Positions 1 through 64,000 are shown, numbered from the stretch's first letter. The stretch is 64,000 nt of DNA from an uncultured Hymenobacter sp. (GCF_964242765.1 NZ_CAXTBM010000028.1:5999-69998); one strand, 5' to 3'. Made by a program: numbers and translations. The notes: generated by a model not told the origin, from the letters alone.

Positions 1-1
1 C

Positions 2-262
2 GATGAGGACCCGAACTCCTATACCGCTTCTCTTTTTCGCAAAGGCATTCCCAAAATCGCCCAGAAAGTAGGAGAGGAGGCCGTCGAAACCGTTATTGAC
101 GCGGTAGCTGGCAACCGCGACGGTTTACCAGGAGAAGCTGCCGATTTGCTTTACCATTTGTTGGTATTGCTCACAGCCTCCGGCCTCTCGCTGGAAAACG
201 TTGTGGATGTATTGCGGCAGCGGCACAGCACCATTTCGCAGGGAGTGCGCCGGGAGGAATAA
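2..262 (+). CDS. hisIE: Phosphoribosyl-ATP pyrophosphatase domain (HisE part of HisIE); 5'-truncated by the window edge
   Basis: Frame 2 translates to ...IAQKVGEEAVETVIDAVAGNRDGLPGEAADLLYHLLVLLTASGLSLENVVDVLRQRH..., ending at TAA 260-262. The EEA.E / DLLYHLLVLL pattern is typical of the PRA-PH family. A terminator hairpin follows. Confidence 0.8.
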   Translation, partial: DEDPNSYTASLFRKGIPKIAQKVGEEAVETVIDAVAGNRDGLPGEAADLLYHLLVLLTASGLSLENVVDVLRQRHSTISQGVRREE

Positions 263-285
263 GCAAGCCATTGTTAAGTTGAAAA

Positions 286-323
286 CAAAAAGGCCCGCTA
301 ACCGGCGGGCCTTTTTGTTTTAT
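286..323. terminator. Bidirectional rho-independent terminator between convergent genes
   Basis: aaaaaGGCCCGCtaaccGGCGGGCCttttt: a GC stem with A-tract and T-tract flanks. It lies between the hisIE stop (262) and the end of the minus-strand open frame (341). Confidence 0.7.
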
Positions 324-447
324 GTACCTACATTTATTTGTTAGCTCAACTGTTTGCGAATCTTTTCTATGAGGATGCGCACGATTTCCAAGTCGTCGGT
401 ATCCTGGATATGGAGTTGGGTATCGAGGCCCGGGCCGCTGATATGGA

Positions 448-1413
448 TCATGAAGCTTGGAGACCCCGACGAGTTAACCAAAGATACTGGCGGTGTCGCA
501 GATACATTGGTTGCCGGTTTTGGGGCAGGTGAAGGTAGAGACGCCTTAGGGGGCGACGGCGGAGGGGTATTAGGTGCTGATTTATTATATACCTCTGACG
601 CAGGCTCAGGCTCAGGTGATTTATTAGCTGCTGGCGTTTGAGTTGACTGGTGTAGTCCAAACAGCGCAGATATGGGTCTGAGTCGTCGCTCTCGGGGGCG
701 GCATTAGCTCTACTTATTGGAGGCGCCGGTACAAAAGGCCTGATGGAAGATTTACCAGGGCTTCCGTTGCTTTCAAATTCAGAGTCTAAATCATCTGATG
801 CAGGTTGTGCTACATTCGTGGAGTTAGTAGAAGCAGACTCCGACTCTGGGGTTGCTCTAGTTTTATCTGAACTCTTAAACAAGTTCAGGGGCATTTCTCC
901 ACTGGCTAGTTCACGCCGTGGCCCCTGTTGGGCTGCTAACTGATCTATATCGGCAATAACGTTTCGTTCATCGATAATGCCGGTCATGCGCGCTCCTTCC
1001 ACAAAGGCTTTAGCTACGTTCTGAGCATTTATCTCTTCCACACCAAATTCGCGGATGAGCATGATGTCGAACATATGTACCGGAAGTTCCCGATTGCGAA
1101 ACTTACGGCATATCTGAGTGAAGAGCGGTGGGTGCAGGAATGCCTCGCGATGATATAGCGTTTCTTCTTGCTTGTCATACGCATGCTTTATCCGGCGAAA
1201 CAGGTTGGTTGTGGTAAGCAACTCTCGTTTGCTTGTCAGTAACCCGAACTTAACTGCTGAGCCAAGTATAGCCTTAAAGGAGCCACTGACCTTACGATTG
1301 AGTTTGCGGGCACAAGTTTCCAAAGAGCACTTACCTCCAGTATCATCAACTACCTCGGATACCTCCCATGCGCTTTGATAGCTGGTACGGGGGTAGTCTA
1401 TGGTCTTAGGCAT
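448..1413 (-). CDS. Hypothetical protein, no family recognised. The gene has low G+C and its 3' end is probably frameshifted; a second open frame continues to a stop at 341-343.
   Basis: 321-aa ORF. The first roughly 250 aa look protein-like (MPKTIDYPRTSYQSAWEV...GIIDERNVIADIDQL). The last roughly 65 aa are R/L/Q-rich junk-like sequence. Another minus frame, open from about 700 to 341, encodes a P-rich linker plus ...FMIHISGPGLDTQLHIQDTDDLEIVRILIEKIRKQLS*. Confidence 0.6.
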   Translation of the reverse strand: MPKTIDYPRTSYQSAWEVSEVVDDTGGKCSLETCARKLNRKVSGSFKAILGSAVKFGLLTSKRELLTTTNLFRRIKHAYDKQEETLYHREAFLHPPLFTQICRKFRNRELPVHMFDIMLIREFGVEEINAQNVAKAFVEGARMTGIIDERNVIADIDQLAAQQGPRRELASGEMPLNLFKSSDKTRATPESESASTNSTNVAQPASDDLDSEFESNGSPGKSSIRPFVPAPPISRANAAPESDDSDPYLRCLDYTSQLKRQQLINHLSLSLRQRYIINQHLIPLRRRPLRRLYLHLPQNRQPMYLRHRQYLWLTRRGLQAS

Positions 1414-2389
1414 AAAAAGATAAGGATTAAGTGAGAGGCAAGTATAAGAATAAAAAGTATGTAAAAGTAGCTTAAAGTATAAAATAGCTCATAAAAGTTG
1501 TACTTTCTAATACTTTTTGTGCTTTTATGTACTTTATAAGATATATTTTTTTCTTATCTAACATACACTATGCACCACTATGATATATAATACTGCTAAA
1601 CCAAATACAATATTTTTTATACCAAACTAATAACCGGGGCCGGGGGCTAGGGGAGGCTAATTGAAAGGTGACATAAGGCTCTTGAATTGGCCCTCGTACG
1701 ATTTACTGTCACTTATTGATAAATTGTTTGTCTTTACTTCATGTAGGCTTATAACGTCGAAAACGTGTATAAACAGGCTTGACAATAGGATAGGAGATAT
1801 TTAAACATTTTGTATTTCAATATGCCCCTCAACTAGGTCTAAAATTTCAGCCTCATCATATCACCGTAATCCATAACAGCTGCGGCACTACGCCATCGAC
1901 GAGCAGAATGCTTACGCTAAACAGTGCACTCTTTTAAACCTCATAATCTATTTGTTCTATGTAGCGGTTGCTAACGCGTCATCATATTTATTAGACTATT
2001 CATCACATGGTATTGCATTCCAACTGCACTTGAAAGTTCACAGGCATGGACTTTAATAATTCGCATTACATCAGCCACAACAGATGAAATGCTTCAGTAG
2101 GCTAGGTAAATTAGGCTTCAAACAAAAAGACTTTCGTTTAGCCCGAAACGTAGCTGCTCTAATCATCACCAGAATTCAATGAGCAACATTTAAACTCAGT
2201 ATCTCAGCTGGACTCGGATATCCATAGCTTAGAATTTAACGCGAACCTTCATCTATTTGTCATGCCACTAGCTAGTCTCATAGAACAAGACAACGACTTG
2301 AGGAACGATAAACGACATGTAGCTAAGCGACCTAAGAACCAGATCATTTGTCTTATAATTTATATTATGTTAAGTAGACTTTTCAAAAA

Positions 2390-2422
2390 CTAGCCCGTGG
2401 CCTTTTAATGACCACGGGCTAG
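2390..2422 (-). terminator. Rho-independent terminator of the TPR gene
   Basis: CTAGCCCGTGG (2390-2400) pairs perfectly (11 bp) with CCACGGGCTAG (2412-2422). The flanks are A/T-rich and the hairpin is about 30 nt downstream of the stop at 2454. Confidence 0.7.
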
Positions 2423-2453
2423 TTTAACATCTATCCCCTTCTTAAGGAATTGG

Positions 2454-3596
2454 CTACTTCTTCAACCCATCAAGCTTAGCGTTCATTTTCTCGGCATCAG
2501 CTGAGCGACCGAGCTTGGCATATACTTTACCCAGCGACGTAATAGTAGCACGGTCATCAGGCTGGATGGCCAGAGCTTTCTCGAAATATGGCACGGAATC
2601 CGTGAAATACTTTTTGCCGTCGGTTTCAAACTTCTTACCGCTCTTTTGGTAAGTAGCCAAGTCCATTTTACTGGCTTTAGTATATAAGTCAGCGGCTTTG
2701 TTGTAGTTATAAACGCCAAGGTTGAAATTGGCGTCGAAGTTGTTGGGATCAACCTCTACGGCTTTCCGATAAGCGGCCAGCGCTTTCTCGGGTTGCTTGT
2801 CCTGGTCGTAAATCGAGCCAAGCACCGCATATAAGTTGGAGTTCTTTGGGTCGGCCGCAATGGCGCTTTCGATTTTGCTGATAGCTTCCTTACCACGGCC
2901 AGCACTTAGGTACATATTCAACTCCTCCAGCATAAAGCTTTTGTTGTTGGGATATGCTTTCAGGGCTTGCTCGACCACCTTCATGGCTTCCTGCTCGTTT
3001 TTCTCTTGACGGGCAATTTGTAGCATCCGCCCATACATTTGCGGCGACTTGTAGTTCATGCCCTGCAACTGAGCATACGTCTGCTTCGCACTAGCGAAGT
3101 CTTCCTTAGCTTCGGCGGCATACGCGGCATACAAATACGCCGTCGTGTCCTGTGGACGAATCTGCTGCGCCATTTTGTAGGAAGCCAGCGCCTCATCATA
3201 CTTCTTTCCGTTGTAGTTCTCTACACCAGCATTGAGGGCTAACCCGTACAGGTTATCGAGCTTGGCAGTGGCTTGCTTGCCGAACTCCCCATCTTTGCCA
3301 TCGAGTTCAATGGCTTTCTTGTACGACTCGTATGCCACCTTGGTGCCTTCCCCAGGCTGTAATGACTTACCATAGATGGGGTTGGTGGCCATGGCATCGT
3401 AGATTTCGCCGCGCGTAAACCAAGTTTTGGCCTTGGTCGAGGTTTTCTCGTTTACAATGGCTTTGTCGATGTCGGTGCGGGCTTTGTCAAGTAAGCCTTG
3501 CTTCTGATTTAGAATGGCATTGGTGACCGCCGAATTCTGGGCCGAAGCGGAAGTGAGAGCTGCCGCAGCAACAAGCGTCAGAATAATCTTCTTCAT
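2454..3596 (-). CDS. Secreted tetratricopeptide-repeat (TPR) protein
   Basis: I chose the internal start MKKIILTLVAAAALTSASAQ (signal peptide; ATG at 3594-3596). The body has repeated A..Y..A...P/D..A..N.G TPR-like units. Confidence 0.85.
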   Translation of the reverse strand: MKKIILTLVAAAALTSASAQNSAVTNAILNQKQGLLDKARTDIDKAIVNEKTSTKAKTWFTRGEIYDAMATNPIYGKSLQPGEGTKVAYESYKKAIELDGKDGEFGKQATAKLDNLYGLALNAGVENYNGKKYDEALASYKMAQQIRPQDTTAYLYAAYAAEAKEDFASAKQTYAQLQGMNYKSPQMYGRMLQIARQEKNEQEAMKVVEQALKAYPNNKSFMLEELNMYLSAGRGKEAISKIESAIAADPKNSNLYAVLGSIYDQDKQPEKALAAYRKAVEVDPNNFDANFNLGVYNYNKAADLYTKASKMDLATYQKSGKKFETDGKKYFTDSVPYFEKALAIQPDDRATITSLGKVYAKLGRSADAEKMNAKLDGLKK

Positions 3597-3767
3597 GGGG
3601 TTTTTTCGTGAAGAATGTGGATGTGGAAAGGAATTGTTGAACAAACCGTAAGAACCGGCGCGAAGTTCAGCTTGCCGGTTCTGTAGCTTTTAGGAGTGGC
3701 AGAAGAAACACCGACGCTTCACTTTCAAGTCGGCCTTCCTCCTGCCACCACGCTAGAAAAACAACGC

Positions 3768-6362
3768 TTAGTTATCGCTAAGCGTGTCTGGATCAGTAAG
3801 AGCTTCTAATTCATCCGGGTCTGGCACAACCTCCGCGGAGGTGGCCGCATCCCCGTTTTCACCATTGGCAAGGGTCGTGCCATCAACGACTAACTCGCCG
3901 TCTAGCTCCTTTTCGTCTTCGGCTGCAACTTTGGCCACCGACGAAATAGCGTCCCCATTGCTTAAACGTATCAGCCGTACCCCTTGGGTAGCCCGGCCGA
4001 TAGAACGCAGTTCCTTGGCCACGCTCATCCGAATCGTGATACCCGACTTGTTGATGATCATCAAATCATCGGAATCCGAAACGGCTTTGATGGTTACTAA
4101 GGCCCCGGTTTTCTCGGTGATCTTCATCGCCCGCACACCTTTGCCGCCGCGGTTGGTGATGCGGTATTCCTCGAGCGGGCTGCGTTTCCCGTAGCCATTC
4201 TCGGAAACAACCAGCAACTCTTCCTGGCTGTCGTTGGCAATACACACCATGCCTACCACCCGGTCCTGCTCATCGGAGAGCGTGATGCCGCGTACCCCGG
4301 CGGCCGTACGACCCATGGAGCGCACTTTCTCTTCGGAAAATCGCACCGCCCGACCCGAGCGCAACGCTACCACTATTTCCGACTTACCGCTGGTCAACTG
4401 CACGTCGAGCAGCCGGTCGCCTTCGTTGATGGTAATGGCGTTGATACCGGCCGTACGGGGCCGGGAGTACGCCTCAAGCGGCGTTTTCTTCACGGTGCCC
4501 TGCTCGGTGCAGAACATCAAATACGTATTCTCCAGATAATCCGGGTCGCGCAAACCGCGCACGTTCAGCACCGAACGGACGTTGTCTTCGCGCGGAATTT
4601 CGATTAGGTTCTGAATTGGACGACCTTTGGCAGCCTTGCCGGCTTCGGGTACTTCGTAGACTTTCAGCCAGAACACCCGGCCCAACTCCGTGAAGAACAA
4701 CAGATATTCGTGGGTGGTGGCCACAAACAGGTGCTCGGTGAAGTCGTCCTGCTTGGAAGCCGCCCCCCGGGCCCCTACTCCTCCCCGACCCTGCGTCCGG
4801 TATTCGGCCAAGGCGGTGCGCTTGATGTAGCCGTCGTTGGAGATGGTAATCACCATGCTCTCGTCGGCTATCATGTCTTCCATACTGAAGTCGCCACCGG
4901 CGTACTCGATCATGGTCCGCCGCTTATCGCCGTACCGCTCGCGGATGTCCACCATCTCGTCGCGAATAATCTGGCGTTGCAGATCTTCCGAAGCCAGCAC
5001 CGATTTTAGGTAGTCAACCAGCTTCATTAGCTCGTCGTACTCCTGCACGATTTTGTCGCGCTCCAGGCCGGTGAGGCGCTGCAAACGCATATCCAGGATA
5101 GCGCGGGCTTGCACTTCACTTAGCGAGAACCGCTCGATAAGCTGCGCCCGGGCCACTTCACCGTCGCGGGAACCCCGGATCAGGGCAATCACCTCGTCTA
5201 AGTGGTCGAGGGCGATAAGTAAGCCTTCCAGGATATGGGCCCGCTTCTGTGCTTCAGCCAGTTCGTAGCGGGTGCGGCGCACCACTACATCGGCGCGATG
5301 CTCAACGAAGTAGTGAATGAGTTCCTTGAGGTTGAGCGTCATCGGGCGCCCTTTTACCAGGCACACGTTGTTGACGCCGAACGAGGACTGGAGCTGCGTG
5401 TAGCGGTAGAGCTGGTTGAGCACCACGTTGGGCATGGCGTCGCGCTTGAGCACGTACACAATGCGCATCCCGTCCCGGTCCGACTCGTCGCGCAGATCGG
5501 CAATGCCTTCAATGCGTTTCTCGTTGATAAGGGCGGCGGTTTTCTCGATCATCGAGGCCTTGTTCACCATGTAGGGAATTTCGGTAACCACGATCTGCTC
5601 TTTGCCGCTGTCCAGGGTTTCGACGTGGGCTTTCGCCCGCACAACTACCCGGCCGCGGCCCGTTTCGAAAGCTTGCTTTACGCCCTCGTAGCCGTAGATG
5701 GTACCACCCGTCGGAAAGTCCGGCGCGGTGATGTGCTCCATGAGTTCGGCAATGGTAACGTCGGAGTTGTCGAGGTAGGCCACAATACCGTTCACCACTT
5801 CCGTCATGTTATGGGGCGGCATGTTGGTGGCCATGCCCACGGCAATACCCGTCGTGCCGTTCACAAGCAGGTTCGGAAACTTCGAGGGCATGACGCTGGG
5901 CTCTTCCAGCGAGTCATCGAAGTTGGGTTGGAAGTCAACTGTTTCCTTGTCGAGGTCGCCCAGCATCTCGTCGGCCAGCCGTTTAAGGCGAGCTTCGGTG
6001 TAACGCATGGCGGCTGGTGAGTCGCCGTCAACCGAGCCGAAGTTACCCTGCCCATCAACGAGCGGATAGCGTAGGCTCCAGTCCTGGGCCATGCGCACCA
6101 TGGTATCATACACGGACGAGTCACCGTGCGGGTGATACTTACCCAGTACTTCGCCCACAATACGGGCGCTTTTTTTGTAGGATTTGTTGTACGAGACGCC
6201 CAGCTCGCTCATGCCGTAAAGCACACGCCGGTGTACGGGTTTGAGGCCGTCGCGCACGTCGGGCAACGCCCGGGAGATGATAACCGACATCGAGTAATCG
6301 ATGTAGGCGCCGCGCATCTCGTCTTCGATGTTAATCGGAATGATCTTTTCGCCTTCCGCCAT
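3768..6362 (-). CDS. gyrA: DNA gyrase subunit A
   Basis: 864 aa. N-terminus ...[32 protein letters not shown]...AAMRYTE (the active-site Tyr region), plus C-terminal beta-pinwheel repeats. Confidence 0.97.
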
Positions 6363-6508
6363 AGGGAGAACTTAGTCGGCCGGCCGCTGCTTTTAATGGC
6401 AGTTCCGGCCCCGTGAATGATGGTTGCGTTTAGGCAGCAAGATACGTAAAAAACCCCGTTTTTCCTAGCTTCCGCCCCGATTCAGGTGCTCTGTTGTGGG
6501 CGTTGCCT

Positions 6509-6751
6509 TCAGCGTATCGACTTGCTTTTATCGGCTTTATGCTTGCCCGATTTGGGGTTATAGGTTTTGATTTTCTCGCCGATAGCCGGGTTTTGTTTCT
6601 TGAAGATAGGCTGCCCCCGGTACTTCACGCCATCATGGAAATGCACCTTACGAGTATGGCAGGATACAATTGGGCAGGAGCGGCACGAAGCTACTACAAC
6701 CAGCAAAAGCAGCGGCCAATACCGCCGCGAGAAGAGTCGGAAAAATTTCAT
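6509..6751 (-). CDS. Small hypothetical lipoprotein-like protein (80 aa)
   Basis: MKFFRLFSRRYWPLLLLVVVASC... is a signal peptide with a lipobox-like VASC, followed by a basic tail. Competing plus-strand ORFs look less protein-like. No family recognised. Confidence 0.4.
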   Translation of the reverse strand: MKFFRLFSRRYWPLLLLVVVASCRSCPIVSCHTRKVHFHDGVKYRGQPIFKKQNPAIGEKIKTYNPKSGKHKADKSKSIR

Positions 6752-7033
6752 GGGGGTAAAGATATTCAGTTACCAGCAGCCAACTACCCGGTGCTAAGTT
6801 CCTACCGGGCCCCCAGGTGAAAAGACTGTTTTAACCATATCAATTCCCGCTTAAGCACCAGACTGTAAACACTCTTCCTTGGGCTGCGTAGTAGGGCTGG
6901 CAAAACATGCTAACGCTGACGGTGGTTTTTTGAAGGGCGTCTGTTAACTCTCAAGCGTAGCATCCACTAAATACTTGGTATGATTATAGGGTTGTTCTAT
7001 AAAAACCAATACGTCGTATAGGTAAAGTGAAAC

Positions 7034-8653
7034 GTGTTTAAGAAGGCCATGGCCATGAAGCAGGATGAAACAGTAGTTGAAGTGGTTAACGGCTGCCTGA
7101 CTCCAGAGCATATCAGTCAATTGAGTGCCATGGTCGGCAAGAGCACTACTTTGGTTGAGCAGGCATTGGCCCAGTTGATTCCGTGGGTGGTTACCATGCT
7201 CACGGAACGGATGACGCGGCCGCATGGGGTAGAGGCCATTTGGGACCTTACGCGGCAGGCGCAGGAGAATCAGGTGCTAACTCAACTCGATAAGCTCGAC
7301 ATTGCCAGCTGGCACGGGCGGGGCGTGATGTTACTGCAAGGCCTGCTCAACGATAGGTACGAATCCACTACGTTCCGCATGTCCATAAAGGCGGGCCTGC
7401 CGTTGGCGTCGTTCAATTTAGTGCTTGAAGTGGCCGTGGCCGCCGTGTTGGGGGGCCTTGGCAAACATGCTGCCGAGCATCACTTGGATGCCGCTGGCTT
7501 AAGCAACTGGTTGCAACAACAGTCGCCTATCCCCAGCGCCCAGTCCCACCCAACGCCAAGTGAGCGGGTAACGGCCACGGTGAATCCAGCTACTCGCCGC
7601 GCTGTTCCGCCGCCCACTTCGCAACCTACCCCCAAGTTTGAAGCCGGCGCCGGTGACTGGGCTAATGTGGGCGGGGGCAGCATCTTTATACCGAAGCAAC
7701 GGACCCTGCTAGGCTCGTATCTGAACAAGCTGCACCACTGGAAATGGGCCTTGTTGCTCTTTCCAGTGCTTGCAATTGGCTACGGTCTTTTCCAATGGCT
7801 TCCTGCTGCCAACGAAACCGCCTTTCCTGAACAAGACACTCCCGTAGCTTATACGGCCAGCAATGCCCCGGCAACTACCTCCGCCATAGCCGAAACGGGT
7901 TCCCCTACGCCCTCCCTGAACGCGCAGACACCTCCCGGTCACTACGATGCCGCCACCGATACCTACATCTACCATACGGGCCAGCCCCTGATTATTACGC
8001 TGGCCGATGGCAGCACGCAGCGCGTAGGTATGAACTCAACTGAGTACCAGCTGTATCGTTTTTTGGCCGATGCCCACCGCCGAGTGGACTCGTTGAACCC
8101 CGCCACGGGCTGGATCAACGTTGACCGGGTGTATTTCAAATCGGGCGCCGCCACGCTTACGCCCGAATCGCAGCAGCAACTAAACAACCTGGCAGCCATT
8201 CTAAGAACCTTCCCCCGCGCTCAAATCCTGTTTGGCGGCTACAGCGACAGCATCGGAGATGGCTTAAAGAATTTACGCCTCAGCGATGCGCGGGCGCAGA
8301 CCGCTATGCGGGCTCTGGCCGAAAAAGGAATCTCGATGGGCCGCTTGCAAGCTATTGGCTACGGCGAAGCCTATGCCGTAGCGTCCAATGCCGCGCCGGT
8401 CGGCCGCGCCCTCAACCGCCGCCTCAGTATTAAAGTGGTTTCCAAATCCGGGCCCCTCCTAGCCGAGCCTCAAACACCCCTCCAACCTAAAACAGCTCTT
8501 GCTGCCGCCTCCGCTGCGCGGGCCGCCAAGTTGGCCCGCTTGAATGCCCCGCAGCAAGTACGGCAGCGGAAGCCACGTCAGCGCACCAAGGTAGGACGTT
8601 GGATCAACAACGTGCGCCAAAAGTTTCGCGCTAAACGCAACCAGCAACAGTAG
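7034..8653 (+). CDS. DUF937-like N-terminal domain, one TM helix, and a C-terminal OmpA-family peptidoglycan-binding domain
   Basis: C-terminus: VYFKSGAATLTPESQQQLNNLAAILRTFPRAQILFGGYSDSIGD...NLRLSDARAQTAMRALAEKGI...GYGE...NRRLSIKVV (OmpA_C-like). The start is ambiguous (GTG 7034, or ATG 7049/7055). Confidence 0.85.
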   Translation: MFKKAMAMKQDETVVEVVNGCLTPEHISQLSAMVGKSTTLVEQALAQLIPWVVTMLTERMTRPHGVEAIWDLTRQAQENQVLTQLDKLDIASWHGRGVMLLQGLLNDRYESTTFRMSIKAGLPLASFNLVLEVAVAAVLGGLGKHAAEHHLDAAGLSNWLQQQSPIPSAQSHPTPSERVTATVNPATRRAVPPPTSQPTPKFEAGAGDWANVGGGSIFIPKQRTLLGSYLNKLHHWKWALLLFPVLAIGYGLFQWLPAANETAFPEQDTPVAYTASNAPATTSAIAETGSPTPSLNAQTPPGHYDAATDTYIYHTGQPLIITLADGSTQRVGMNSTEYQLYRFLADAHRRVDSLNPATGWINVDRVYFKSGAATLTPESQQQLNNLAAILRTFPRAQILFGGYSDSIGDGLKNLRLSDARAQTAMRALAEKGISMGRLQAIGYGEAYAVASNAAPVGRALNRRLSIKVVSKSGPLLAEPQTPLQPKTALAAASAARAAKLARLNAPQQVRQRKPRQRTKVGRWINNVRQKFRAKRNQQQ

Positions 8654-8693
8654 AAGTTTAGCGTAAGCATAAGAGAAAGCGCTAATCCGCAGA

Positions 8694-9410
8694 TCAGGGC
8701 TTTTCTTGTGGCCCAGCCTTCACGTCCTTGCTTTCCCACTCTAGCAGGAACTGCGTCAGAAACTGTTCCATAAAGGCGTGGCGCTTCTCGGCTACCTCAC
8801 GGGCGGCGGGCGTGTGGAGCCGCTCCCGCAGGTGCAACAGCTTCTCGTAGAAGTGGTTGATAGTAGGTGCCGTGTTTTGCTTGTAACTCTCGAACGACTC
8901 GTGCACCATGGGCGGTATGGCCGGATCATGCAAAGGCCGGCCCTTGTGCCCACCGTAGGCAAAGGCCCGCGCTACGCCAATGGCCCCAATGGCATCGAGC
9001 CGGTCGGCATCCTGCACCAATTCCCCCTCCACTGAACTCATGGGCGTGGCCACGCCTAAGCCCTTGAAACTGATTTCCCGGATGATAACTTCCACGGCCT
9101 GCATAACGGGTTCCTCGGCTTGCTGGCTTTCCAGCCAAGCCCGCGAAGCCCGCGGGCCCGCTTCCTCGTCGCCGTTGTGAAACTTCCAGTCGGCAACGTC
9201 GTGCAGCAGAGCGCCAAGTTCGGTGACAAGCGGATTGGCGTGCGGGGTGTCGCGGGCCAGGGCGCGGGCCACCTGCCACACCCGGCGAATGTGTTCCCAA
9301 TCATGGCCGGAACCTTCGTGCAGAAATTTCTCGCGGACGAAGTCGGCGGTACGCTTTATAAGATCGTGGTCGTTCAAAAGCAGCAAAGAAAAACGCGGCC
9401 ATCCCACCAT
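8694..9410 (-). CDS. HD-domain metal-dependent phosphohydrolase (YedJ-like)
   Basis: GHDWEHIRRVWQVARALA...LLHDVADWKF...DADRLDAIGAIGVARAF contains the HD motif and a DADRLDA motif. I chose the ATG at 9408-9410; the ORF opens at TTG 9425. Confidence 0.85.
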   Translation of the reverse strand: MVGWPRFSLLLLNDHDLIKRTADFVREKFLHEGSGHDWEHIRRVWQVARALARDTPHANPLVTELGALLHDVADWKFHNGDEEAGPRASRAWLESQQAEEPVMQAVEVIIREISFKGLGVATPMSSVEGELVQDADRLDAIGAIGVARAFAYGGHKGRPLHDPAIPPMVHESFESYKQNTAPTINHFYEKLLHLRERLHTPAAREVAEKRHAFMEQFLTQFLLEWESKDVKAGPQEKP

Positions 9411-9479
9411 GAGACGGTTACACAAAGCAACAACTTTGAGTTGAGAAATTTGCCTCCCTCCTATGGTAGCTTGGTCGTT

Positions 9480-10025
9480 TTACAACTCGCGCAAGTACTG
9501 CGGGGGTACCTGGGCAATAAGCCATACACCATTGCCGGATTGGTAAAATACATGCCCGGCCGCGTGCAAACCGGCTGCATCGATGGCCAGCAGTACTGCG
9601 GGGCCGCGCCGGTTGCCCACGCGCCGGGCCGTCTGCTGGTCGGGCGAGAGGTGAACGTGGTGGCGCTGCATCTTCAGCAGGCCGTCGCGGCGGATAGCGG
9701 GCAAGGCGGCGGGCACGGTGCCGTGGTAGAGCACAACCGGCGGCGTTGCGGGCACCAAGCCTAGATCAACAGGCACGCTGTGGCCCTGTTGCGCCCGGAT
9801 ACGACCGCCCTCGGCATCGAAGGCAAAACGCTGTTTGTCGCTACCGGTTACCACTTCACCGAGTTCGGCGCGACTGATGAGCTGGCCGTGGCGAGCGGCC
9901 GCGGCTAACAAGTCCTCCACTCCTACCCAGCCACCTGCCGCCAGCGTCAACCCCAACGCCTCGGGGCGGTGGCGCAGGTGCAGACTAAGAAACTTACTCA
10001 AGCGAGTGGCACGGGCAGGATTCAT
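9480..10025 (-). CDS. kptA: RNA 2'-phosphotransferase, Tpt1/KptA family
   Basis: MNPARATRLSKFLSLHLRHRPEALGLTLAAGGWVGVEDLL...QGHSV...LYHGT...RHHVHLS are hallmark KptA motifs. Start ATG at 10023-10025. Confidence 0.9.
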   Translation of the reverse strand: MNPARATRLSKFLSLHLRHRPEALGLTLAAGGWVGVEDLLAAAARHGQLISRAELGEVVTGSDKQRFAFDAEGGRIRAQQGHSVPVDLGLVPATPPVVLYHGTVPAALPAIRRDGLLKMQRHHVHLSPDQQTARRVGNRRGPAVLLAIDAAGLHAAGHVFYQSGNGVWLIAQVPPQYLREL

Positions 10026-10146
10026 GGCGCAAACATACTTAGACGGCAAAGAACTTGAAGGCCATGAAAATTCCCCGGAATTAGGCGTGCAGCCTTTGTC
10101 GTTACTTTCGTATCTTACCGTCAAATGACGATCTTATAACCTGCAA

Positions 10147-10599
10147 ATGACTGTTCTGCGCAAAACGCCCGTAGCTACCATGGTGGACCTGATGGGGGGT
10201 ACCGCCGTTATTGCGCTGCCCGTACACAACGAGCTAGACTTGCTGACTGTGGCCGTGCAAGGCCTGCCAATACAGGCCTTACGAGCCCTGCAACGGCATC
10301 TTCGCTTCTCCAACAAAGAAATCAGTGCGGTGCTCGATATTTCGGAAAGCACCCTGGCCCGCCGGGAACAGTCGCAACGGCCCCTCACCCGCGACGAAAG
10401 TGAAAAGGCCATTAAGCTCTCGGGCGTGCTGCTGAAAGGACTGGAAGTGTTTGAGGACGAGACTGATTTCAACCATTGGCTTTCCACTCCTAACGCGGCC
10501 TTGGGCGGTGTCCGTCCCAAAGAACTGCTTAACTCCGCCATCGGGCGCGACCAGGTGCACGACGTGCTAGGACGAATTCAACACGGTATTTATTCCTGA
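10147..10599 (+). CDS. Type II antitoxin, Xre/MbcA/ParS family (DUF2384)
   Basis: C-terminal ...VFEDETDFNHWLSTPNAALGGVRPKELLNSAIGRDQVHDVLGRIQHGIYS is the DUF2384 signature. It sits 12 nt upstream of a RES-domain gene. Confidence 0.85.
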   Translation: MTVLRKTPVATMVDLMGGTAVIALPVHNELDLLTVAVQGLPIQALRALQRHLRFSNKEISAVLDISESTLARREQSQRPLTRDESEKAIKLSGVLLKGLEVFEDETDFNHWLSTPNAALGGVRPKELLNSAIGRDQVHDVLGRIQHGIYS

Positions 10600-10611
10600 G
10601 TTGGGGAGCTG

Positions 10612-11061
10612 ATGCTACTTTATCGACTAGGTAAACAGCCCTACCTTCAGGATGTATCGGGGCAGGGTGGGCTTTACTATGCGGGGCGTTGGCACGAAAA
10701 GGGCACCCGGATTCTTTATACCTCCGAGCACCTTTCGCTAGCTAAACTCGAGGTACTGGTAAATGCGGCCACCCTACCGCGCTCCTATTTTGCCCTCACG
10801 CTGGAAGTGCCCGACCATACGGCTACCAAAGTGCTGGAAGCTGCCGCTTTGCCTTCGAACTGGATGGATATTCCTTACCCCCAAGAACTGGCGCTGCTTA
10901 CCCGGGAATGGCTGGCAGAAGGGAAGTACTGGCTGATGAGAGTGCCCTCCGCCCAGGCCCCGAACGAATGGAACTACCTGCTCAACCCCCTCCACCCCGA
11001 CCACGGCAAACTGCGCATCGTGTCGCTGGAGCCCCACCCATTCGACCCAAGGCTTAAGTGA
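10612..11061 (+). CDS. RES-domain toxin (MbcT/ParT-type NAD+-utilising toxin family)
   Basis: MLLYRLGKQPY...GGLYYAGRWHEKGTRILYTSEHLSLAKLEVLV matches the RES-domain consensus (GRW..G....Y.S......A.LE.LV). Confidence 0.9.
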   Translation: MLLYRLGKQPYLQDVSGQGGLYYAGRWHEKGTRILYTSEHLSLAKLEVLVNAATLPRSYFALTLEVPDHTATKVLEAAALPSNWMDIPYPQELALLTREWLAEGKYWLMRVPSAQAPNEWNYLLNPLHPDHGKLRIVSLEPHPFDPRLK

Positions 11062-11096
11062 CGAGCCTTACCAAGTGAATCATCGACTTACGCTTC

Positions 11097-11909
11097 CTAC
11101 TTCTGTTCATTCAGCGCCCAGTCGTATTCCAGGTAGCCGAGTTGAGCATCTGGCTTGATTTTCTGGGTGGCGTAGCGGTTGACAAGTTCCTGTACGGAAG
11201 CGCTGCCATTTTTCTTGAAATCGCCGGGATAGAAGTTGAAGATGGCCGACACCTTCGGCTGGTCGGGCGGCGTGAGCTGGTTTTTCTGGGGGTTGTTGAC
11301 GAAGCCGTTGGCTTGATCCTCTAGCTGGGCGTTGAGCCGGCTACCCACGTAGGCCTCATTGCGCAGCCGCGGACACGACATGGCGGCGCACACCAGGGCA
11401 AAGTGAATGCGGTTGTCATCGAATTTCTTGCGAATGATGCGCTGCTCGATGTCGTTGAGGGTCAACTTGTCGCCGTCGAGGTTGATGAATTTCTGGTCCC
11501 AGACCGTATTCACCAGGGTTTTGTCGCCGCCCAGGTCCTTGATGCTCTTCACCGGATACGCCCGAATCACGCGCTGAATAGTGAAGGCATTGTAGGCATT
11601 CAGCCAGTACGCCAGCCGCTCGTCCGGCGTCCATTTATCGGCGGGCAGATGCTCGGACAACGTTTTCAGGTAGGCGTTGAGGGTGGTACTGTCCTGCCGA
11701 AACCCCTGGTAGTTAACCATTCCCTGCGCATCGACGTGCTTTTTCAGGAGGCCGTCCCAGGTGCTATGATCGGCGGGCGAAGCATTCTTGGAACTTGGGT
11801 TGAGGGGCGTAAAGTAGCGCACGTAGGCGCAGCCGCTTTGGCAGGCCGAGGTAGCAGCCAATAAGGATAGCAGAGCTAGGCGAGAAGTCAAACGGGAGAA
11901 TTGCTTCAT
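11097..11909 (-). CDS. DUF547 domain-containing protein (secreted/lipoprotein)
   Basis: Signal peptide ending ATSAC; ...ERLAYWLNAYNAFTIQRVI..YPVKSIKDLGG...LTLNDIEQRIIRK...IHFALVCAAMSCPRL is the DUF547 pattern. Confidence 0.85.
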   Translation of the reverse strand: MKQFSRLTSRLALLSLLAATSACQSGCAYVRYFTPLNPSSKNASPADHSTWDGLLKKHVDAQGMVNYQGFRQDSTTLNAYLKTLSEHLPADKWTPDERLAYWLNAYNAFTIQRVIRAYPVKSIKDLGGDKTLVNTVWDQKFINLDGDKLTLNDIEQRIIRKKFDDNRIHFALVCAAMSCPRLRNEAYVGSRLNAQLEDQANGFVNNPQKNQLTPPDQPKVSAIFNFYPGDFKKNGSASVQELVNRYATQKIKPDAQLGYLEYDWALNEQK

Positions 11910-12093
11910 AGAAGAAAAAACAGGGTGGGTTACCGGCGCAAAGGTATTACGAAAGAAACAGCCTAAACAGTTTGTTGCGGCCCTGTTTAGATAGTAGACA
12001 ACGCGCTGGACTCCTACTACCTGAATCCGTATAGCAGTCGAGGTCGTACTTTCGCAACCTTTACCGAACGCAGCAACCGATTCCTACTCCCCT

Positions 12094-14988
12094 ATGAATT
12101 CAATTCGTACTTCAATCAACCGAATACTACCTGCCGTGGCCGTAGTTTGTGCGGCCACTTTGCCGGGCGCGGCGCAAAGTTCGGGCACCGTCAATGGCCA
12201 GATAAAGGACGGCTTGGGCCGGCCGCTCGCCGGGGCCACGGTGGTCCTACAGCCTTCCGGCCAGGGCACAACCACCAACTCCGAAGGTCAATTCAATCTG
12301 AACGGTGTTCCCCCCGGCGCCTACACGGCCACCGTGTCTTTCCTGGGCTACCGCACCGCCACCCAGCCCCTCACCGTGGAGGCCACCCAGAACGCCACCT
12401 TGCAAGTAAGTCTGGCCGAAGATGCGCTCCTGATGAACGACGTGGTAGTAACGGGCACGTTCAACCCCCAGAGTAAATTGGAAAGCTCCACGGCCGTAAC
12501 CACGCTCAACAGCCGGCAGATCCAGAACCGCGTGTCGCGCGGCACCGCGGATTTGCTGATGGCCGTGCCCGGCTTCCGGGTGAACTCCGACGGCGGCGAG
12601 GCGGCCAACTCGGTATCGGCACGCGGGCTGCCCGTGAATGCCGAATCGGGCTTTGGCTTTATCCAGCTGCTCGAAGACGGCCTGCCCATTCTTGAAACTG
12701 GTTCGCTCACTTTCGCCAAAACCGATATTCACTTCCGGGTCGATGAAACGGTTAACCGGCTGGAAGTGCTGCGGGGCGGTTCGGCAGCCATTTACGCCAA
12801 CAACGCCCCGGGCGGGGTGGTCAACTTTCTAAGCAAAACCGGCCAAGGCGACAAAATTGGCGGGTTGGTTCGGCTCACGGCCGGCGACCAGGGCTACTAC
12901 TCCGACCGCGAAGGCGCGGCCCAGGCGGGCGGCCTGCAACGAGTGGATATCAACGTGGGCGGCCCCATCAAAGGAACGCCCATCCGCTTCAACGTGGGCG
13001 GCTTCTACCGCTACGACGTAGGCACCAAGTACCCCGGCTTCCCGCTCAACCGCGGCGGCAACGTGAAAGCCAACGTCACCTACACGCTCCGAAATGGCTA
13101 CGTCCGGGTTTACGGCAAGTACCTCAACGACCGGGTAGCGTACCTGACCAGCATTCCGTACCAGAACCTCAACAAGCCGCAGCAGATTCCGGGCGGCCCC
13201 GACTTCCGGCGCGGCACGGTGATGTCGCAGTACCTGCGCCGACACAGCATTCCTAACCCGTTCAACAACGGCCAGGGCACGCTGGAGCGGGATTTGGCCG
13301 ATGGCCAGCACTCGCGCTACAAGGCGGTTAGTTCAGAGGTGTTTTTCGACCTCGGCAATGGCTTCACGCTAACCGACAATGCCCGCCTGCTGGACGCCAA
13401 CCTCACGTCCGACGGCGTGTATGATTTGACGGCGCCCCTACCAGGCGCCGCCCTGGCGGGCAGCTACCTGGCCGGCTACCGCCCCTTGGGCGCCGCCTCG
13501 GCCCGCTTCACGTACGCCGACAACGGCCAGCCCCTTGAAATTGCGACCCTCAACGGCAATGGGCTGGTGAACATTGCGGGTATTTTCCCCGACGATAAGC
13601 CGGCCACCAATGCCATCAACAAGCTACAGATCAACAAAACGGCTGGCCGCCACCAGCTTTCGGCCGGTTTCTACGCCAGCCGCTACACCATAAAGGAGCG
13701 TCTGAGCTACAACCAGGTGATACAGGAAGTAAGCAACCGGCCGCGGCTACTCAACCTGGAGCTGCTCAATGCCGCTGGCCAACCCGCTTTTCAGGTGACG
13801 CAGAACGGCTTTTTGGCCTATAGCTTCGGCACGGCGGGCGGTCTGCTGGCCAACACCACCAATACCACTCAGGTGCTGAGCTACTTCGTTGGCGACGAGT
13901 ACCGCGTAACCGATAAGCTGCGCGTAGACGCGGGCGTGCGCCTCGAAACCACCCATACCGAGGGCGCGGCGGCCCGATCAGCGAAGCTGGTAAACGCCGA
14001 TGCGCGCTTCACGCCTTTCGTAGGGGCTCCGTCCGCGGCCAACGGCTTCGGCGGCTCCAATGGCGGCCTTGATGGCATTTATACCACGCTCTACGACAAC
14101 TCGTACCTGGCTTCGAGCGGCGGCAACCGCGAGTGGGACTTCAATTTCCAGACCTTCAACTACTCGGTAGGCGCCAACTATAAGCTCGACGATAATTCGG
14201 CGCTTTACGCTCGGTTCAGCAACGCCGGCGTGGTGCCAACCAACGACCAGTTTGCTTTCAATGCCGACGCCGAGGGCAATACGGTGCGGGGTGAAATTCA
14301 GCGCGTGGTACAGGCCGAAGCCGGGGCCAAAGCCTCCACCGATAAGCTAGGGTTGGGCTTGACCTTGTTCTACAGCCGCAACAAGAACATTCCGTTCACG
14401 GTGCAGCAAACCAACGCGGGCGGGGGCTTCACGCTCCGCCAGGACCGGGGCACGGTACAGAGCGCCGGTATCGAATCGGAAATCAGCTTCCAGCCCGTGC
14501 AGGGCTTGACGTTGCGAGGCATTGGTACGCTTCAGGCCGCCCGCATCGTGGAATTTCAGTTGCAGCCGACGGCGGCCGCCGCGCCAATTTCCATTGCCGG
14601 CAACCGCCTCGAAGACACGCCCGACGTACTGCTGGAAGGCGGCGCCGACTACCTCTGGAAGGGCTTGAACTTGTTTGCCAACTACCGCTGGTTTGGCGAC
14701 CGGTACGCCAACCGCCGCAACACGATTCTGCTGCCCAGCTATGGCGTATTGTTCGGGGGCATTGCCTACGAGCTACAGGGCGTGCGTTTGTCGGTGCAAG
14801 GGTCCAATTTGCTCAACAAAGTTGGCTTTGGCGATGCTGCTGCCCGCAACGGCGAAACCATCACCCAGGATTTCATCGACAACCAAACCCGCAACGCGGC
14901 CAACTTAACTCCTTCGGAAGCGGCTTACAACTTGATTCGCCCCATTCTGCCCCGCAACATCACCGCGAGCGTGCAGTACACTTTTTAA
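12094..14988 (+). CDS. TonB-dependent outer-membrane receptor with an N-terminal carboxypeptidase-regulatory-like domain
   Basis: 964 aa with a signal peptide. GTVNGQIKD..GRPLAGATVVL...TNSEGQFNLNGVPPGAYTATVSFLGY is the CarbopepD_reg domain, followed by a plug and beta-barrel. The C-terminal residue is aromatic (...VQYTF). Confidence 0.9.
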   Translation: MNSIRTSINRILPAVAVVCAATLPGAAQSSGTVNGQIKDGLGRPLAGATVVLQPSGQGTTTNSEGQFNLNGVPPGAYTATVSFLGYRTATQPLTVEATQNATLQVSLAEDALLMNDVVVTGTFNPQSKLESSTAVTTLNSRQIQNRVSRGTADLLMAVPGFRVNSDGGEAANSVSARGLPVNAESGFGFIQLLEDGLPILETGSLTFAKTDIHFRVDETVNRLEVLRGGSAAIYANNAPGGVVNFLSKTGQGDKIGGLVRLTAGDQGYYSDREGAAQAGGLQRVDINVGGPIKGTPIRFNVGGFYRYDVGTKYPGFPLNRGGNVKANVTYTLRNGYVRVYGKYLNDRVAYLTSIPYQNLNKPQQIPGGPDFRRGTVMSQYLRRHSIPNPFNNGQGTLERDLADGQHSRYKAVSSEVFFDLGNGFTLTDNARLLDANLTSDGVYDLTAPLPGAALAGSYLAGYRPLGAASARFTYADNGQPLEIATLNGNGLVNIAGIFPDDKPATNAINKLQINKTAGRHQLSAGFYASRYTIKERLSYNQVIQEVSNRPRLLNLELLNAAGQPAFQVTQNGFLAYSFGTAGGLLANTTNTTQVLSYFVGDEYRVTDKLRVDAGVRLETTHTEGAAARSAKLVNADARFTPFVGAPSAANGFGGSNGGLDGIYTTLYDNSYLASSGGNREWDFNFQTFNYSVGANYKLDDNSALYARFSNAGVVPTNDQFAFNADAEGNTVRGEIQRVVQAEAGAKASTDKLGLGLTLFYSRNKNIPFTVQQTNAGGGFTLRQDRGTVQSAGIESEISFQPVQGLTLRGIGTLQAARIVEFQLQPTAAAAPISIAGNRLEDTPDVLLEGGADYLWKGLNLFANYRWFGDRYANRRNTILLPSYGVLFGGIAYELQGVRLSVQGSNLLNKVGFGDAAARNGETITQDFIDNQTRNAANLTPSEAAYNLIRPILPRNITASVQYTF

Positions 14989-15137
14989 ATGGTTGATTGT
15001 TAGTTGCTGAATGGTTGATTGTTGTTGGTTGAATCGTCACACTGCTTTATTCAACAGAAGCACTACAACCAAACTGCCTCGTTCTGTTGAACGAGGCAGT
15101 TTGGTTTAACTAACCAGCCATTTAACAATCAGCCATT
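14988..15137. repeat. Inverted arrays of a 14-nt word flanking the terminator hairpin
   Basis: aatggttgattgtt occurs exactly at 14988-15001 and 15010-15023. The inverted copy aacaatcagccatt is at 15124-15137 (1 mismatch), with a partial inverted copy at 15112-15123. Confidence 0.85.
15067..15106. terminator. Bidirectional terminator hairpin between convergent genes
   Basis: AACCAAACTGCCTCGTT (15067-15083) pairs perfectly (17 bp) with AACGAGGCAGTTTGGTT (15090-15106) across a 6-nt loop. Confidence 0.75.
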
Positions 15138-15143
15138 CAACCC

Positions 15144-16307
15144 TCAAATAATTTCAGCTCGTTTAAACTCCTTGGTGCGGTCGAAGAGGTAGCGGAAAGT
15201 GGCGTGGGTGCGCCAGATTTCACCGCCGATTTTCTCGGCCACCGACATCATTTTGGGGTTGAAATCCCCAATCCAGTTCATCACAAAATCGTCGTAGTGC
15301 ACCTTGCTAGTATCCTGCACCACCTTACTGGCGGCCAAGATAAAGGTCATCTCCAAGCCCTTGCCCTGCTGCTCGGGCACGATGCCAAAAGCAATACCAG
15401 TCATGGTGTGCACCGCGCCGCGCCAGCGGTGCCACGCAAAATGGAGCTTGCCAAGCCAATCGAGTTTGCCGTTTACGTAGCGAAACAGTTCGTTGAGTTC
15501 GGGCAGGGCAATAAAGAAGCCCACCGGTTCGCCCCGGAAATACGCAAACCAACAGATGCGCTCATCCAGCACCGGCCGCAGCTTGTGCATAATGTGGAGC
15601 GACTGATCGGTTGTCATTTCCTTGACGCCGGTGTGCCTCACCCACGCCTTGTTGTAGATCTGGCGGAAATCTTCGGCATACTTGGGCAACGCGCGTAGCC
15701 GCAGATGCTCGAACTTGTAGTCGGGGTCGTTGAGCATGCGGGCCGCCGTCAACTGATACTGGGGCGAGAGAGGGGCCTGCACCTTACGGAAATACGTGTA
15801 CTGCTGGAAGTAGAGCTGAAAGCCGTACGTTTCGAGCAGGCGCCGGTAATAGGGCGGATTGTAGTTCTGCGTGTAAAGCGGCGGCCCAAAATTATCAACC
15901 AGCAAGCCCCACCACTGGTCCCGGTCGCCGAAATTGATGGGGCCATCCATAGCTTCCATCCCCCGCTGCGCCAGCCAGGTATGGCCGGCGTCGAAGAGCA
16001 GATCAGCGGCCTGTTGCTGGTCGATACAGTCAAAGAAACCGATGCCCCCGGTGGGCTGCTCGAAGGTAGTGGCGGTTCGCTCGTTGATAAAGGCGGCCAA
16101 CCGCCCAATCGTTTGCCCCTGCTCGTTCTGCAACAGCCACCGCACCAGTTCTCCGTGGCGGAAATACTTGTTGCGCTGGCGGTCAAACACTTGGTTGATG
16201 TCTTTATCGAGCGGGCGGATATAATTGGGGTCGGTGCGATAAAGGCGAACTGGAAATTCAAGAAACTCGCGGGCGTGTTCGGGGGTGGTAATTTCCAGCA
16301 GATGCAT
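15144..16307 (-). CDS. Conserved hypothetical protein, possibly a GNAT-like acyltransferase fold
   Basis: I chose the internal start MHLLEITTPEHAREFLEFPVRLYRTDPNYIRPLDKDI... (ATG 16305-16307). The upstream 51 codons look non-protein-like. The family assignment is from memory only. Confidence 0.65.
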   Translation of the reverse strand: MHLLEITTPEHAREFLEFPVRLYRTDPNYIRPLDKDINQVFDRQRNKYFRHGELVRWLLQNEQGQTIGRLAAFINERTATTFEQPTGGIGFFDCIDQQQAADLLFDAGHTWLAQRGMEAMDGPINFGDRDQWWGLLVDNFGPPLYTQNYNPPYYRRLLETYGFQLYFQQYTYFRKVQAPLSPQYQLTAARMLNDPDYKFEHLRLRALPKYAEDFRQIYNKAWVRHTGVKEMTTDQSLHIMHKLRPVLDERICWFAYFRGEPVGFFIALPELNELFRYVNGKLDWLGKLHFAWHRWRGAVHTMTGIAFGIVPEQQGKGLEMTFILAASKVVQDTSKVHYDDFVMNWIGDFNPKMMSVAEKIGGEIWRTHATFRYLFDRTKEFKRAEII

Positions 16308-16657
16308 GCAGTAGTAGAAACAAAAAAGATGAATTACCTGGCGCGTAGCTGCTGTAAAGAGCCGCTCAAAAACTGACGCTACTCTTACCCACAGTGCCTG
16401 GTTTGAAAACATACCTACGAACAGTACTAGCCCCTGGTACAGCTGCCCGTCGGTTTTCACCCAAGGTAAAATTAAACTGTATGGCCCGTTGAAATAACCG
16501 CTAGTGGCGCAACATATCTCTTGATTTCAGCTTGTAAATACGCTATATTTTCTTGCTGGGGATTAGTGCGGTTTTTTGCTCGAAGCCTGTTGAAACCGTT
16601 GTTTTCGATGAGTTAATTCTACTATCTCAACCTTCCGGCCTCTTCTGGGTCCACGTT

Positions 16658-18130
16658 ATGGAACGGTTAAAAAATACAGTCCAGTCTGTCCGGCTTTGGC
16701 TGGCTTTGGCGTGCGGCGTGTTTCCTGCACTTGTGTCGCTAGCCAACGACGGTAACCGTGCTAGCTCGCCCCCTAAGCCGGCGGCAGTCGCCATGCTCTC
16801 GCTGCGCGTGGTGCTCGACACGGCGGCACTGGGTTCCACCGCTACGTATGCGCAGTTAGGTTTGCAGGCCGGCCCGGCCGTACAGCAATTCTACGCGCAG
16901 CGCAACTTTGCGCCCGCCTGGACTCGGCCGGACTCGGGCGGTTGGAACGGCAATGCGCAGCAGGCCCTTGCGTTGTTGCGCTCGGCGCCCGAGTTTGGCC
17001 TCGACCCGGCTACCTACGCCTGGCCAACTCTGCTTGCCCTCCCCGACTCTTTGCGCCGCTCAACGCAAGCGGCGAGTAACCTAGCCGGCTTCGAGCTGCG
17101 CCTCACCGACGCATTGCTGCGCTACGCCCTGCATCTGCGCTATGGGCGCCTGCACCCTACCACGCTGCTCCCAATCCCCTTAGATAAGGTCCAGACGCAA
17201 GAAGCGGTTGATCGGCTTAAACTCGCCCTAACTGATACCCTGCTCGGCCCTGGTTTTTTGCGCTGCCAGCCAGCTAGCCGAGCGTATCAACAGCTCCAGC
17301 AAGCCTGGAGCAAAACGCTCCGCGCAGTTCCCGATTCTTTACGCCCTTCCACTGGCAATGCCGCCGACTTCCGCCGGGTAGCCCTCAACCTGGAACGGCT
17401 GCGCTGGGACGCCAGCCTCCCCGATTCCGGCGATTACGCGTTAATCAATATCCCGGCCTATCAGCTTCAGCTAATCCGGGCGGGCCGGGTGGTGCAAACG
17501 CACCGGGTGGTGGTCGGGAAAGCCGCCACCCCTACTCCTACCCTCGACAGCCGAATTGCCGTTTTCGTTACGGCCCCCGAATGGCGTATTCCCTACAGTA
17601 TTGCCGTCACTGAAATATTGCCCGAACTTCAGAACGATCCAGGTTTCCTGGCTGCCCACAACTATCGCCTGCTTGATTATCGCAACCGCGTGGTAAATCC
17701 CTGGCGGGTGAACTGGCAGCGTGTCACTCCCCAAACATTTCCTTATACCATTCGCCAAGCCGCGGGCCGCCGCAATGCGCTCGGCAATATAGTTTTCTAC
17801 TTTGCCAACCAACACGGCATCTACGTTCATGATACGCCTTCCCGGTCTTTGTTCCGAGAACCCCGCCGGGACCGTAGCCACGGCTGCATCCGCGTAGAAA
17901 AGCCACTGGACCTAGCGGCCTTTCTACTCAAGCGAGAAGGCCAGTTGGCCGCCTTGCCCGACATGCGCCGCAGCATTGCCACCCGCCAGAAGTGCCGCTA
18001 CGATTTAGCGCAGGGCCTGCCAATCCGAATTCGATACTACACCTGCGAGGCGGAAAACAACCGGCTGCGCTATTATTCCGACATCTATTGCCAGGACGAA
18101 ACCCTTGCTGCTGCCTTGTTCAAGCCCTGA
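16658..18130 (+). CDS. L,D-transpeptidase family protein (YcbB/YkuD-like)
   Basis: Start MERLKNTVQSVRLWLALACGVFPALVSLA (signal peptide). The C-terminal catalytic region is ...IYVHDTPSRSLF....RDRSHGCIRVEKP (the HGC motif). Confidence 0.85.
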   Translation: MERLKNTVQSVRLWLALACGVFPALVSLANDGNRASSPPKPAAVAMLSLRVVLDTAALGSTATYAQLGLQAGPAVQQFYAQRNFAPAWTRPDSGGWNGNAQQALALLRSAPEFGLDPATYAWPTLLALPDSLRRSTQAASNLAGFELRLTDALLRYALHLRYGRLHPTTLLPIPLDKVQTQEAVDRLKLALTDTLLGPGFLRCQPASRAYQQLQQAWSKTLRAVPDSLRPSTGNAADFRRVALNLERLRWDASLPDSGDYALINIPAYQLQLIRAGRVVQTHRVVVGKAATPTPTLDSRIAVFVTAPEWRIPYSIAVTEILPELQNDPGFLAAHNYRLLDYRNRVVNPWRVNWQRVTPQTFPYTIRQAAGRRNALGNIVFYFANQHGIYVHDTPSRSLFREPRRDRSHGCIRVEKPLDLAAFLLKREGQLAALPDMRRSIATRQKCRYDLAQGLPIRIRYYTCEAENNRLRYYSDIYCQDETLAAALFKP

Positions 18131-18219
18131 GGCCTAGGCACTTGCCTTTTTGTTGCTATAAAAGTTCAAGAATTGATTTGAAAAACTCGTCGGCCGGCTT
18201 AGTTTTGCACCACCAACAC

Positions 18220-18292
<73 letters not shown>

Positions 18293-18302
18293 CTTAGTCT
18301 CA

Positions 18303-18340
18303 AAAACGCCCTGTAAATCAGTGATTTACAGGGCGTTTTT
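18303..18340 (+). terminator. Rho-independent terminator after tRNA-Thr
   Basis: AAAACGCCCTGTAAATC-agt-GATTTACAGGGCGTTTT is a perfect 17-bp stem followed by a T-run. Confidence 0.8.
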
Positions 18341-18465
18341 CGTTGGCATGCTCGCCACTGCGTCTGTTTTCAAGAAGGGCCTGCGACCCGGCGCTTACGT
18401 TAAACAGGGCTTTCGCCCGTTGGATTTACAAGCGAGTATCGCTGGAGCCAACAAGCCGTGTAGGC

Positions 18466-18500
18466 AAAAAGCCCGGACTACCGTGCGGTAGGCCGGGCTT
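18466..18500 (-). terminator. Terminator of the S9 peptidase gene
   Basis: AGCCCGG.CTACCgtgcGGTAGGCCGGGCT hairpin. On the minus strand it is followed by TTTTT and lies about 35 nt downstream of the stop at 18536. Confidence 0.65.
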
Positions 18501-18535
18501 CTCTTTATTGCTGTTCAAAAAACCTCTCTCAAGCC

Positions 18536-21001
18536 TCAGTTAGCTGGTGCGGGGGTTAAAGTTTTCACGTACTTGTTCAGCCACGCATCCGTCTCCCACA
18601 GCACGTGAAGCAGGTTTTCGCGGGCGGTGTAGCCGTGAGCCTCGGCAGGTAGCACTACGTAGCGAGCGGTGGCACCCTGGCCTTTCAGCGCGGCGTAGTA
18701 CCGCTCGCTCTGAATGGGATAGGTACCGGTGTTGTTGTCGGCCTCGCCGTGAATAAGCAGGATGGGGGTTTTCATTTTGTCGGCGTAATTGAATGGCGAC
18801 ATGGCGTTGTACACCTCCGGGGCCTGCCAGTAATTGCGCTCTTCGCCTTGGAAGCCGTAGGGCGTGAGCGTGCGGTTGTAGGCGCCGCTACGGGCAATGC
18901 CGGCCTTGAACAAGTTGGAGTGCGAGAGCAGATTGGCCGTCATGAACGCGCCGTAGCTGTGGCCCATCACACCCACGCGGGCGGCATCGACCACGCCCAA
19001 GCGGACGCCTTCGTCGATGGCCGCTTTGGCGCTGCTTACCAACTGCTCGATATAGGTGTCGTTGGGGTCTTTGTTGCCCTCGCCCACTATCGGAACGCTG
19101 GCATTGGCAAGCACGGCGTAGCCCTGCGTCACCCAGAAGATGGGCGAGCCCCCGTTCAGGCGCGTGAAGGCGTACGGGGAACCGGTGACCTGGCCGGCCG
19201 TGCTTTTGTCCTTGAATTCCAGCGGGTAGGCCGACATGAGGGTAGGCAGCGGGCCATCAGATTTCTTGTAGTTCGGGGGCAGGTAGAGGTCGGCGGTCAG
19301 GGCTACACCGTCGGCGCGCTTGTATTTCAGCACCTGCTTCGGGAAGCTGCCGCCAAAGGCCGCGTAGGGGTTAGCAAATTTGGTTACGGCCGTGAGCTTG
19401 TCTTTCTTGGTGGCGTCGCGCAGGTAATAATTAGGCGATTGGGTGAGCGACTCGCGGCGGGTAAGTAGCTGGCGTTTATTGCCGCTGGCATCGAGAATGG
19501 CTACCGGAACTTCGTACACCGGCGCTTGCGACCGCCACCAACGGGTGGCTTTTTTGGTGCTTAAGTCCATTTCATCCACAAAAGGCCGGTCGCCTTCGGG
19601 AGAGGCGCCGTTGCCCAGCAGGTAGATGCTTTGGCCCATGGAGCCGCCCGTGAGCAACACCGGTTTTCCTTGGGCGTTGCGGTGCTCATAGGGCGTGCCG
19701 GGGTCTTTGTACTTATCTTCCGACGACCCATCAAACAGCACGGCGAGCGGCGCATTTGGCTTGCTGGGGTTCAATTGCCAGGTAGTCTGGTGCCGGTCGG
19801 CCCAGCGGTAGCCTTCGGCCAGGGCCAGTTGGTTGTTGCCCCAGCTCAGGCCGCCAAAGCGCATGGGCAAAGCCGCCAGCAGTTGGGGCGCCCCCGTAAA
19901 CGGCGCCTCGAGGGTAAAGAGCTTGTCACGGATGTCGGCTTTCGTTTTGGGGTTGCCGCCGTCCTGGGCTTCGGCGTAGCAAATGGTGGCCGGCACATCG
20001 GCACGCCAGGCGTGGTTGCGTGGGCCGGTGGCTGCGGCGTCGGCCCCGATGGGCACGGCATCGGCCAGGGGCAGGTCGGCCACGGTTTTTACCGGGGCGC
20101 CGCTGGCTAGGTCCAGCACATCAATGCGCTGCGGAAACCGGTTGATGGGCAGCGTGTAGGCATACGGCCGGTGCCGGGTGCGCAGCAGCACATATTTGCC
20201 ATCGGGCGAGGGCGAAGCGGTTTGAATCACGCCGGGCTGGCCCAGGGGTTGGGCCGCGCCATCGGCCAAGCTCACTTTCACTAGCTGCGAGGTGGCGTAG
20301 TAGTCGAACAGCCGCTCGTCGGCGGGGGTTTTCAGCAAATCCTGGTAGGTGGGGGCGGCGGTTTTTTTGCCACCGCCGCTCTCTTGCACGGCCGGACCGG
20401 TGGGTACAGCATCGGCTGACGGAGCGGGGCCCCGGCCCGCGGGCACGGTGCAGGCCAAAATAGTTTTGCTGTCCGACACCCAGTCAAAGGAATTGCCGAA
20501 GGCGTCGTTGAGGGGCGTGGCCAGCAGGCGGCGGGCGGTGGCGCCGGCCACGTCAGCCACCCACAGCTCCACGCGGCCGTCGGTACCGGAGCCGGGCGTG
20601 GTGAGCGCAAAGGCCATGGTTTTGTTGTCGGGCGACCAACTTACGCTACTGATGCGGGCCTGGGCCGGTAGGCCTTTGACGTCGATTTCGGCACCGCTGG
20701 GCAGGGTTTTGAGCTTGATGCCCACGGCGTAGCTCACGCGGCTCTGGCCGTTGGTGCGGGGATTGAAGCGCAGACCGGCCAAGCGCAGCTCGGGTTGGGA
20801 CAACTCGGCTATGGTAGGGAAATCCTGCACTTGCAGCAGGGCCACGACGCGGCCATCAGACGAGAGGCTGACGCGCGGTGTGGGCGGGGCCAGCAGCAAA
20901 TCTTGCAGGGCCTTGGGCGGCGTTTGGTACTTGAAATCCTGAGCCTCAGACACGGCAGCAGTAGCAAGTAATAAGGTGGCGGAAAGAAGCAGTTTGTTCA
21001 T
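18536..21001 (-). CDS. S9-family serine peptidase (prolyl oligopeptidase family) with an N-terminal beta-propeller
   Basis: Start MNKLLLSATLLLATAAVSEAQ (signal peptide; ATG 20999-21001). Catalytic region ...VGVMGHSYGAFMTANLL (GxSxG) ...LLIHGEADNN...HGY. Confidence 0.9.
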   Translation of the reverse strand: MNKLLLSATLLLATAAVSEAQDFKYQTPPKALQDLLLAPPTPRVSLSSDGRVVALLQVQDFPTIAELSQPELRLAGLRFNPRTNGQSRVSYAVGIKLKTLPSGAEIDVKGLPAQARISSVSWSPDNKTMAFALTTPGSGTDGRVELWVADVAGATARRLLATPLNDAFGNSFDWVSDSKTILACTVPAGRGPAPSADAVPTGPAVQESGGGKKTAAPTYQDLLKTPADERLFDYYATSQLVKVSLADGAAQPLGQPGVIQTASPSPDGKYVLLRTRHRPYAYTLPINRFPQRIDVLDLASGAPVKTVADLPLADAVPIGADAAATGPRNHAWRADVPATICYAEAQDGGNPKTKADIRDKLFTLEAPFTGAPQLLAALPMRFGGLSWGNNQLALAEGYRWADRHQTTWQLNPSKPNAPLAVLFDGSSEDKYKDPGTPYEHRNAQGKPVLLTGGSMGQSIYLLGNGASPEGDRPFVDEMDLSTKKATRWWRSQAPVYEVPVAILDASGNKRQLLTRRESLTQSPNYYLRDATKKDKLTAVTKFANPYAAFGGSFPKQVLKYKRADGVALTADLYLPPNYKKSDGPLPTLMSAYPLEFKDKSTAGQVTGSPYAFTRLNGGSPIFWVTQGYAVLANASVPIVGEGNKDPNDTYIEQLVSSAKAAIDEGVRLGVVDAARVGVMGHSYGAFMTANLLSHSNLFKAGIARSGAYNRTLTPYGFQGEERNYWQAPEVYNAMSPFNYADKMKTPILLIHGEADNNTGTYPIQSERYYAALKGQGATARYVVLPAEAHGYTARENLLHVLWETDAWLNKYVKTLTPAPAN

Positions 21002-21264
21002 ACGCAGAAATGAAAAGAGAAACTGTTTGTTATGGCTAGCAGCCGGGGTGAAGAGGCCCTGCTGACAAACGCGGCGACCTCTGTAGTACAACAAGATAAA
21101 TAAACCCTTCGGCTGAAACGACTCACTAGCTGACGCCTAAGCAAGTAAATAGGCGCATCAGCGGATGAAGCAAAGCTGACTTAGATGAGAGACAGACGGT
21201 GCGCGCAGGTGGTTTGATTTTGGTGGCTATCAGTGCATTCCGCCGCCAATTCACTTACTTTTCC

Positions 21265-23598
21265 TCATGGCGTGGGGTCGGGCCTGGGGGTCATTTCGTA
21301 GTCCTGTGGCGGTTCGGCACCAGCCAAGTTGCGCACAAAATAGTCCCAGCGGCGGCGGGTCATGTAGGGCGAATAGGCGCCGTAGCCATGGGTGGCGTTC
21401 GGCAACACCACCAAGTCGTAGCTTTTGTTGGCTTTGGTTAGGGCTTCCACTACCAGCATGGTGTTGTAGGGCGGCACGTTATTGTCCAGCAGACCGTGGG
21501 CTAGCAAGAGCTTGCCTTTGAGGTTTTTAGCCAACGGCGCGTTGGCTTGCGAATCGTAGTTGGAAGTGCCGTTGGCCTGAAGCGTAAGCAGGCCAATGTA
21601 CCGCTCGCCCCAATCGTCTTCGTAGTTGCGGCTGTCGTGGTTACCGGACTCGGAAATGCCGACTTTGAAGAAATCCGGGTAGCGAAACATCGCCGCCGCC
21701 GCCGCGAAGCCGCCACCGGAGTGCCCCCAGATGCCGGCCCGGCTCAGGTCGAGGTACGGGTAGCGCTCCGCTAGCTGCCGCATGCCGGCTATTTGATCGG
21801 AAAGCGTGTTCTCGGCCATGTTGCCGTAGCAGGCATCGTGGAAACTTTTAGAACGCAGCGGGTTGCAACTGCCTTCCAGCACGACCACCACGAAGCCCAG
21901 CTCGGCCAGCGCCTGGTGGTCGCCCCGCGCCGGGGTAAACGACCAGCTACCGACGCTGCCGCCCTGCGGCCCCGGATAGATATAGTTGACAACCGGGTAT
22001 TTCTTGGCCGGGTCCAGCATGGAGGGCGTGAACAACAGGCCGTAGAGGTCGGTCTGGCCGTCCTGGGCCTTGACTGTGATGGGAGTAGGCGGCTTCCAGC
22101 CGGTTGCCGTGAGGCGGGAAATATCGGTTTTCTCTAAGGACGAGACGAGTTTGCCATCCACGGACCGAAGCAGGGTTGCGCCCGGACGGTCGGGCTGCGA
22201 GTAGCTGTCAATAAAATAGCGGCCCGAAGGCGACAGGGTAACGAGGTGGTTGCCGGTTTCCGGCGTGAGTAGGGTGAGGTTTTTACCGTCCATCCCAATC
22301 CGGTACAGGTAGCTGAAATACGGATTGCCCGGCTCGCGGCCCCCGGCCAGAAAATACAGCTGGCGGCGCTGCTCGTCCACTTTCAGTAGCTGCGTCACCA
22401 CCCAGTTGCCCTTGGTAATCTGCTGCTTAAGCTGGCCGGTGGTGGCATCGTAGAGGTAGAGGTGGCCCCAGTTGTCGCGCTCAGAATACCAGATAACCTC
22501 TTTCTTGCGGGGCAAATAGCGCCAGTTGATGGCGCCCTGGCCGGATTCGTACTGCGTAGCCACGGTTTCCGAAAACACCTCCCGGATGGTGCCGGTCGCG
22601 GCGTCGGCCACCCGGAATTTCTCCTGCTTGTGGTCGCGCGAGGTGGATACAAACGCCAGTTGGGTTGCGTCGGGGCTCCAGTCCACGTCGTCAAAACCCA
22701 TGCCGCCGCAGGAAATATCGTCGCAGAGCGAGCCCCGGCGCGGGTCGGGCGCCATTTGCAGGCGCACCACTTTCGGGCTGTTTACTTCCACAATCACCCG
22801 CTCGATGGTGATGATGTCCTTGTCGCCGGGCAGCGGGTACTTCCACGATTTCAGCGTCGGCTTGCCCACGTTGGTCGTAACCAGGTACATGTCACTCACC
22901 TTGCGCTGGTCCTGCTTGAAGGTGGCAATTTTGCGCGAGTCCGGCGACCAGAGTAGCACGGGCCGGTCACTGGTGGTCCAGCCGGCATTGTCGGTGGCGT
23001 AACCGAAATTCTGGGCGCCGTCGGTGGTGAGCGGGGTTTGCTGGTTGGTTTTCGTGTCGCGCACCCACAGGTTGTAGTCGTGGATGTAGGCCGCCAGCCG
23101 ACCATCGGGCGACACGATTTCGTTGTCGGTATTGACGCTGGCCTCAGGGCTGACCGTTGGCGGGGCCGCGGAACTTAACTGACCGTTCGCCAGCTCATAT
23201 TTCCAGTCCTTACCGTTCGCCGCAAAGAAAATCACCTTCTCATCGGGCGAAAACGTGAAGCGGCGAAACGGCAGCCGGTCCGCGTTGTACTGCTGGCCGC
23301 TGGCCGCCGAAAGCGCGGCGGCCAGTTGAGCGTGGTTGAACGCCGCGGTGCGGGTTTTGCGGGCCGGGTTCACCAAAATGAACTCGTTGCCCTGCGCCGT
23401 GGAAACCCGGTACCAGAATCGGTCATTGGCCAGCCAAGTCGGCCGTTCGCTGCTATGATCGACCAGGGGTTGGGTGTTGTAGCCCATGAAGCGTTCCGCC
23501 CGGGCGTAGTCTTGGGTTGTGCGGACGGGCAGTTGCTGGGCCGGAACCGCCGAAACCGAGCAAACCACCGCGGTAAGGGCCAGTAAATACTTGTGCAT
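21265..23598 (-). CDS. Dipeptidyl-peptidase IV-like S9B serine peptidase
   Basis: Signal peptide. The DPPIV_N-like propeller has WSPDSRKIATFKQDQRKV and WSPDATQLAF. Catalytic region ...AGIWGHSGGGFAAAAAM...LLLAHGLLDNNV...HGYG. Confidence 0.9.
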   Translation of the reverse strand: MHKYLLALTAVVCSVSAVPAQQLPVRTTQDYARAERFMGYNTQPLVDHSSERPTWLANDRFWYRVSTAQGNEFILVNPARKTRTAAFNHAQLAAALSAASGQQYNADRLPFRRFTFSPDEKVIFFAANGKDWKYELANGQLSSAAPPTVSPEASVNTDNEIVSPDGRLAAYIHDYNLWVRDTKTNQQTPLTTDGAQNFGYATDNAGWTTSDRPVLLWSPDSRKIATFKQDQRKVSDMYLVTTNVGKPTLKSWKYPLPGDKDIITIERVIVEVNSPKVVRLQMAPDPRRGSLCDDISCGGMGFDDVDWSPDATQLAFVSTSRDHKQEKFRVADAATGTIREVFSETVATQYESGQGAINWRYLPRKKEVIWYSERDNWGHLYLYDATTGQLKQQITKGNWVVTQLLKVDEQRRQLYFLAGGREPGNPYFSYLYRIGMDGKNLTLLTPETGNHLVTLSPSGRYFIDSYSQPDRPGATLLRSVDGKLVSSLEKTDISRLTATGWKPPTPITVKAQDGQTDLYGLLFTPSMLDPAKKYPVVNYIYPGPQGGSVGSWSFTPARGDHQALAELGFVVVVLEGSCNPLRSKSFHDACYGNMAENTLSDQIAGMRQLAERYPYLDLSRAGIWGHSGGGFAAAAAMFRYPDFFKVGISESGNHDSRNYEDDWGERYIGLLTLQANGTSNYDSQANAPLAKNLKGKLLLAHGLLDNNVPPYNTMLVVEALTKANKSYDLVVLPNATHGYGAYSPYMTRRRWDYFVRNLAGAEPPQDYEMTPRPDPTP

Positions 23599-23773
23599 AG
23601 GCTTTGCTGGAAATAGGCTAAAAGTCAGGATTATTAGGAGTGTAAGGTATTGCGAAATACGTAACTGAGCGTCTTCCTTGAGCAGCCTAAGCCACTAAAA
23701 TCGTGGGAAGCCTGTCTAAAGGAACTCAGTAGCACGAACGGCTTGGACGCGTATCTTTCGGCAAGCGAGAGTT

Positions 23774-24280
23774 TTGTCTCACCTGTCTTACTCCACTCCC
23801 ATGGCTTCTTCCCGGTATTCAGGTTCAAGTTGGGCCTTGACAAGCACGGCGTTGGTCGCCGGCACCTTGGACATTGCCACGGCCTTAACCAAGTACTTCC
23901 TGACCACGGGCCGCTCGCCCCTGAACGTATTGCGCTACGTGGCCAGCGGGGTGTGGGGCCCGCAGGCCCTGACGGGTGGCTTGGCTATGGCCGCCGGGGG
24001 CTTGGTGCTGCACTACACGATTGCCTTCCTGTTTACGGGCTTCCTCTTTTGGCTCTACCCCAAAGGGCGTCTGCACGCCTTCCATCCCCTGCTGGTAGGC
24101 GTGCTGTACGGCTCTTTCGTGTGGCTGGTGATGAACCTCGTGGCGGTGCCGGCCTCGCAGGTTGCGGCCGCTCCTTTTCGCCTTGGGCACGCGGCCGGGG
24201 AACTGCTTGTTATTGTGGTCTGCGTGGGGCTGCCCATTGCCTTCGGCGCCCACCGCTTCTACCGGCGGCAAGTAAAGTGA
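23774..24280 (+). CDS. Hypothetical integral membrane protein (about 4 TM helices)
   Basis: Has hydrophobic segments such as LAMAAGGLVLHYTIAFLFTGFLFWLY, HPLLVGVLYGSFVWLVMNLVAV and LLVIVVCVGLPIAFGA. The overlapping 204-aa frame (23743-24357) is R/G-rich and rejected. The start may be M10. Confidence 0.6.
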   Translation: MSHLSYSTPMASSRYSGSSWALTSTALVAGTLDIATALTKYFLTTGRSPLNVLRYVASGVWGPQALTGGLAMAAGGLVLHYTIAFLFTGFLFWLYPKGRLHAFHPLLVGVLYGSFVWLVMNLVAVPASQVAAAPFRLGHAAGELLVIVVCVGLPIAFGAHRFYRRQVK

Positions 24281-24353
24281 AAGCGGCTAATTGCCTTCAG
24301 GACCAGGCATTCCCCTTGTATCTGGCTTTGCGAGTACCTCTCCTTGCAGCCTC

Positions 24354-24986
24354 CTAGACGCTAACCTGCTCCATTCCGTACTGCTTTAAAACGTCCACGG
24401 GCACTCCCGTCCAGCGGTTAGGCGCGTTGCCGACGTAGCCAATGTCCGCCATGCCTATTTTGCTGCTGAAAAAGCCCGACGCCGTCAGATCCCGCATTCG
24501 GTTGAAAAAAGTAACTCCCTGCTTCATTTCCTTGGTTGCTTTGCGCGGATACGCTATGGCCGTCACCATTTCTAGCTGCTGCTGGGCCGAGCAGTCGACA
24601 AAAGCGTGATTGAAACGGTTCAGGCATTGCATATCCAGCCAGCGTAGTCCGCCCCGCATCGGCACCTGATGCTCGGGTATGTCTTTGACAATAAACTCGA
24701 TAAAATCAGGCACTTTCGCGTCCGAGGCACTGCCCGACTTTTCGTCTTTGGGGATAATAATATCAGCCAATACCGTGATAGTGGCCATTTCGTGCTCGGT
24801 GAAAAACGTAATCTGGTTTAGTTTCTCCTCTCTTTCTATCTCGAATTCCTGCCTCCCGGTATTGTCTTTAACTGGCTTTACGGCTACTTCAGGAGCCTTC
24901 TTCTGCTCTTTGCTACAGGCCTCCAACAAAAGCGCGGTTGAAAGGGTAGCTACGCCTATTGCTTTCAAAGAATCACGTCTTTTCAT
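24354..24986 (-). CDS. Gluconate 2-dehydrogenase subunit 3 family protein (small subunit of a GMC dehydrogenase; Tat/lipoprotein leader)
   Basis: MKRRDSLKAIGVATLSTALLLEAC leader. It is 19 nt downstream of the GMC oxidoreductase gene, which is the typical pairing. Confidence 0.85.
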   Translation of the reverse strand: MKRRDSLKAIGVATLSTALLLEACSKEQKKAPEVAVKPVKDNTGRQEFEIEREEKLNQITFFTEHEMATITVLADIIIPKDEKSGSASDAKVPDFIEFIVKDIPEHQVPMRGGLRWLDMQCLNRFNHAFVDCSAQQQLEMVTAIAYPRKATKEMKQGVTFFNRMRDLTASGFFSSKIGMADIGYVGNAPNRWTGVPVDVLKQYGMEQVSV

Positions 24987-25005
24987 CTGAATCGAGAATC
25001 ACCAG

Positions 25006-26748
25006 TTAGACATTCAATTTATTGCGCTGATCAAGTATGTACTCGCTCGTACGCATGGAAAGCGCGAGGATGGTCCAGGTCGCGTTTTTGTCGCCCTGCT
25101 GGACGAACGGGGAGGCATCCACGACAAACAGGTTTTTGCAGTCATGGGCTTGGCTCCATTTGTTGAGCGCCGATTTTTTGGGGTCGTCGCCCATTCTGAC
25201 CGTACCAACCTCGTGAATGATGCGCCCGGGGGCTTCGAGGCCGTAGTTGGTTTCGGGCCCCGGAATTTTTGAGGTGATAATGGCACCCATTTCGTGCATC
25301 ACGGCTTGAAAGGTTTCCTGCATGTGCTTGGCCTGTTTGACTTCCGCATCCGTCCACTTATAATGGAATTTCAAGACGGGGATGCCATACTTATCCACCA
25401 CATCACGGTCAATCTCGCAATAATTATCTTCCCGGGCGATGGCCGTTCCCCGGCCCGCCATTCCCACTTGCGTGCCGTAAAAGCGCCGGTAATCATCTTT
25501 CAGCGCTGCGCCAAACCCGCCGGCTTCTTTCATCTTGCCGTCGCGGCCGGGAACCAGCCCGTTGACGTCCTGGATGCCGCTCCCAAACCCGTAAGCCGGC
25601 ATGTGCATGCCACCGCCGTATTCAATGTGATAACCGCGCGGGAAATCCAATTTTTTGTTGTCGAGCCACCAGGGACTGTAAATGTGCACGCTGCCCACCC
25701 CGTCCTCGTTGTAGCGTTTTCGATCCATTAGTTGCGGTAAAAAGCCCCGCAAGCTGGCGCCCGTCGAATCGTGCAGGTATTTGCCGACTATTCCACTGTT
25801 GTTGGCTAACCCATTGGGATGGGCCACCGACGTGGAGTTGAGCAGCAACCGGGCCGATTCCCCGGCGCTGGCGCCCAGAATCACAATCTTGGCGTTTACC
25901 TGATATTCTTGTAGATCCTTTTTATCGACGTACGATATCCCAGTCGCCAGGCCGTCCGGGCCCGTCAGCACCTCGCGGACCATGGCATTGGTTATCACCT
26001 TTAGATTGCCGGTTTTCATGGCCGGAATAACCAAGCACGAGGATGCCGAAAAATCGCCGTACACTTTGCAGCTACGACCACATTGTCCGCAGTAAAAACA
26101 GGCGCCCCGGTCTTTGTTGCCCGGCAGGCTTTCCGTTAAAACGGACCCTCGCCCCGGTATCACGGTTACGCCGGCCTTGGCGGCGCCTTGCTTGATAAAT
26201 AGTTCGTTGAGGCGGGGTTTCGGCGGCGGAAGAAAAATGCCGTCCGGTTCATTTTCCAGGCCCTCCACGGTGCCATACACGCCAATCAGGCGGTCAACTT
26301 TATCGTAGAAGGGTTTAACTTCCTCGTAGGTAATCGGCCAATCGTCCGTCAGGCCATCGAGGTGGTGGCTTTTAAAGTCGTTAGGCCCCATTCGTAGGGA
26401 GATACGGCCCCAGTGGTTGGTTCGCCCGCCCAGCATGCGGGAGCGAAACCAGTTAAATTCCGTTTTATCCTTGGTGGTGTACGGTTCGCCTTCCAACTCC
26501 CACCCGCCATACGCGGCATCGAAATCCCCGAACGGCCTGGTAGTGGACGCTCCTCTCCGGGGCGATTCATAGGAAAATTTCAACTGCTGCGCATCCTTAG
26601 CAGGGTCGAAAAACGGTCCGGCTTCCACCATCAACACCTTCAGGCCGGCCTGCGCCAACACGTAGCCGGCCATACCGCCCCCGGCACCGGAACCCACCAC
26701 AACGGCATCGTACACCGTCCCCGACTTCTTTATTTGAATATTATTCAT
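25006..26748 (-). CDS. GMC-family FAD-dependent oxidoreductase (large subunit)
   Basis: YDAVVVGSGAGGGMAGYVLAQAGLKVLMVEAG is the FAD Rossmann motif (GxGxxG). C-terminal ...HEVGTVRMGDDPKKSALN...NLFVVDASPF is typical of the GMC family. Confidence 0.92.
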   Translation of the reverse strand: MNNIQIKKSGTVYDAVVVGSGAGGGMAGYVLAQAGLKVLMVEAGPFFDPAKDAQQLKFSYESPRRGASTTRPFGDFDAAYGGWELEGEPYTTKDKTEFNWFRSRMLGGRTNHWGRISLRMGPNDFKSHHLDGLTDDWPITYEEVKPFYDKVDRLIGVYGTVEGLENEPDGIFLPPPKPRLNELFIKQGAAKAGVTVIPGRGSVLTESLPGNKDRGACFYCGQCGRSCKVYGDFSASSCLVIPAMKTGNLKVITNAMVREVLTGPDGLATGISYVDKKDLQEYQVNAKIVILGASAGESARLLLNSTSVAHPNGLANNSGIVGKYLHDSTGASLRGFLPQLMDRKRYNEDGVGSVHIYSPWWLDNKKLDFPRGYHIEYGGGMHMPAYGFGSGIQDVNGLVPGRDGKMKEAGGFGAALKDDYRRFYGTQVGMAGRGTAIAREDNYCEIDRDVVDKYGIPVLKFHYKWTDAEVKQAKHMQETFQAVMHEMGAIITSKIPGPETNYGLEAPGRIIHEVGTVRMGDDPKKSALNKWSQAHDCKNLFVVDASPFVQQGDKNATWTILALSMRTSEYILDQRNKLNV

Positions 26749-26832
26749 AAATGCAGTTACCAGTTACAACTCTTCGATTTTAATAGTCCGAGGGGAGGTT
26801 AGTTTTGGGAAAGGGAGTGGCGTACGCTTGAT

Positions 26833-26848
26833 GCTAATACGTATTAGC
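26833..26848. promoter_or_regulatory. Perfect 16-bp palindrome upstream of the GMC operon (candidate operator)
   Basis: GCTAATAC|GTATTAGC lies about 85 nt upstream of the GMC start codon (26748). The palindrome is certain; its function is not. Confidence 0.3.
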
Positions 26849-27277
26849 TGGAGAACCTGCCTATCAGGGAGGCCCTCCCAAAACAAAGCCGTTGAAACTT
26901 GGCTCCGGGGGTCGCTGCTCTAGCGGCTTAGTCGTATGGCAATGCAGCAGGGAGTTGAATGCGATGGTGCTCCCTACCTCGGCGTTTGTGCTCTCAATCC
27001 GTCAAGCAACCCAGGAACCGGAACGCCAGACGGTGGCAATTTTCCCGAAAGCTCCCGTTGCATGGTTCAATATAGGAGTTATTGCTGGGTTTGCCGAGCC
27101 CGGAAAAAGTTGCCGTGGCAGGCGGTAAGTATGCTCTCAACAGGGCACTGCCAAGCTAACGGCGGTTATTGCCGATGGACGCGGCCAGTCACGTAGGCGT
27201 TGCCGGCCGCGTCCACGGCTGATTAGACCAGGCTTTGGGGGTATGCCGTGCCCTCCAAACTTCCCTGATTTCGCGGC

Positions 27278-27904
27278 CTATGTTAATGCGTCGAGGCTGC
27301 GCCGGGCGTGGCTGGCCGGGCCCAGGCGCTGAAATTCCGTCGGGGTGAGACCCGTCACCTGTCGGAATTGCCGCGAGAGGTGCGCCGCACTGCTGTAACC
27401 TAGATTCCCGGCTACCTCGGCAATGCTCAATTCCCCGTAGCCAATCAGTTCCTTGGCTCGCTCCACCTTCTGGCGAATACTGAACTTCTCGATGGTGAGC
27501 CCCTCGGAAACGGAAAACAAATGGGAAAGATAAGGGTAGTCGCGCCCCAGGTGCTCGACCAAGTAAGTTGAGTAGTTGAGCAGGCGCGGGCCGGGCGGCG
27601 GGTAATGAATCAAAGTCACCAGCAAGGTTTTGATACGGTCCACGAGCTGGGCCCGGGGGTCTTCCAGCAGGGCAAAACCCGCCTGCTCTAACGTGGTGCG
27701 GATGGCCGGCCAGTCGGGTTCCGTGCCCTCCCCTACTGCCGACACCTCCGCTTCGCCCAGGGCCACGCGGTGCACTTGCAAGCCCAGCGCCAAAAGACCA
27801 TCCCAGACCACACGAATGCACTGAGGGCACACCATATTCCTGATCAACAGCCGGTGCGTGCCCGCCGAGGGCAAAGTATGGGCAACGCTTACATCCGTTT
27901 TCAT
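27278..27904 (-). CDS. AraC-family transcriptional regulator with an N-terminal HMA-like metal-binding domain
   Basis: The N-terminus ...HRLLIRNMVCPQCIRVVWDGLLALGLQV...EAEV... has an MxCxxC motif in a beta-alpha-beta-like context. The C-terminus ...IAEVAGNLGYSSAAHLSRQFRQVTGLTPTEFQ is an AraC HTH. Confidence 0.85.
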   Translation of the reverse strand: MKTDVSVAHTLPSAGTHRLLIRNMVCPQCIRVVWDGLLALGLQVHRVALGEAEVSAVGEGTEPDWPAIRTTLEQAGFALLEDPRAQLVDRIKTLLVTLIHYPPPGPRLLNYSTYLVEHLGRDYPYLSHLFSVSEGLTIEKFSIRQKVERAKELIGYGELSIAEVAGNLGYSSAAHLSRQFRQVTGLTPTEFQRLGPASHARRSLDALT

Positions 27905-27916
27905 GGCAGTGCTAGC

Positions 27917-28294
27917 TTATTTTACAATCAGGCTGCCCCGCAGCATGCCCATGCCGCAGGTAAACTCGAATCGGCCCGCCTGCTGGGGCAGCACTTCCAC
28001 GAGCGTCGTTTGGAAGGCGGGCAGTTCGCGGCGGACATTGAAGGCGGGCATGAGCAGCTCTTCCGAGCAACTGCTTTCCTCGTCGCGGTAGAAGCTTAGC
28101 TGCACCAGCTTGCCGCGTTCCACTTCAATCACGTTGGGCGAGTAGCCGCCCTTTACGGTGATGTCCACTTCCTGCACGCCGCTCGACGAAGACACGGCGC
28201 TGGCTGCCGGCCGGGTGAAAAAGAAAAAGTACCAGACAACAAAGGCGGACAGGGCCAGCCCGGTCAGCGTCACTATGATTTCGGCGGTATCCAT
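27917..28294 (-). CDS. Membrane-anchored cupredoxin-like domain protein (CopA-associated)
   Basis: N-terminal TM helix IIVTLTGLALSAFVVWYFFFF, then ...VDITVKGGYSPNVIEVERGKLVQLSFYRDEESSCSEELLMPAFNV...GRFEFTCGMGMLRGSLIVK. It is 4 nt downstream of copA. Confidence 0.8.
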   Translation of the reverse strand: MDTAEIIVTLTGLALSAFVVWYFFFFTRPAASAVSSSSGVQEVDITVKGGYSPNVIEVERGKLVQLSFYRDEESSCSEELLMPAFNVRRELPAFQTTLVEVLPQQAGRFEFTCGMGMLRGSLIVK

Positions 28295-28298
28295 AATA

Positions 28299-30572
28299 TT
28301 AGTTTTCGAGCGGCGAGAAGCGGCGCAGACGCAGCGAGTTGGTTAGCACCGACACCGAGCTCAGCGCCATGGCGCCGGCCGCCAGCATGGGCGAGAGCAG
28401 TACGCCAAAGAAGGGATAAAGAAGCCCAGCGGCCACGGGAATGCCCAGCACGTTGTAGAGGAACGCAAAAAACAGATTCTGCCTGATGGTGCGAATCGTG
28501 TGGCGCGACAAATCAATGGCCGTCACCACCCCCTGCAAGTCCGAGCGCATGAGCGTAATGCCCGCCGCCTCCATGGCTACGTCGGTGCCCCCGCCCATCG
28601 CCAGCCCAATATCGGCCTGGGCTAGGGCTGGCGCATCGTTGATGCCGTCCCCCACCATAGCTACGGTGCGCCCTTCGGCCTGCAATTCCTTGACTTTACC
28701 GGCCTTGTCCTGGGGCAGCACCTCAGCGAAGTAGCGCTTGATGCCCACCTGACCAGCCACCTGGGCGGCGGTTTGGGGGTTGTCGCCGGTCATCATCACC
28801 ACCTCTATGCCCATGCGTTGCAGCCGCTTGATGGCCCCGGCCGACGTTTCGCGCACGGTGTCCGCTACCCCGAGCAGGCCCACGGCCTTGCCGCCTACGG
28901 CTACATATAGCACCGTTTTGGCGCCGGCCAGCAACTCCTCGGCTTGCCGGCTAATGGTAGCTGACAAGGGAATACCCGCCTCCTCGAGCAGGCGGAAGTT
29001 ACCGATAAGCACCGCCTGCCCATCAACTGTTGCCGCGGCGCCCTTTCCCTCCACGGCCCGAAAGCCGCTGGCCGAAACAACCGAGGCCTTCTGGGCCTCG
29101 GCATAGCGTACCACGGCCTCGGCCAATGGGTGCTCGGATTGCCGCTCCACCGCGGCCACCACTTGCAGCAGTTGACCGGCGTCCTGCCCCGCGGCGGGCA
29201 CGAAGTCCGTTACGGCAGGCTCGCCGCGGGTGATGGTGCCGGTTTTGTCGAGCAGCACGGTGTTCACTTGGTAGGCTTTTTCCAGGGCCTCGGCGTTGCG
29301 GATAAGCACGCCGTGCTCGGCGCCCTTGCCGGTGCTAACCATAATGGCCGTGGGCGTGGCCAGCCCCAGCGCGCAGGGGCAGGCAATGATGAGCACAGCC
29401 ACAAAGTTGACCAAGGCCAGCGGCAGCCGCGCTTCTAATGGGGCCAAATCAAACCAGAGCACAAACGTGAGGATGGCAACAACGACCACCGTGGGCACGA
29501 AGATAGCACTGACCTTGTCGGCCAGGCGCTGAATGGGGGCGCGGCTGCCTTGCGCGTCTTCCACCAGCTTCACAATCTGGGCGAGCATGGTGTCGGCGCC
29601 CACTTTGGTGACGCGGAAGCGGAAGGAACCCATTTTGTTGAGCGTAGCCCCGAACACCAAGTCGCCAACCTTTTTCTCTACGGGCAGGCTCTCGCCGGTA
29701 AGCATTGCCTCGTCCACGGCCGAGTAACCTTCTTCGATGAGGCCGTCGGTAGCTACCTTCTCGCCGGGGCGCACCACCACTAGGTCGCCTAGCTGCACCT
29801 GCTCGATGGGCACATCCACTTCCTGGCCACCGGGGCGCACCACGCGGGCGGTTTTAGCCTGCAAGCCCATCAGCGCCTTGATGGCAGCCGAGGTCTGGGT
29901 TTTGGCGCGCAGCTCCAGCACTTTGCCCAGCAGAATCAGGGCAATGATAGTCGCCGTCGTGTCGTAGTAGACTTCCGGCATCAGGCCGTGGCGCATGAAA
30001 AAGTTAGGCGCCACCGTAGCAGCCAGGCTATAAAGAAAGGCGGCCCCGGTGCCCACGGCAATGAGCGTGTCCATGTTGGCGGCGCGGTGCCGAAAGCCGT
30101 TCCAGGCCGAGGTATAAAACGCCCGGCCGCTGTAGAGCACTACCGGGAGGGCAAGCAAAAGCAGGCCGTAGTTGAGCCACTGCAGGTTTACGCGCTGCAT
30201 CAGGGCCGGCCAGAGCATAAGCATACTCAAGGGCATGATGAGCAGGGCCAGCCCCGCGGCCACCCAAAACCGGCGCTTAAGCTTCTGGTAAGCCCGGGCT
30301 TTCTGCTGGTCGATTGCAGTTTGCCGGTCGGCGGCGCTGGTATCGGGCACCCGTTCGGTAACGCCGTAGCCGGCCTTCACCACGGCTTCCTTTAGCGTGG
30401 CGGGGCTGGCCTGGGTGGTTAGATAGTCGATGGTTGCTTTCTCGGTGGCAAAGTTGACCACCGCTCGCTGCACACCGGGCGTGCGGGTCAGGGATTTCTC
30501 CACGAAGGCCGCGCACGAGGCGCAGGTCATTCCTTCAATGTCGAGGGTTTCGGTTTTCGTGACAGGTTCCAT
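28299..30572 (-). CDS. copA: Copper-translocating P1B-type ATPase
   Basis: N-terminal HMA domain ([15 protein letters not shown]), the TM6 CPC motif ([15 protein letters not shown]), DKTGTIT, and [10 protein letters not shown]. Confidence 0.95.
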
Positions 30573-30598
30573 AGCTATAAGGGGGCGTAAATCGCAAA

Positions 30599-30632
30599 CC
30601 CAGGCCCTTGGCAGTTCCCGAAAGGGCCTGGG
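30599..30632. promoter_or_regulatory. Perfect 11-bp inverted repeat in the copA leader / divergent promoter region
   Basis: CCCAGGCCCTT (30599-30609) and AAGGGCCTGGG (30622-30632) flank a 12-nt spacer, 27-60 nt upstream of the copA ATG. Function not established. Confidence 0.35.
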
Positions 30633-30861
30633 AGCACGCTACAAAGGAACGGCTCCAACTTAACGTAGTGCGTACGAAATCCTTCCCCAAACATGCATAA
30701 TTTGTGGGGCAGATGTTGTTGAAACAGCCATAAACCGACGGCGCCTGGCAAGGAACTAGCAGCTATAAGGAGGCGTTGCATTCTTCTGGCGAGTACCTTG
30801 GAGGCCCGCCGGCACCCGCTCGCAACGCGGGGCACATTTTTGGTATCGACTGGCTCTGCTT

Positions 30862-31782
30862 ATGCCCATCCCCGTTGGCACACCCGCCCCTCTTGCTTCT
30901 AATTCCGAACGCGCCGAGCGGGGACAACAGTCTACGCTGCTGGGCATTGGGGCGAACATTGCCCTGGTTCTGGGTAAGGGAGCGGCCGGCGTACTCGGCC
31001 ATTCGTATGCCCTGATTGCCGACGCCATTGAATCGGGCACCGACATTATCAGCTCCTTTATTGTGTGGCTAGGCTTGCGTACCGCCGCCCGCGAGCCGGA
31101 CGAAAACCATCCTTACGGCCACGGCAAAGCCGAACCCCTGGCCGCGCTGGTCGTTGCGGGCGCTTTGCTGGCTGCCGCGGCCTACATTGCCTACGAGAGT
31201 ATAATGCGAATTCAGACCCCGCACCAATTGCCGGCTTCGTTCACGTTGGTGGTGCTGGCGGTGGTTATTGTTATCAAGGAAACGCTCTACCGCCGGGTGT
31301 TGCGCGTGGGCAAGGAGGTGGACAGCAGCGCGGTGAGAGCCGACGCCTGGCACCACCGGGCCGACGCTATTACGTCCTGCACGGCCTTTGTCGGCATTAG
31401 CATTGCCTTGTGGGGAGGGCCCGGTTACGAAAGTGCCGATGACTGGGCCGCTTTGGTAGCCTGCGGCTTTATCGTTTACAACGCGTACCACATCTTCCGG
31501 CCCGCTTTCGGCGAAATCATGGACGAGGCTCCGGACGGAACTTGGACCGCCGACATTCGGGCGCTGGCCCAGAGTGTGCCCGGCGTGGTAGCCACCGAAA
31601 AGTGCTTTGTACGCAAGATGGGCTTTGAGTTCTTCGCGGACCTGCACATCATTGTCGATGGCAGCATTAGCGTGCGCGAAGGCCACGTTATTGCGCACGC
31701 CGTGAAGGCCACTATCATGAAGGCCAAACCGGCTGTGTACAACGTGCTGGTTCACGTCGAGCCGCAAGACGAATACGCCTAA
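30862..31782 (+). CDS. Cation diffusion facilitator (CDF) family metal efflux transporter
   Basis: ...NIALVLGKGAAGVLGHSYALIADAIESGTDIISSFIVWLGLR...PDENHPYGHGKAEPLAALV...AWHHRADAITS are CDF TM2/TM5 metal-site motifs, followed by a C-terminal cytoplasmic domain. Confidence 0.9.
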   Translation: MPIPVGTPAPLASNSERAERGQQSTLLGIGANIALVLGKGAAGVLGHSYALIADAIESGTDIISSFIVWLGLRTAAREPDENHPYGHGKAEPLAALVVAGALLAAAAYIAYESIMRIQTPHQLPASFTLVVLAVVIVIKETLYRRVLRVGKEVDSSAVRADAWHHRADAITSCTAFVGISIALWGGPGYESADDWAALVACGFIVYNAYHIFRPAFGEIMDEAPDGTWTADIRALAQSVPGVVATEKCFVRKMGFEFFADLHIIVDGSISVREGHVIAHAVKATIMKAKPAVYNVLVHVEPQDEYA

Positions 31783-32031
31783 GTGGCTTGCGCTCCACCC
31801 AGCCCACTTATATAATTGGGGTTTCCATTTGCATAATTTTGCCGTAGCCAAGAAGAGCGAGAGAGGCTCTTGTTGTCGAAACACCCGCCAACACTGCGGT
31901 TAGCCAGGTTTTATCGTTGCCGCAACTAGGCAGCCACCGCGGCCGGAACTCTTATGCCGAAATAACAGTAGAGAATCAGTCGTGCACTTTCTGCGCAGAA
32001 GCCTAGTTTTGCAATTACGTTAACGCCTGTC

Positions 32032-32514
32032 ATGTTCCGTAGCCTGTTCCCTTTCCGACGCCTGCTGGCGACGAGCTTCCTGCTCGTCTTCGTCAACGTG
32101 TTTGTGGGGCAATGCTGGTGCGCAACCATCAATCCGGCACTGGCTGCTCCCGCGCCGGTAGCCCAGGCTGCCGCCTTGAAAAAGCCGACGCATGCCGGCT
32201 GCCATGGCATGGCTACGGTCGAGCAGGAGCCCAGGAAGGCCCAACACGCGCACGGCACGCCCGACTCCAAGTCGTCGGGCAAGCACGACTGCTGCAAAGA
32301 CAACTCGGCCGCCATTCTTAAGTCGCTCGCGACGCCCGGCGAAAAGCACCTGCTAACGTCCGCGCCCGCCCTGCTGCCGGCCAGCAACGACTTCTTTTTC
32401 CGGCCGGCTGCCGGCCAGTGGGACCGCACCCACGCCGTGGTTCTGGTGCTCCGCGAGCACCTGCCGCCCAAAATTCCCGACATCCGGATTTTCATTCAGT
32501 CCCTGACGGTCTGA
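32032..32514 (+). CDS. Hypothetical exported Cys/His-containing protein (160 aa); no family recognised
   Basis: N-terminal hydrophobic segment LLATSFLLVFVNVFVG, an A/P-rich linker, then ...KKPTHAGCHGMATV...HAHGTPDSKSSGKHDCCKDNS.... It is followed by its own terminator-like hairpin. Antisense ORFs were rejected. Confidence 0.6.
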   Translation: MFRSLFPFRRLLATSFLLVFVNVFVGQCWCATINPALAAPAPVAQAAALKKPTHAGCHGMATVEQEPRKAQHAHGTPDSKSSGKHDCCKDNSAAILKSLATPGEKHLLTSAPALLPASNDFFFRPAAGQWDRTHAVVLVLREHLPPKIPDIRIFIQSLTV

Positions 32515-32529
32515 TTAATTTGACGCGCC

Positions 32530-32580
32530 GAAGGCTCGCCCCGGCATAGCTGTGCTATGTCCGGGGTGGGCCTTCGCTTT
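32530..32580 (+). terminator. Rho-independent terminator-like hairpin after the 160-aa gene
   Basis: GAAGGCtCgCCCCGG-CATAGC-tgt-GCTATG-t-CCGGGGtgGGCCTTC is a long imperfect hairpin followed by gCTTTTg. Confidence 0.55.
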
Positions 32581-32842
32581 TGCGTGTGCGGCGGGCGCCT
32601 AAGTGCGTCCACTCCCTTTTTCTTCTTGGTTTACTGGCCTGCCAAGGAAGTGTTCTTGCCAAGAAGCGGGCGCCCTCACCCTTCCAAGGTTTGGTTTGCC
32701 GCTTGGTTTTCCTAGCTGCTCTACACCGTGGCAACCGTCGTGCTGGGCTTCGTGCTCTGGCAGCAATTGGCGGGCCCAATCCTGCGTCCGAGTCCTGTGG
32801 GCAGCTTTTCCAGCGCTCCTGTTCAACCCTCATTCTCTCTTT

Positions 32843-33790
32843 ATGTACCGCTTACCACTTTCCCTGTTGGCCCTAGCCGGCCTGCTCACTGTTACCAGTT
32901 GCTCGTCTGATTCCAATTCGAGCAGCGCCACCAACACCGTCAGCACGCCCACCAACGGCCCGGCCGAAGGCACGGCTGACCACAGCGGCGGCCACACCTA
33001 CGCCTGCCCCATGCACCCCGAAGTTACCAGCACCAAGGAAGGGGAAAAGTGCCCCAAGTGCGGCATGACCCTGGAGCATAACGACAAGGTGGCCAACGGC
33101 AAAACCTACGAAATGAAGTTCGTGCCGACTCCCACGGAACTCACCGCCGGCCAGCCCGCTACGCTGGCTTTCACGCCCCGCCAAACCGGCAACGAGGCGG
33201 CCCCCGTGCCCCTGGCCGTGGTGCACGAGAAAAAAATTCACCTTATCGTCGTTAGCAAGGACCTCTCGCAGTTCTACCACGAGCACCCCGAGTACACGGC
33301 CGACGGCGACTACAAGGTGCAGTACACCTTCCCCAAGGGCGGCGACTACGTGCTGTTCCAGGACTACACACCCGCGGGCTCCAGCCACCAGTTGGGCCGC
33401 CAGCCGCTCACGGTGAAGGGCCCGGCTTACGCGCCCGTCAAGTTCAAGAACGACGACATGCAGTGGAATAAGAACGGCTACCAGGCCACGCTCTCCTTCG
33501 ATAAGCCGCTGACCGTGGGTCAGTTGCTGGGCATGAAAATCAACATCACCAAAGGCGGCCAACCGGTAACCGACCTCGACAACTATCTCGGCGCCCTGGG
33601 CCACGTGGTCGTCATCAGCGAAGACACCGAGCAATACCTGCACGTGCACCCCAACGACCAAACCGACAAAGGCCCTGCCATTGGCTTCAACACCAACTTC
33701 GAAAAGCCCGGCCTCTACCGCGTTTTTCTGCAATTCAACCACGGTGGCCAGATTCATACCGGTGATTTCACCATCAACGTGAAAGCCTAG
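32843..33790 (+). CDS. Lipoprotein with an N-terminal heavy-metal-binding domain (HMBD) and two tandem Ig-like repeats
   Basis: Start MYRLPLSLLALAGLLTVTSC (lipobox; ATG 32843). YACPMHPEVTSTKEGEKCPKCGMTL is the HMBD motif. Two paralogous modules each carry H.(I/V)VV(S/I).D..Q(F/Y).H.HP. Confidence 0.85.
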   Translation: MYRLPLSLLALAGLLTVTSCSSDSNSSSATNTVSTPTNGPAEGTADHSGGHTYACPMHPEVTSTKEGEKCPKCGMTLEHNDKVANGKTYEMKFVPTPTELTAGQPATLAFTPRQTGNEAAPVPLAVVHEKKIHLIVVSKDLSQFYHEHPEYTADGDYKVQYTFPKGGDYVLFQDYTPAGSSHQLGRQPLTVKGPAYAPVKFKNDDMQWNKNGYQATLSFDKPLTVGQLLGMKINITKGGQPVTDLDNYLGALGHVVVISEDTEQYLHVHPNDQTDKGPAIGFNTNFEKPGLYRVFLQFNHGGQIHTGDFTINVKA

Positions 33791-33827
33791 CCCGGCGCCG
33801 CTCGTTTTTCATTGCAACCTAGATTCC

Positions 33828-34054
33828 ATGAAATCCCAGTTCTTTTCCTCGCTGTCCGCTGCTGGTTAGCAACTGCAACCAAGCCGCCGATGCGTCGGCC
33901 CCCACGACGGAAAGGTGCCGCCGGCGACATGGCCGGCATGGACCACTCGGCTATGAGGCTTTGAGAAACTGGACGCGGCCAAAGCGAAGGCAGTGTTAAC
34001 AACAAGCCCGGCAACTACCCGAAGTGTGGTATGGCCCTGATGAAAAAGTCCTAA
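33828..34054 (+). pseudogene. Decayed remnant of a small HMBD/Met-His-rich metal-binding lipoprotein gene
   Basis: The pieces lie in three frames: MKSQFFSSLSAAG* ; LLVSNCNQAADASAPTTE ; KGAAGDMAGMDHSAMRL*ETGRGQSEGSVNNKPGNYPKCGMALMKKS*. The HMBD motif is degraded (Y where the first Cys of CPxCGM should be) and there is an in-frame TGA. Confidence 0.45.
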
Positions 34055-34149
34055 GCAGACCTTCCGGGTGCGTTGCCCCTTCCGCTTCCGCCCGGAGTGC
34101 CTGCTACTGCAACCGCGAGCCGCTTACCGGCGGGTTTAACCTGATTGTA

Positions 34150-35385
34150 ATGAAGTACCTAGTGATAAATGCCCTTCTTGGATGGCTGCTGGCTCTGCTG
34201 GCCGGTGCTGGTCCGGCTTGGGCGCAAACGGCCGTCGTTGGCCTCGACAGCGCCGAAGCCCAGAGTTTGCGCCGCCACCCGCGGCTGCGGCAGTCCGAGC
34301 GGGAAATTGCCGAGCAGCGGGCCCTCAAGCGCAGCAGCTTTGCACCAGCCAACCCGGATTTTCTGTTTTCGGCCCCCACGGGCGAGAGGTGGGCGCCGGG
34401 CGTAGTGCAAACCATCGACCTGCCGAACGTGTACCGGCGGCAACGCCAAGCAGCCGAGGCCGGCATCACCCTGGCTGAGCGCAACCGGGCGGTCAGCCGG
34501 GCCTCGGTGCTGCGCGACGCCCGCCTGGCTTACCTTTCCCTGCAATTTGCCGAGGCCCAGGTGCGGCAGCTCACTTACCAAGACAGTCTGTTTCGGGCGT
34601 TGCGCCTAGCCACCGAGCGGCTGTTTGCGGCCGGGGAGGTGACGTCTCTGCAACGCATCAGCACCGACGCCGAAGCCCGGCAAGTTACCGTGCAGCTTCA
34701 GCAGGCCACCGAAGACCAGCGCGCGGCGCAGCGGCGCCTGGGTTTGCTGCTGGGCCGGCCCACCGAAGCACTGGCCACCAGCACCGACTTGCGCCGCAGC
34801 GGCCCGGAATTGGCCCAGGCCGGCACGGCGCTGCTGGGCGGTTTGCCGGCCGAAGACAGCAGCGCCCTGGTGCGCAGCCCCACCCTGGCAGCAGCCACCC
34901 AGAACGTGGCGCTGAGCCAATCGGGTATTAGCCTGGTCCGGGCCCGGCGCACGCCGGCCCTGACGGTGGGGTACCAGAACCAGGCCTTTGAAAACTCAAC
35001 TGTCCGGTACCGCTTCCAGTTCGGCGTGTCGGTGCCCATCTGGTTCTGGACCTACCGCGCCCAGTTGCAGGCGGCCACGGCCCGCAGCCAGGCGGCCGGC
35101 TACCAGCTGCAAGTCCAGCGCCTGGAGCTAAGCACTCTCTACCAGCAGGCGCTGGCCGACACGCGCAAGTTTTCGGCTTCGCTGGGCTATTATGAGCAGA
35201 CTGGCGTGCCGCAGTCGCGGACCATCATCAGCCAGTCGCAGCGCCTGTTCCAAGCCGGCGAAATCAGCTACCTGGTCTTGCTTCAAAGCCTGAACCAAGC
35301 CTTTACCATTCAGAATACCTACCTGACCACTATCCGCGACTACCGTCAGGCCCTGGTCGAACTTAACTACCTGCGCGGTGAATAA
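34150..35385 (+). CDS. TolC-family outer-membrane factor of the HME-RND efflux system (CzcC/CusC-like)
   Basis: Start MKYLVINALLGWLLALLAGAGPAWAQ (signal peptide; ATG 34150), followed by two OEP-type coiled-coil repeats. Confidence 0.9.
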   Translation: MKYLVINALLGWLLALLAGAGPAWAQTAVVGLDSAEAQSLRRHPRLRQSEREIAEQRALKRSSFAPANPDFLFSAPTGERWAPGVVQTIDLPNVYRRQRQAAEAGITLAERNRAVSRASVLRDARLAYLSLQFAEAQVRQLTYQDSLFRALRLATERLFAAGEVTSLQRISTDAEARQVTVQLQQATEDQRAAQRRLGLLLGRPTEALATSTDLRRSGPELAQAGTALLGGLPAEDSSALVRSPTLAAATQNVALSQSGISLVRARRTPALTVGYQNQAFENSTVRYRFQFGVSVPIWFWTYRAQLQAATARSQAAGYQLQVQRLELSTLYQQALADTRKFSASLGYYEQTGVPQSRTIISQSQRLFQAGEISYLVLLQSLNQAFTIQNTYLTTIRDYRQALVELNYLRGE

Positions 35386-35386
35386 G

Positions 35387-35998
35387 ATGAAACAACTCCT
35401 GATTTTGCTGCTGAGCCTGCTCCTGAGCGGAGCGGCCCACGCCCACGGGGGCGAAGACCACGGTGATGGGGCCAAGGCTTCCACCCCAGCCGGCGCGACC
35501 TCCTTCTCTGTGGCCGCCCTATCAGAACAGTTCGAGGTGCTGCTGCGCTACGAGCCGCTGGCAGGCGGCGAGCCCGCCGACCTGCGGCTATTCCTCTCGG
35601 ACTACGCTACCAACGCCCCCATCAAAGGCGCCAAGCTGACGTTGACCAACCCCGAAGATGCGCAGCTGAAGTGGGCGGTGACGGAACAGGAGCCCGGCAT
35701 TTACTTGGTAGAAGGAGAATTTCCGGCTAATAAGCCCTACAGCTTCGCCCTCAACATCGTGGCCGGCGACCGGGCCGATTTGATGCTGCTCGAAGGTATT
35801 AAGGTGGGCGAGAAACTGCCCGGGGCGGCAACACCCACTGCCGGAGCCCCCTCACTTTTCTTTTCCTGGAAAATCATTCTGGCCCTGGCCGGAGCCTTTG
35901 TGCTCGGCATTGCCCTGACGGTCTTGCTCATGCGTCGGCGGCGCGTTGCCGCCCTGGTCTCCACTTCAACTTCTGCCGTCTATGAAAACCACGCATAA
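35387..35998 (+). CDS. Uncharacterised exported, C-terminally membrane-anchored protein encoded inside the HME-RND operon (203 aa)
   Basis: The ATG is 1 nt after the OMF stop, and the 3' end overlaps the adaptor start by 17 nt. Signal peptide MKQLLILLLSLLLSGAAHA, then HGGEDHGDGAKAST, a beta-rich middle, a C-terminal TM helix WKIILALAGAFVLGIALTVLLM, and RRRR. Confidence 0.75.
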   Translation: MKQLLILLLSLLLSGAAHAHGGEDHGDGAKASTPAGATSFSVAALSEQFEVLLRYEPLAGGEPADLRLFLSDYATNAPIKGAKLTLTNPEDAQLKWAVTEQEPGIYLVEGEFPANKPYSFALNIVAGDRADLMLLEGIKVGEKLPGAATPTAGAPSLFFSWKIILALAGAFVLGIALTVLLMRRRRVAALVSTSTSAVYENHA

Positions 35999-37127
35999 AT
36001 TCCTTGCGGCCACGGCCGCCGCTGGCCTGATACTGACGGTGCTGCTCCCGCCCCCCGTTGCCGTGCTCGGCCACGACGGCGAAGACCACGGCGGCGAAGC
36101 CAAAGCCAGCACCGGCGTGGCCCTGACCGACGAAGTATTGCTGCCCAAGGAAAGCCAGTTTCTCTTCGAGGTGCGCACCAACCTGGCCTCTTACTCCACG
36201 ACTTATAGCCGGGCTACGCTCTACGGCACCGTATCGGCCGCCGCCGGGGGCGAAGGGCGCCTCGTGGTGCCGCAAACCGGCCGCATCGTGCGCCTCGCGG
36301 CGCAGGTGGGCCAGCGGGTACGCGCCGGGCAGACGCTGGCCGTCATCGAGCAAACCCTGGATGCCACCCAACAAATTGGGCTGAGCACCGAGCGGGCCAA
36401 CGCGCAGGCCGAGCTGCGGGCTGCCCAGCAGGACTACGCCCGCCTGCAAAGCATTGCCGACATCGCCGCCCGCAAGGATGTGGTGGCCGCCGAGCTGCGT
36501 TTGCGCCAGGCCCGGCAAAATGCCAGCATCTACAACGGGCAGGCCCAGCAGCGCCGCGTGAGCGTCACCTCGCCGGTGAGCGGCACCGTGGATGTGTTCA
36601 ATCTGGCCGTGGGTCAGCAGGTCAACCAGGGCGACGAGCTTTTTCGCGTCATTAACCCCGGCAAGCTGCGGGTGGAAGCCCAGGTGTTTGCCCAGGATCT
36701 GGCCAAGGTCACACCCGGCGCGCAGTTTCGGGTGGAAGGCCTGCAAGGACAGCCCGGCGCCCCGGCCCGGCTGGTGGTGTTTAGCAACGTGGTCAACCCC
36801 GTCAACCAGGCCCGCCAGCTGATTCTGGAGCTGGATGCTAGCCAGGGCAGCGCCTACCGCGCCGGCCAGGCGGTGAACGTGCAGGTGATAAGCCAAAGCG
36901 GCAATGGCCAGAAGCAACTGGTAGTGCCCACTTCGGCCGTAACCGACCTCAACGGCAAGCCGGTGGTGTTTGTGCACACCGAGCCGGAGCGCTTCAAGAT
37001 TCGCTACGTGCAGCCCGGCGCCGCCAGTGGCGAGCAAACCGTGCTGGTGCAGGGACAGGTCAATGAAAACGACCGGGTCGTAACCGCTGGCACCTACCAG
37101 CTTAAGTCTATTTACCTCAATCAATAG
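35982..37127 (+). CDS. Efflux RND periplasmic adaptor subunit (CusB/CzcB-like membrane fusion protein)
   Basis: Start MKTTHKFLAATAAAGLILTVLL (ATG 35982), then HDGEDHGGEAKAST, then lipoyl/barrel-sandwich motifs (...GRIVRLAAQVGQRVRAGQTLAVIE..., ...VSGTVDVFNLAVGQQVNQGDELFRV...). Confidence 0.9.
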   Translation: MKTTHKFLAATAAAGLILTVLLPPPVAVLGHDGEDHGGEAKASTGVALTDEVLLPKESQFLFEVRTNLASYSTTYSRATLYGTVSAAAGGEGRLVVPQTGRIVRLAAQVGQRVRAGQTLAVIEQTLDATQQIGLSTERANAQAELRAAQQDYARLQSIADIAARKDVVAAELRLRQARQNASIYNGQAQQRRVSVTSPVSGTVDVFNLAVGQQVNQGDELFRVINPGKLRVEAQVFAQDLAKVTPGAQFRVEGLQGQPGAPARLVVFSNVVNPVNQARQLILELDASQGSAYRAGQAVNVQVISQSGNGQKQLVVPTSAVTDLNGKPVVFVHTEPERFKIRYVQPGAASGEQTVLVQGQVNENDRVVTAGTYQLKSIYLNQ

Positions 37128-37129
37128 GG

Positions 37130-40100
37130 ATGCTCGATAAGATAATTCGCTTTGCCCTGCAAAACCGCCTGCTGATGCTGGCCTTTGCCATGGGGCTGCT
37201 GATTGCCGGCTCGTACACGGCCCGCGAGCTACCCGTGGACGTGCTACCCGACCTGGACCGTCCCCGCGTAACCGTGTTCCTGGAAGCCCCGGGCATGGCC
37301 CCGGAAGAAGTGGAAGCCTTGGTGACGTTGCCCGTGGAAACGGCCCTGAACGGCGCTACGGGCGTTTCGGCCGTGCGTTCTAATTCGGCCATTGGCCTCG
37401 GGATGGTGTTCGTGGAGTTCGACTATGGCACCGACATCTTCACGGCCCGTCAGATTGTGAGCGAAAAGCTGCAAACCACGGGCGAACAACTACCAACCGG
37501 CATCACGCCGGTGCTGGGGCCCATTTCGTCGGTGATGGGCCAGATTATGCTGGTGGGGCTGTCCGGCGGAAGCCAGACCAGTGCCGCGGACTTGCGCACG
37601 CTGGCCAACTACACCGTGCGGCAGCGGTTGCTTTCCATTCCCGGCGTGGCCCAGGTCATCCCCATCGGCGGCGACAACTTGCAGTACCAGGTGCTGCTGG
37701 ACATGCCCCGGCTGAACGCTACCGGCCTGACGGTGAGCCAGGTGGAAGAGGCGCTGCGCCAATCCAACCTCAACACCACCGGCAACTTCTTCGACCGAAA
37801 TGGCTCAGAGGTACTGATTCGCAACCTGGGCCGCCTGCGCTCGGTCCAGGACATCGAAAACCTTGTCGTGGGCTACCGCGAGCAGTCCCCTATCCGCGTG
37901 GCCGACATCGCCAAGGTGGAGTTCGGGGCCCGCTTCAAGCGCGGCGACGGCAGCGTGAACGGCAAGCCCGCCGTTGTTCTGAGCATCGAAAAGCAGCCCG
38001 GCACCGCCACCGTCGGCCTCACCGAAGCCGTGGAAAAAGCACTGGTAGAATTGAAGCCGTCGCTGCCCAAAGACGTGCAGGTGAACACGCGCTTGTTCAA
38101 GCAATCCGAGTTCATCGAGTCGAGTATCACCAACGTGGAGGAAGCCTTGCGCGACGGGGCCATTCTGGTGGTTATCGTGCTGTTTGCCTTTCTGCTCAAC
38201 GTGCGCACCACCTTTATTTCGTTGGTGGCCATTCCGTTGTCGCTGCTGGTTACGGCGTTGGTGTTCCGCTTTGCTGGCATCAGCATCAACACCATGACGC
38301 TGGGCGGGCTGGCCATTGCCATTGGCGAGCTGGTTGATGATGCCATTGTGGACGTGGAAAACGTGTACCGGCGCCTACGCGAAAACCGGCAGTTGCCTAA
38401 CCCGCAGCCGGTGCTCAAAGTCATCTACGCGGCCTCGTCGGAGGTGCGCAACTCCATCGTGTACGCTACCATCATCGTGGTGCTGGTGTTTTTGCCGCTG
38501 TTTGCGCTCGAAGGTATGGAGGGCCGAATTTTCGCCCCGCTCGGCATTGCCTACATCACCAGCATCGTGGCCTCGCTGTTTGTGTCGCTGACCGTCACGC
38601 CGGTGCTCTGCTACTACCTGCTGCCCCGCATGAAGCAGAGCAACCACCCCGAACCCGACGGCCTGCTGGTACGCTGGTTGAAAAAGAAGGACACCCGCTT
38701 GCTGGGCTGGGGCCTGCGGCAGCCGAAGCTAGTGCTTGTTTCGACGGCCCTGCTCTTTGTGATGGCCGCGGCCATGGTGCCGTTTTTCGGCACCGAGTTT
38801 CTGCCGCCTTTCAATGAAGGGTCGCTAACTGTCAACTTCTCGGCCCCGGCCGGCACCTCGCTCACCGAATCCAACCGCCTGGGCACGCTGGGCGAACAGC
38901 AGATGCTCGAGATTCCGGAAGTGGCTTACACCGCCCGTCGAACCGGGCGCGCCGAGTTGGATGAGCACGCTGAATCGGTCAACAATTCGGAAATCGAAGT
39001 GGCCTTCAAGACGGCAGCGGAACTGCAACGAGAGGGAAGAAGCATGCGCAGCCGCGACGAAATCCTGGCCGATATGCGCCAGAAACTTAACCTAATTACG
39101 GGCGTGAACGTGAACATCGGCCAGCCCATTTCCCATCGCCTCGACCACCTGCTGAGCGGCGTGCGGGCCCAAGTGGCCATCAAAGTGTTTGGCCCTGACC
39201 TGCTGGAGCTGCGCCGCTATGCCGGCGAAGTGCGCGCGGCCGCCAGCACCGTGCCGGGCGTGGTGGACTTGCAGGTCGAAAAGCAGGTGCAAATTCCCCA
39301 GCTACTCATCCGCCCCCGCGACGAGGCCTTGCGCGCCTACGGCATGGAGCGCGGCGAAGTGGTGCGCGATTTGCAAACCCTATTCCAGGGCACGGTGGTG
39401 TCGCAGATGCTCGACGGGCAGAAACGGTTTGACTTAGTGGTGAAGCTACCCGAAGTGCAACGCAACGACATTGCCGCCATCAGCCAAACCCGCATTGAAA
39501 CGCCGACCGGCGCCATGATTCCGGTAAGTCAGGTGGCCGACATCGTTTATGAGCCGGGCCCCAACACCGTCAACCACGAAAACACCCAGCGCCGCATTAC
39601 CATCTCGCTGAACGTAGCCGAGCGGGATCTGGGCTCCACAGTGAAGGAGATTCAGCAGAAGGTGAGTCAGCAAGTGAAGCTGCCGCCGGGCTATTACCTC
39701 ACCTACGGCGGGCAGTTCGAGCGCCAGCAGTCGGCTTCGCAGAAGATTCTGTGGCTGAGCTTGTTTTCGCTGGCCGGCATCTTCCTGGTCTTGTTCTCGC
39801 ACTTCAAGTCCAGCTACATGGTCGGGCAGATTATGCTCAACATCCCGCTGGCCCTCATCGGCTCGGTGGTGGCTGTGCTGGTTACGGGCGGCACCTTCAG
39901 CATTGCCTCACTGGTAGGCTTCATCACGCTCACCGGTATTGCCTCGCGCAACGGCATCATGATGATTTCCCACTACATCCACCTCGTGGAGCATGAGGGC
40001 GAGAAGTTTGGGAAGGAAATGATACTGCGCGGCTCGCTGGAACGCCTAGTGCCGGTACTGATGACGGCCCTGGTGGCTGCGTTGGCGCTGGTGCCGCTTA

Positions 40101-40351
40101 CGCTGGCCAAGGATGCGCCGGGCAAAGAAATTCTCTACCCGGTAGCCACCGTCATCCTCGGCGGCCTACTCTCGTCCACCTTCCTCGACATCATCGTGAC
40201 GCCGGTGGTGTTTTGGTTGGTCGGCGAGAAAGCCCTGGCGCAATACTTCGCTGCCCACCGGGAAACGGGCCTCAACGACCACTCACGGGAGCTGGACGCG
40301 CAGCCCCTCACGCCACCCTCGGACCTGAACCCGGTGCTGCCCAGGCGCTAA
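37130..40351 (+). CDS. Heavy-metal efflux RND permease, CusA/CzcA family
   Basis: 1073 aa. N-terminus MLDKIIRFALQNRLLMLAFA. The TM4 region GGLAIAIGELVDDAIVDVENVYRRL resembles the CusA-type A-x5-D-x6-E pattern more than the CzcA D-x5-D-x6-E pattern. Confidence 0.95.
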   Translation: MLDKIIRFALQNRLLMLAFAMGLLIAGSYTARELPVDVLPDLDRPRVTVFLEAPGMAPEEVEALVTLPVETALNGATGVSAVRSNSAIGLGMVFVEFDYGTDIFTARQIVSEKLQTTGEQLPTGITPVLGPISSVMGQIMLVGLSGGSQTSAADLRTLANYTVRQRLLSIPGVAQVIPIGGDNLQYQVLLDMPRLNATGLTVSQVEEALRQSNLNTTGNFFDRNGSEVLIRNLGRLRSVQDIENLVVGYREQSPIRVADIAKVEFGARFKRGDGSVNGKPAVVLSIEKQPGTATVGLTEAVEKALVELKPSLPKDVQVNTRLFKQSEFIESSITNVEEALRDGAILVVIVLFAFLLNVRTTFISLVAIPLSLLVTALVFRFAGISINTMTLGGLAIAIGELVDDAIVDVENVYRRLRENRQLPNPQPVLKVIYAASSEVRNSIVYATIIVVLVFLPLFALEGMEGRIFAPLGIAYITSIVASLFVSLTVTPVLCYYLLPRMKQSNHPEPDGLLVRWLKKKDTRLLGWGLRQPKLVLVSTALLFVMAAAMVPFFGTEFLPPFNEGSLTVNFSAPAGTSLTESNRLGTLGEQQMLEIPEVAYTARRTGRAELDEHAESVNNSEIEVAFKTAAELQREGRSMRSRDEILADMRQKLNLITGVNVNIGQPISHRLDHLLSGVRAQVAIKVFGPDLLELRRYAGEVRAAASTVPGVVDLQVEKQVQIPQLLIRPRDEALRAYGMERGEVVRDLQTLFQGTVVSQMLDGQKRFDLVVKLPEVQRNDIAAISQTRIETPTGAMIPVSQVADIVYEPGPNTVNHENTQRRITISLNVAERDLGSTVKEIQQKVSQQVKLPPGYYLTYGGQFERQQSASQKILWLSLFSLAGIFLVLFSHFKSSYMVGQIMLNIPLALIGSVVAVLVTGGTFSIASLVGFITLTGIASRNGIMMISHYIHLVEHEGEKFGKEMILRGSLERLVPVLMTALVAALALVPLTLAKDAPGKEILYPVATVILGGLLSSTFLDIIVTPVVFWLVGEKALAQYFAAHRETGLNDHSRELDAQPLTPPSDLNPVLPRR

Positions 40352-40422
40352 GCCCTACAACTCCCTGAGTAGCCTAGAAGCCGGCCAGATTAAAAGCCGG
40401 TGCCAGATGGCAACTCCTTAAG

Positions 40423-40450
40423 AGCTGCGTCGGCAGCGGTTTTTTATTTT
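40423..40450 (+). terminator. Weak terminator-like hairpin plus T-tract after the RND pump gene
   Basis: GCTGC-gtcg-GCAGC followed by ggTTTTTTATTTT. The stem is only 5 bp. Confidence 0.4.
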
Positions 40451-40464
40451 CTGAAAAAAGTCGT

Positions 40465-40511
40465 CTATGTTGTAAACATACGACATACTATGTCGTATGT
40501 TTACAACATAG
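40465..40511. repeat. Perfect 22-bp inverted repeat with a 3-nt spacer (candidate ArsR-family operator or structural hairpin)
   Basis: CTATGTTGTAAACATACGACAT (40465-40486), act, ATGTCGTATGTTTACAACATAG (40490-40511). I verified it base by base. Function is inferred only. Confidence 0.9.
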
Positions 40512-40746
40512 CAAATTACTCCCTTCCCCTCGATGCTTGCCAACGCTTATCTTATTGTTCGCTCATGGCTGCGCCTTCTGCTTGAACACGGACTGCGTTT
40601 TCAGGCCGAAGTTCGTAGCGTCCTACCCGGCAGCGACATCGACGAAGCCGAGCAACGCGCCCTCCGCAAGGCAGAAACCATGCTCACGCCATTGCTTGCC
40701 AGTAGCACTCTAGCTTCCACTCTTTATGGGCTCCCGCCTACGTTTG

Positions 40747-41097
40747 ATGACCTACGCTAAAACTGCCTCTTTCACCGAAGAGCAACAGCAGCTTGCTCGT
40801 ATTGCCAAGGCCTTGGCGCACCCGGCACGGGTCGCTATCATTCAACTACTGGCCTCCAAACAAACCTGCATCTCCGGCGACATCGCTGCCGAGTTGCCGC
40901 TCTCGCGCACTACCGTTTCGCAGCACTTGCAGGAACTCAAGGCCCTGGACTTGATTCGGGGCGAGATTGAGGGACTCACCGTCTGCTACTGCCTCAATAC
41001 CGAACTGCTGCACCAAGTGCACCAGCAGTTCACTGCCTTCTTTCTTGAGGCCACCACCAGCGCGGCCTGCGGCCCGGATGCCGCCTGCGGTTGCTAG
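40747..41097 (+). CDS. ArsR/SmtB-family metalloregulatory repressor with a Cys-rich C-terminal tail
   Basis: ...[55 protein letters not shown] is the ArsR wHTH. The C-terminus is ...[13 protein letters not shown] chose the start MTYAKT (40747); the ORF opens at 40726. Confidence 0.88.
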
Positions 41098-41133
41098 ATC
41101 ACCTTTCCTTTGCAGCCTAAACAGCCCTATCCC

Positions 41134-41592
41134 ATGAAAATCTCTGAAATGAAGCAGTCCCTGGCGGGACTCGAAGCCGTGAATTTTCGCTTGCCCAACG
41201 GGGACTACCTCCCTTCCCATTTCCACGTGACGGAAGTCGGCTTGGCAACCAAACACTTTATCGACTGCGGTGGGGTCGAGCGCCGGGAAACCGCAGCCAA
41301 CTTTCAGCTCTGGGAGGCTGGCGACTACGACCACCGGCTCGCCCCGCAGAAATTTCTGCACATCCTTAAGTTGTCAGAGAGAATTTTAGGCGCTGAGGAC
41401 CTAGACATCGAGGTGGAATACCAGCAGGAAACCATCGGCAAGTTCGGCCTCACTTTCGACGGCACCGACTTTGTGCTGACCTCAAAGCAGACGGCTTGCC
41501 TGGCGCAGGATGCGTGCGGCGTTCCGAATAAAGAGTTTGCATTGCCCCAGCTGCAAATTGCTGGTTGCACGCCGGGCGGCGGGTGTTGCTAA
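41134..41592 (+). CDS. DUF6428-family protein (a family commonly found in ars operons)
   Basis: MKISEMKQSLAGLEAVNFRLPNGDYLPSHFHVTEVGLATKHFIDCGG...FQLWEAGDYDHRL. The C-terminal tail is ...AGCTPGGGCC*. The family call is from memory. Confidence 0.75.
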   Translation: MKISEMKQSLAGLEAVNFRLPNGDYLPSHFHVTEVGLATKHFIDCGGVERRETAANFQLWEAGDYDHRLAPQKFLHILKLSERILGAEDLDIEVEYQQETIGKFGLTFDGTDFVLTSKQTACLAQDACGVPNKEFALPQLQIAGCTPGGGCC

Positions 41593-41662
41593 GGCCTTTG
41601 AGCGGCGCTGCCTAGTAGGTGGCGCCGTTTTGCTTACCCTCCCTTCGTACTTTCTCTTTCTG

Positions 41663-42436
41663 ATGACAATTGCTTTTTTCTCGGACGTGCACGGCAACCT
41701 GCCGGCCTTGGAGGCGGTCCTAACTGACCTCGACCAACGCCGCCCCGACATGGTTTTTTGCCTGGGCGACCTGGTAGGCTACGCCCCCTGGCCCAACGAA
41801 GTGGTCAACGAGGTGCGGCGGCGGGGCATTCCCACGCTGGCCGGCAACTACGACCAGGGCATTGGCCTGGCCAGCGAAAACTGCGGCTGCGCCTACAAGA
41901 CGGACGTAGAAAAAAACCTGGGCGCCCAAAGCATTGCCTACACCAACCAGGTTGTGAAGGCGGATGAGCGCCGCTATTTGCGCTATCTGCCTAAGCACAT
42001 ACGCCTGGACTTTCAGGAGGAGCCCTGTACTCTTAGCCTGCTGATGGTGCACGGCTCGCCGCGCAAAATCAATGAATACTTGTTCGAGGATCGGCCCGAA
42101 GCAAGTTTTCTGCGGGTATTGGCGGATACCAACGCCGATATTCTGCTCTTTGGCCATACGCACAAGCCCTACCACCGCACCTTTGCCTACGAGCACGAAG
42201 GCGAAACCCGTTACCGGCACGCGCTCAACATCGGCTCGGTGGGCAAGCCCAAGGACGGCGACCCGCGGGCGGCCTACCAGTTGCTGCACCTCGACGAGCA
42301 CACCACGCTGACCGACCCGCAGCGTGTGCGCTCCGAGTTGATTCGGGTGGCTTACGACGTGGAGAAAGCCGCGCAGGCAGTGGAAGCTTCACCACTGCCC
42401 AACGAATACGCCGATATGCTGCGCAACGCCTACTAG
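41663..42436 (+). CDS. Metallophosphoesterase family protein (YfcE/MPP superfamily)
   Basis: MTIAFFSDVHGNLPALEAVL...VFCLGDLVGYAPWPNEV...AGNYD...LMVHGSP...LLFGHTHKP are the canonical D-x-H / GD / GNH(D) / H / GH motifs. Confidence 0.88.
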   Translation: MTIAFFSDVHGNLPALEAVLTDLDQRRPDMVFCLGDLVGYAPWPNEVVNEVRRRGIPTLAGNYDQGIGLASENCGCAYKTDVEKNLGAQSIAYTNQVVKADERRYLRYLPKHIRLDFQEEPCTLSLLMVHGSPRKINEYLFEDRPEASFLRVLADTNADILLFGHTHKPYHRTFAYEHEGETRYRHALNIGSVGKPKDGDPRAAYQLLHLDEHTTLTDPQRVRSELIRVAYDVEKAAQAVEASPLPNEYADMLRNAY

Positions 42437-42608
42437 CTGCCATAACGGGCACGCCGACCTTTGTGCGCCGTGCGCCACTCGTTAACTTGCTTTTGCCTTC
42501 CTCATGCCACTGTTTTTCCTGTTACGCTCCGGCCGCCGTTGCATAAAGCAAGCAGCAAAACTTATTGCTACTGCATTGTATAGGCCGCAACTGAGCGCGC
42601 GGGCTTTT

Positions 42609-42902
42609 CTATATTGTTATGCTTTCCTCCATTGCTTCCGCCACGTTTATCTCTTCCAACGGCGGTACGGGAGCAAACCGGGATTCGTGAAAGTTGGCTT
42701 CGGGAAAGCCCGGCGCCACGGCCATATTATTGATTTCTGCTAGAGTAATCCCGTAGCCGCGGTGCGTGTCGTACACGCCACGCACGGTGTAAATGGGGCC
42801 GCGCTTGGGCGTTTGGATGTTGGGATTCTGCACGAGTAAGAGCGTGAAGTCATCGTTGATACAAACAATTTCCTGCTCTGGGTGGAAAAGCGGCGGTTTC
42901 AT
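42609..42902 (-). CDS. Hypothetical protein (97 aa)
   Basis: MKPPLFHPEQEIVCINDDFTLLLVQNPNIQTPKRGPIYTVRGVYDTHRGYGITLAEINN... has protein-like composition. No family recognised. Confidence 0.5.
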   Translation of the reverse strand: MKPPLFHPEQEIVCINDDFTLLLVQNPNIQTPKRGPIYTVRGVYDTHRGYGITLAEINNMAVAPGFPEANFHESRFAPVPPLEEINVAEAMEESITI

Positions 42903-43443
42903 GGTGGCAAAGGTAGCAGGCCGCTACTATCGAATGTGAATTTTTCTGGTTTAATCCTACTTCGCGCCGAAGCAATAGGCAACAAAGTTCTTGTCTTGGC
43001 CTCTGAGCTAAACCCGTAAGTGCCAGCTGCCAGGTCCGCAACAAGCGCGTCCACCGCCTCACTTTCACGGGGCTTGCTGGTCCGGATTTACCGTGGCTAG
43101 TTACGCAGGGGCGGATGTGGTCCTATCTAGTTACCTAACTCCACTTGTAGCGCATGAGCAGCCGGGTTAAGGTTGGCGCTACAAGTGGAGTGCTTGGGGG
43201 CCGGTGCTGATTTTGTGGAGCAACAACGGGGTGAGCCTGCGGTGGCAGTTACTCTCAATAAATCCGTATAAATCCTTGCAAATACCTTCAACCGCCCCCC
43301 TACAGCCGGCCGTACAACTAAACCAAGTCGCTGGAACTGGTTTTGTCGGATCATATCGATTTTGTAATAGATCGTACCGTCCAAGTCTGCTCTTATCCCA
43401 CGATTAAGTTCATCCCATTAGTGAAAACAAGCTCAGCAGTAGT

Positions 43444-44451
43444 ATGAAAGAGGAAAATAAATTCAGCCGACGCCAAGTAATCAATGGCTTGGGAGCCAGT
43501 TTAGCAGCGGCAGCTATTGCCCCGGTGCTCTCAGTTGAGGGGGCGCCAACCGATGCGGACTCGGCACCAGACGCGCTGCTCGATCCAACCAAAACTTACC
43601 CCAAACCCCCGTTCAAAGGCCAGTCGCAGCCCTGGCCGGGCTTGGCCAGCCAAATGGACCCACGGCCCGATCATGGAGAAAAAAGCTACAAAGGCTCGGG
43701 CCGTTTGAAAGGCCGCAAAGCCTTGATTACCGGCGGTGATTCAGGCATGGGCCGCGCCGCCGCCATTGCGTATGCACGGGAAGGCGCCGATGTGGCCATC
43801 AACTATCTGCCGGCCGAAGAGCCGGATGCGCGCGAAGTTATTGCGCTAATCAAGGCTGAAGGCCGAAAAGCCATTGCTATTCCGGGTGATCTTCGGGATG
43901 AAGCGTTCTGCCAAAAGATGGTGGCAGAGGCCGTGCGTGGCCTCGGAGGACTGGATATTCTGGTTAGCAATGCGGCTCGTCAGCAAGCGCACCCGTCGAT
44001 TATGGATATCTCGACCGAGCAGTTTGACTGGACGATGAAGACCAACATTTACGCGCCCTTCTGGATTATCAAGGCGGCCCTGCCGCATTTGCAGCCCGGC
44101 TCCACCATCATTGGCACCACCTCGGTGCAGGCCACTGATCCTTCCGCTGACTTGTACGACTACGCGCAAACCAAGGCAGCAACCACGAGTTTTGTTCGGT
44201 CGCTGGCCAAACAGCTCGGGCCGAAAGGCATTCGGGTGAATGGAGTGGCCCCAGGCCCCATCTGGACGCCGTTGCAAGTAAGTGGGGGCGCTACGCAGGA
44301 AAAGCTGAAAAGCTTTGGGGGTACCACGCCCCTAGGCCGGCCCGGCCAACCGGCCGAACTAGCTTCTATTTATGTGCAACTGGCCGCTAGTGATGCCAGC
44401 TACTCCACCGGCCAAGTGTATGGTGCCGCCGGCGGCGATGGCCAACCGTAA
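43444..44451 (+). CDS. SDR-family oxidoreductase (YghA/YdaD-like) with a twin-arginine-like N-terminal leader
   Basis: The leader is MKEENKFSRRQVINGLGASLAAAAIAPVL. The SDR core has KALITGGDSGMGRAAAIAYAREGADVAINY, NAA, and Y..TKAA (catalytic YxxxK). Confidence 0.92.
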   Translation: MKEENKFSRRQVINGLGASLAAAAIAPVLSVEGAPTDADSAPDALLDPTKTYPKPPFKGQSQPWPGLASQMDPRPDHGEKSYKGSGRLKGRKALITGGDSGMGRAAAIAYAREGADVAINYLPAEEPDAREVIALIKAEGRKAIAIPGDLRDEAFCQKMVAEAVRGLGGLDILVSNAARQQAHPSIMDISTEQFDWTMKTNIYAPFWIIKAALPHLQPGSTIIGTTSVQATDPSADLYDYAQTKAATTSFVRSLAKQLGPKGIRVNGVAPGPIWTPLQVSGGATQEKLKSFGGTTPLGRPGQPAELASIYVQLAASDASYSTGQVYGAAGGDGQP

Positions 44452-44502
44452 GCATAATCAGAACTGGCCAAGACCACACAACCAGTTTTAGCCTAAAGTA
44501 AA

Positions 44503-44557
44503 ACAAGAACGAGTTTGAGGGCCGATCTTATGCCTTCAAACTCGTTCTTGGTTTTTT
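44503..44557 (+). terminator. Rho-independent terminator after the SDR gene
   Basis: ACAAGAACGAGTTTGAGG ... CTTCAAACTCGTTCTTG stem followed by GTTTTTT. Confidence 0.8.
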
Positions 44558-44680
44558 AGCCCCACTTCCGCAAAATCGGCAGCGAGCAATAGCTAGTAGG
44601 TGTATTTACATGCTTTTGGTGTTTGGTACTGTCCTATTCGAGGAGCCACCGACTTCTCTTCAAGAGACTGGTTTAACAGC

Positions 44681-45076
44681 TTAATGCCGGCTTTCGGCTA
44701 CGTGCGCATGAATGGTTTGGATTTGCAAGTCGTCCAGCGGTTTGTGGATCAAGCCAGCCACCAAAGGAAACTCATGTACCCGGTCGGTGTCGGAAGGCGC
44801 GAGCGAGGAAGTTAGCACGTAAATAAAGCAGCGCCCGGCGAGTTGCGCCTCGTATGGCCGCAGGGCCATTAAAAAGTCCCAGCCGCTCAGAATCGGCATG
44901 TTGAGGTCCAGCAGGATTACATCCGGCATCTCGTTCGGAATACTTTGCTGAACGTGGCGCAACGCCTCCTCGGGCGACTGAAACGAACATAACCCTTCGG
45001 CCAGACCTTCCCGCTTCAATATTTTTTCTGTTAGAAACACGCTGATATAATCGTCGTCTACAAGTACGGTCCGCAT
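44681..45076 (-). CDS. Single-domain response regulator (CheY-like receiver)
   Basis: MRTVLVDDDYISVFLTEKIL...PDVILLDLNMPILSGWDFL...YVLTSS...GLIHKP. It is 8 nt downstream of the histidine kinase gene. Confidence 0.9.
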   Translation of the reverse strand: MRTVLVDDDYISVFLTEKILKREGLAEGLCSFQSPEEALRHVQQSIPNEMPDVILLDLNMPILSGWDFLMALRPYEAQLAGRCFIYVLTSSLAPSDTDRVHEFPLVAGLIHKPLDDLQIQTIHAHVAESRH

Positions 45077-45084
45077 ATAGTCTT

Positions 45085-46524
45085 TTAAGGTAAGAGCAAT
45101 TGAAATTCAGCGCCGGCATTGGGGGCGCTATGGACCTCGATGTGGCCACCCATCACTTCTACGTGCGCATTAACAAGGTACAAGCCTAAGCCCCGGCCAG
45201 TGGGCACTGAATGAAACCGCTTGTAAAGCTTAAACACGTCCTCTCCCGCTTTCTCTCGATCAAAACCCGAGCCATTGTCCGCCACACGAAGACGGGCTCC
45301 ACCCGCTGGATCGGGGCTCCCCGTTATAGTTACCCGTAGTATGCGGTCTTCAGCCCGGTATTTGATTGAGTTGGAAACCAAATTAAAAAAGATACTGAAC
45401 AGATAGGCGCGCTTGCCATGCACCCGCAAGCTCTCAGGAACAGCCAGCACTACTTCGCCGCCACATTGCTGAAGCGGCTCCTGCAAGCTAGCTACAACCT
45501 GCTTCAACACGTCGATCAGCAGCACCGACTCCGCCACCTCCCCGACGCCTTGCTTGTCCCGGACGGCCAAAATCGTATTCAGGTCCTGCAATATCAAGTC
45601 GAGTTGTTGTAAACTGGTTTGTAAGTGAGTCAGGAGCGGAACCTGCTCGGGGTTCTCGACGCGCAACAATTGCACCAGACCCAGCGCATTGGCCAGGGGC
45701 GCCCGCAGATTATGCGACACGATGTACGTGAACTGCTGCAAATCCTGGTTGTGGCGGTATAGGTCCAGCGTCATCTTCTCTTGGCTGGCTTCTGCTTCCT
45801 TGCGGGAGGTGATATCGGAGAAATAGACCGATAAGCCCTCTTCCGACGGAAAGCACTTGGCATCCAGCCATAACGCACCGGTAGCGTAGTAGGCCTCGAA
45901 ATGCACTGCCCGCCTCGTAGCTACGGCTTCGTGGTATTTCTGATAGAACATGCTCCCTATTTCGGCCGGAAACACCTCCCATAAGTTTCGCCCGGTAGTG
46001 TGCTGGCTTTTCACCTGCAAAAGCCGCTGGGCCTCTTGGTTGAGAAAGGTTATGTTCCAGTCCCGATCAAGCAGAATAAGCGCATCGGTGATACTTTCAA
46101 AGATGATATTGAGTTTGCGGGCCTGTTGCTCGATGAGTTGATTAGAGGCGGACAATTCGGTGATATCCCGGCCTACCATGTGTACGCCTACCACCCTATT
46201 GTCAACCGAGAGAGGCACCTTGGAAATGCTAAGCACTTTTGGCTCGGCTCCCTTGAACTGCACGGCGACGTCGAACTGCACCGGAATTCCTTGGAAGGCC
46301 TCCCGCAGTTTCTGACCGAACACCGGAACTAAGTTGGGCGGCAGAAAATCGTCTATCGAATGCCCTATTACGTCAGATTTCTCGCAATGCAATAGAGCAA
46401 GAAAAGGCTTATTTGCATCCAGAATAATGCTTTCTTCGTTTTGAAAGAGCAACAGATCCAGGTTGTTGTCAAACAAAGACCGAAACCGTTGCTCACTATC
46501 AACGAACTGCGCGCTCGCACTCAT
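45085..46524 (-). CDS. PAS-domain sensor histidine kinase
   Basis: Two PAS-like modules, an H-box (FTYIVSHNLRAPL), and N/G boxes (NLVSNSIKY, DNGSGFD, GRGLGLYLV). Confidence 0.9.
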   Translation of the reverse strand: MSASAQFVDSEQRFRSLFDNNLDLLLFQNEESIILDANKPFLALLHCEKSDVIGHSIDDFLPPNLVPVFGQKLREAFQGIPVQFDVAVQFKGAEPKVLSISKVPLSVDNRVVGVHMVGRDITELSASNQLIEQQARKLNIIFESITDALILLDRDWNITFLNQEAQRLLQVKSQHTTGRNLWEVFPAEIGSMFYQKYHEAVATRRAVHFEAYYATGALWLDAKCFPSEEGLSVYFSDITSRKEAEASQEKMTLDLYRHNQDLQQFTYIVSHNLRAPLANALGLVQLLRVENPEQVPLLTHLQTSLQQLDLILQDLNTILAVRDKQGVGEVAESVLLIDVLKQVVASLQEPLQQCGGEVVLAVPESLRVHGKRAYLFSIFFNLVSNSIKYRAEDRILRVTITGSPDPAGGARLRVADNGSGFDREKAGEDVFKLYKRFHSVPTGRGLGLYLVNAHVEVMGGHIEVHSAPNAGAEFQLLLP

Positions 46525-46804
46525 GGGTGGGTGGTACTTATAATGGGAGAGAGCAACCTGCTATGTAAGAGCGAGGCTTTGAAATGTAGTGTTTTCGAGT
46601 CCACTTAGTATAGTACGCCCGCTCTAGCATTGGCGTTGCGGGCCAACTAAGGCGTGTTTCAGCGAATATCCGCCATGAGTACATACCGTGCTTGAGTTAC
46701 TACCTCAATTCCGCAAGCAGTTAGCAAACACGCACACTACGCAGACACGAATTAAATTCTCTAAAACTAGCATTTCCAACCAACAAATCTCAGGAAATGA
46801 CTAC

Positions 46805-46843
46805 AAAAAGCCGCCCCTTGCAAGCAAGGGGCGGCTTTTTCAC
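46805..46843 (-). terminator. Terminator hairpin with A/T tracts on both sides
   Basis: aaaaAGCCGCCCCTTgcaagcAAGGGGCGGCTtttt, 18 nt downstream of the stop at 46861. Confidence 0.8.
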
Positions 46844-46860
46844 GTAGTTAAGTCTACGAG

Positions 46861-47751
46861 TTACTGAGCTTTCTTACCGTCTTTGCCATCGAATACGCCT
46901 TTCACGGCGCCGCCTACTTTCTTGCCTACTTTGGCGGCACCTTGCCCCACATCTTTACCTGCTTCCTTTACATCGGAAGCGGTATTTCTGGCGGCCTGGC
47001 CTACTTTGCTGCGTTCGTCAGCAGTTTCTGCTTTCGCTTCTTTTGCCTCGGTGCTTACGGCCGCAGCACCCTGCGAAGCACGGGCTTCCGATTTGTCGAA
47101 TGATTTGAAGGCGGCGTATTTCAGTTTTTCCTTTTGAATTTCCGCTAAGTCGCGCGCCGATATATCACCTTTCACTTTGTCGTAGGCTTCATCCAAGGCC
47201 CGCCATTCGGCGTTGATGACGCGCCAGTCGCCTATTTCGTATTTGTCTTCGTTGGCTTTCACGCGCTGGATGAAGGCCTCGTAAGTAGCGCGGGCATTAG
47301 CCGCCGTCAGGGCCGCAGCGGGGCTGGTAGCTTTGTAGAGCTTGGCCGGGGGCTCATTGGCGGGTGCGGGGGCCGGCGCAACCGTAGTGGTAGTTGCCGG
47401 AGCCATTGCAGTGCCGGCTGTGTCGGTGCTAGCGGTGGCGGTGCTAGCAGCCGTGCTTTGCACAGTGTTATAGCGCTGTTGCAGGCGCTGAATTTCAGCT
47501 TGTTGAGCGGTATCAAACTCTGCTGAGTAGCGCTGTGCAGCCGCCAGGCGGGCGGCAAAGGTATCAGGCACTGTTACGGCCGGAGTGGCTTCAGCCTCGG
47601 CCACGTACGTCTGCAAATTGTCGTAAGCACGTTGGCCTTCCTGCGAAACTTCTTTTTTATCGTTGGAAGAACAGCTGGATAACGCCAGGGTGCTGCCACC
47701 GGCAAATAAGGAAGTGGCTAGCAATAAAGTGTTGAAGCGAAGTTGGAGCAT
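46861..47751 (-). CDS. Hypothetical lipoprotein, Ala/Thr/Lys-rich
   Basis: Start MLQLRFNTLLLATSLFAGGSTLALSSC (lipobox; ATG 47749-47751). It has a low-complexity middle and a K/G/A-rich C-terminus. Confidence 0.75.
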   Translation of the reverse strand: MLQLRFNTLLLATSLFAGGSTLALSSCSSNDKKEVSQEGQRAYDNLQTYVAEAEATPAVTVPDTFAARLAAAQRYSAEFDTAQQAEIQRLQQRYNTVQSTAASTATASTDTAGTAMAPATTTTVAPAPAPANEPPAKLYKATSPAAALTAANARATYEAFIQRVKANEDKYEIGDWRVINAEWRALDEAYDKVKGDISARDLAEIQKEKLKYAAFKSFDKSEARASQGAAAVSTEAKEAKAETADERSKVGQAARNTASDVKEAGKDVGQGAAKVGKKVGGAVKGVFDGKDGKKAQ

Positions 47752-48153
47752 GACCTTGGAAAAATAACACGCGTGGAAGTTAAACAAGTGTTGATTGTTT
47801 GGCTTTTAAACGAAGTAGTGTGTCCCAAGGTTGGAAATATCCCCAGCTACTTAAACGAATATATCCCGTTCCAGTACTTATTTTTAGCCTTATCGTACAA
47901 TTGCCGACAAAGACCAGCTATTGGTTGAACTGCAATTCAGGGTTTAATCTGGCGGGTAGTAGCCTTTACAATCAACCCGGATTCCCAGGTTTTCTTGAGT
48001 AACTCGTTGAAAAAGAAGTGCCCAAGCCACCAAATACGCTTTTCATTAAGACCAGGACTACGTATCAGTTAATCTGTTCCCCGAAACAACATAGGCATGG
48101 CAACCACTGAGCTACTGCACAGCCAACGAAATACATGGTATAATTCCATTCTT

Positions 48154-48555
48154 CTACTTAACTGTGGCAACAGTTAGCAGCCAGGAATAAGCTGATTCCG
48201 CGTCTTCGAAAGTGTCGACAAGTGGGCGAGTGGTATAGCTCAGGACCCGCTCGGTGTCCACTCGGGCCGGCCAATTGTGCGAGTTCACCCATGCTATGGC
48301 TTCAACTCCGTTGTCGGCCAAGGCGTGGAAAAACTCCTGTGCAATCCAGCGTACTATTTCGCCCCAGCCATCAAACGATTGACTGCTGTCGTTCAAGATT
48401 GCGGCGCTTTGGGTTTGGCGCACCTTGTTTAAAATCATGGCGCACCCTGCCACCGAAGATTCTTCGTTGTGCTCCCCACGCCAAGTTACGTGCAACCAGT
48501 TCTTGGCTGGATCATGCGCAATAGTTAAACCAGGAATATCAAATAAAGTGTACAT
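48154..48555 (-). CDS. Hypothetical protein (about 133 aa)
   Basis: I chose the internal start MYTLFDIPGLTIAHDPAKNWLHVTWRG... (ATG 48553-48555). Protein-like composition; no family confidently recognised. Confidence 0.55.
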   Translation of the reverse strand: MYTLFDIPGLTIAHDPAKNWLHVTWRGEHNEESSVAGCAMILNKVRQTQSAAILNDSSQSFDGWGEIVRWIAQEFFHALADNGVEAIAWVNSHNWPARVDTERVLSYTTRPLVDTFEDAESAYSWLLTVATVK

Positions 48556-48827
48556 ACCTCCCCTACGTTTCAACGTGTATACAGGCAATGAACTAGCGTA
48601 CAGGCTGGTGCCCAATAGATAATCAAACAACCAACTCCCTTTCCCTCCGTGCTCCTGTTCCGAATAGCTTGTAGATAACATACGATTTAATATAGTATAT
48701 CGGCTTTATGTTTTATTTAAATACTTTCAATTTTTTCGCTAGGTGTTGTGCTATTGGTTTCACTCTGGCGCCTATCTCAGCGCACTACCGTGGGCATAGG
48801 CGCAATAGTAGCATGTGCTTCTAAAAC

Positions 48828-48863
48828 ACAGAACCCCTGGCAATTGGCCAGGGGTTCTGTGCT
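48828..48863 (-). terminator. Terminator of the DUF349 gene
   Basis: CACAGAACCCCTGGCcaattGCCAGGGGTTCTGTG hairpin. On the minus strand it is followed by TTTTA. Confidence 0.75.
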
Positions 48864-48885
48864 TATCAGTTCTTACCTGTGAGCT

Positions 48886-51366
48886 TTAGCTACGGATTAC
48901 GCGCAACTGCTTTTTCAGGGCCTCAATTCTATTCTGCGCCTCATCGATACGGCCCTGGTACTCTTGGCGGAGTTGGGCTGCATTCTTGGAGCGAGCAAAG
49001 AACTCGAGGTTGGTTTGCAAGGTCGAAATGTCGTTTTCCAGTTCGTTGATTTCGCGGCGCAAGGCTTGCTCTTTCTTGTAGAGTTGCTGCTGCGAATCGG
49101 GGCTGGACTTGAGCCGCTCCACTTGCAGGTTGAAGAGCAACTCAGCCCGCTCCGCATAACTTAAATTGGGCACTGTATCGAGGTACTTGCCCATCAAGCT
49201 CTGGAACCGCTCGTCGGCCCGCTCGTTATTGCCGCGCGGATTGCTTTCGGCACTGCCAAAATCTCGCCACTCCTGCACGTGCTGCCGGAAGCCTTCGAGG
49301 CCGCCAGGCGCATCGGTTGAGAGGGCCGCTACGCTAGCGGCCAGTTGGTCGAGGTAGCCGGTTTGGGCTTGGCTGGCTTGCTGCACCTTTTCCTGGCGCT
49401 GCTTCACTTCCTGATTTTTGCGGTCGAAAAATGCGTCGCAGGCAGTCCGGAAACGGTTCCAAACTTTGTCGGACTGCTTTTCGGGCACGCGGCCGATGGT
49501 TTTCCAGTCTTTCTGAAGCCGAATCACAATTTCGCGGCCTTGCTCCCAATCGGGATTAGCCAACGCGGCCTCGGCTTGGTCAATCAACTCCAGCTTGCGC
49601 TTGAGGTTGCTGTTTTTCTCTTCATCCAGCGCTTTAAAAAACTGGTTTTTGTGCTGGAAGAAGCCTTTGTAGGCGCTCCAGAACTGTTTGTTCATGGCGT
49701 CGGCCTTGTCGCGGGGCACGAGGCCGGCGGCGTCCCACTCCTCCTTCAGCTTTTGCAGCTCGTCGGTTTTAGCGCGCCACTCGTTTACGCGCTCCGTATG
49801 AAACTCGCCGAAAGGCAGCAGCTGCTCCAACAAGGTGGTTTTGCGGGTCAGGTTGACATTTTCCTGCGTGGAACGCACATCCAGAAACTCTTTCTTGCGG
49901 TTGTGCACCAACTCAGAAGCCTGCAAAAATCGCTGCCACAGCGCCTCCCGCTGCTCGTTAGGCACTGGCCCGATGTGCTTCCACTCCTCGTGCAACTGCC
50001 GCAAATCATTGAGGGCCTTGTTGATGCTCGACTGCTGAACCAGTGCTTCGGCCCGCACGATAAGCGCCTCCTTGGCTTCCAAGTTGCGGCGGCGGTCCAG
50101 CTCCTTCATCTCGAAGAACAGGCCGCGGTTGTTATAGAAAATATCAAGCAGGGCGTGGTAGCTGTTCCACAGTTCCTGGGTGTCTTTCTGCGGTACGGGG
50201 CCGGTAGCTTTCCAGTCGTTTTGCAAGGCCTTGATGCGGGCCGAGCTATCCTTGGTTTCGGCCGACTCAACGAGCACCCGCAATTGGGAAAGCAAGTGTT
50301 GCTTGTGCAACAGGTTGCGGGCGCGCTGGTCGTCTTCGGCTTTGGCGTCCCGCACGCGGCTGTCGCGGAAATCCTGCATCAGCTTGCCTAGCTCGGCGTA
50401 GCCTTCCGGGCCCGAATACGTGAAGCTTTCGCTTTCATTGCCGGCTTCGGTGAAGCGCTGGCGAGCAGCAGTGCGGTCGGCGTTGATGGCCGTTTCGTAC
50501 TGGCGGTAGAGGTCGGCGATTTGTTTGCGGTTCTGGCGGGCATCGGGGCGCCGGAGCAACGTCAGCAGTTGGGTGGTTTGCGTGGGCAGGTCGAGCGCGG
50601 CGAAATCCGGAACGGGCGTCTCCGACACGAACTCTTCCTCTTCCGAGCTGGCCTCAGGCTCCGAATGGGTATTTTCGGGAGTGGCAGGTGTTGGCGAGGA
50701 AGTGGTAAGATGAGCAATTCCTTCGGGGAAATCCTCGATTTCAAGCGCGGCGTGCAGTTCTTCTACCGGCAGTTCGATATCAGGCGTTTCGGCAACTAGG
50801 GTTTCTGCTGTTTCCGCGCTCGGCGCTTCTTCTTCGGAAACCGCTACCTCTTGTTCGGGAGCAGCAGTTAAGGCATCGGCCTCGGCTGCCGTGCCCGAGG
50901 GCGAAGTCACGGGGAGTTCCGTTGTCGTAGCCGCCGGAGCAGTTTCCACCGGAGCTGCTGCCGACGATACCACTGTCTCTTCAGTGGTAGCCGGTGCAAC
51001 TGGTTCGGGGGCTGCCGCCGTGGTTGGTGCGCTTTCATCGGTCGCCTGATGGGCACTCACTACTCCGGGATTTTGGTCGCCGTAATGGTCGTCGGCGCGA
51101 GCCTGTGGGTCGGAAACGGAAGGATCGTGCGCGGGCACCTGCGCCGCCGCGCTAGCCGTTACGTCGGCGGGAAGTTCGGCGGTGCCAGCCCCGGCTGGTT
51201 CGCCGGCAGTCGGGTTCACTTCCGTAGCGGGACGCTCGGTGATTTCGCTGGCAGAAGCAGGCTCCTGCTTGGAGCGAATTTCTGCCAGACGGCGCTCTAA
51301 GATGCTTAGCGGCGATTCCGAATTGTTATCGGAATTAGCAGCGGCTTGGTCGTTTTCAGGTAGCAT
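48886..51366 (-). CDS. DUF349 domain-containing protein with a long acidic/Ala-Thr-rich disordered N-terminus
   Basis: Repeated DUF349 units: ...WKATGPVPQKDTQELWNSYHALLDIFY, WKHIGPVPNEQREALWQRFLQASE, WDAAGLVPRDKADAMNKQFWSAYKGFF, WKTIGRVPEKQSDKVWNRFRTACDAFF. Confidence 0.88.
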   Translation of the reverse strand: MLPENDQAAANSDNNSESPLSILERRLAEIRSKQEPASASEITERPATEVNPTAGEPAGAGTAELPADVTASAAAQVPAHDPSVSDPQARADDHYGDQNPGVVSAHQATDESAPTTAAAPEPVAPATTEETVVSSAAAPVETAPAATTTELPVTSPSGTAAEADALTAAPEQEVAVSEEEAPSAETAETLVAETPDIELPVEELHAALEIEDFPEGIAHLTTSSPTPATPENTHSEPEASSEEEEFVSETPVPDFAALDLPTQTTQLLTLLRRPDARQNRKQIADLYRQYETAINADRTAARQRFTEAGNESESFTYSGPEGYAELGKLMQDFRDSRVRDAKAEDDQRARNLLHKQHLLSQLRVLVESAETKDSSARIKALQNDWKATGPVPQKDTQELWNSYHALLDIFYNNRGLFFEMKELDRRRNLEAKEALIVRAEALVQQSSINKALNDLRQLHEEWKHIGPVPNEQREALWQRFLQASELVHNRKKEFLDVRSTQENVNLTRKTTLLEQLLPFGEFHTERVNEWRAKTDELQKLKEEWDAAGLVPRDKADAMNKQFWSAYKGFFQHKNQFFKALDEEKNSNLKRKLELIDQAEAALANPDWEQGREIVIRLQKDWKTIGRVPEKQSDKVWNRFRTACDAFFDRKNQEVKQRQEKVQQASQAQTGYLDQLAASVAALSTDAPGGLEGFRQHVQEWRDFGSAESNPRGNNERADERFQSLMGKYLDTVPNLSYAERAELLFNLQVERLKSSPDSQQQLYKKEQALRREINELENDISTLQTNLEFFARSKNAAQLRQEYQGRIDEAQNRIEALKKQLRVIRS

Positions 51367-51431
51367 GAGTTCAGCAGAAAAGGCCCGGTAGGTACCTAGG
51401 TGGGCGTAGGTGGTGGGCGACGAGGAAGTAT

Positions 51432-52022
51432 CTAGTTCAGGCGCGGATCAACGGGATAATTGGACAGCGCACGGAAACGCCCGCCTTTTTCCCGCAAAAT
51501 AGCCTGCCAAAACGCATCATTGTCCAAAGTAAAGACTTTCCCGGCAGCATCCGGATGCACAATCCAAACCTTTTCCCCGATTTCGTCGGCTAGCTGCCCG
51601 GCCGTCCAGCCTGAATAGCCAGCGTAAAAACGCACCGCATCGGGCGAAAGGTCACCGCTTAAGAGCAAGCCCATGAGCACCGTAAAGTCGCCGCCCCAAT
51701 ACACATCCTGCCCCAGCGCAATAGCCTCGGGTATGTCGGGGCGCTGGTGCAGGTAATGCAAGGTGTCGGGCTGGACGGGGCCACCCAGATACAGGGGCAT
51801 CTGCGCCACGGCCGAATCGGTGGGAACGGGAAGTTGCAGCACGTCGGCTAGCTGGAGGTTGGAGGCGCGGTTGAGCACGAGGCCAAACGAGCCGTCGGTT
51901 TCATCGTGGCGGCAGAGGAGCACCACGGAGCGTTCGAAATTAGGATCACCCAGGAAAGGCTGTGAAATCAACAGGCTGCTGGAACGAAGACGGGGCATAG
52001 CGTTGAAGTTAGGCGTAGGCAA
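51432..52022 (-). CDS. YqgE/AlgH family protein (UPF0301)
   Basis: ...LLISQPFLGDPNFERSVVLLCRHDETDGSFGLVLNR...GGPV...YAGYSGWTAGQL. Confidence 0.9.
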   Translation of the reverse strand: MPTPNFNAMPRLRSSSLLISQPFLGDPNFERSVVLLCRHDETDGSFGLVLNRASNLQLADVLQLPVPTDSAVAQMPLYLGGPVQPDTLHYLHQRPDIPEAIALGQDVYWGGDFTVLMGLLLSGDLSPDAVRFYAGYSGWTAGQLADEIGEKVWIVHPDAAGKVFTLDNDAFWQAILREKGGRFRALSNYPVDPRLN

Positions 52023-52244
52023 GTAACACCAGATAACAAGTAAGGGCAGGCAACATCGGGGTTAGTGCTTTCATTCACTTACCGGGCAGCACCCCTATTT
52101 AGTACGTGAGACGGGGCGCTGGAGGTTCCCTGCCTGCCCGCATTGTACTACCTTGCGGCCCGTTGACTGGTTGACTTCCAACATGCAGCTTATCAAACGG
52201 CCGGCTATTTGGTTACTCAGCTACTACCCTTCAGCCCTTACTCT

Positions 52245-52892
52245 ATGCTCGACCCGCACCTGGCCGACCTGCGCAAAACCTACGCCCAGCGCACCCTTTC
52301 GGAAGCGGATGTACTGCCCACCGCTGTTCCTCAATTTCGGGTTTGGCTGGAAGAAGCCCTTCAGGCGCAGCTCGATGAGCCCACGGCCATGACCATATCC
52401 ACGGTAGCCGCTAACGGCCAGCCCTCGGCCCGGGTGGTACTCCTGAAAGGCTTGCCCGACGACGCCTTTCTCTTCTACACCAACTATGACTCGCGCAAAG
52501 GCCACGACTTAGCCGAACGGCCGCTGGCCGCCCTCACCTTTTTCTGGCCCGGCCTAGAACGGCAAGTGCGGGTGGAAGGCCGGGTAGAAAAAGCGCCCGA
52601 AGCCTTATCAACCGAGTACTTCCAGAGCCGCCCCCGCAGCAGCCAGATTGGCGCCTGGGCCTCGCCCCAAAGTGCAGTAATAAAGAGCCGTGAAGAGCTG
52701 GAAGAGCGCGAGAAAAGCCTGACTGCGGACTTCAAGGACCAGGAATTGCTGCCGCGTCCACCCCACTGGGGCGGCTATCTGGTGCGCCCGCACCGCATAG
52801 AATTCTGGCAAGGCCGCCCCAGCCGCCTGCACGACCGAATCGTGTACGAGTTGGAAGGCGACACCTGGCGCCTAAGCCGCCTGGCTCCGTAG
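52245..52892 (+). CDS. pdxH: Pyridoxamine 5'-phosphate oxidase
   Basis: MLDPHLADLRKTYAQRTLSEADV...PTAMTISTVAANGQPSARVVLLKG...FYTNYDSRKG...IEFWQGRPSRLHDR. Start ATG 52245. Confidence 0.93.
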   Translation: MLDPHLADLRKTYAQRTLSEADVLPTAVPQFRVWLEEALQAQLDEPTAMTISTVAANGQPSARVVLLKGLPDDAFLFYTNYDSRKGHDLAERPLAALTFFWPGLERQVRVEGRVEKAPEALSTEYFQSRPRSSQIGAWASPQSAVIKSREELEEREKSLTADFKDQELLPRPPHWGGYLVRPHRIEFWQGRPSRLHDRIVYELEGDTWRLSRLAP

Positions 52893-52903
52893 CGCCACGC
52901 ACA

Positions 52904-53025
52904 GTTAAGAATTAAAGATGAAGAATTATGAATTGTTGGAAAGAGCCACTACGACTTTCTAATTCATTCATAGCTAGCCTTTGCCGTCTGCTAATTCTTA
53001 ACTCTTAGTTTTTAATTTCTAATTC
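52904..53025. repeat. Inverted arrays of the word AGAATTA / TAATTCT flanking a short core
   Basis: Left side: gttaagaatta (52904-52914) and aagaatta (52921-52928). Right side: taattc (52960-52965), taattcttaac (52992-53002, an exact inverted copy of 52904-52914), taatttc and taattc (53013-53025). Confidence 0.8.
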
Positions 53026-53033
53026 TACTCCTT

Positions 53034-54344
53034 TTGGCTGAAATTCAACCCTTGCGTGGCTGGCGGTACAATCCGGTTTTGAGCCAGCATATCGATGATT
53101 ACGTTTCGCCGCTCTTTGATGTGGTGTCGCAGAAGCAGCGGGAGGCGCTTTATCGTAATCAACTCAACAGCATTCATCTATCGGTGCCGCGCGGCGATGA
53201 TGCGGCGGGTGAGGCGCTGGAACGGCTGCGAGTATGGCAGCAAACGGGCGTGCTGCGCCAAGACGAGTTGCCGGGCATTTACGTGTATTACCAATATTTC
53301 CGGCTGCCGGGCAGCACCCGCGAGTTTTGCCGCAAAGGCTTTATGTGCCACATCCGGGCCTACGCCTGGACCGATAACGTGGTGCTGCGCCACGAAAACA
53401 CGCTGCCTTCATCCGTCAACGACCGGGCGGAGTTGCTGGCCCGCACCGAGTTCCAAACCAGCGCCACCCACGGCCTCTACCGCGACGAGGCGTTCGAGTT
53501 GGAGCACTGGATGGACGAGGCCATGCAGGACCCACTCTACCAAACCGAGGAAGACTACCAGGGTGCCCGCGACGTGCTGGCCGTGATTCAGGATGCTGCT
53601 ATTATCGACCGGTTTCAAGCGGTGCTGGCCCGGCGGCAAGTAATTCTGGCCGATGGGCACCACCGCTACGAAGGTTCCTTGGCGTATCGGCAGGCCCAGC
53701 TAGCTGCTCATCCCAACGCCACTGGCTCCGAGGGCTGGAACTATCATTTGATGTACCTCACCAACTCGGCCGCCGACGACCTGCGCATTCTGCCCACGCA
53801 CCGCCTGCTGCTGGACTTGCCTGGTGACCTAACAGATGCCGAGCTACTGGCCCGGCTGGAACTGTACTTTATTGTGTTGCCGAAAGAGGATGCGTACGAC
53901 CTGCCCGAGTTGATTGCCGGCAAGCGCTGGGCGTTCGGGTTGTATCTGCAAGATGGACAGGCCTATAAGATTCGGCTGCGGCCGGAGGTGCACGCGCAAC
54001 TCAATTGGGATACCACGCCCGAAGTGAAAGACCTGGATCTGACGGTGCTGCATTTTTTCGTGCTCGAAAAAGTGCTGGGCATCGTTGGCCCGGATGCGCA
54101 GCGGCAGTGGCCGGGTGTGGCCTACGTGCGCAGCTTCTCGGAGTGCCTCAAGCGTGTGGATGCCGGGGAGGCCCGCGCCGCCCTCATCACCAACGAAGTG
54201 ACCATGGACGAGGTAGAGCGGATTTGCCATTCCGGGGCTGTCATGCCGCCGAAGTCCACGTTCTTTTATCCCAAAACCATTGGCGGCTTTCTCTTCAGCA
54301 GCATCCGCACCGAAGAAACCGCCCACCCATTTCTGGTTGATTGA
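53034..54344 (+). CDS. DUF1015 domain-containing protein
   Basis: The N-terminus (TTG start) MAEIQPLRGWRYNP..., ...ILADGHHRYEGSLAY..., and the C-terminus ...PPKSTFFYPK are DUF1015 hallmarks. Confidence 0.88.
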   Translation: MAEIQPLRGWRYNPVLSQHIDDYVSPLFDVVSQKQREALYRNQLNSIHLSVPRGDDAAGEALERLRVWQQTGVLRQDELPGIYVYYQYFRLPGSTREFCRKGFMCHIRAYAWTDNVVLRHENTLPSSVNDRAELLARTEFQTSATHGLYRDEAFELEHWMDEAMQDPLYQTEEDYQGARDVLAVIQDAAIIDRFQAVLARRQVILADGHHRYEGSLAYRQAQLAAHPNATGSEGWNYHLMYLTNSAADDLRILPTHRLLLDLPGDLTDAELLARLELYFIVLPKEDAYDLPELIAGKRWAFGLYLQDGQAYKIRLRPEVHAQLNWDTTPEVKDLDLTVLHFFVLEKVLGIVGPDAQRQWPGVAYVRSFSECLKRVDAGEARAALITNEVTMDEVERICHSGAVMPPKSTFFYPKTIGGFLFSSIRTEETAHPFLVD

Positions 54345-54442
54345 GGCTAGTTTGGCATTGATTTTCAACTACCAACTTGTTTAATCTACTAGTTGATTAA
54401 TCATATATTAATTATCAATTAATCAGCTTATAACAACCAATA

Positions 54443-55021
54443 ATGAAACTGGTTCTCGCCTCTAATTCGCCGCGTCGTCGGCAGTTGCTCACCGACTTGG
54501 GCGTGCCCTACACTGTGCGCTTGCAGGAAGTAGACGAATCCTTTCCCGGACACTTGCGCCGTGCCGAGGTAGCCGAATACCTAGCGGCGCACAAAGCCTC
54601 GGCCTACCGCGCCGGCCTTGCCCCCGACGAAGTGGTATTGACGGCCGACACCATCGTTTGCCTCGATGAGGACGTGCTCAACAAACCTGCCGACGCCACC
54701 GAAGCCATCCAAATGCTCACCCGCCTTCAAGGCCGCGCCCACGACGTATTCACGGGCGTGTGCCTGCTCGGCGGCGACGGCCGGCAGGTGGTGTTCTCCG
54801 ACCAAACCCAGGTGGTATTTCGCGCCCTCACGCCCGCCGAAATCGAGTACTACGTGCGCACGTACCAGCCCTTCGACAAAGCCGGCGCCTACGGGGCGCA
54901 AGATTGGATCGGTATGGTAGCCGTCACCCGGCTCGAAGGTTCCTACTTCAACGTGATGGGCCTGCCCGTGCACCGAGTCTGGGACGAGCTGAGGAAGCTG
55001 GGTTTCCCTTTTAACGTGTAG
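54443..55021 (+). CDS. maf: Maf-family nucleoside triphosphate pyrophosphatase
   Basis: MKLVLASNSPRRRQLL...LTADTIV...KP...DKAGAYGAQ...GSYFNVMGLP. Confidence 0.92.
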   Translation: MKLVLASNSPRRRQLLTDLGVPYTVRLQEVDESFPGHLRRAEVAEYLAAHKASAYRAGLAPDEVVLTADTIVCLDEDVLNKPADATEAIQMLTRLQGRAHDVFTGVCLLGGDGRQVVFSDQTQVVFRALTPAEIEYYVRTYQPFDKAGAYGAQDWIGMVAVTRLEGSYFNVMGLPVHRVWDELRKLGFPFNV

Positions 55022-55044
55022 CGCCTCACCAACAAGCTGGCTTC

Positions 55045-56805
55045 GTGTTTCCCGCCGCTCCTTCTCTTCCCGTCCCTACCCGATTTCTTGTCACGCTAGG
55101 GCTGTTTTGCTTTCTGATAAGCAGCGGGTTCCTTCTCTTAATTTACGGCTTCACCTCGTACGAGCAGGTACGGGCCCTAAGTGAAGTTACGTACCATGAG
55201 GGCGGCTACAAGCATTTGGCTTTGGCGGTAACCCCCGCTTCCTATCAGCTGCTCCGAATAGGATTGGCAGGCATAGCAGGCCTGAGCACCAGTTTGCTGT
55301 TCGCCTTAGGCTATTTTCAAAAAACTGTTCTAAGAGCAGATGCACGCCAAGTGGGAATCGAAATCCAGAAGGTTGCAACAGTTCTGGGTCGTACGGCGCG
55401 CAGGTTGTCGGGGCTGGAGCGGGGCGTGTTTGCGGGGCTGCTACTCTTGCTGCTGGCAGTGCGGGTTTGGTATCTGGTGGCCTACGTCCTCAACACCGAC
55501 GAAGTAGCCTCCTACGATTACTTTGTGCGGCAAGGCCCCCTGGGTATCAGTAGCTTCTACCCCATTCCCAACAACCACCCGCTGTTCAATTTCGTCTGCT
55601 GGCCGCTGTCTTTGCTCTCGGATAATGTGCGGGTGGTGATGCGCCTGCCCACGTTTGTGGCAGCGGCCGTGGGCACGGTTTTGGGCTATCTGTTACTGGT
55701 GCGCAGCGGCGGTTTCTGGGCGGCTACCTTGGCCACGGGCTTGTTCAGTTTGTCGCCGCTGGGCTTGTATTACGCGGTAGCTGGCCGGGGCTATTTTCTG
55801 CAAATCACCTTGTTGCTACTGGCTTTTTCCGCAACGGTGGCGCTGCTGCAACTGCCCACGTACCGGCGGCTGGGGTGGTTGCTCTTTGTGGGGGCCAGCA
55901 TCCTGGGGTTCTATACCATTCCTACGTTTCTGTACCCATTCGTTTCATTGAGTTTGGGGTTGCTGGTTGGTTTTGCTTGGCAGCGGCGTTGGCGGGAGTT
56001 GGGTCAGCTTGTGCTGGCAGGCGGCATTGTGGGGATAGTCAGTTCGTTGCTTTACTTGCCCGTGGTATGCGTGTCAGGCTTTACCCAACTAACAGGCAAC
56101 CATTACGTAGCTGAAATGGCTGCTGCTGTGTTTTGGCGCGACTACTCGAAATATTTGCGGTTCCTCGCCGACATGCTGGCCGGAAACGGGAATTTAGGTA
56201 TGGTGGCGGGCGGCGGCCTCCTAATAGCAGGTCCGTTTTTGGTGCTACTCTTGCCGCGCCGGGCCAAAGTAGTGGGCGCGCTGGCTTGGCTGCTGCTCGT
56301 GGTACCGTTAGCTATAATGGTGAGGCAGCAGGTACTGGTGCCTCCTCGGGTGCTGCTCTATCTGAGTTACTTAGGCTGCGTTCTTGGCAGTTTGGTGGCC
56401 ACCTCGCTTTTTTCGCGCTTACGCGTACCAACCAAGCACCAAGCGTTGCTGATTCTGCTTCTAGTAGCCGCGTACGGAGCCTACCAGTTCGAGCGGCAGT
56501 TGGCGCCGCACCAAGTGGAAGTGCGCGAGCAAGAGCAGATGGAAGCCGCTTACGCTTGGCTGACGGGTTGGGGGGAAAAACGAATCTTACTGGCGGCCCC
56601 GTCATACGAGCTGTTCTTCCACCACTATGCGCTACAGGAAAAGCGGCCGCTACTTTTGCACTCCACTCCCGTTCCTAATCAGACCTACGACTACGTTGTA
56701 CAAGACCGCGACTCCGACCCGCTGCCAGCCTGGGTGAAGCCGCCTCTCTATACTACCGTCTATGAAAACGAATCTGTAATCATTTACGAACGTGCAGCAA
56801 AGTAG
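55045..56805 (+). CDS. Multi-pass integral membrane protein, glycosyltransferase-39/ArnT-like (tentative)
   Basis: 586 aa with more than 10 hydrophobic helices, GTG start. The function is only a guess from architecture. Confidence 0.7.
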   Translation: MFPAAPSLPVPTRFLVTLGLFCFLISSGFLLLIYGFTSYEQVRALSEVTYHEGGYKHLALAVTPASYQLLRIGLAGIAGLSTSLLFALGYFQKTVLRADARQVGIEIQKVATVLGRTARRLSGLERGVFAGLLLLLLAVRVWYLVAYVLNTDEVASYDYFVRQGPLGISSFYPIPNNHPLFNFVCWPLSLLSDNVRVVMRLPTFVAAAVGTVLGYLLLVRSGGFWAATLATGLFSLSPLGLYYAVAGRGYFLQITLLLLAFSATVALLQLPTYRRLGWLLFVGASILGFYTIPTFLYPFVSLSLGLLVGFAWQRRWRELGQLVLAGGIVGIVSSLLYLPVVCVSGFTQLTGNHYVAEMAAAVFWRDYSKYLRFLADMLAGNGNLGMVAGGGLLIAGPFLVLLLPRRAKVVGALAWLLLVVPLAIMVRQQVLVPPRVLLYLSYLGCVLGSLVATSLFSRLRVPTKHQALLILLLVAAYGAYQFERQLAPHQVEVREQEQMEAAYAWLTGWGEKRILLAAPSYELFFHHYALQEKRPLLLHSTPVPNQTYDYVVQDRDSDPLPAWVKPPLYTTVYENESVIIYERAAK

Positions 56806-56863
56806 CGGAATACAACTAAAACTGTGTAAACCAAGCGCCAGGCTCGTAAAGTCACTACTCTGG

Positions 56864-57298
56864 TCAGTGGCCGCGGGCTAGTAGCGCAATGCCACTTACT
56901 ACTAGCAGCAACCCCAGGGCTTGGGGCCAGGCCAATGTTTCGCGCAGCACGAGCACGCCGAGCACAGCCGTCAACAGCACGGAGCCGCCTACAATAAGCG
57001 GCGTGCCCACTGAAGCAGGCGCTCCTTTGCCGTACACCACAAACGTCAGGATTTCGGCTACGCCTATGCTTACGCCAGCCAGCGCGGCTAAGGCAATTCC
57101 TCGGGTGCTAACCAAGTTGGCGGGTAACATCCCCCGCAGGTAGAGCACCAGCAGCAGGCCCGCCCCAACTAGAGCGGCCACCACCTGTAGCACCACCGCC
57201 CCTACCATCTGGTGAATCTGGCCAGCCGCCGCTTTGATAAACAGGTTGTACAGGGCCATGCCCACCGCAGCACAAGCGGCTAGCTGCCACCAGTTCAT
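56864..57298 (-). CDS. Small EamA/DMT-family membrane transporter
   Basis: 144 aa, about 5 TM helices; MNWWQLAACAAVGMALYNLFIKAAAG.... It overlaps the upstream gene by 4 nt (ATGA). Confidence 0.8.
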   Translation of the reverse strand: MNWWQLAACAAVGMALYNLFIKAAAGQIHQMVGAVVLQVVAALVGAGLLLVLYLRGMLPANLVSTRGIALAALAGVSIGVAEILTFVVYGKGAPASVGTPLIVGGSVLLTAVLGVLVLRETLAWPQALGLLLVVSGIALLARGH

Positions 57299-57702
57299 TC
57301 TTCCTCAGCGTCTTGCAGGCGACCTAGCAGGTTCTGCTGCAACTGCTGCCACGCGGCGTAATCTTCGCCTTTGGATCGTTGTTCCTGTAGCTGCGAGTTT
57401 TTCAGCACCACGCGTACGGCTTGCTCGGCCAACTCGCGTAGGTCATCACCGTCGGCGTCGAGGTGGGTAATGGCTTGTACTAAGCCCGGCGGCAGATCCT
57501 GTGCGGGTTTACCTAAGATGCCCGCCACAATTTCGGCGGCTGCTAAGGCCACACTAGCATCAGCAAGTTCTAGTTGTCCTTCCTCTTCGGCCGCCGTAGC
57601 CAGTGCCTCATAGAGCATAGGCTCGTTGGGATTTTCCAGGAAATCTTCGGCGAAATCAGCTGCCGCGTCGTTGTCGAATGTGTAGTAGCCCCAGGTGCTC
57701 AT
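57295..57702 (-). CDS. DUF4259 domain-containing protein
   Basis: MSTWGYYTFDNDAAADFAEDFLE... is the characteristic W.....DND.A.D N-terminus. Confidence 0.8.
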   Translation of the reverse strand: MSTWGYYTFDNDAAADFAEDFLENPNEPMLYEALATAAEEEGQLELADASVALAAAEIVAGILGKPAQDLPPGLVQAITHLDADGDDLRELAEQAVRVVLKNSQLQEQRSKGEDYAAWQQLQQNLLGRLQDAEEE

Positions 57703-57759
57703 GCGTGAAAGTTTGTAGATGATATTAATGGATGTATTCGAGAGCAGTAATTTTACTGC

Positions 57760-58154
57760 ATGGACTCTTTCACTGTTATTTTCGGCGTTTTTGCTGTGTT
57801 ATTATTCACGCACAACTTGATTCGGCATATTCGCAACACAAATAGATTGTTACAGGAAGGCTGCAAAGCAACCGGAACAATTGCAGGTCAAAAATTTAGG
57901 TTAGGCCGTACTTCCGCCTTCCATCCTTTATTCAATTCACTACTACAACCGGCGAAATTATCGAAGTGGAAGGACACTCAGGAATTGCTGTTCCTCTGTA
58001 TTCCAAAGGAGAAAAGGTTACTGTTTATTATGAGGCAAATAACCCTAAAAACTTTGCTTTAGACTCTGAATTCGAGCAGTCAACTCCCTATATAGCTTTG
58101 ATTATACTTTGGATGGTGGTTGCCACTGGCATTGTATACTACGTTTCAAGATAA
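57760..58154 (+). pseudogene. DUF3592-like membrane protein gene interrupted by a frameshift near 57928
   Basis: ORF 57760-58062 gives a TM helix then ...GCKATGTIAGQKFRLGRTSAFHP. The +2 frame continues ...IQFTTTTGEIIEVEGHSGIAVPLYSKGEKVTVYYEANNPKNF...a second TM helix. Joined, the two match the DUF3592 architecture. Confidence 0.65.
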
Positions 58155-58165
58155 CTGAAGGTCAC

Positions 58166-59155
58166 TTACCTAAACTTCTCCCGCAGCAGCTCAATCTCCA
58201 CGGCCGGCGAAATCTTCTCGTACAGAATATGGTACGCGGCCGACGTAATGGGCATGGGCACCATGAGTTTGCGATTCAACTCGTAGATGCTCTTCACGGC
58301 GTAGTATCCTTCGGCTATCATGTTCATTTCTAGCTGCGCTGATTTTACGGAATAGCCCCGGCCCACCATATTGCCGAAGGAGCGGTTGCGCGAGAACTGC
58401 GAATAAGCCGTTACCAGCAAGTCGCCGAGGTAGGCCGAGCCGGACAGGTCACGGGGTTGGGGGTTGAGGGCGTGCACAAAGCGGCGCATTTCCTGGATGG
58501 CATTGCTCACCAGCACCGCCTGAAAGTTGTCGCCGTAGCCGAGGCCGTGCGCGATGCCCGCCGTTAGGGCAATGATGTTTTTCATCACCGAAAAATACTC
58601 GATGCCGTCCAGGTCCTGAGCCGGATTGGCTTTCACGTAGCGGTTGCGCAAGAGGCGGCAAAAATCCTCGGCCAACACCGAGTCGGGCGAGCCGATGGTG
58701 AGGTAGCTTTGCTTTTCCAAGGCTACCTCCTCGGCGTGGCAAGGCCCCGCTACAACGCCCACCTGCGCGTGCGGCAGCCGAAACCGGTCGGCCACGTAGT
58801 CGGTTACCAGCACGTTTTTACCGGGAATCATGCCTTTAATGGCCGAAATGATGCGCTTGTTGCGCAGCGCGTCGCGGTCCAGCTTATCGAGCACGGCTTG
58901 CACGAAGGCGGCGGGCACGGCCAGCACCAGCCAGTCGGCTTCGCGCACCACTTCCTCTAGGTCGGTGGAGGGAAACACGCGGGTCAGGTCGTGGGCCACC
59001 GACGAGAGGTACCGGGGATTGTGACGGGTGCTGCGCAAATGCTGCACGTCGTCCTTGGAACGCAACCACCAGCCCACCCGGGCCCCGTTTTCCGATAAAA
59101 TCTTGGTGAGAGCAGTGGCCCAGGAGCCGCCGCCGAGCATGGCTATTTTTTCCAA
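58166..59155 (-). CDS. gpsA: NAD(P)H-dependent glycerol-3-phosphate dehydrogenase
   Basis: MEKIAMLGGGSWATALTKILSENG... (Rossmann motif) ...NIIALTAGIAHGLGYGDN.... Confidence 0.93.
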   Translation of the reverse strand: MEKIAMLGGGSWATALTKILSENGARVGWWLRSKDDVQHLRSTRHNPRYLSSVAHDLTRVFPSTDLEEVVREADWLVLAVPAAFVQAVLDKLDRDALRNKRIISAIKGMIPGKNVLVTDYVADRFRLPHAQVGVVAGPCHAEEVALEKQSYLTIGSPDSVLAEDFCRLLRNRYVKANPAQDLDGIEYFSVMKNIIALTAGIAHGLGYGDNFQAVLVSNAIQEMRRFVHALNPQPRDLSGSAYLGDLLVTAYSQFSRNRSFGNMVGRGYSVKSAQLEMNMIAEGYYAVKSIYELNRKLMVPMPITSAAYHILYEKISPAVEIELLREKFR

Positions 59156-59240
59156 TTAATTGACACGTAATAATTGACAAGGGGCCGACTTGCCCGCGCA
59201 AGCCAACCGGGAGCTCAAATGTGCGAAGTTTCCTGAACAG

Positions 59241-59278
59241 ACAAGCCCTTGCCCTCTATTCGAGTGGCAAGGGCTTGT
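59241..59278 (-). terminator. Terminator after the adaptor gene
   Basis: ACAAGCCCTTGCC (59241-59253) pairs perfectly (13 bp) with GGCAAGGGCTTGT (59266-59278). Confidence 0.75.
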
Positions 59279-59341
59279 TGATTTTCACGGTTTAAAGCTT
59301 GGTAATAAGTGGTGGCGGGTTTTACGCAGCCATACTCTTAG

Positions 59342-60751
59342 CTATTCGTTGTCGCCAGGGCCTTCTTTCAGGGCTTCTTTGTTGAGGCTCTTGGCATCCT
59401 TAACCACAACCAGCGCCCCATCCTTCAGGGTTTTGGCTACGGCCCGGAACGGTCCGCTCACCACTTGAGCACCGGGTTGCAGCCCACTCAATATTTCAAT
59501 GTTTTGGAAGTCGCTGATGCCCGTCTTGACCGGAGTCATCACGGCCTTGCCGTCATGAATTACAAAAACCACTTCCTGCACATCGGCAGTAGAAGCGGCC
59601 GGGGTGGCTTCCCCGGTCCCGCCGCCTCTACGACTTACCTGCACAGCGGCACCTTGCTCACCCGCCTTGCCAGCGGCGAGCGTGCTATCGGTGCGGGTAG
59701 TAACGGCGGCTAATGGCACGCTCAGCACGCCCGATTTGCGGTTGGTAATGACGTCGACGGAGGCAGTCATGCCGGGCCGAAACGGCACGACGGTGCGGCC
59801 GTTAGTTGTGCGTAGCAGATGGCGGTACGAATCGGGCAGCAGCCGGATCCGCACCTCAAACTCGGTTACGGCTTCGGCGGTCAGGGCGTCTTTGGCTGTG
59901 TTGGCAATGCTGGTCACGAGGCCCCGAAACTTCTCGTCTTTGCTGGCATACGAGTCCACCTCCACCAGGGCAGAGTCGCCGAGCTGGACGTTGATGATGT
60001 CGTTTTCGTTGACGTTGACGCGCACTTCCATGGAATTCAGGTTGGCAATACGCATAATTTCGGTACCCGCCATCTGCGAGGTACCTACTACCCGTTCGCC
60101 TTTCTCCACGTTCAGCTTGCTCACGGTGCCACTCACCGGCGCGTAGATGGTGGTTTTGTCGAGGTTGCGGCGCGCTTCTTCCAAGCCGGCTTGCGCACTT
60201 TGCACGTTGCTTTGCGCCGCCCGAATGCTTTGGCGGGCGCTGTTCAACTCTTCCTGCGAGGCGTCGTACGCGGCTTTGGCGGCCTCATAATCGGCCTGCG
60301 AAATCACCTTCTGCTTGTAAAGGGACGCGTTGCGCCGATACGTCAGCTCGGTTTGCTTGGCGTTGGCAATGAGCTGCTGCAACCGCGCCTGGGTCTGGCC
60401 CACGTTGGCCCGCTGTGAATTCACGGCCGCCGACTGCTGGTTGACCATGGCCCGGTAGTTGTCGGGGCGGATACGCAGCAGTAGCTGGCCCTTCTTCACC
60501 GAGTCGCCTTCCTGCACGTACAGCTCGATTATCTCCCCCGATACGTCGGGCGAAATCTTCACTTCCGTCTCCGGCTGCACCTTGCCCGAAGCGCTTACCT
60601 GCTCCACGATATTAACCGTGGCAGCCTTGGCAGCCGTTACCTCGGTGCCGGGCGGCTTGCCCCACCACCCCTGCTTTTTCCCCAGCACAAAGCCACCAAT
60701 CAGCAACCCGATGACGGCCAGTAAAATATACAATAAGCGGTTGTTCTTCAT
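59342..60751 (-). CDS. Efflux periplasmic adaptor subunit (HlyD/MacA-like membrane fusion protein)
   Basis: N-terminal TM helix, a lipoyl motif (GKVQPETEVKISPDVSGEIIELYVQEGDSVKKGQLLLRI), a long coiled-coil, and a beta-barrel (VSGTVSKLNVEKGERV). Confidence 0.9.
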   Translation of the reverse strand: MKNNRLLYILLAVIGLLIGGFVLGKKQGWWGKPPGTEVTAAKAATVNIVEQVSASGKVQPETEVKISPDVSGEIIELYVQEGDSVKKGQLLLRIRPDNYRAMVNQQSAAVNSQRANVGQTQARLQQLIANAKQTELTYRRNASLYKQKVISQADYEAAKAAYDASQEELNSARQSIRAAQSNVQSAQAGLEEARRNLDKTTIYAPVSGTVSKLNVEKGERVVGTSQMAGTEIMRIANLNSMEVRVNVNENDIINVQLGDSALVEVDSYASKDEKFRGLVTSIANTAKDALTAEAVTEFEVRIRLLPDSYRHLLRTTNGRTVVPFRPGMTASVDVITNRKSGVLSVPLAAVTTRTDSTLAAGKAGEQGAAVQVSRRGGGTGEATPAASTADVQEVVFVIHDGKAVMTPVKTGISDFQNIEILSGLQPGAQVVSGPFRAVAKTLKDGALVVVKDAKSLNKEALKEGPGDNE

Positions 60752-60847
60752 GAAAGAGTAACTGAATGAGAAAAGAGTAACAAAGCAATGGAATAGCCGA
60801 GTAATCGTTGAGCGAAATTACTCAGCTGCTCCATTACTCAGTGCCCC

Positions 60848-62398
60848 TTACAGCGTCAGGGGCCGGCCTTGGTAGAAATCCAGCACCTTGCGGCGGAAAA
60901 TGAACTGGTATTTGGCCTGGATCATGCTCGACTCGGCAGCCGTTAGGTTATTCTTAGCAATATTGAATTCGGTGCCATTGAGCAACCCGTTGTTGAACCG
61001 AATTTCCGAGTTACGGTAGGCGGCGGACAGGGCCTGCACCTGCTGGCGCGAGGCAATGTACTGCCGCTGAGAGGCTAGCGCATCGGCGTAAGCTTGCTGA
61101 ATATTTTGGCGCAGCGTGAGCCGGGCCTGGTCGAGGCGTAGCTCGGCTTGCTTCACGGCCAGCTGCGAACGTTGCACGTTGGTGCGCACCTGCAACCCAT
61201 TTAGGATGGGCACCTGCACCACAAACTGCACCGACCGACCCAGGTTGTTTTTAAGTTGGTCGGGGAAGTCGCTGGAAGTGGAACTGCGCACCGGCTGCTT
61301 GGGCGATAATGCCAAAAAGGACGTAGGCGCGGCCTGACCCGTGACGGGGTCGATCTGAAAAACCGGCAACGGCAACTGCACCGAATCGCCGGTGATGATG
61401 GGGCGGGTGTAAAGCGAGGAGTAGCCCGTGAAGATACTGGCATTCAAGAACAAGCGGGGATAATAGCCCCCGCGCGCCACGTCCACGTTGCGTAGGGCCG
61501 AGCGCACGCGCAAATCAGCCGCCTTGATGTCGGGTTGCTGCGCCTGCGCCGTCTGATAGGTTGCATCCGGGTCCGTATCATCGAGCGACTGCTCGTTGGG
61601 GTCAGCCAGCTGGGGCGTCGTTATCTGCAAGGCGCGGGTAGCGGCGGCATCCAGATTCAAGAGTTGGGCCAGTTGCAAACGCGCAATGGTTAGCTGATTC
61701 TGAGCCGTAACCACATTATATTGATCGGTGGCGAGTTGCGCCTGGCTATCAAGCAAGTTGCTTTCCGCCACGCTACCGGCTTTTAGCAGCAGCTTGGTGC
61801 GCTCTACCTGCTGCTGCGAGCTGTTCACGCGCACTTCGTTGGAGCGTAGCAGTTCCGCGGCCAGTACGGTTTGCAAAAACGCCGAAGCCACATTGAGCGC
61901 TAAATCGTTGCGGGCCTTGTCGGCATCGTACACGCCCGCCTCAAATTCCAGCGCGTTGCGCTTCACCGTATTACGCAGCTGAAATCCCGAAAACAAGGTT
62001 ATCTGCGTGTTGCCCGAGAAGTTGTTGGTGCGCGTGGTCTGGTCCTGAAACACGTTGGTGAGCGGGTTCACGGTCGTACCATAGTTCCAGGCCTGCGTGC
62101 CCGACAAGTTGGCGGTGGGCAGCAGCGCCGCCTTGCTCTGGCGGAGCGTAGCCGCATTCACATCCGATGACAGCTGACTCTGGCGCACCGTCAGGTTGTT
62201 TTGCAGGGCATAATCGATGGCGCTTTGCAGCGTCCAGGGTCCCGTAGGCGAGGCGGCCTGAGCCGCTACCGTACCCGCCGGTGGCTGCGCGGGCGTGGTG
62301 GTTTGAGCCGTAGCCAGGTTACTCAGCAGCAGCAGCGCGCCGCAGCCGGTCGCCCGCAAAGGGTGTAACCGAGAAGTAAAGCGTGGTTTCATAAGCAC
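60848..62398 (-). CDS. TolC-family outer-membrane efflux protein
   Basis: 516 aa with a signal peptide and two OEP repeats (...LQSAIDYALQNNLTVRQSQL..., ...ARLQLAQLLN...). Confidence 0.9.
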   Translation of the reverse strand: MLMKPRFTSRLHPLRATGCGALLLLSNLATAQTTTPAQPPAGTVAAQAASPTGPWTLQSAIDYALQNNLTVRQSQLSSDVNAATLRQSKAALLPTANLSGTQAWNYGTTVNPLTNVFQDQTTRTNNFSGNTQITLFSGFQLRNTVKRNALEFEAGVYDADKARNDLALNVASAFLQTVLAAELLRSNEVRVNSSQQQVERTKLLLKAGSVAESNLLDSQAQLATDQYNVVTAQNQLTIARLQLAQLLNLDAAATRALQITTPQLADPNEQSLDDTDPDATYQTAQAQQPDIKAADLRVRSALRNVDVARGGYYPRLFLNASIFTGYSSLYTRPIITGDSVQLPLPVFQIDPVTGQAAPTSFLALSPKQPVRSSTSSDFPDQLKNNLGRSVQFVVQVPILNGLQVRTNVQRSQLAVKQAELRLDQARLTLRQNIQQAYADALASQRQYIASRQQVQALSAAYRNSEIRFNNGLLNGTEFNIAKNNLTAAESSMIQAKYQFIFRRKVLDFYQGRPLTL

Positions 62399-62413
62399 CA
62401 GACAGGCAAAAGA

Positions 62414-63094
62414 TTAGGTGATATTCGGAATATACGTGACGCGGTGCACCCAGCGCAGTTGGCGCAGATACTCCAGCGTGATGTCTTTCAGGTCGGAATC
62501 CATCTCAATGAAATGCCGCGCCCGGTCGTTCTTGCCCTTCCGCGACACCGACATGGTGGCAATGTTACAATCGTCGTGCGCAATCACCGAGGCGATAAAA
62601 GCAATGGAGCCCGTGCGGTCGTCGGCATCGAGGATAAGCGTGTGCAGAGAAGCCGAGAAATCAGCCGGAAAACCATCGACCTCCACAATCCGAATCACGC
62701 CGCCGCCCCTGCTTTGCCCCACTACCTCCACCTGCTGGCTGGTGCGCTCGTCGCGCAGCTGCACCTTAATGGTGTTCGGGTGCATGGTCGAGGCGTTGCC
62801 TACGCTCTGAAACGTATACTGCAAGTTAGCTTCTTGGGCGTGGTCGAGAGCCTCGCGGATGCGCACGTCGTCGGTGGCATAGCCCAGCAGGCCCCCAATG
62901 ATGGCGCGGTCGGAACCATGCCCTTCGTAGGTGCGGGCAAACGAGTTGTAGAAGGTGATGATGGCGTGCGTTGGAATACTGCCGAGGATGCGGATAGCAG
63001 CCCGGGCAATACGCACTACGCCTGCCGTGTGCGAAGAACTGGGCCCGATCATCACCGGCCCAATCATGTCGAAAATACTGCTTTTCTCAGCCAT
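62414..63094 (-). CDS. sdaAB: L-serine ammonia-lyase (Fe-S dependent), beta subunit
   Basis: MAEKSSIFDMIGPVMIGPSSSHTAGVVRIARAA... plus a C-terminal ACT-like domain. Start ATG 63092-63094. Confidence 0.9.
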   Translation of the reverse strand: MAEKSSIFDMIGPVMIGPSSSHTAGVVRIARAAIRILGSIPTHAIITFYNSFARTYEGHGSDRAIIGGLLGYATDDVRIREALDHAQEANLQYTFQSVGNASTMHPNTIKVQLRDERTSQQVEVVGQSRGGGVIRIVEVDGFPADFSASLHTLILDADDRTGSIAFIASVIAHDDCNIATMSVSRKGKNDRARHFIEMDSDLKDITLEYLRQLRWVHRVTYIPNIT

Positions 63095-63288
63095 AAGACG
63101 GGGTAAAGGTATCAGATTCGACGGGGATACCAAGTGACAAGCCAGGGCTGATTTTTCGACTCCGGCGCCCTTTGAAGCACTATCAGAGGTATAGATGCAG
63201 TCCGGCGGGCAGGGGTTGCCCGCCGGGTGTCAATTCGCCGCCTTTTTCGTTCTTTGTGTTGGATTCACCTACCACCACTCCTTAGTCT

Positions 63289-64000
63289 ATGCCTACTCCC
63301 GAGGACGAGTTTTCGCCCGCCGTATGGAACCAGCTTCGCCGATTGCAGGAAAAGTATGCCGCTGATGGCCAAGATCTGGCTGCTTACTTAGAAGGATTAT
63401 ACCACGCCGACTACGTTAACTACTGGGACTACATCAACCTCGATACGCTCCTGAGTTTGCAACGCCCGCTCACCAAGATTCCCGACGAGCGGATCTTTAT
63501 CATGTACCACCAGATTACCGAGCTGTACTTCAAGCTCTGTCTCTGCGAATACGAGCAGATTGGCGAGTTGCAGCAGCCTACGTTGCAGGAGCTAGTCTTG
63601 CGCGTGGGCCGCATCAACCGATACTTCGAGAACCTGATTGATTCGTTCGACGTGATGGTCGATGGCATGGACAAGCAGCAGTTTCTACAGTTTCGCATGG
63701 CCCTGATGCCAGCGTCGGGTTTTCAGTCGGTGCAGTACCGGATGATAGAAATTGCGAGTACCTCTCTCGACAACTTGGTGGATAAGGAGAAGCGCCGGTT
63801 GCTCGGCGAAGCCGCCGCGCACGACGAACTACTGGGCTGCATCTATTGGAAAGCGGGAGCAACTATTGAGGAGAGTGGCGCCAAAGCACTAACACTCATT
63901 CAGTTCGAAGAAAAGTACACCCAGCAGCTTAGTGCGCACGCCGCCCACTACCACAACCGCAACGTATGGAACGTGGTGCAGCGCCTACCCGAAACCGACC
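63289..64000 (+). CDS. kynA: Tryptophan 2,3-dioxygenase family protein; 3'-truncated by the window edge
   Basis: My own translation gives MPTPEDEFSP...YWDYINLDTLLSLQRPLTKIPDERIFIMYHQITELYFKL...MPASGFQSVQYRMIE, which are TDO hallmark motifs. The frame is open to the window end. Confidence 0.85.
   Translation, partial: MPTPEDEFSPAVWNQLRRLQEKYAADGQDLAAYLEGLYHADYVNYWDYINLDTLLSLQRPLTKIPDERIFIMYHQITELYFKLCLCEYEQIGELQQPTLQELVLRVGRINRYFENLIDSFDVMVDGMDKQQFLQFRMALMPASGFQSVQYRMIEIASTSLDNLVDKEKRRLLGEAAAHDELLGCIYWKAGATIEESGAKALTLIQFEEKYTQQLSAHAAHYHNRNVWNVVQRLPETD

Follow-up and report, generated by a model that had tools for sequence, protein, structure and literature searches.

A conserved membrane-tethered partner of an HME-RND efflux adaptor in Hymenobacter with a candidate metal-binding arm

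An operon for an HME-RND efflux pump in an uncultured Hymenobacter sp. carries, between the genes for the outer-membrane factor (OMF) and the periplasmic adaptor (MFP), an additional gene whose product, here called X, has an N-terminal His/Asp/Glu arm that recurs in the adaptor. This raises the question of what such a protein contributes to the efflux system. The four genes (OMF, X, adaptor, pump; Table 1) lie on the + strand of the window, the 64,000-nt stretch of DNA that was analyzed, and their order and coordinates agree with the original prediction, as do the single nucleotide between the OMF stop codon and the start codon of X (TAA g ATG) and the 17-nt overlap of X with the adaptor gene, which is read in a different frame. 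The pump gene starts 2 nt from the adaptor stop codon, and a terminator-like hairpin, found by consensus scan only, lies 73 nt past the pump stop codon and is likely to mark the end of the operon.

Table 1 Features of the operon and its upstream neighbor in the window (a slash marks the predicted cleavage site)
Feature	Position	Strand	Evidence
Lipoprotein with HMBD and YtkA-like domains	32843..33790	+	HMBD E 6.8e-13, YtkA E 1.9e-6
OMF (outer-membrane factor), 411 aa	34150..35385	+	Pfam OEP PF02321, E 1.8e-30, two repeats
X, 203 aa	35387..35998	+	ORF reading
X signal peptide MKQLLILLLSLLLSGAAHA, residues 1-19	35387..35443	+	Read from sequence; SPase I site AHA/H predicted
X N-terminal His/Asp/Glu arm HGGEDHGDGAKAST	35444..35485	+	HGGEDH core kept in Hymenobacter
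X Ig-like beta-sandwich, residues 40-140, distantly YtkA-like	35504..35806	+	AF2, Foldseek, Pfam, hhalign
X C-terminal TM anchor WKIILALAGAFVLGIALTVLLM, residues 161-182, then RRRR	35867..35944	+	Sequence and model
RND periplasmic adaptor (MFP), 381 aa	35982..37127	+	TIGR01730, 112.8 bits vs. cut-off 94.9
Adaptor signal-peptide-like segment MKTTHKFLAATAAAGLILTVLLPPPVAVLG	35982..36071	+	n-h-c architecture
Adaptor His/Asp/Glu arm HDGEDHGGEAKAST	36072..36113	+	Conserved His; matches X arm
HME-RND pump, 1073 aa, NieA-like class	37130..40351	+	TIGR00914, 812.5 bits vs. cut-off 701.45
Pump TM4 signature AIAIGELVDDAIVDVEN (AIG-X3-DDA-X3-VEN)	38312..38362	+	Alignment of X-associated pumps
Pump periplasmic motif HAESVNN, at CusA M623 position	38966..38986	+	Alignment
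Pump periplasmic motif HRLDH, at CusA M672 position	39134..39148	+	Alignment; NieA hallmark
Terminator-like hairpin and T-run	40424..40447	+	Consensus scan only

The signal peptide, C-terminal TM anchor and RRRR cluster of X were found where they had been predicted, and its tethering to the membrane is supported. Sequence rules place the probable signal-peptide cleavage at AHA/H, and Ala occupies position -1 of the X-type site in 37 of 56 relatives in which X is fused to the adaptor. The RRRR cluster behind the anchor faces the cytoplasm; the helix spans residues 161-200 in the AF2 model, and 70 out of the 77 standalone relatives likewise have a TM segment and a basic cluster. The model of X has an overall pLDDT of 87.5, and its body, expected to be beta-rich, comprises eight strands at a pLDDT of about 98 (residues 40-140). 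The arm is flexible, with a pLDDT of 59-68 in the model of X and below 50 in that of a fused protein, where each arm forms a flexible tether some 20 residues long.

A Foldseek search with the model, as the original prediction had suggested, gave as top structural match the H. pylori copper chaperone CrdA (9ll2_A, E 3.5e-4, TM 0.77 normalized to CrdA), with an identity of only 12%. The YtkA-like family (PF13115) is matched at E<=1 by 24 of 46 X relatives, and its Pfam threshold of 25.9 bits is passed by relatives scoring 32.3 and 30.7 bits; the window's own X does not match the Pfam model, and hhalign relates it to the YtkA-like domain of the neighboring lipoprotein with a probability of 76%. 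From the model, the body of X can be read with confidence as an Ig-like sandwich, distantly YtkA-like, and its fold places it in a known copper-trafficking group that is YtkA-like and resembles CrdA and CopC. No His, Met or Cys of the Ig body is conserved (only E50, D72, N76 and D131 were counted as conserved), and any metal site of X would therefore rest on the short disordered arm.

X has 279 close homologues, and an exhaustive HMMER search yielded 624 representative clusters. Among the best 150 of these representatives, 77 are standalone and 60 (about 40%) are X::adaptor fusions of 545-617 aa, annotated at source as ‘efflux RND transporter periplasmic adaptor subunit’. The fusions run from signal peptide, AHGGEDHG arm, Ig domain and TM helix through a basic loop and a short hydrophobic segment to a second AHGGEDHG arm and the adaptor, the internal arm being preceded by a signal-peptide-like segment with a final Ala. 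These natural fusions show that X and the adaptor work together at 1:1, and the split of the long-adaptor gene in Hymenobacter lies within the cytoplasmic loop. Gene neighborhoods bear out the proposed association with RND operons: the order OMF-X-MFP-RND recurs in about 80 Hymenobacter loci, with the OMF gene directly 5' of X in almost all loci reaching that far, and a split or fused equivalent is present in 7/7 non-Hymenobacter contexts with DNA (L082, L083, L084/85, L086, L088, L089). The synteny extends to Deltaproteobacteria-type MAGs, other Bacteroidota and Betaproteobacteria, among which X homologues adjoin adaptor and RND genes in Undibacterium, Aromatoleum and Accumulibacter.

The likeness of the arms of X and the adaptor, 11/14 residues as first noted and 31/42 nt, includes the exact 14-mer GGCGAAGACCACGG, which occurs exactly twice in the window, where shuffled sequence would give 0.01 occurrences. 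Over 63 distinct Hymenobacter loci, nucleotide identity of the core motif is equal within a locus (19.41/21) and between loci (19.35/21), and 857 of 5000 shuffles reach the within-locus value; the shared 14-mer is accordingly no sign of a recent duplication or gene conversion, and is accounted for by a conserved peptide together with biased codon usage. In nearly all of 79 Hymenobacter loci AHGGEDHG is present in both X and adaptor. Across 46 diverse relatives H20 and H25 of the X arm hardly vary, and 47 fused proteins all keep the first His of the second arm and nearly all keep the Ala before it. Arms of one protein share 4.16/6 residues in 56 fused proteins, whose kinship is only partly controlled, vs. 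3.31 +/- 0.12 after shuffling (0/10000 shuffles reach the observed value); HEGHDH paired with HEGHDH is one example of such co-variation. These comparisons support the match between the arms that the original prediction had noted; it is conserved and co-varies across distant relatives. In most Hymenobacter orthologues the N-terminal segment of the adaptor ends VQA/H, and the arm lies about 25 residues ahead of the KESQFLF strand, where the aligned adaptor body begins. This body has a fold like those of CusB and ZneB, the latter being the nearest solved structure (3lnn, E 4.5e-10, alignment starting at residue 53).

The pump had been taken to carry a CusA-like TM4 motif, but the motif is AIG-X3-DDA-X3-VEN, that of the NieA/HME5-like class, where CusA has AVG-X3-DAA-X3-IEN. 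A CusA-type pump was rejected on this difference and on the residues N, N and H that stand where CusA has its Met triad; with that triad missing, the doubt already expressed about Cu(I) proves justified. The acidic TM4 signature is identical to that of NieA (Table S7 of PMC7060636) and is kept in 8/8 aligned X-associated pumps (in L089 one D-to-G change falls outside the signature positions), while HRLDH is found in 7/8, Aromatoleum reading HRIDH. The window pump is about equally far from CusA (471 bits) and ZneA (450 bits), and its sequence signatures assign it to the uncharacterized NieA/HME5-like class.

A gene in the position of X, beside a pump of the same signature, is already in print as cep: in the nieIC-cep-nieBA locus of Cupriavidus neocaledonicus STM 6070, for which a new HME-RND class was proposed, this ‘conserved exported protein’ gene sits between nieC and nieB (PMC7060636). 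Both loci have an unusual order, in which an extra gene follows the OMF gene and precedes the adaptor gene, and share the pump signatures HRLDH, a HAEGVH-type motif and the TM4 signature; the Bacteroidota pumps read HAESVN where NieA and the proteobacterial members read HAEGVH. By its position and pump class, the Cupriavidus cep product is a putative homologue of X. Fold, motif analysis and fused forms are absent from that account, which offers nickel as the only published guess at the metal of the NieA pump class (PMC7060636). In contrast, the neighbors in the window point to copper. The HMBD/YtkA lipoprotein gene lies upstream of the operon in nearly all Hymenobacter loci and also in L082 and L083, and other copper-related neighbors are a CPC-type P-type ATPase with an HMA domain, HMBD lipoproteins, a multicopper oxidase near X in L086 and a CusS-type sensor near X in L088.

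We lean, with slightly better than even confidence, towards a role of X as a membrane-tethered, His-based capture and hand-off module that would pass periplasmic metal to the adaptor arm and then to the pump. Signal peptidase would leave His as the first residue of mature X, and probably of the adaptor as well, and the C-terminal helix would hold X at the inner membrane, one X per adaptor. The flexible arm of X may then capture a periplasmic metal ion, most likely copper, probably as Cu(II), with Ni(II) or Zn(II) as possibilities; ligand exchange would move the ion to the chemically identical N-terminal arm of the adaptor, which could offer it to the His-lined periplasmic entry (HAESVN, HRLDH) of the NieA-type pump. 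Such a relay would parallel that from CusF through the CusB N-terminus to the CusA Met triad, with N/O ligands replacing Met. Whether the N-terminus of E. coli CusB acts as a relay or a switch is debated, and the Cus analogy is thus weak on the direction and purpose of transfer.

Like E. coli CusCFBA, the locus is an HME-RND operon with an added small periplasmic gene, its adaptor has a flexible N-terminal region with (here candidate) metal ligands, and ordered sites of like ligands are proposed to lead into the pump; the window pump passes the CusA/CzcA family model, and the adaptor body resembles CusB. It differs in the placing of the X gene between the OMF and adaptor genes and in X itself. 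CusF is a small beta-barrel, whereas X models as an Ig-like sandwich and, as predicted, has no significant BLASTP match to CusF (E 0.72); X is also membrane-anchored, adaptor-fused in many species, and has candidate His/Asp/Glu ligands in place of Met/Trp. B. subtilis YcnI (DUF1775) is a membrane-tethered Cu(II)-binding domain with the architecture seen in X, namely signal peptide, beta-sandwich and C-terminal TM helix, and has an N-terminal His, in X a candidate ligand. In YcnI this His, bared by signal-peptide cleavage, coordinates metal as part of the folded domain and serves uptake, whereas in X it stands on a flexible arm of about 20 residues in the service of efflux; no sequence or Pfam relationship between X and YcnI/DUF1775 was detected. 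H. pylori CrdA (PDB 9ll2/9ll4), which is CopC-like and binds copper and silver, is likewise a small periplasmic accessory encoded with an HME-RND pump (crdAB-czcBA), but it is soluble, not adaptor-fused, uses a Met-rich loop and has no His, whereas X lacks such a loop and has the His arm and TM anchor. With the YtkA-like family (PF13115; B. subtilis CtaK/YtkA and the C-terminal domain of YcnJ) X shares an Ig-like domain that is extracytoplasmic and associated with the membrane; the candidate ligands of X, however, are not in this domain but in an N-terminal arm, and X serves an efflux pump rather than oxidase assembly. YtkA/CtaK is implicated in copper delivery, and CtaK is described as a membrane-anchored lipoprotein, unlike X with its C-terminal helix (PMC13344008).

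The best conserved positions in the 46 diverse relatives lie in the Ig body (N76 and G104 invariant; E50, A82, Y106 and D131 almost invariant) and are residues that do not typically bind metal, which suggests a protein-protein interface. X, or the N-module of long adaptors, might accordingly be mainly structural, in assembly or regulation, the TM helix and Ig domain docking on the pump or organizing the adaptor hexamer and the His arms forming a metal-sensing switch that activates the pump instead of a conduit. We consider this unlikely, if worth keeping in mind. The frequent retention of the anchor and basic cluster in standalone forms favors it, 1:1 fusion suits a structural partner equally well, and the PDB holds accessory proteins on tripartite pumps (YbjP with AcrABZ-TolC; AcrZ itself). 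However, no other shared feature is as sequence-specific as the arms, and they co-vary, which is hard to square with a purely structural role, and the nearest fold relatives are copper chaperones; a switch also needs metal binding, so that the explanation overlaps with capture and hand-off.

The CrdA/CopC-type structural match and the copper-resistance neighborhood (CopA, HMBD proteins, multicopper oxidase) would also suit an independent periplasmic metal buffer, engaged like CopC, PcoC or CrdA in sequestration or redox handling at the membrane surface and linked to the pump by shared regulation only, without physically handing metal over. This seems quite improbable given the covalent fusion to the adaptor in so many representatives, the strict adjacency of the X and adaptor genes in all contexts analyzed and the very small buffering capacity of a single short arm. 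Least probable of all is an evolutionary relic. The twin motifs would then be simply the trace of an ancient internal duplication, that of a ‘signal peptide + arm’ cassette, with no matched function now, and in Hymenobacter X would be left over from a gene fission and in decay. Over its first ~70 residues X can be weakly aligned to the second-arm region of some fusions (E 4e-4 to 9e-3, in a small database), and in 19/79 Hymenobacter loci a single stop codon separates in-frame X and adaptor, resembling a fission scar. Against this, X is intact in about 80 Hymenobacter loci and 57-87% identical among them, its HGGEDH core is essentially invariant (occasionally HDGEDH) between variable flanks, standalone forms occur in several phyla, the Ig domain is modeled with high pLDDT and the motifs co-vary, all of which indicates purifying selection.

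Capture and hand-off by X thus remains the reading that we prefer. The original prediction of a new fourth component has to be recast, since the fold is of a known copper-trafficking group and X is the detached N-terminal module of a widespread long-adaptor class, not an independent fourth component. What stands, and is supported, is that X is a genuine, conserved and uncharacterized partner of the HME-RND system.

The HME-RND operon of the window was found as originally predicted: open reading frames for an OMF, the 203-aa protein here called X, an RND periplasmic adaptor and an HME-RND pump follow one another in that order (see the table), with one base between the OMF stop codon and the X start, a 17-nt overlap of the X and adaptor genes in different frames, and 2 nt from the adaptor stop to the pump start. 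The pump also matches Pfam ACR_tran (E 6.5e-272). The closest solved sequence to the adaptor is ZneB, and the adaptor body in the model of a homologue that carries X and adaptor in one gene matches ZneB and CusB with E about 1e-19.

Features of the HME-RND operon and its neighbourhood in the window
Feature	Position	Strand	Remarks
P-type ATPase, Cu-type P1B	28299-30572	-	CPC-type (CPC in membrane domain); HMA motif GMTCASC
CDF transporter	30862-31782	+	Cation_efflux, E 9e-49
160-aa ORF	32032-32514	+	Hydrophobic N-terminus; GQCWC, HAGCHG, HDCCKD; no Pfam match
Lipoprotein	32843-33790	+	Lipobox LTVTSC; HMBD and two Ig-like repeats
OMF	34150-35385	+	Pfam OEP, E 1.8e-30
X	35387-35998	+	Predicted N-terminal module of long adaptor, split form
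Adaptor	35982-37127	+	TIGR01730, 112.8 bits (curated cut-off 94.9)
Pump	37130-40351	+	TIGR00914 (CusA/CzcA family), full-length, 812.5 bits (cut-off 701.45)
Terminator-like hairpin	40424-40447		3' of pump gene
Inverted repeat	40465-40511	-	47 nt, 20-bp stem (CTATGTTGTAAACATACGAC...GTCGTATGTTTACAACATAG); intergenic, 3' of pump; strand assigned by terminator scan
ArsR-family regulator, DUF6428 protein, metallophosphoesterase	40726-42436	+	Regulator: HTH_5, E 1.7e-9; DUF6428: E 9e-59

Read from the sequence, X consists of a signal peptide (MKQLLILLLSLLLSGAAHA), a short His/Asp/Glu motif that we call the arm (HGGEDHGDGAKAST), a body of ~100 residues, and then WKIILALAGAFVLGIALTVLLM, RRRR and a 17-residue tail. 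It gave no significant match to Pfam, NCBIfam or PDB sequences. A word-indexed protein search with X returned 279 close homologues, nearly all from Hymenobacter and ~203 aa long, with 70-100% identity to X among the 120 matches listed; the protein with 100% identity is recorded under "uncultured Hymenobacter sp.". Profile searches of the word-indexed database gave mostly Hymenobacter or unnamed proteins, together with some named betaproteobacterial members. An exhaustive HMMER search of 1.84 billion representatives extended the family to 624 clusters at E<=1e-3 (220 at E<=1e-10). Among the best 150 representatives, 77 are standalone proteins of 160-270 aa, 70 of them with a C-terminal TM segment and a basic cluster, and 60 are fusions that join the X module and an RND adaptor in one gene, 54 of these with 480 aa or more. 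All the fusions read share one order of parts: signal peptide, His arm, Ig domain, TM helix and basic loop, followed by a second hydrophobic segment, a second His arm, KETQFLF and the adaptor body. The named fusions, from Thermodesulfobacteriota and Deltaproteobacteria MAGs, are annotated as "efflux RND transporter periplasmic adaptor subunit", as is a fused copy on a Haliscomenobacter plasmid. This uniform architecture argues that the Hymenobacter X gene is the N-terminal module of such a long adaptor, split inside the cytoplasmic loop. X had been proposed as a possible new kind of component; it is instead an adaptor module, widespread yet unannotated, in its split form, with a predicted fold of a type known from copper trafficking.

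The X and adaptor genes lie in one frame with a single stop codon between them in 19 of 79 Hymenobacter loci (L008-L011, L014, L015, L017, L018, L020, L028, L030, L032, L034, L036, L038, L039, L052, L055 and L080), the adaptor ATG following a few codons after the stop (e.g. L008:6583-6600). This in-frame stop and the out-of-frame overlap look like differing scars of gene fission. Recoding between X and adaptor, by programmed read-through or frameshifting, was considered and rejected, since the junction type differs among loci and no common signal was seen.

The order OMF-X-adaptor-pump recurs in ~80 Hymenobacter loci, wherever the contig is long enough; the genome scan kept the best 80 loci, all from Hymenobacter, and the more distant contexts come from exact-protein look-ups. 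In all seven non-Hymenobacter contexts with DNA, X, split or fused, stands immediately 5' of an adaptor body and an RND pump. The form is split in a Logan assembly contig (L082, 38% identity), in Undibacterium (L088, with a CusS-type two-component system), in Aromatoleum (L089) and in L086, where a multicopper oxidase and an HMA protein are nearby, and fused in L083 and in a Deltaproteobacteria MAG (L084/85). The original prediction had made conserved synteny with RND operons a test of itself, and this synteny holds across phyla, in Hymenobacter and in the seven other contexts. In PLSDB, 18 plasmids from Hymenobacter carry the module and are for the most part typed non-mobilizable, and some Hymenobacter genomes hold several copies of the operon; Hymenobacter sp. 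102 has five, on the chromosome and the 127-kb plasmid unnamedC (L003, L009, L010, L017, L020). Many Hymenobacter operons have an extra gene between adaptor and pump for a secreted DUF4440/SnoaL-like protein (PF14534, E 3e-7; e.g. L008:7775-8287), and equivalent adaptor-pump gaps of ~600-1300 bp occur in many of L002-L081; the window operon, with its 2-nt spacing, is without this gene.

The AlphaFold2 model of X, built with a 46-sequence alignment, has a mean pLDDT of 87.5 and shows an eight-strand sandwich (about 98 over residues 40-140) and a long C-terminal helix (residues 161-200), the arm being modelled with low confidence (59-68 over residues 11-30). The top Foldseek match in the PDB is H. 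pylori CrdA (9ll2_A, E 3.5e-4, 12% identity, TM 0.77 normalised to CrdA), with filamin-type Ig domains after it; a profile of X searched against PDB sequences places CrdA at E 0.78. In H. pylori, CrdA serves the crdAB-czcBA efflux system as a copper-binding protein of CopC type; it uses a Met-rich loop and has no His. X has no Met-rich loop, and its body has no conserved His.

Some X homologues are labelled "CopC domain-containing" in UniRef, and Pfam YtkA (PF13115) matches 24 of 46 X-family members at E<=1, the best at 1e-7. Two relatives score above the PF13115 gathering threshold of 25.9 bits (P0185, 32.3; P0199, 30.7), while the window X itself has no match to PF13115 in the Pfam scan, and its YtkA membership is therefore by transitive homology only. 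In a profile-profile comparison with hhalign, the first of the YtkA-like domains in the upstream lipoprotein aligns with X (76% probability, E 2.3e-5); the lipoprotein domains differ from X in having His clusters inside the fold (HEKKIH...HEHP). Both B. subtilis YtkA (CtaK) and the YtkA domain of YcnJ have been implicated in copper delivery to cytochrome oxidase (PMC13344008). The CrdA-like fold and the YtkA matches together mark X as a predicted divergent member of the Ig-like fold group used for copper trafficking.

Homology to CusF was rejected (BLASTP against E. coli CusF, E 0.72), and the Pfam scan gave no match of X to a CusF-type family. CusF has a Met/His/Trp site in a small beta-barrel fold. 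The modelled eight-strand Ig-like sandwich of X agrees with the earlier remark that X does not resemble CusF.

The twin-armed arrangement of X and adaptor is real. The adaptor arm (HDGEDHGGEAKAST) stands after the adaptor's own hydrophobic N-terminus; the two motifs are identical at 11 of 14 residues, as had been claimed, and at 31 of 42 nt, and the 14-mer that they share occurs only at these two sites in the window, against 0.01 expected. An HGGEDH core, usually AHGGEDHG, is present in both X and adaptor of nearly all 79 Hymenobacter loci, and the eight residues after it vary. Recent duplication or gene conversion was rejected as the source of the shared 14-mer: nucleotide identity of the core is 19.41/21 within and 19.35/21 between Hymenobacter loci, and identity at third codon positions is likewise equal within and between loci.

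In the wider family, exact HGGEDH is found within the first 70 residues of 63 of the 150 representatives. Two His of the first arm are nearly invariant family-wide, and in the second arm of 47 fusions the first His is invariant and the preceding Ala nearly so. Drift of the arms tends to be joint within one protein (HEGHDH/HEGHDH, HSGHDH/HSGHDH, HGDDDH/HGDDGH, HEGEVH/HEGESH). For 56 fusions, arm identity within a protein averages 4.16/6 compared with 3.31 +/- 0.12 when partners are shuffled, and none of 10000 shuffles reaches the observed value; no two representatives are more than 50% identical, yet phylogeny still links them, so the effect size deserves more trust than the shuffle count. The fused homologue P0131, modelled with 47 sequences (pLDDT 88, pTM 0.68), has only two long disordered stretches, the arms at residues 18-29 and 205-224. 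Given this disorder, each arm is predicted to be a flexible tether of ~20 residues before the first strand of its domain. Its position is topologically that of the Met site in the CusB N-terminus.

The TM4 motif of the pump had been described as CusA-like, a description that does not stand: it reads AIG-X3-DDA-X3-VEN and not the CusA-type A-x-G-X3-D-A-A-X3-I-E-N. A CusA-type Cu(I)/Ag(I) pump (HME4) was rejected on alignment with E. coli CusA (31% identity, motifs flanked by the conserved anchors NEG, GRAE and GQPIS), in which N/N/H replace the Met triad M573/M623/M672; the relay residues M271, M755, M486, M403 and M410 are also absent. The doubt already voiced about Cu(I) is borne out by a pump that lacks this triad. 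In overall sequence the pump is about equally far from CusA (471 bits) and ZneA (450 bits). Eight X-associated pumps, from Bacteroidota, a Deltaproteobacteria MAG, Betaproteobacteria and other contigs, were aligned, and all share AIGELVDDA(I/V)V(D/G)VEN in TM4, DEHAE(G/S/N)-x-(H/N) at the M623 position and GQPISHR(L/I)DHLLSG at the M672 position.

These motifs recall NieA, the pump of the nieIC-cep-nieBA operon of Cupriavidus neocaledonicus STM 6070, whose signatures are HAEGVH, HRLDH and AIG-X3-DDA-X3-VEN (Table S7 of PMC7060636). HRLDH and the TM4 motif are exact in the window pump, the third motif being HAESVN, without the second His; in the proteobacterial X-associated pumps it is HAEGVH. 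By these motifs the window pump can be placed in the NieA-like HME class, a class defined by sequence signatures in one genome paper. That paper proposes the new class, perhaps for nickel, and remarks that the C-B-A gene order is interrupted by a "conserved exported protein" gene, cep (PMC7060636). Gene position, pump class and the betaproteobacterial X homologues suggest that cep, known by its description, is the equivalent of X. The HME-RND class that X accompanies has drawn notice in a single publication and has never been studied.

The P1B ATPase, the CDF transporter and the operon form a metal-resistance island. The two repeats of the lipoprotein each have their own His cluster (HEKKIH...HEHP and HVVVIS...HVHP), and a gene similar in size and position to the Cys/His-rich 160-aa ORF is predicted in L001 (2143-2604). 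The ArsR, DUF6428 and metallophosphoesterase genes could form a metal- or metalloid-responsive unit of their own. In nearly all of the ~80 Hymenobacter loci an HMBD/YtkA lipoprotein gene stands 1-2 kb 5' of the operon, and one accompanies the operon in L082 and L083 as well; with the CPC ATPase, the multicopper oxidase of L086 and the CusS-type sensor of L088, such neighbours point to copper. The His/Asp/Glu ligands and the His-lined entry would be a better match for Cu(II), Ni(II) or Zn(II) than for Cu(I). Synechocystis has HME5 relatives of either kind, NrsA for nickel and CopA for copper (PMC7060636). Copper would rank first among the candidate metals.

The best-supported role for X is that of a tethered capture and hand-off module. 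X, one per adaptor, would bind an ion on its N-terminal arm and pass it to the identical arm of the adaptor, which would feed the His site of the pump. The module would be a His/carboxylate counterpart of the Cus route from CusF to the CusB N-terminus and on to CusA. A less likely alternative, and the strongest one, gives the module mainly a part in assembly or regulation, the arms being a metal switch; the conserved anchor fits such a role, as does the Ig body with its conserved surface of non-ligand residues. Body residues E50, N76, A82, G104, Y106 and D131 are nearly invariant, and S71, D72, T75 and P78 are conserved in the closer set of homologues. The fusions, together with conservation and strict gene adjacency, make it unlikely that X is an independent metal buffer or an evolutionary relic. 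The literature searched gave no relevant paper on Hymenobacter, copper and efflux or on adaptors with YtkA or CopC, and nothing specific on histidine-rich adaptor extensions.

The N-termini of X and adaptor have the sequence pattern of Sec signal peptides that signal peptidase I would remove (n-h-c architecture, small residues at -1 and -3), and in standalone Hymenobacter adaptors the segment ends PPPGLVQA|H. We infer that both proteins mature with His as residue 1. CopC, YcnI and Ni-SOD form their amino-terminal Cu(II) or Ni(II) sites with such an N-terminal His. Ahead of the second arm, 60 fusions show a hydrophobic run (median 12 residues, quartiles 11-13) and then a Pro-containing polar c-region of ~9 residues. 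Position -1 of the internal site is Ala in 55 of the 60 and position -3 is A/V/S/T/I/L in 54, with -2 variable and often bulky. The hydrophobic run of the preceding TM helix is 20 residues (quartiles 18-22) and that of the true N-terminal signal peptide 10; the P0131 model has a 27-residue helix and then a 14-residue one. The internal segment thus reads, by its n-h-c/AxA pattern, as a cleavable signal peptide and not as a membrane span.

We consider it a tentative and rather doubtful idea that signal peptidase I actually cleaves the fused long adaptors at this second hydrophobic segment. If it does, one precursor would yield two polypeptides, each starting with His, the Hymenobacter split gene would be the genetic equivalent of this processing, and Cu(II)/Ni(II) could be bound at the amino terminus by the free amino group and imidazole of His1 together with Asp/Glu and His6. 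The outcome would be a His/carboxylate periplasmic relay from a tethered YtkA-like chaperone to the adaptor arm and on to a His-lined pump entry, serving a new HME-RND class with a divalent ion as its export substrate. In mechanism such a relay would run parallel to the Met-based one of Cus, from which its chemistry would set it apart.

To our knowledge, periplasmic metal delivery to an RND metal pump has been worked out in one case alone, the Met-based Cus system of E. coli, and we know of little on how ions reach divalent-metal RND pumps. In the X family, one and the same short His/Asp/Glu arm is found on the presumed donor and on the presumed acceptor, and the pump entrance is His-lined, not Met-lined; because the two parts are fused in some species and separate in others, their pairing and 1:1 stoichiometry are fixed. 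There is likely an annotation gap, the window X being detected by no Pfam or NCBIfam model, and internal signal-peptide processing of a bacterial adaptor is possible. The nameless "conserved exported protein" gene in nie-type operons would gain a testable function from the family, which, with 624 representative clusters in several phyla and often plasmid-borne in Hymenobacter, also offers a natural and widespread model.
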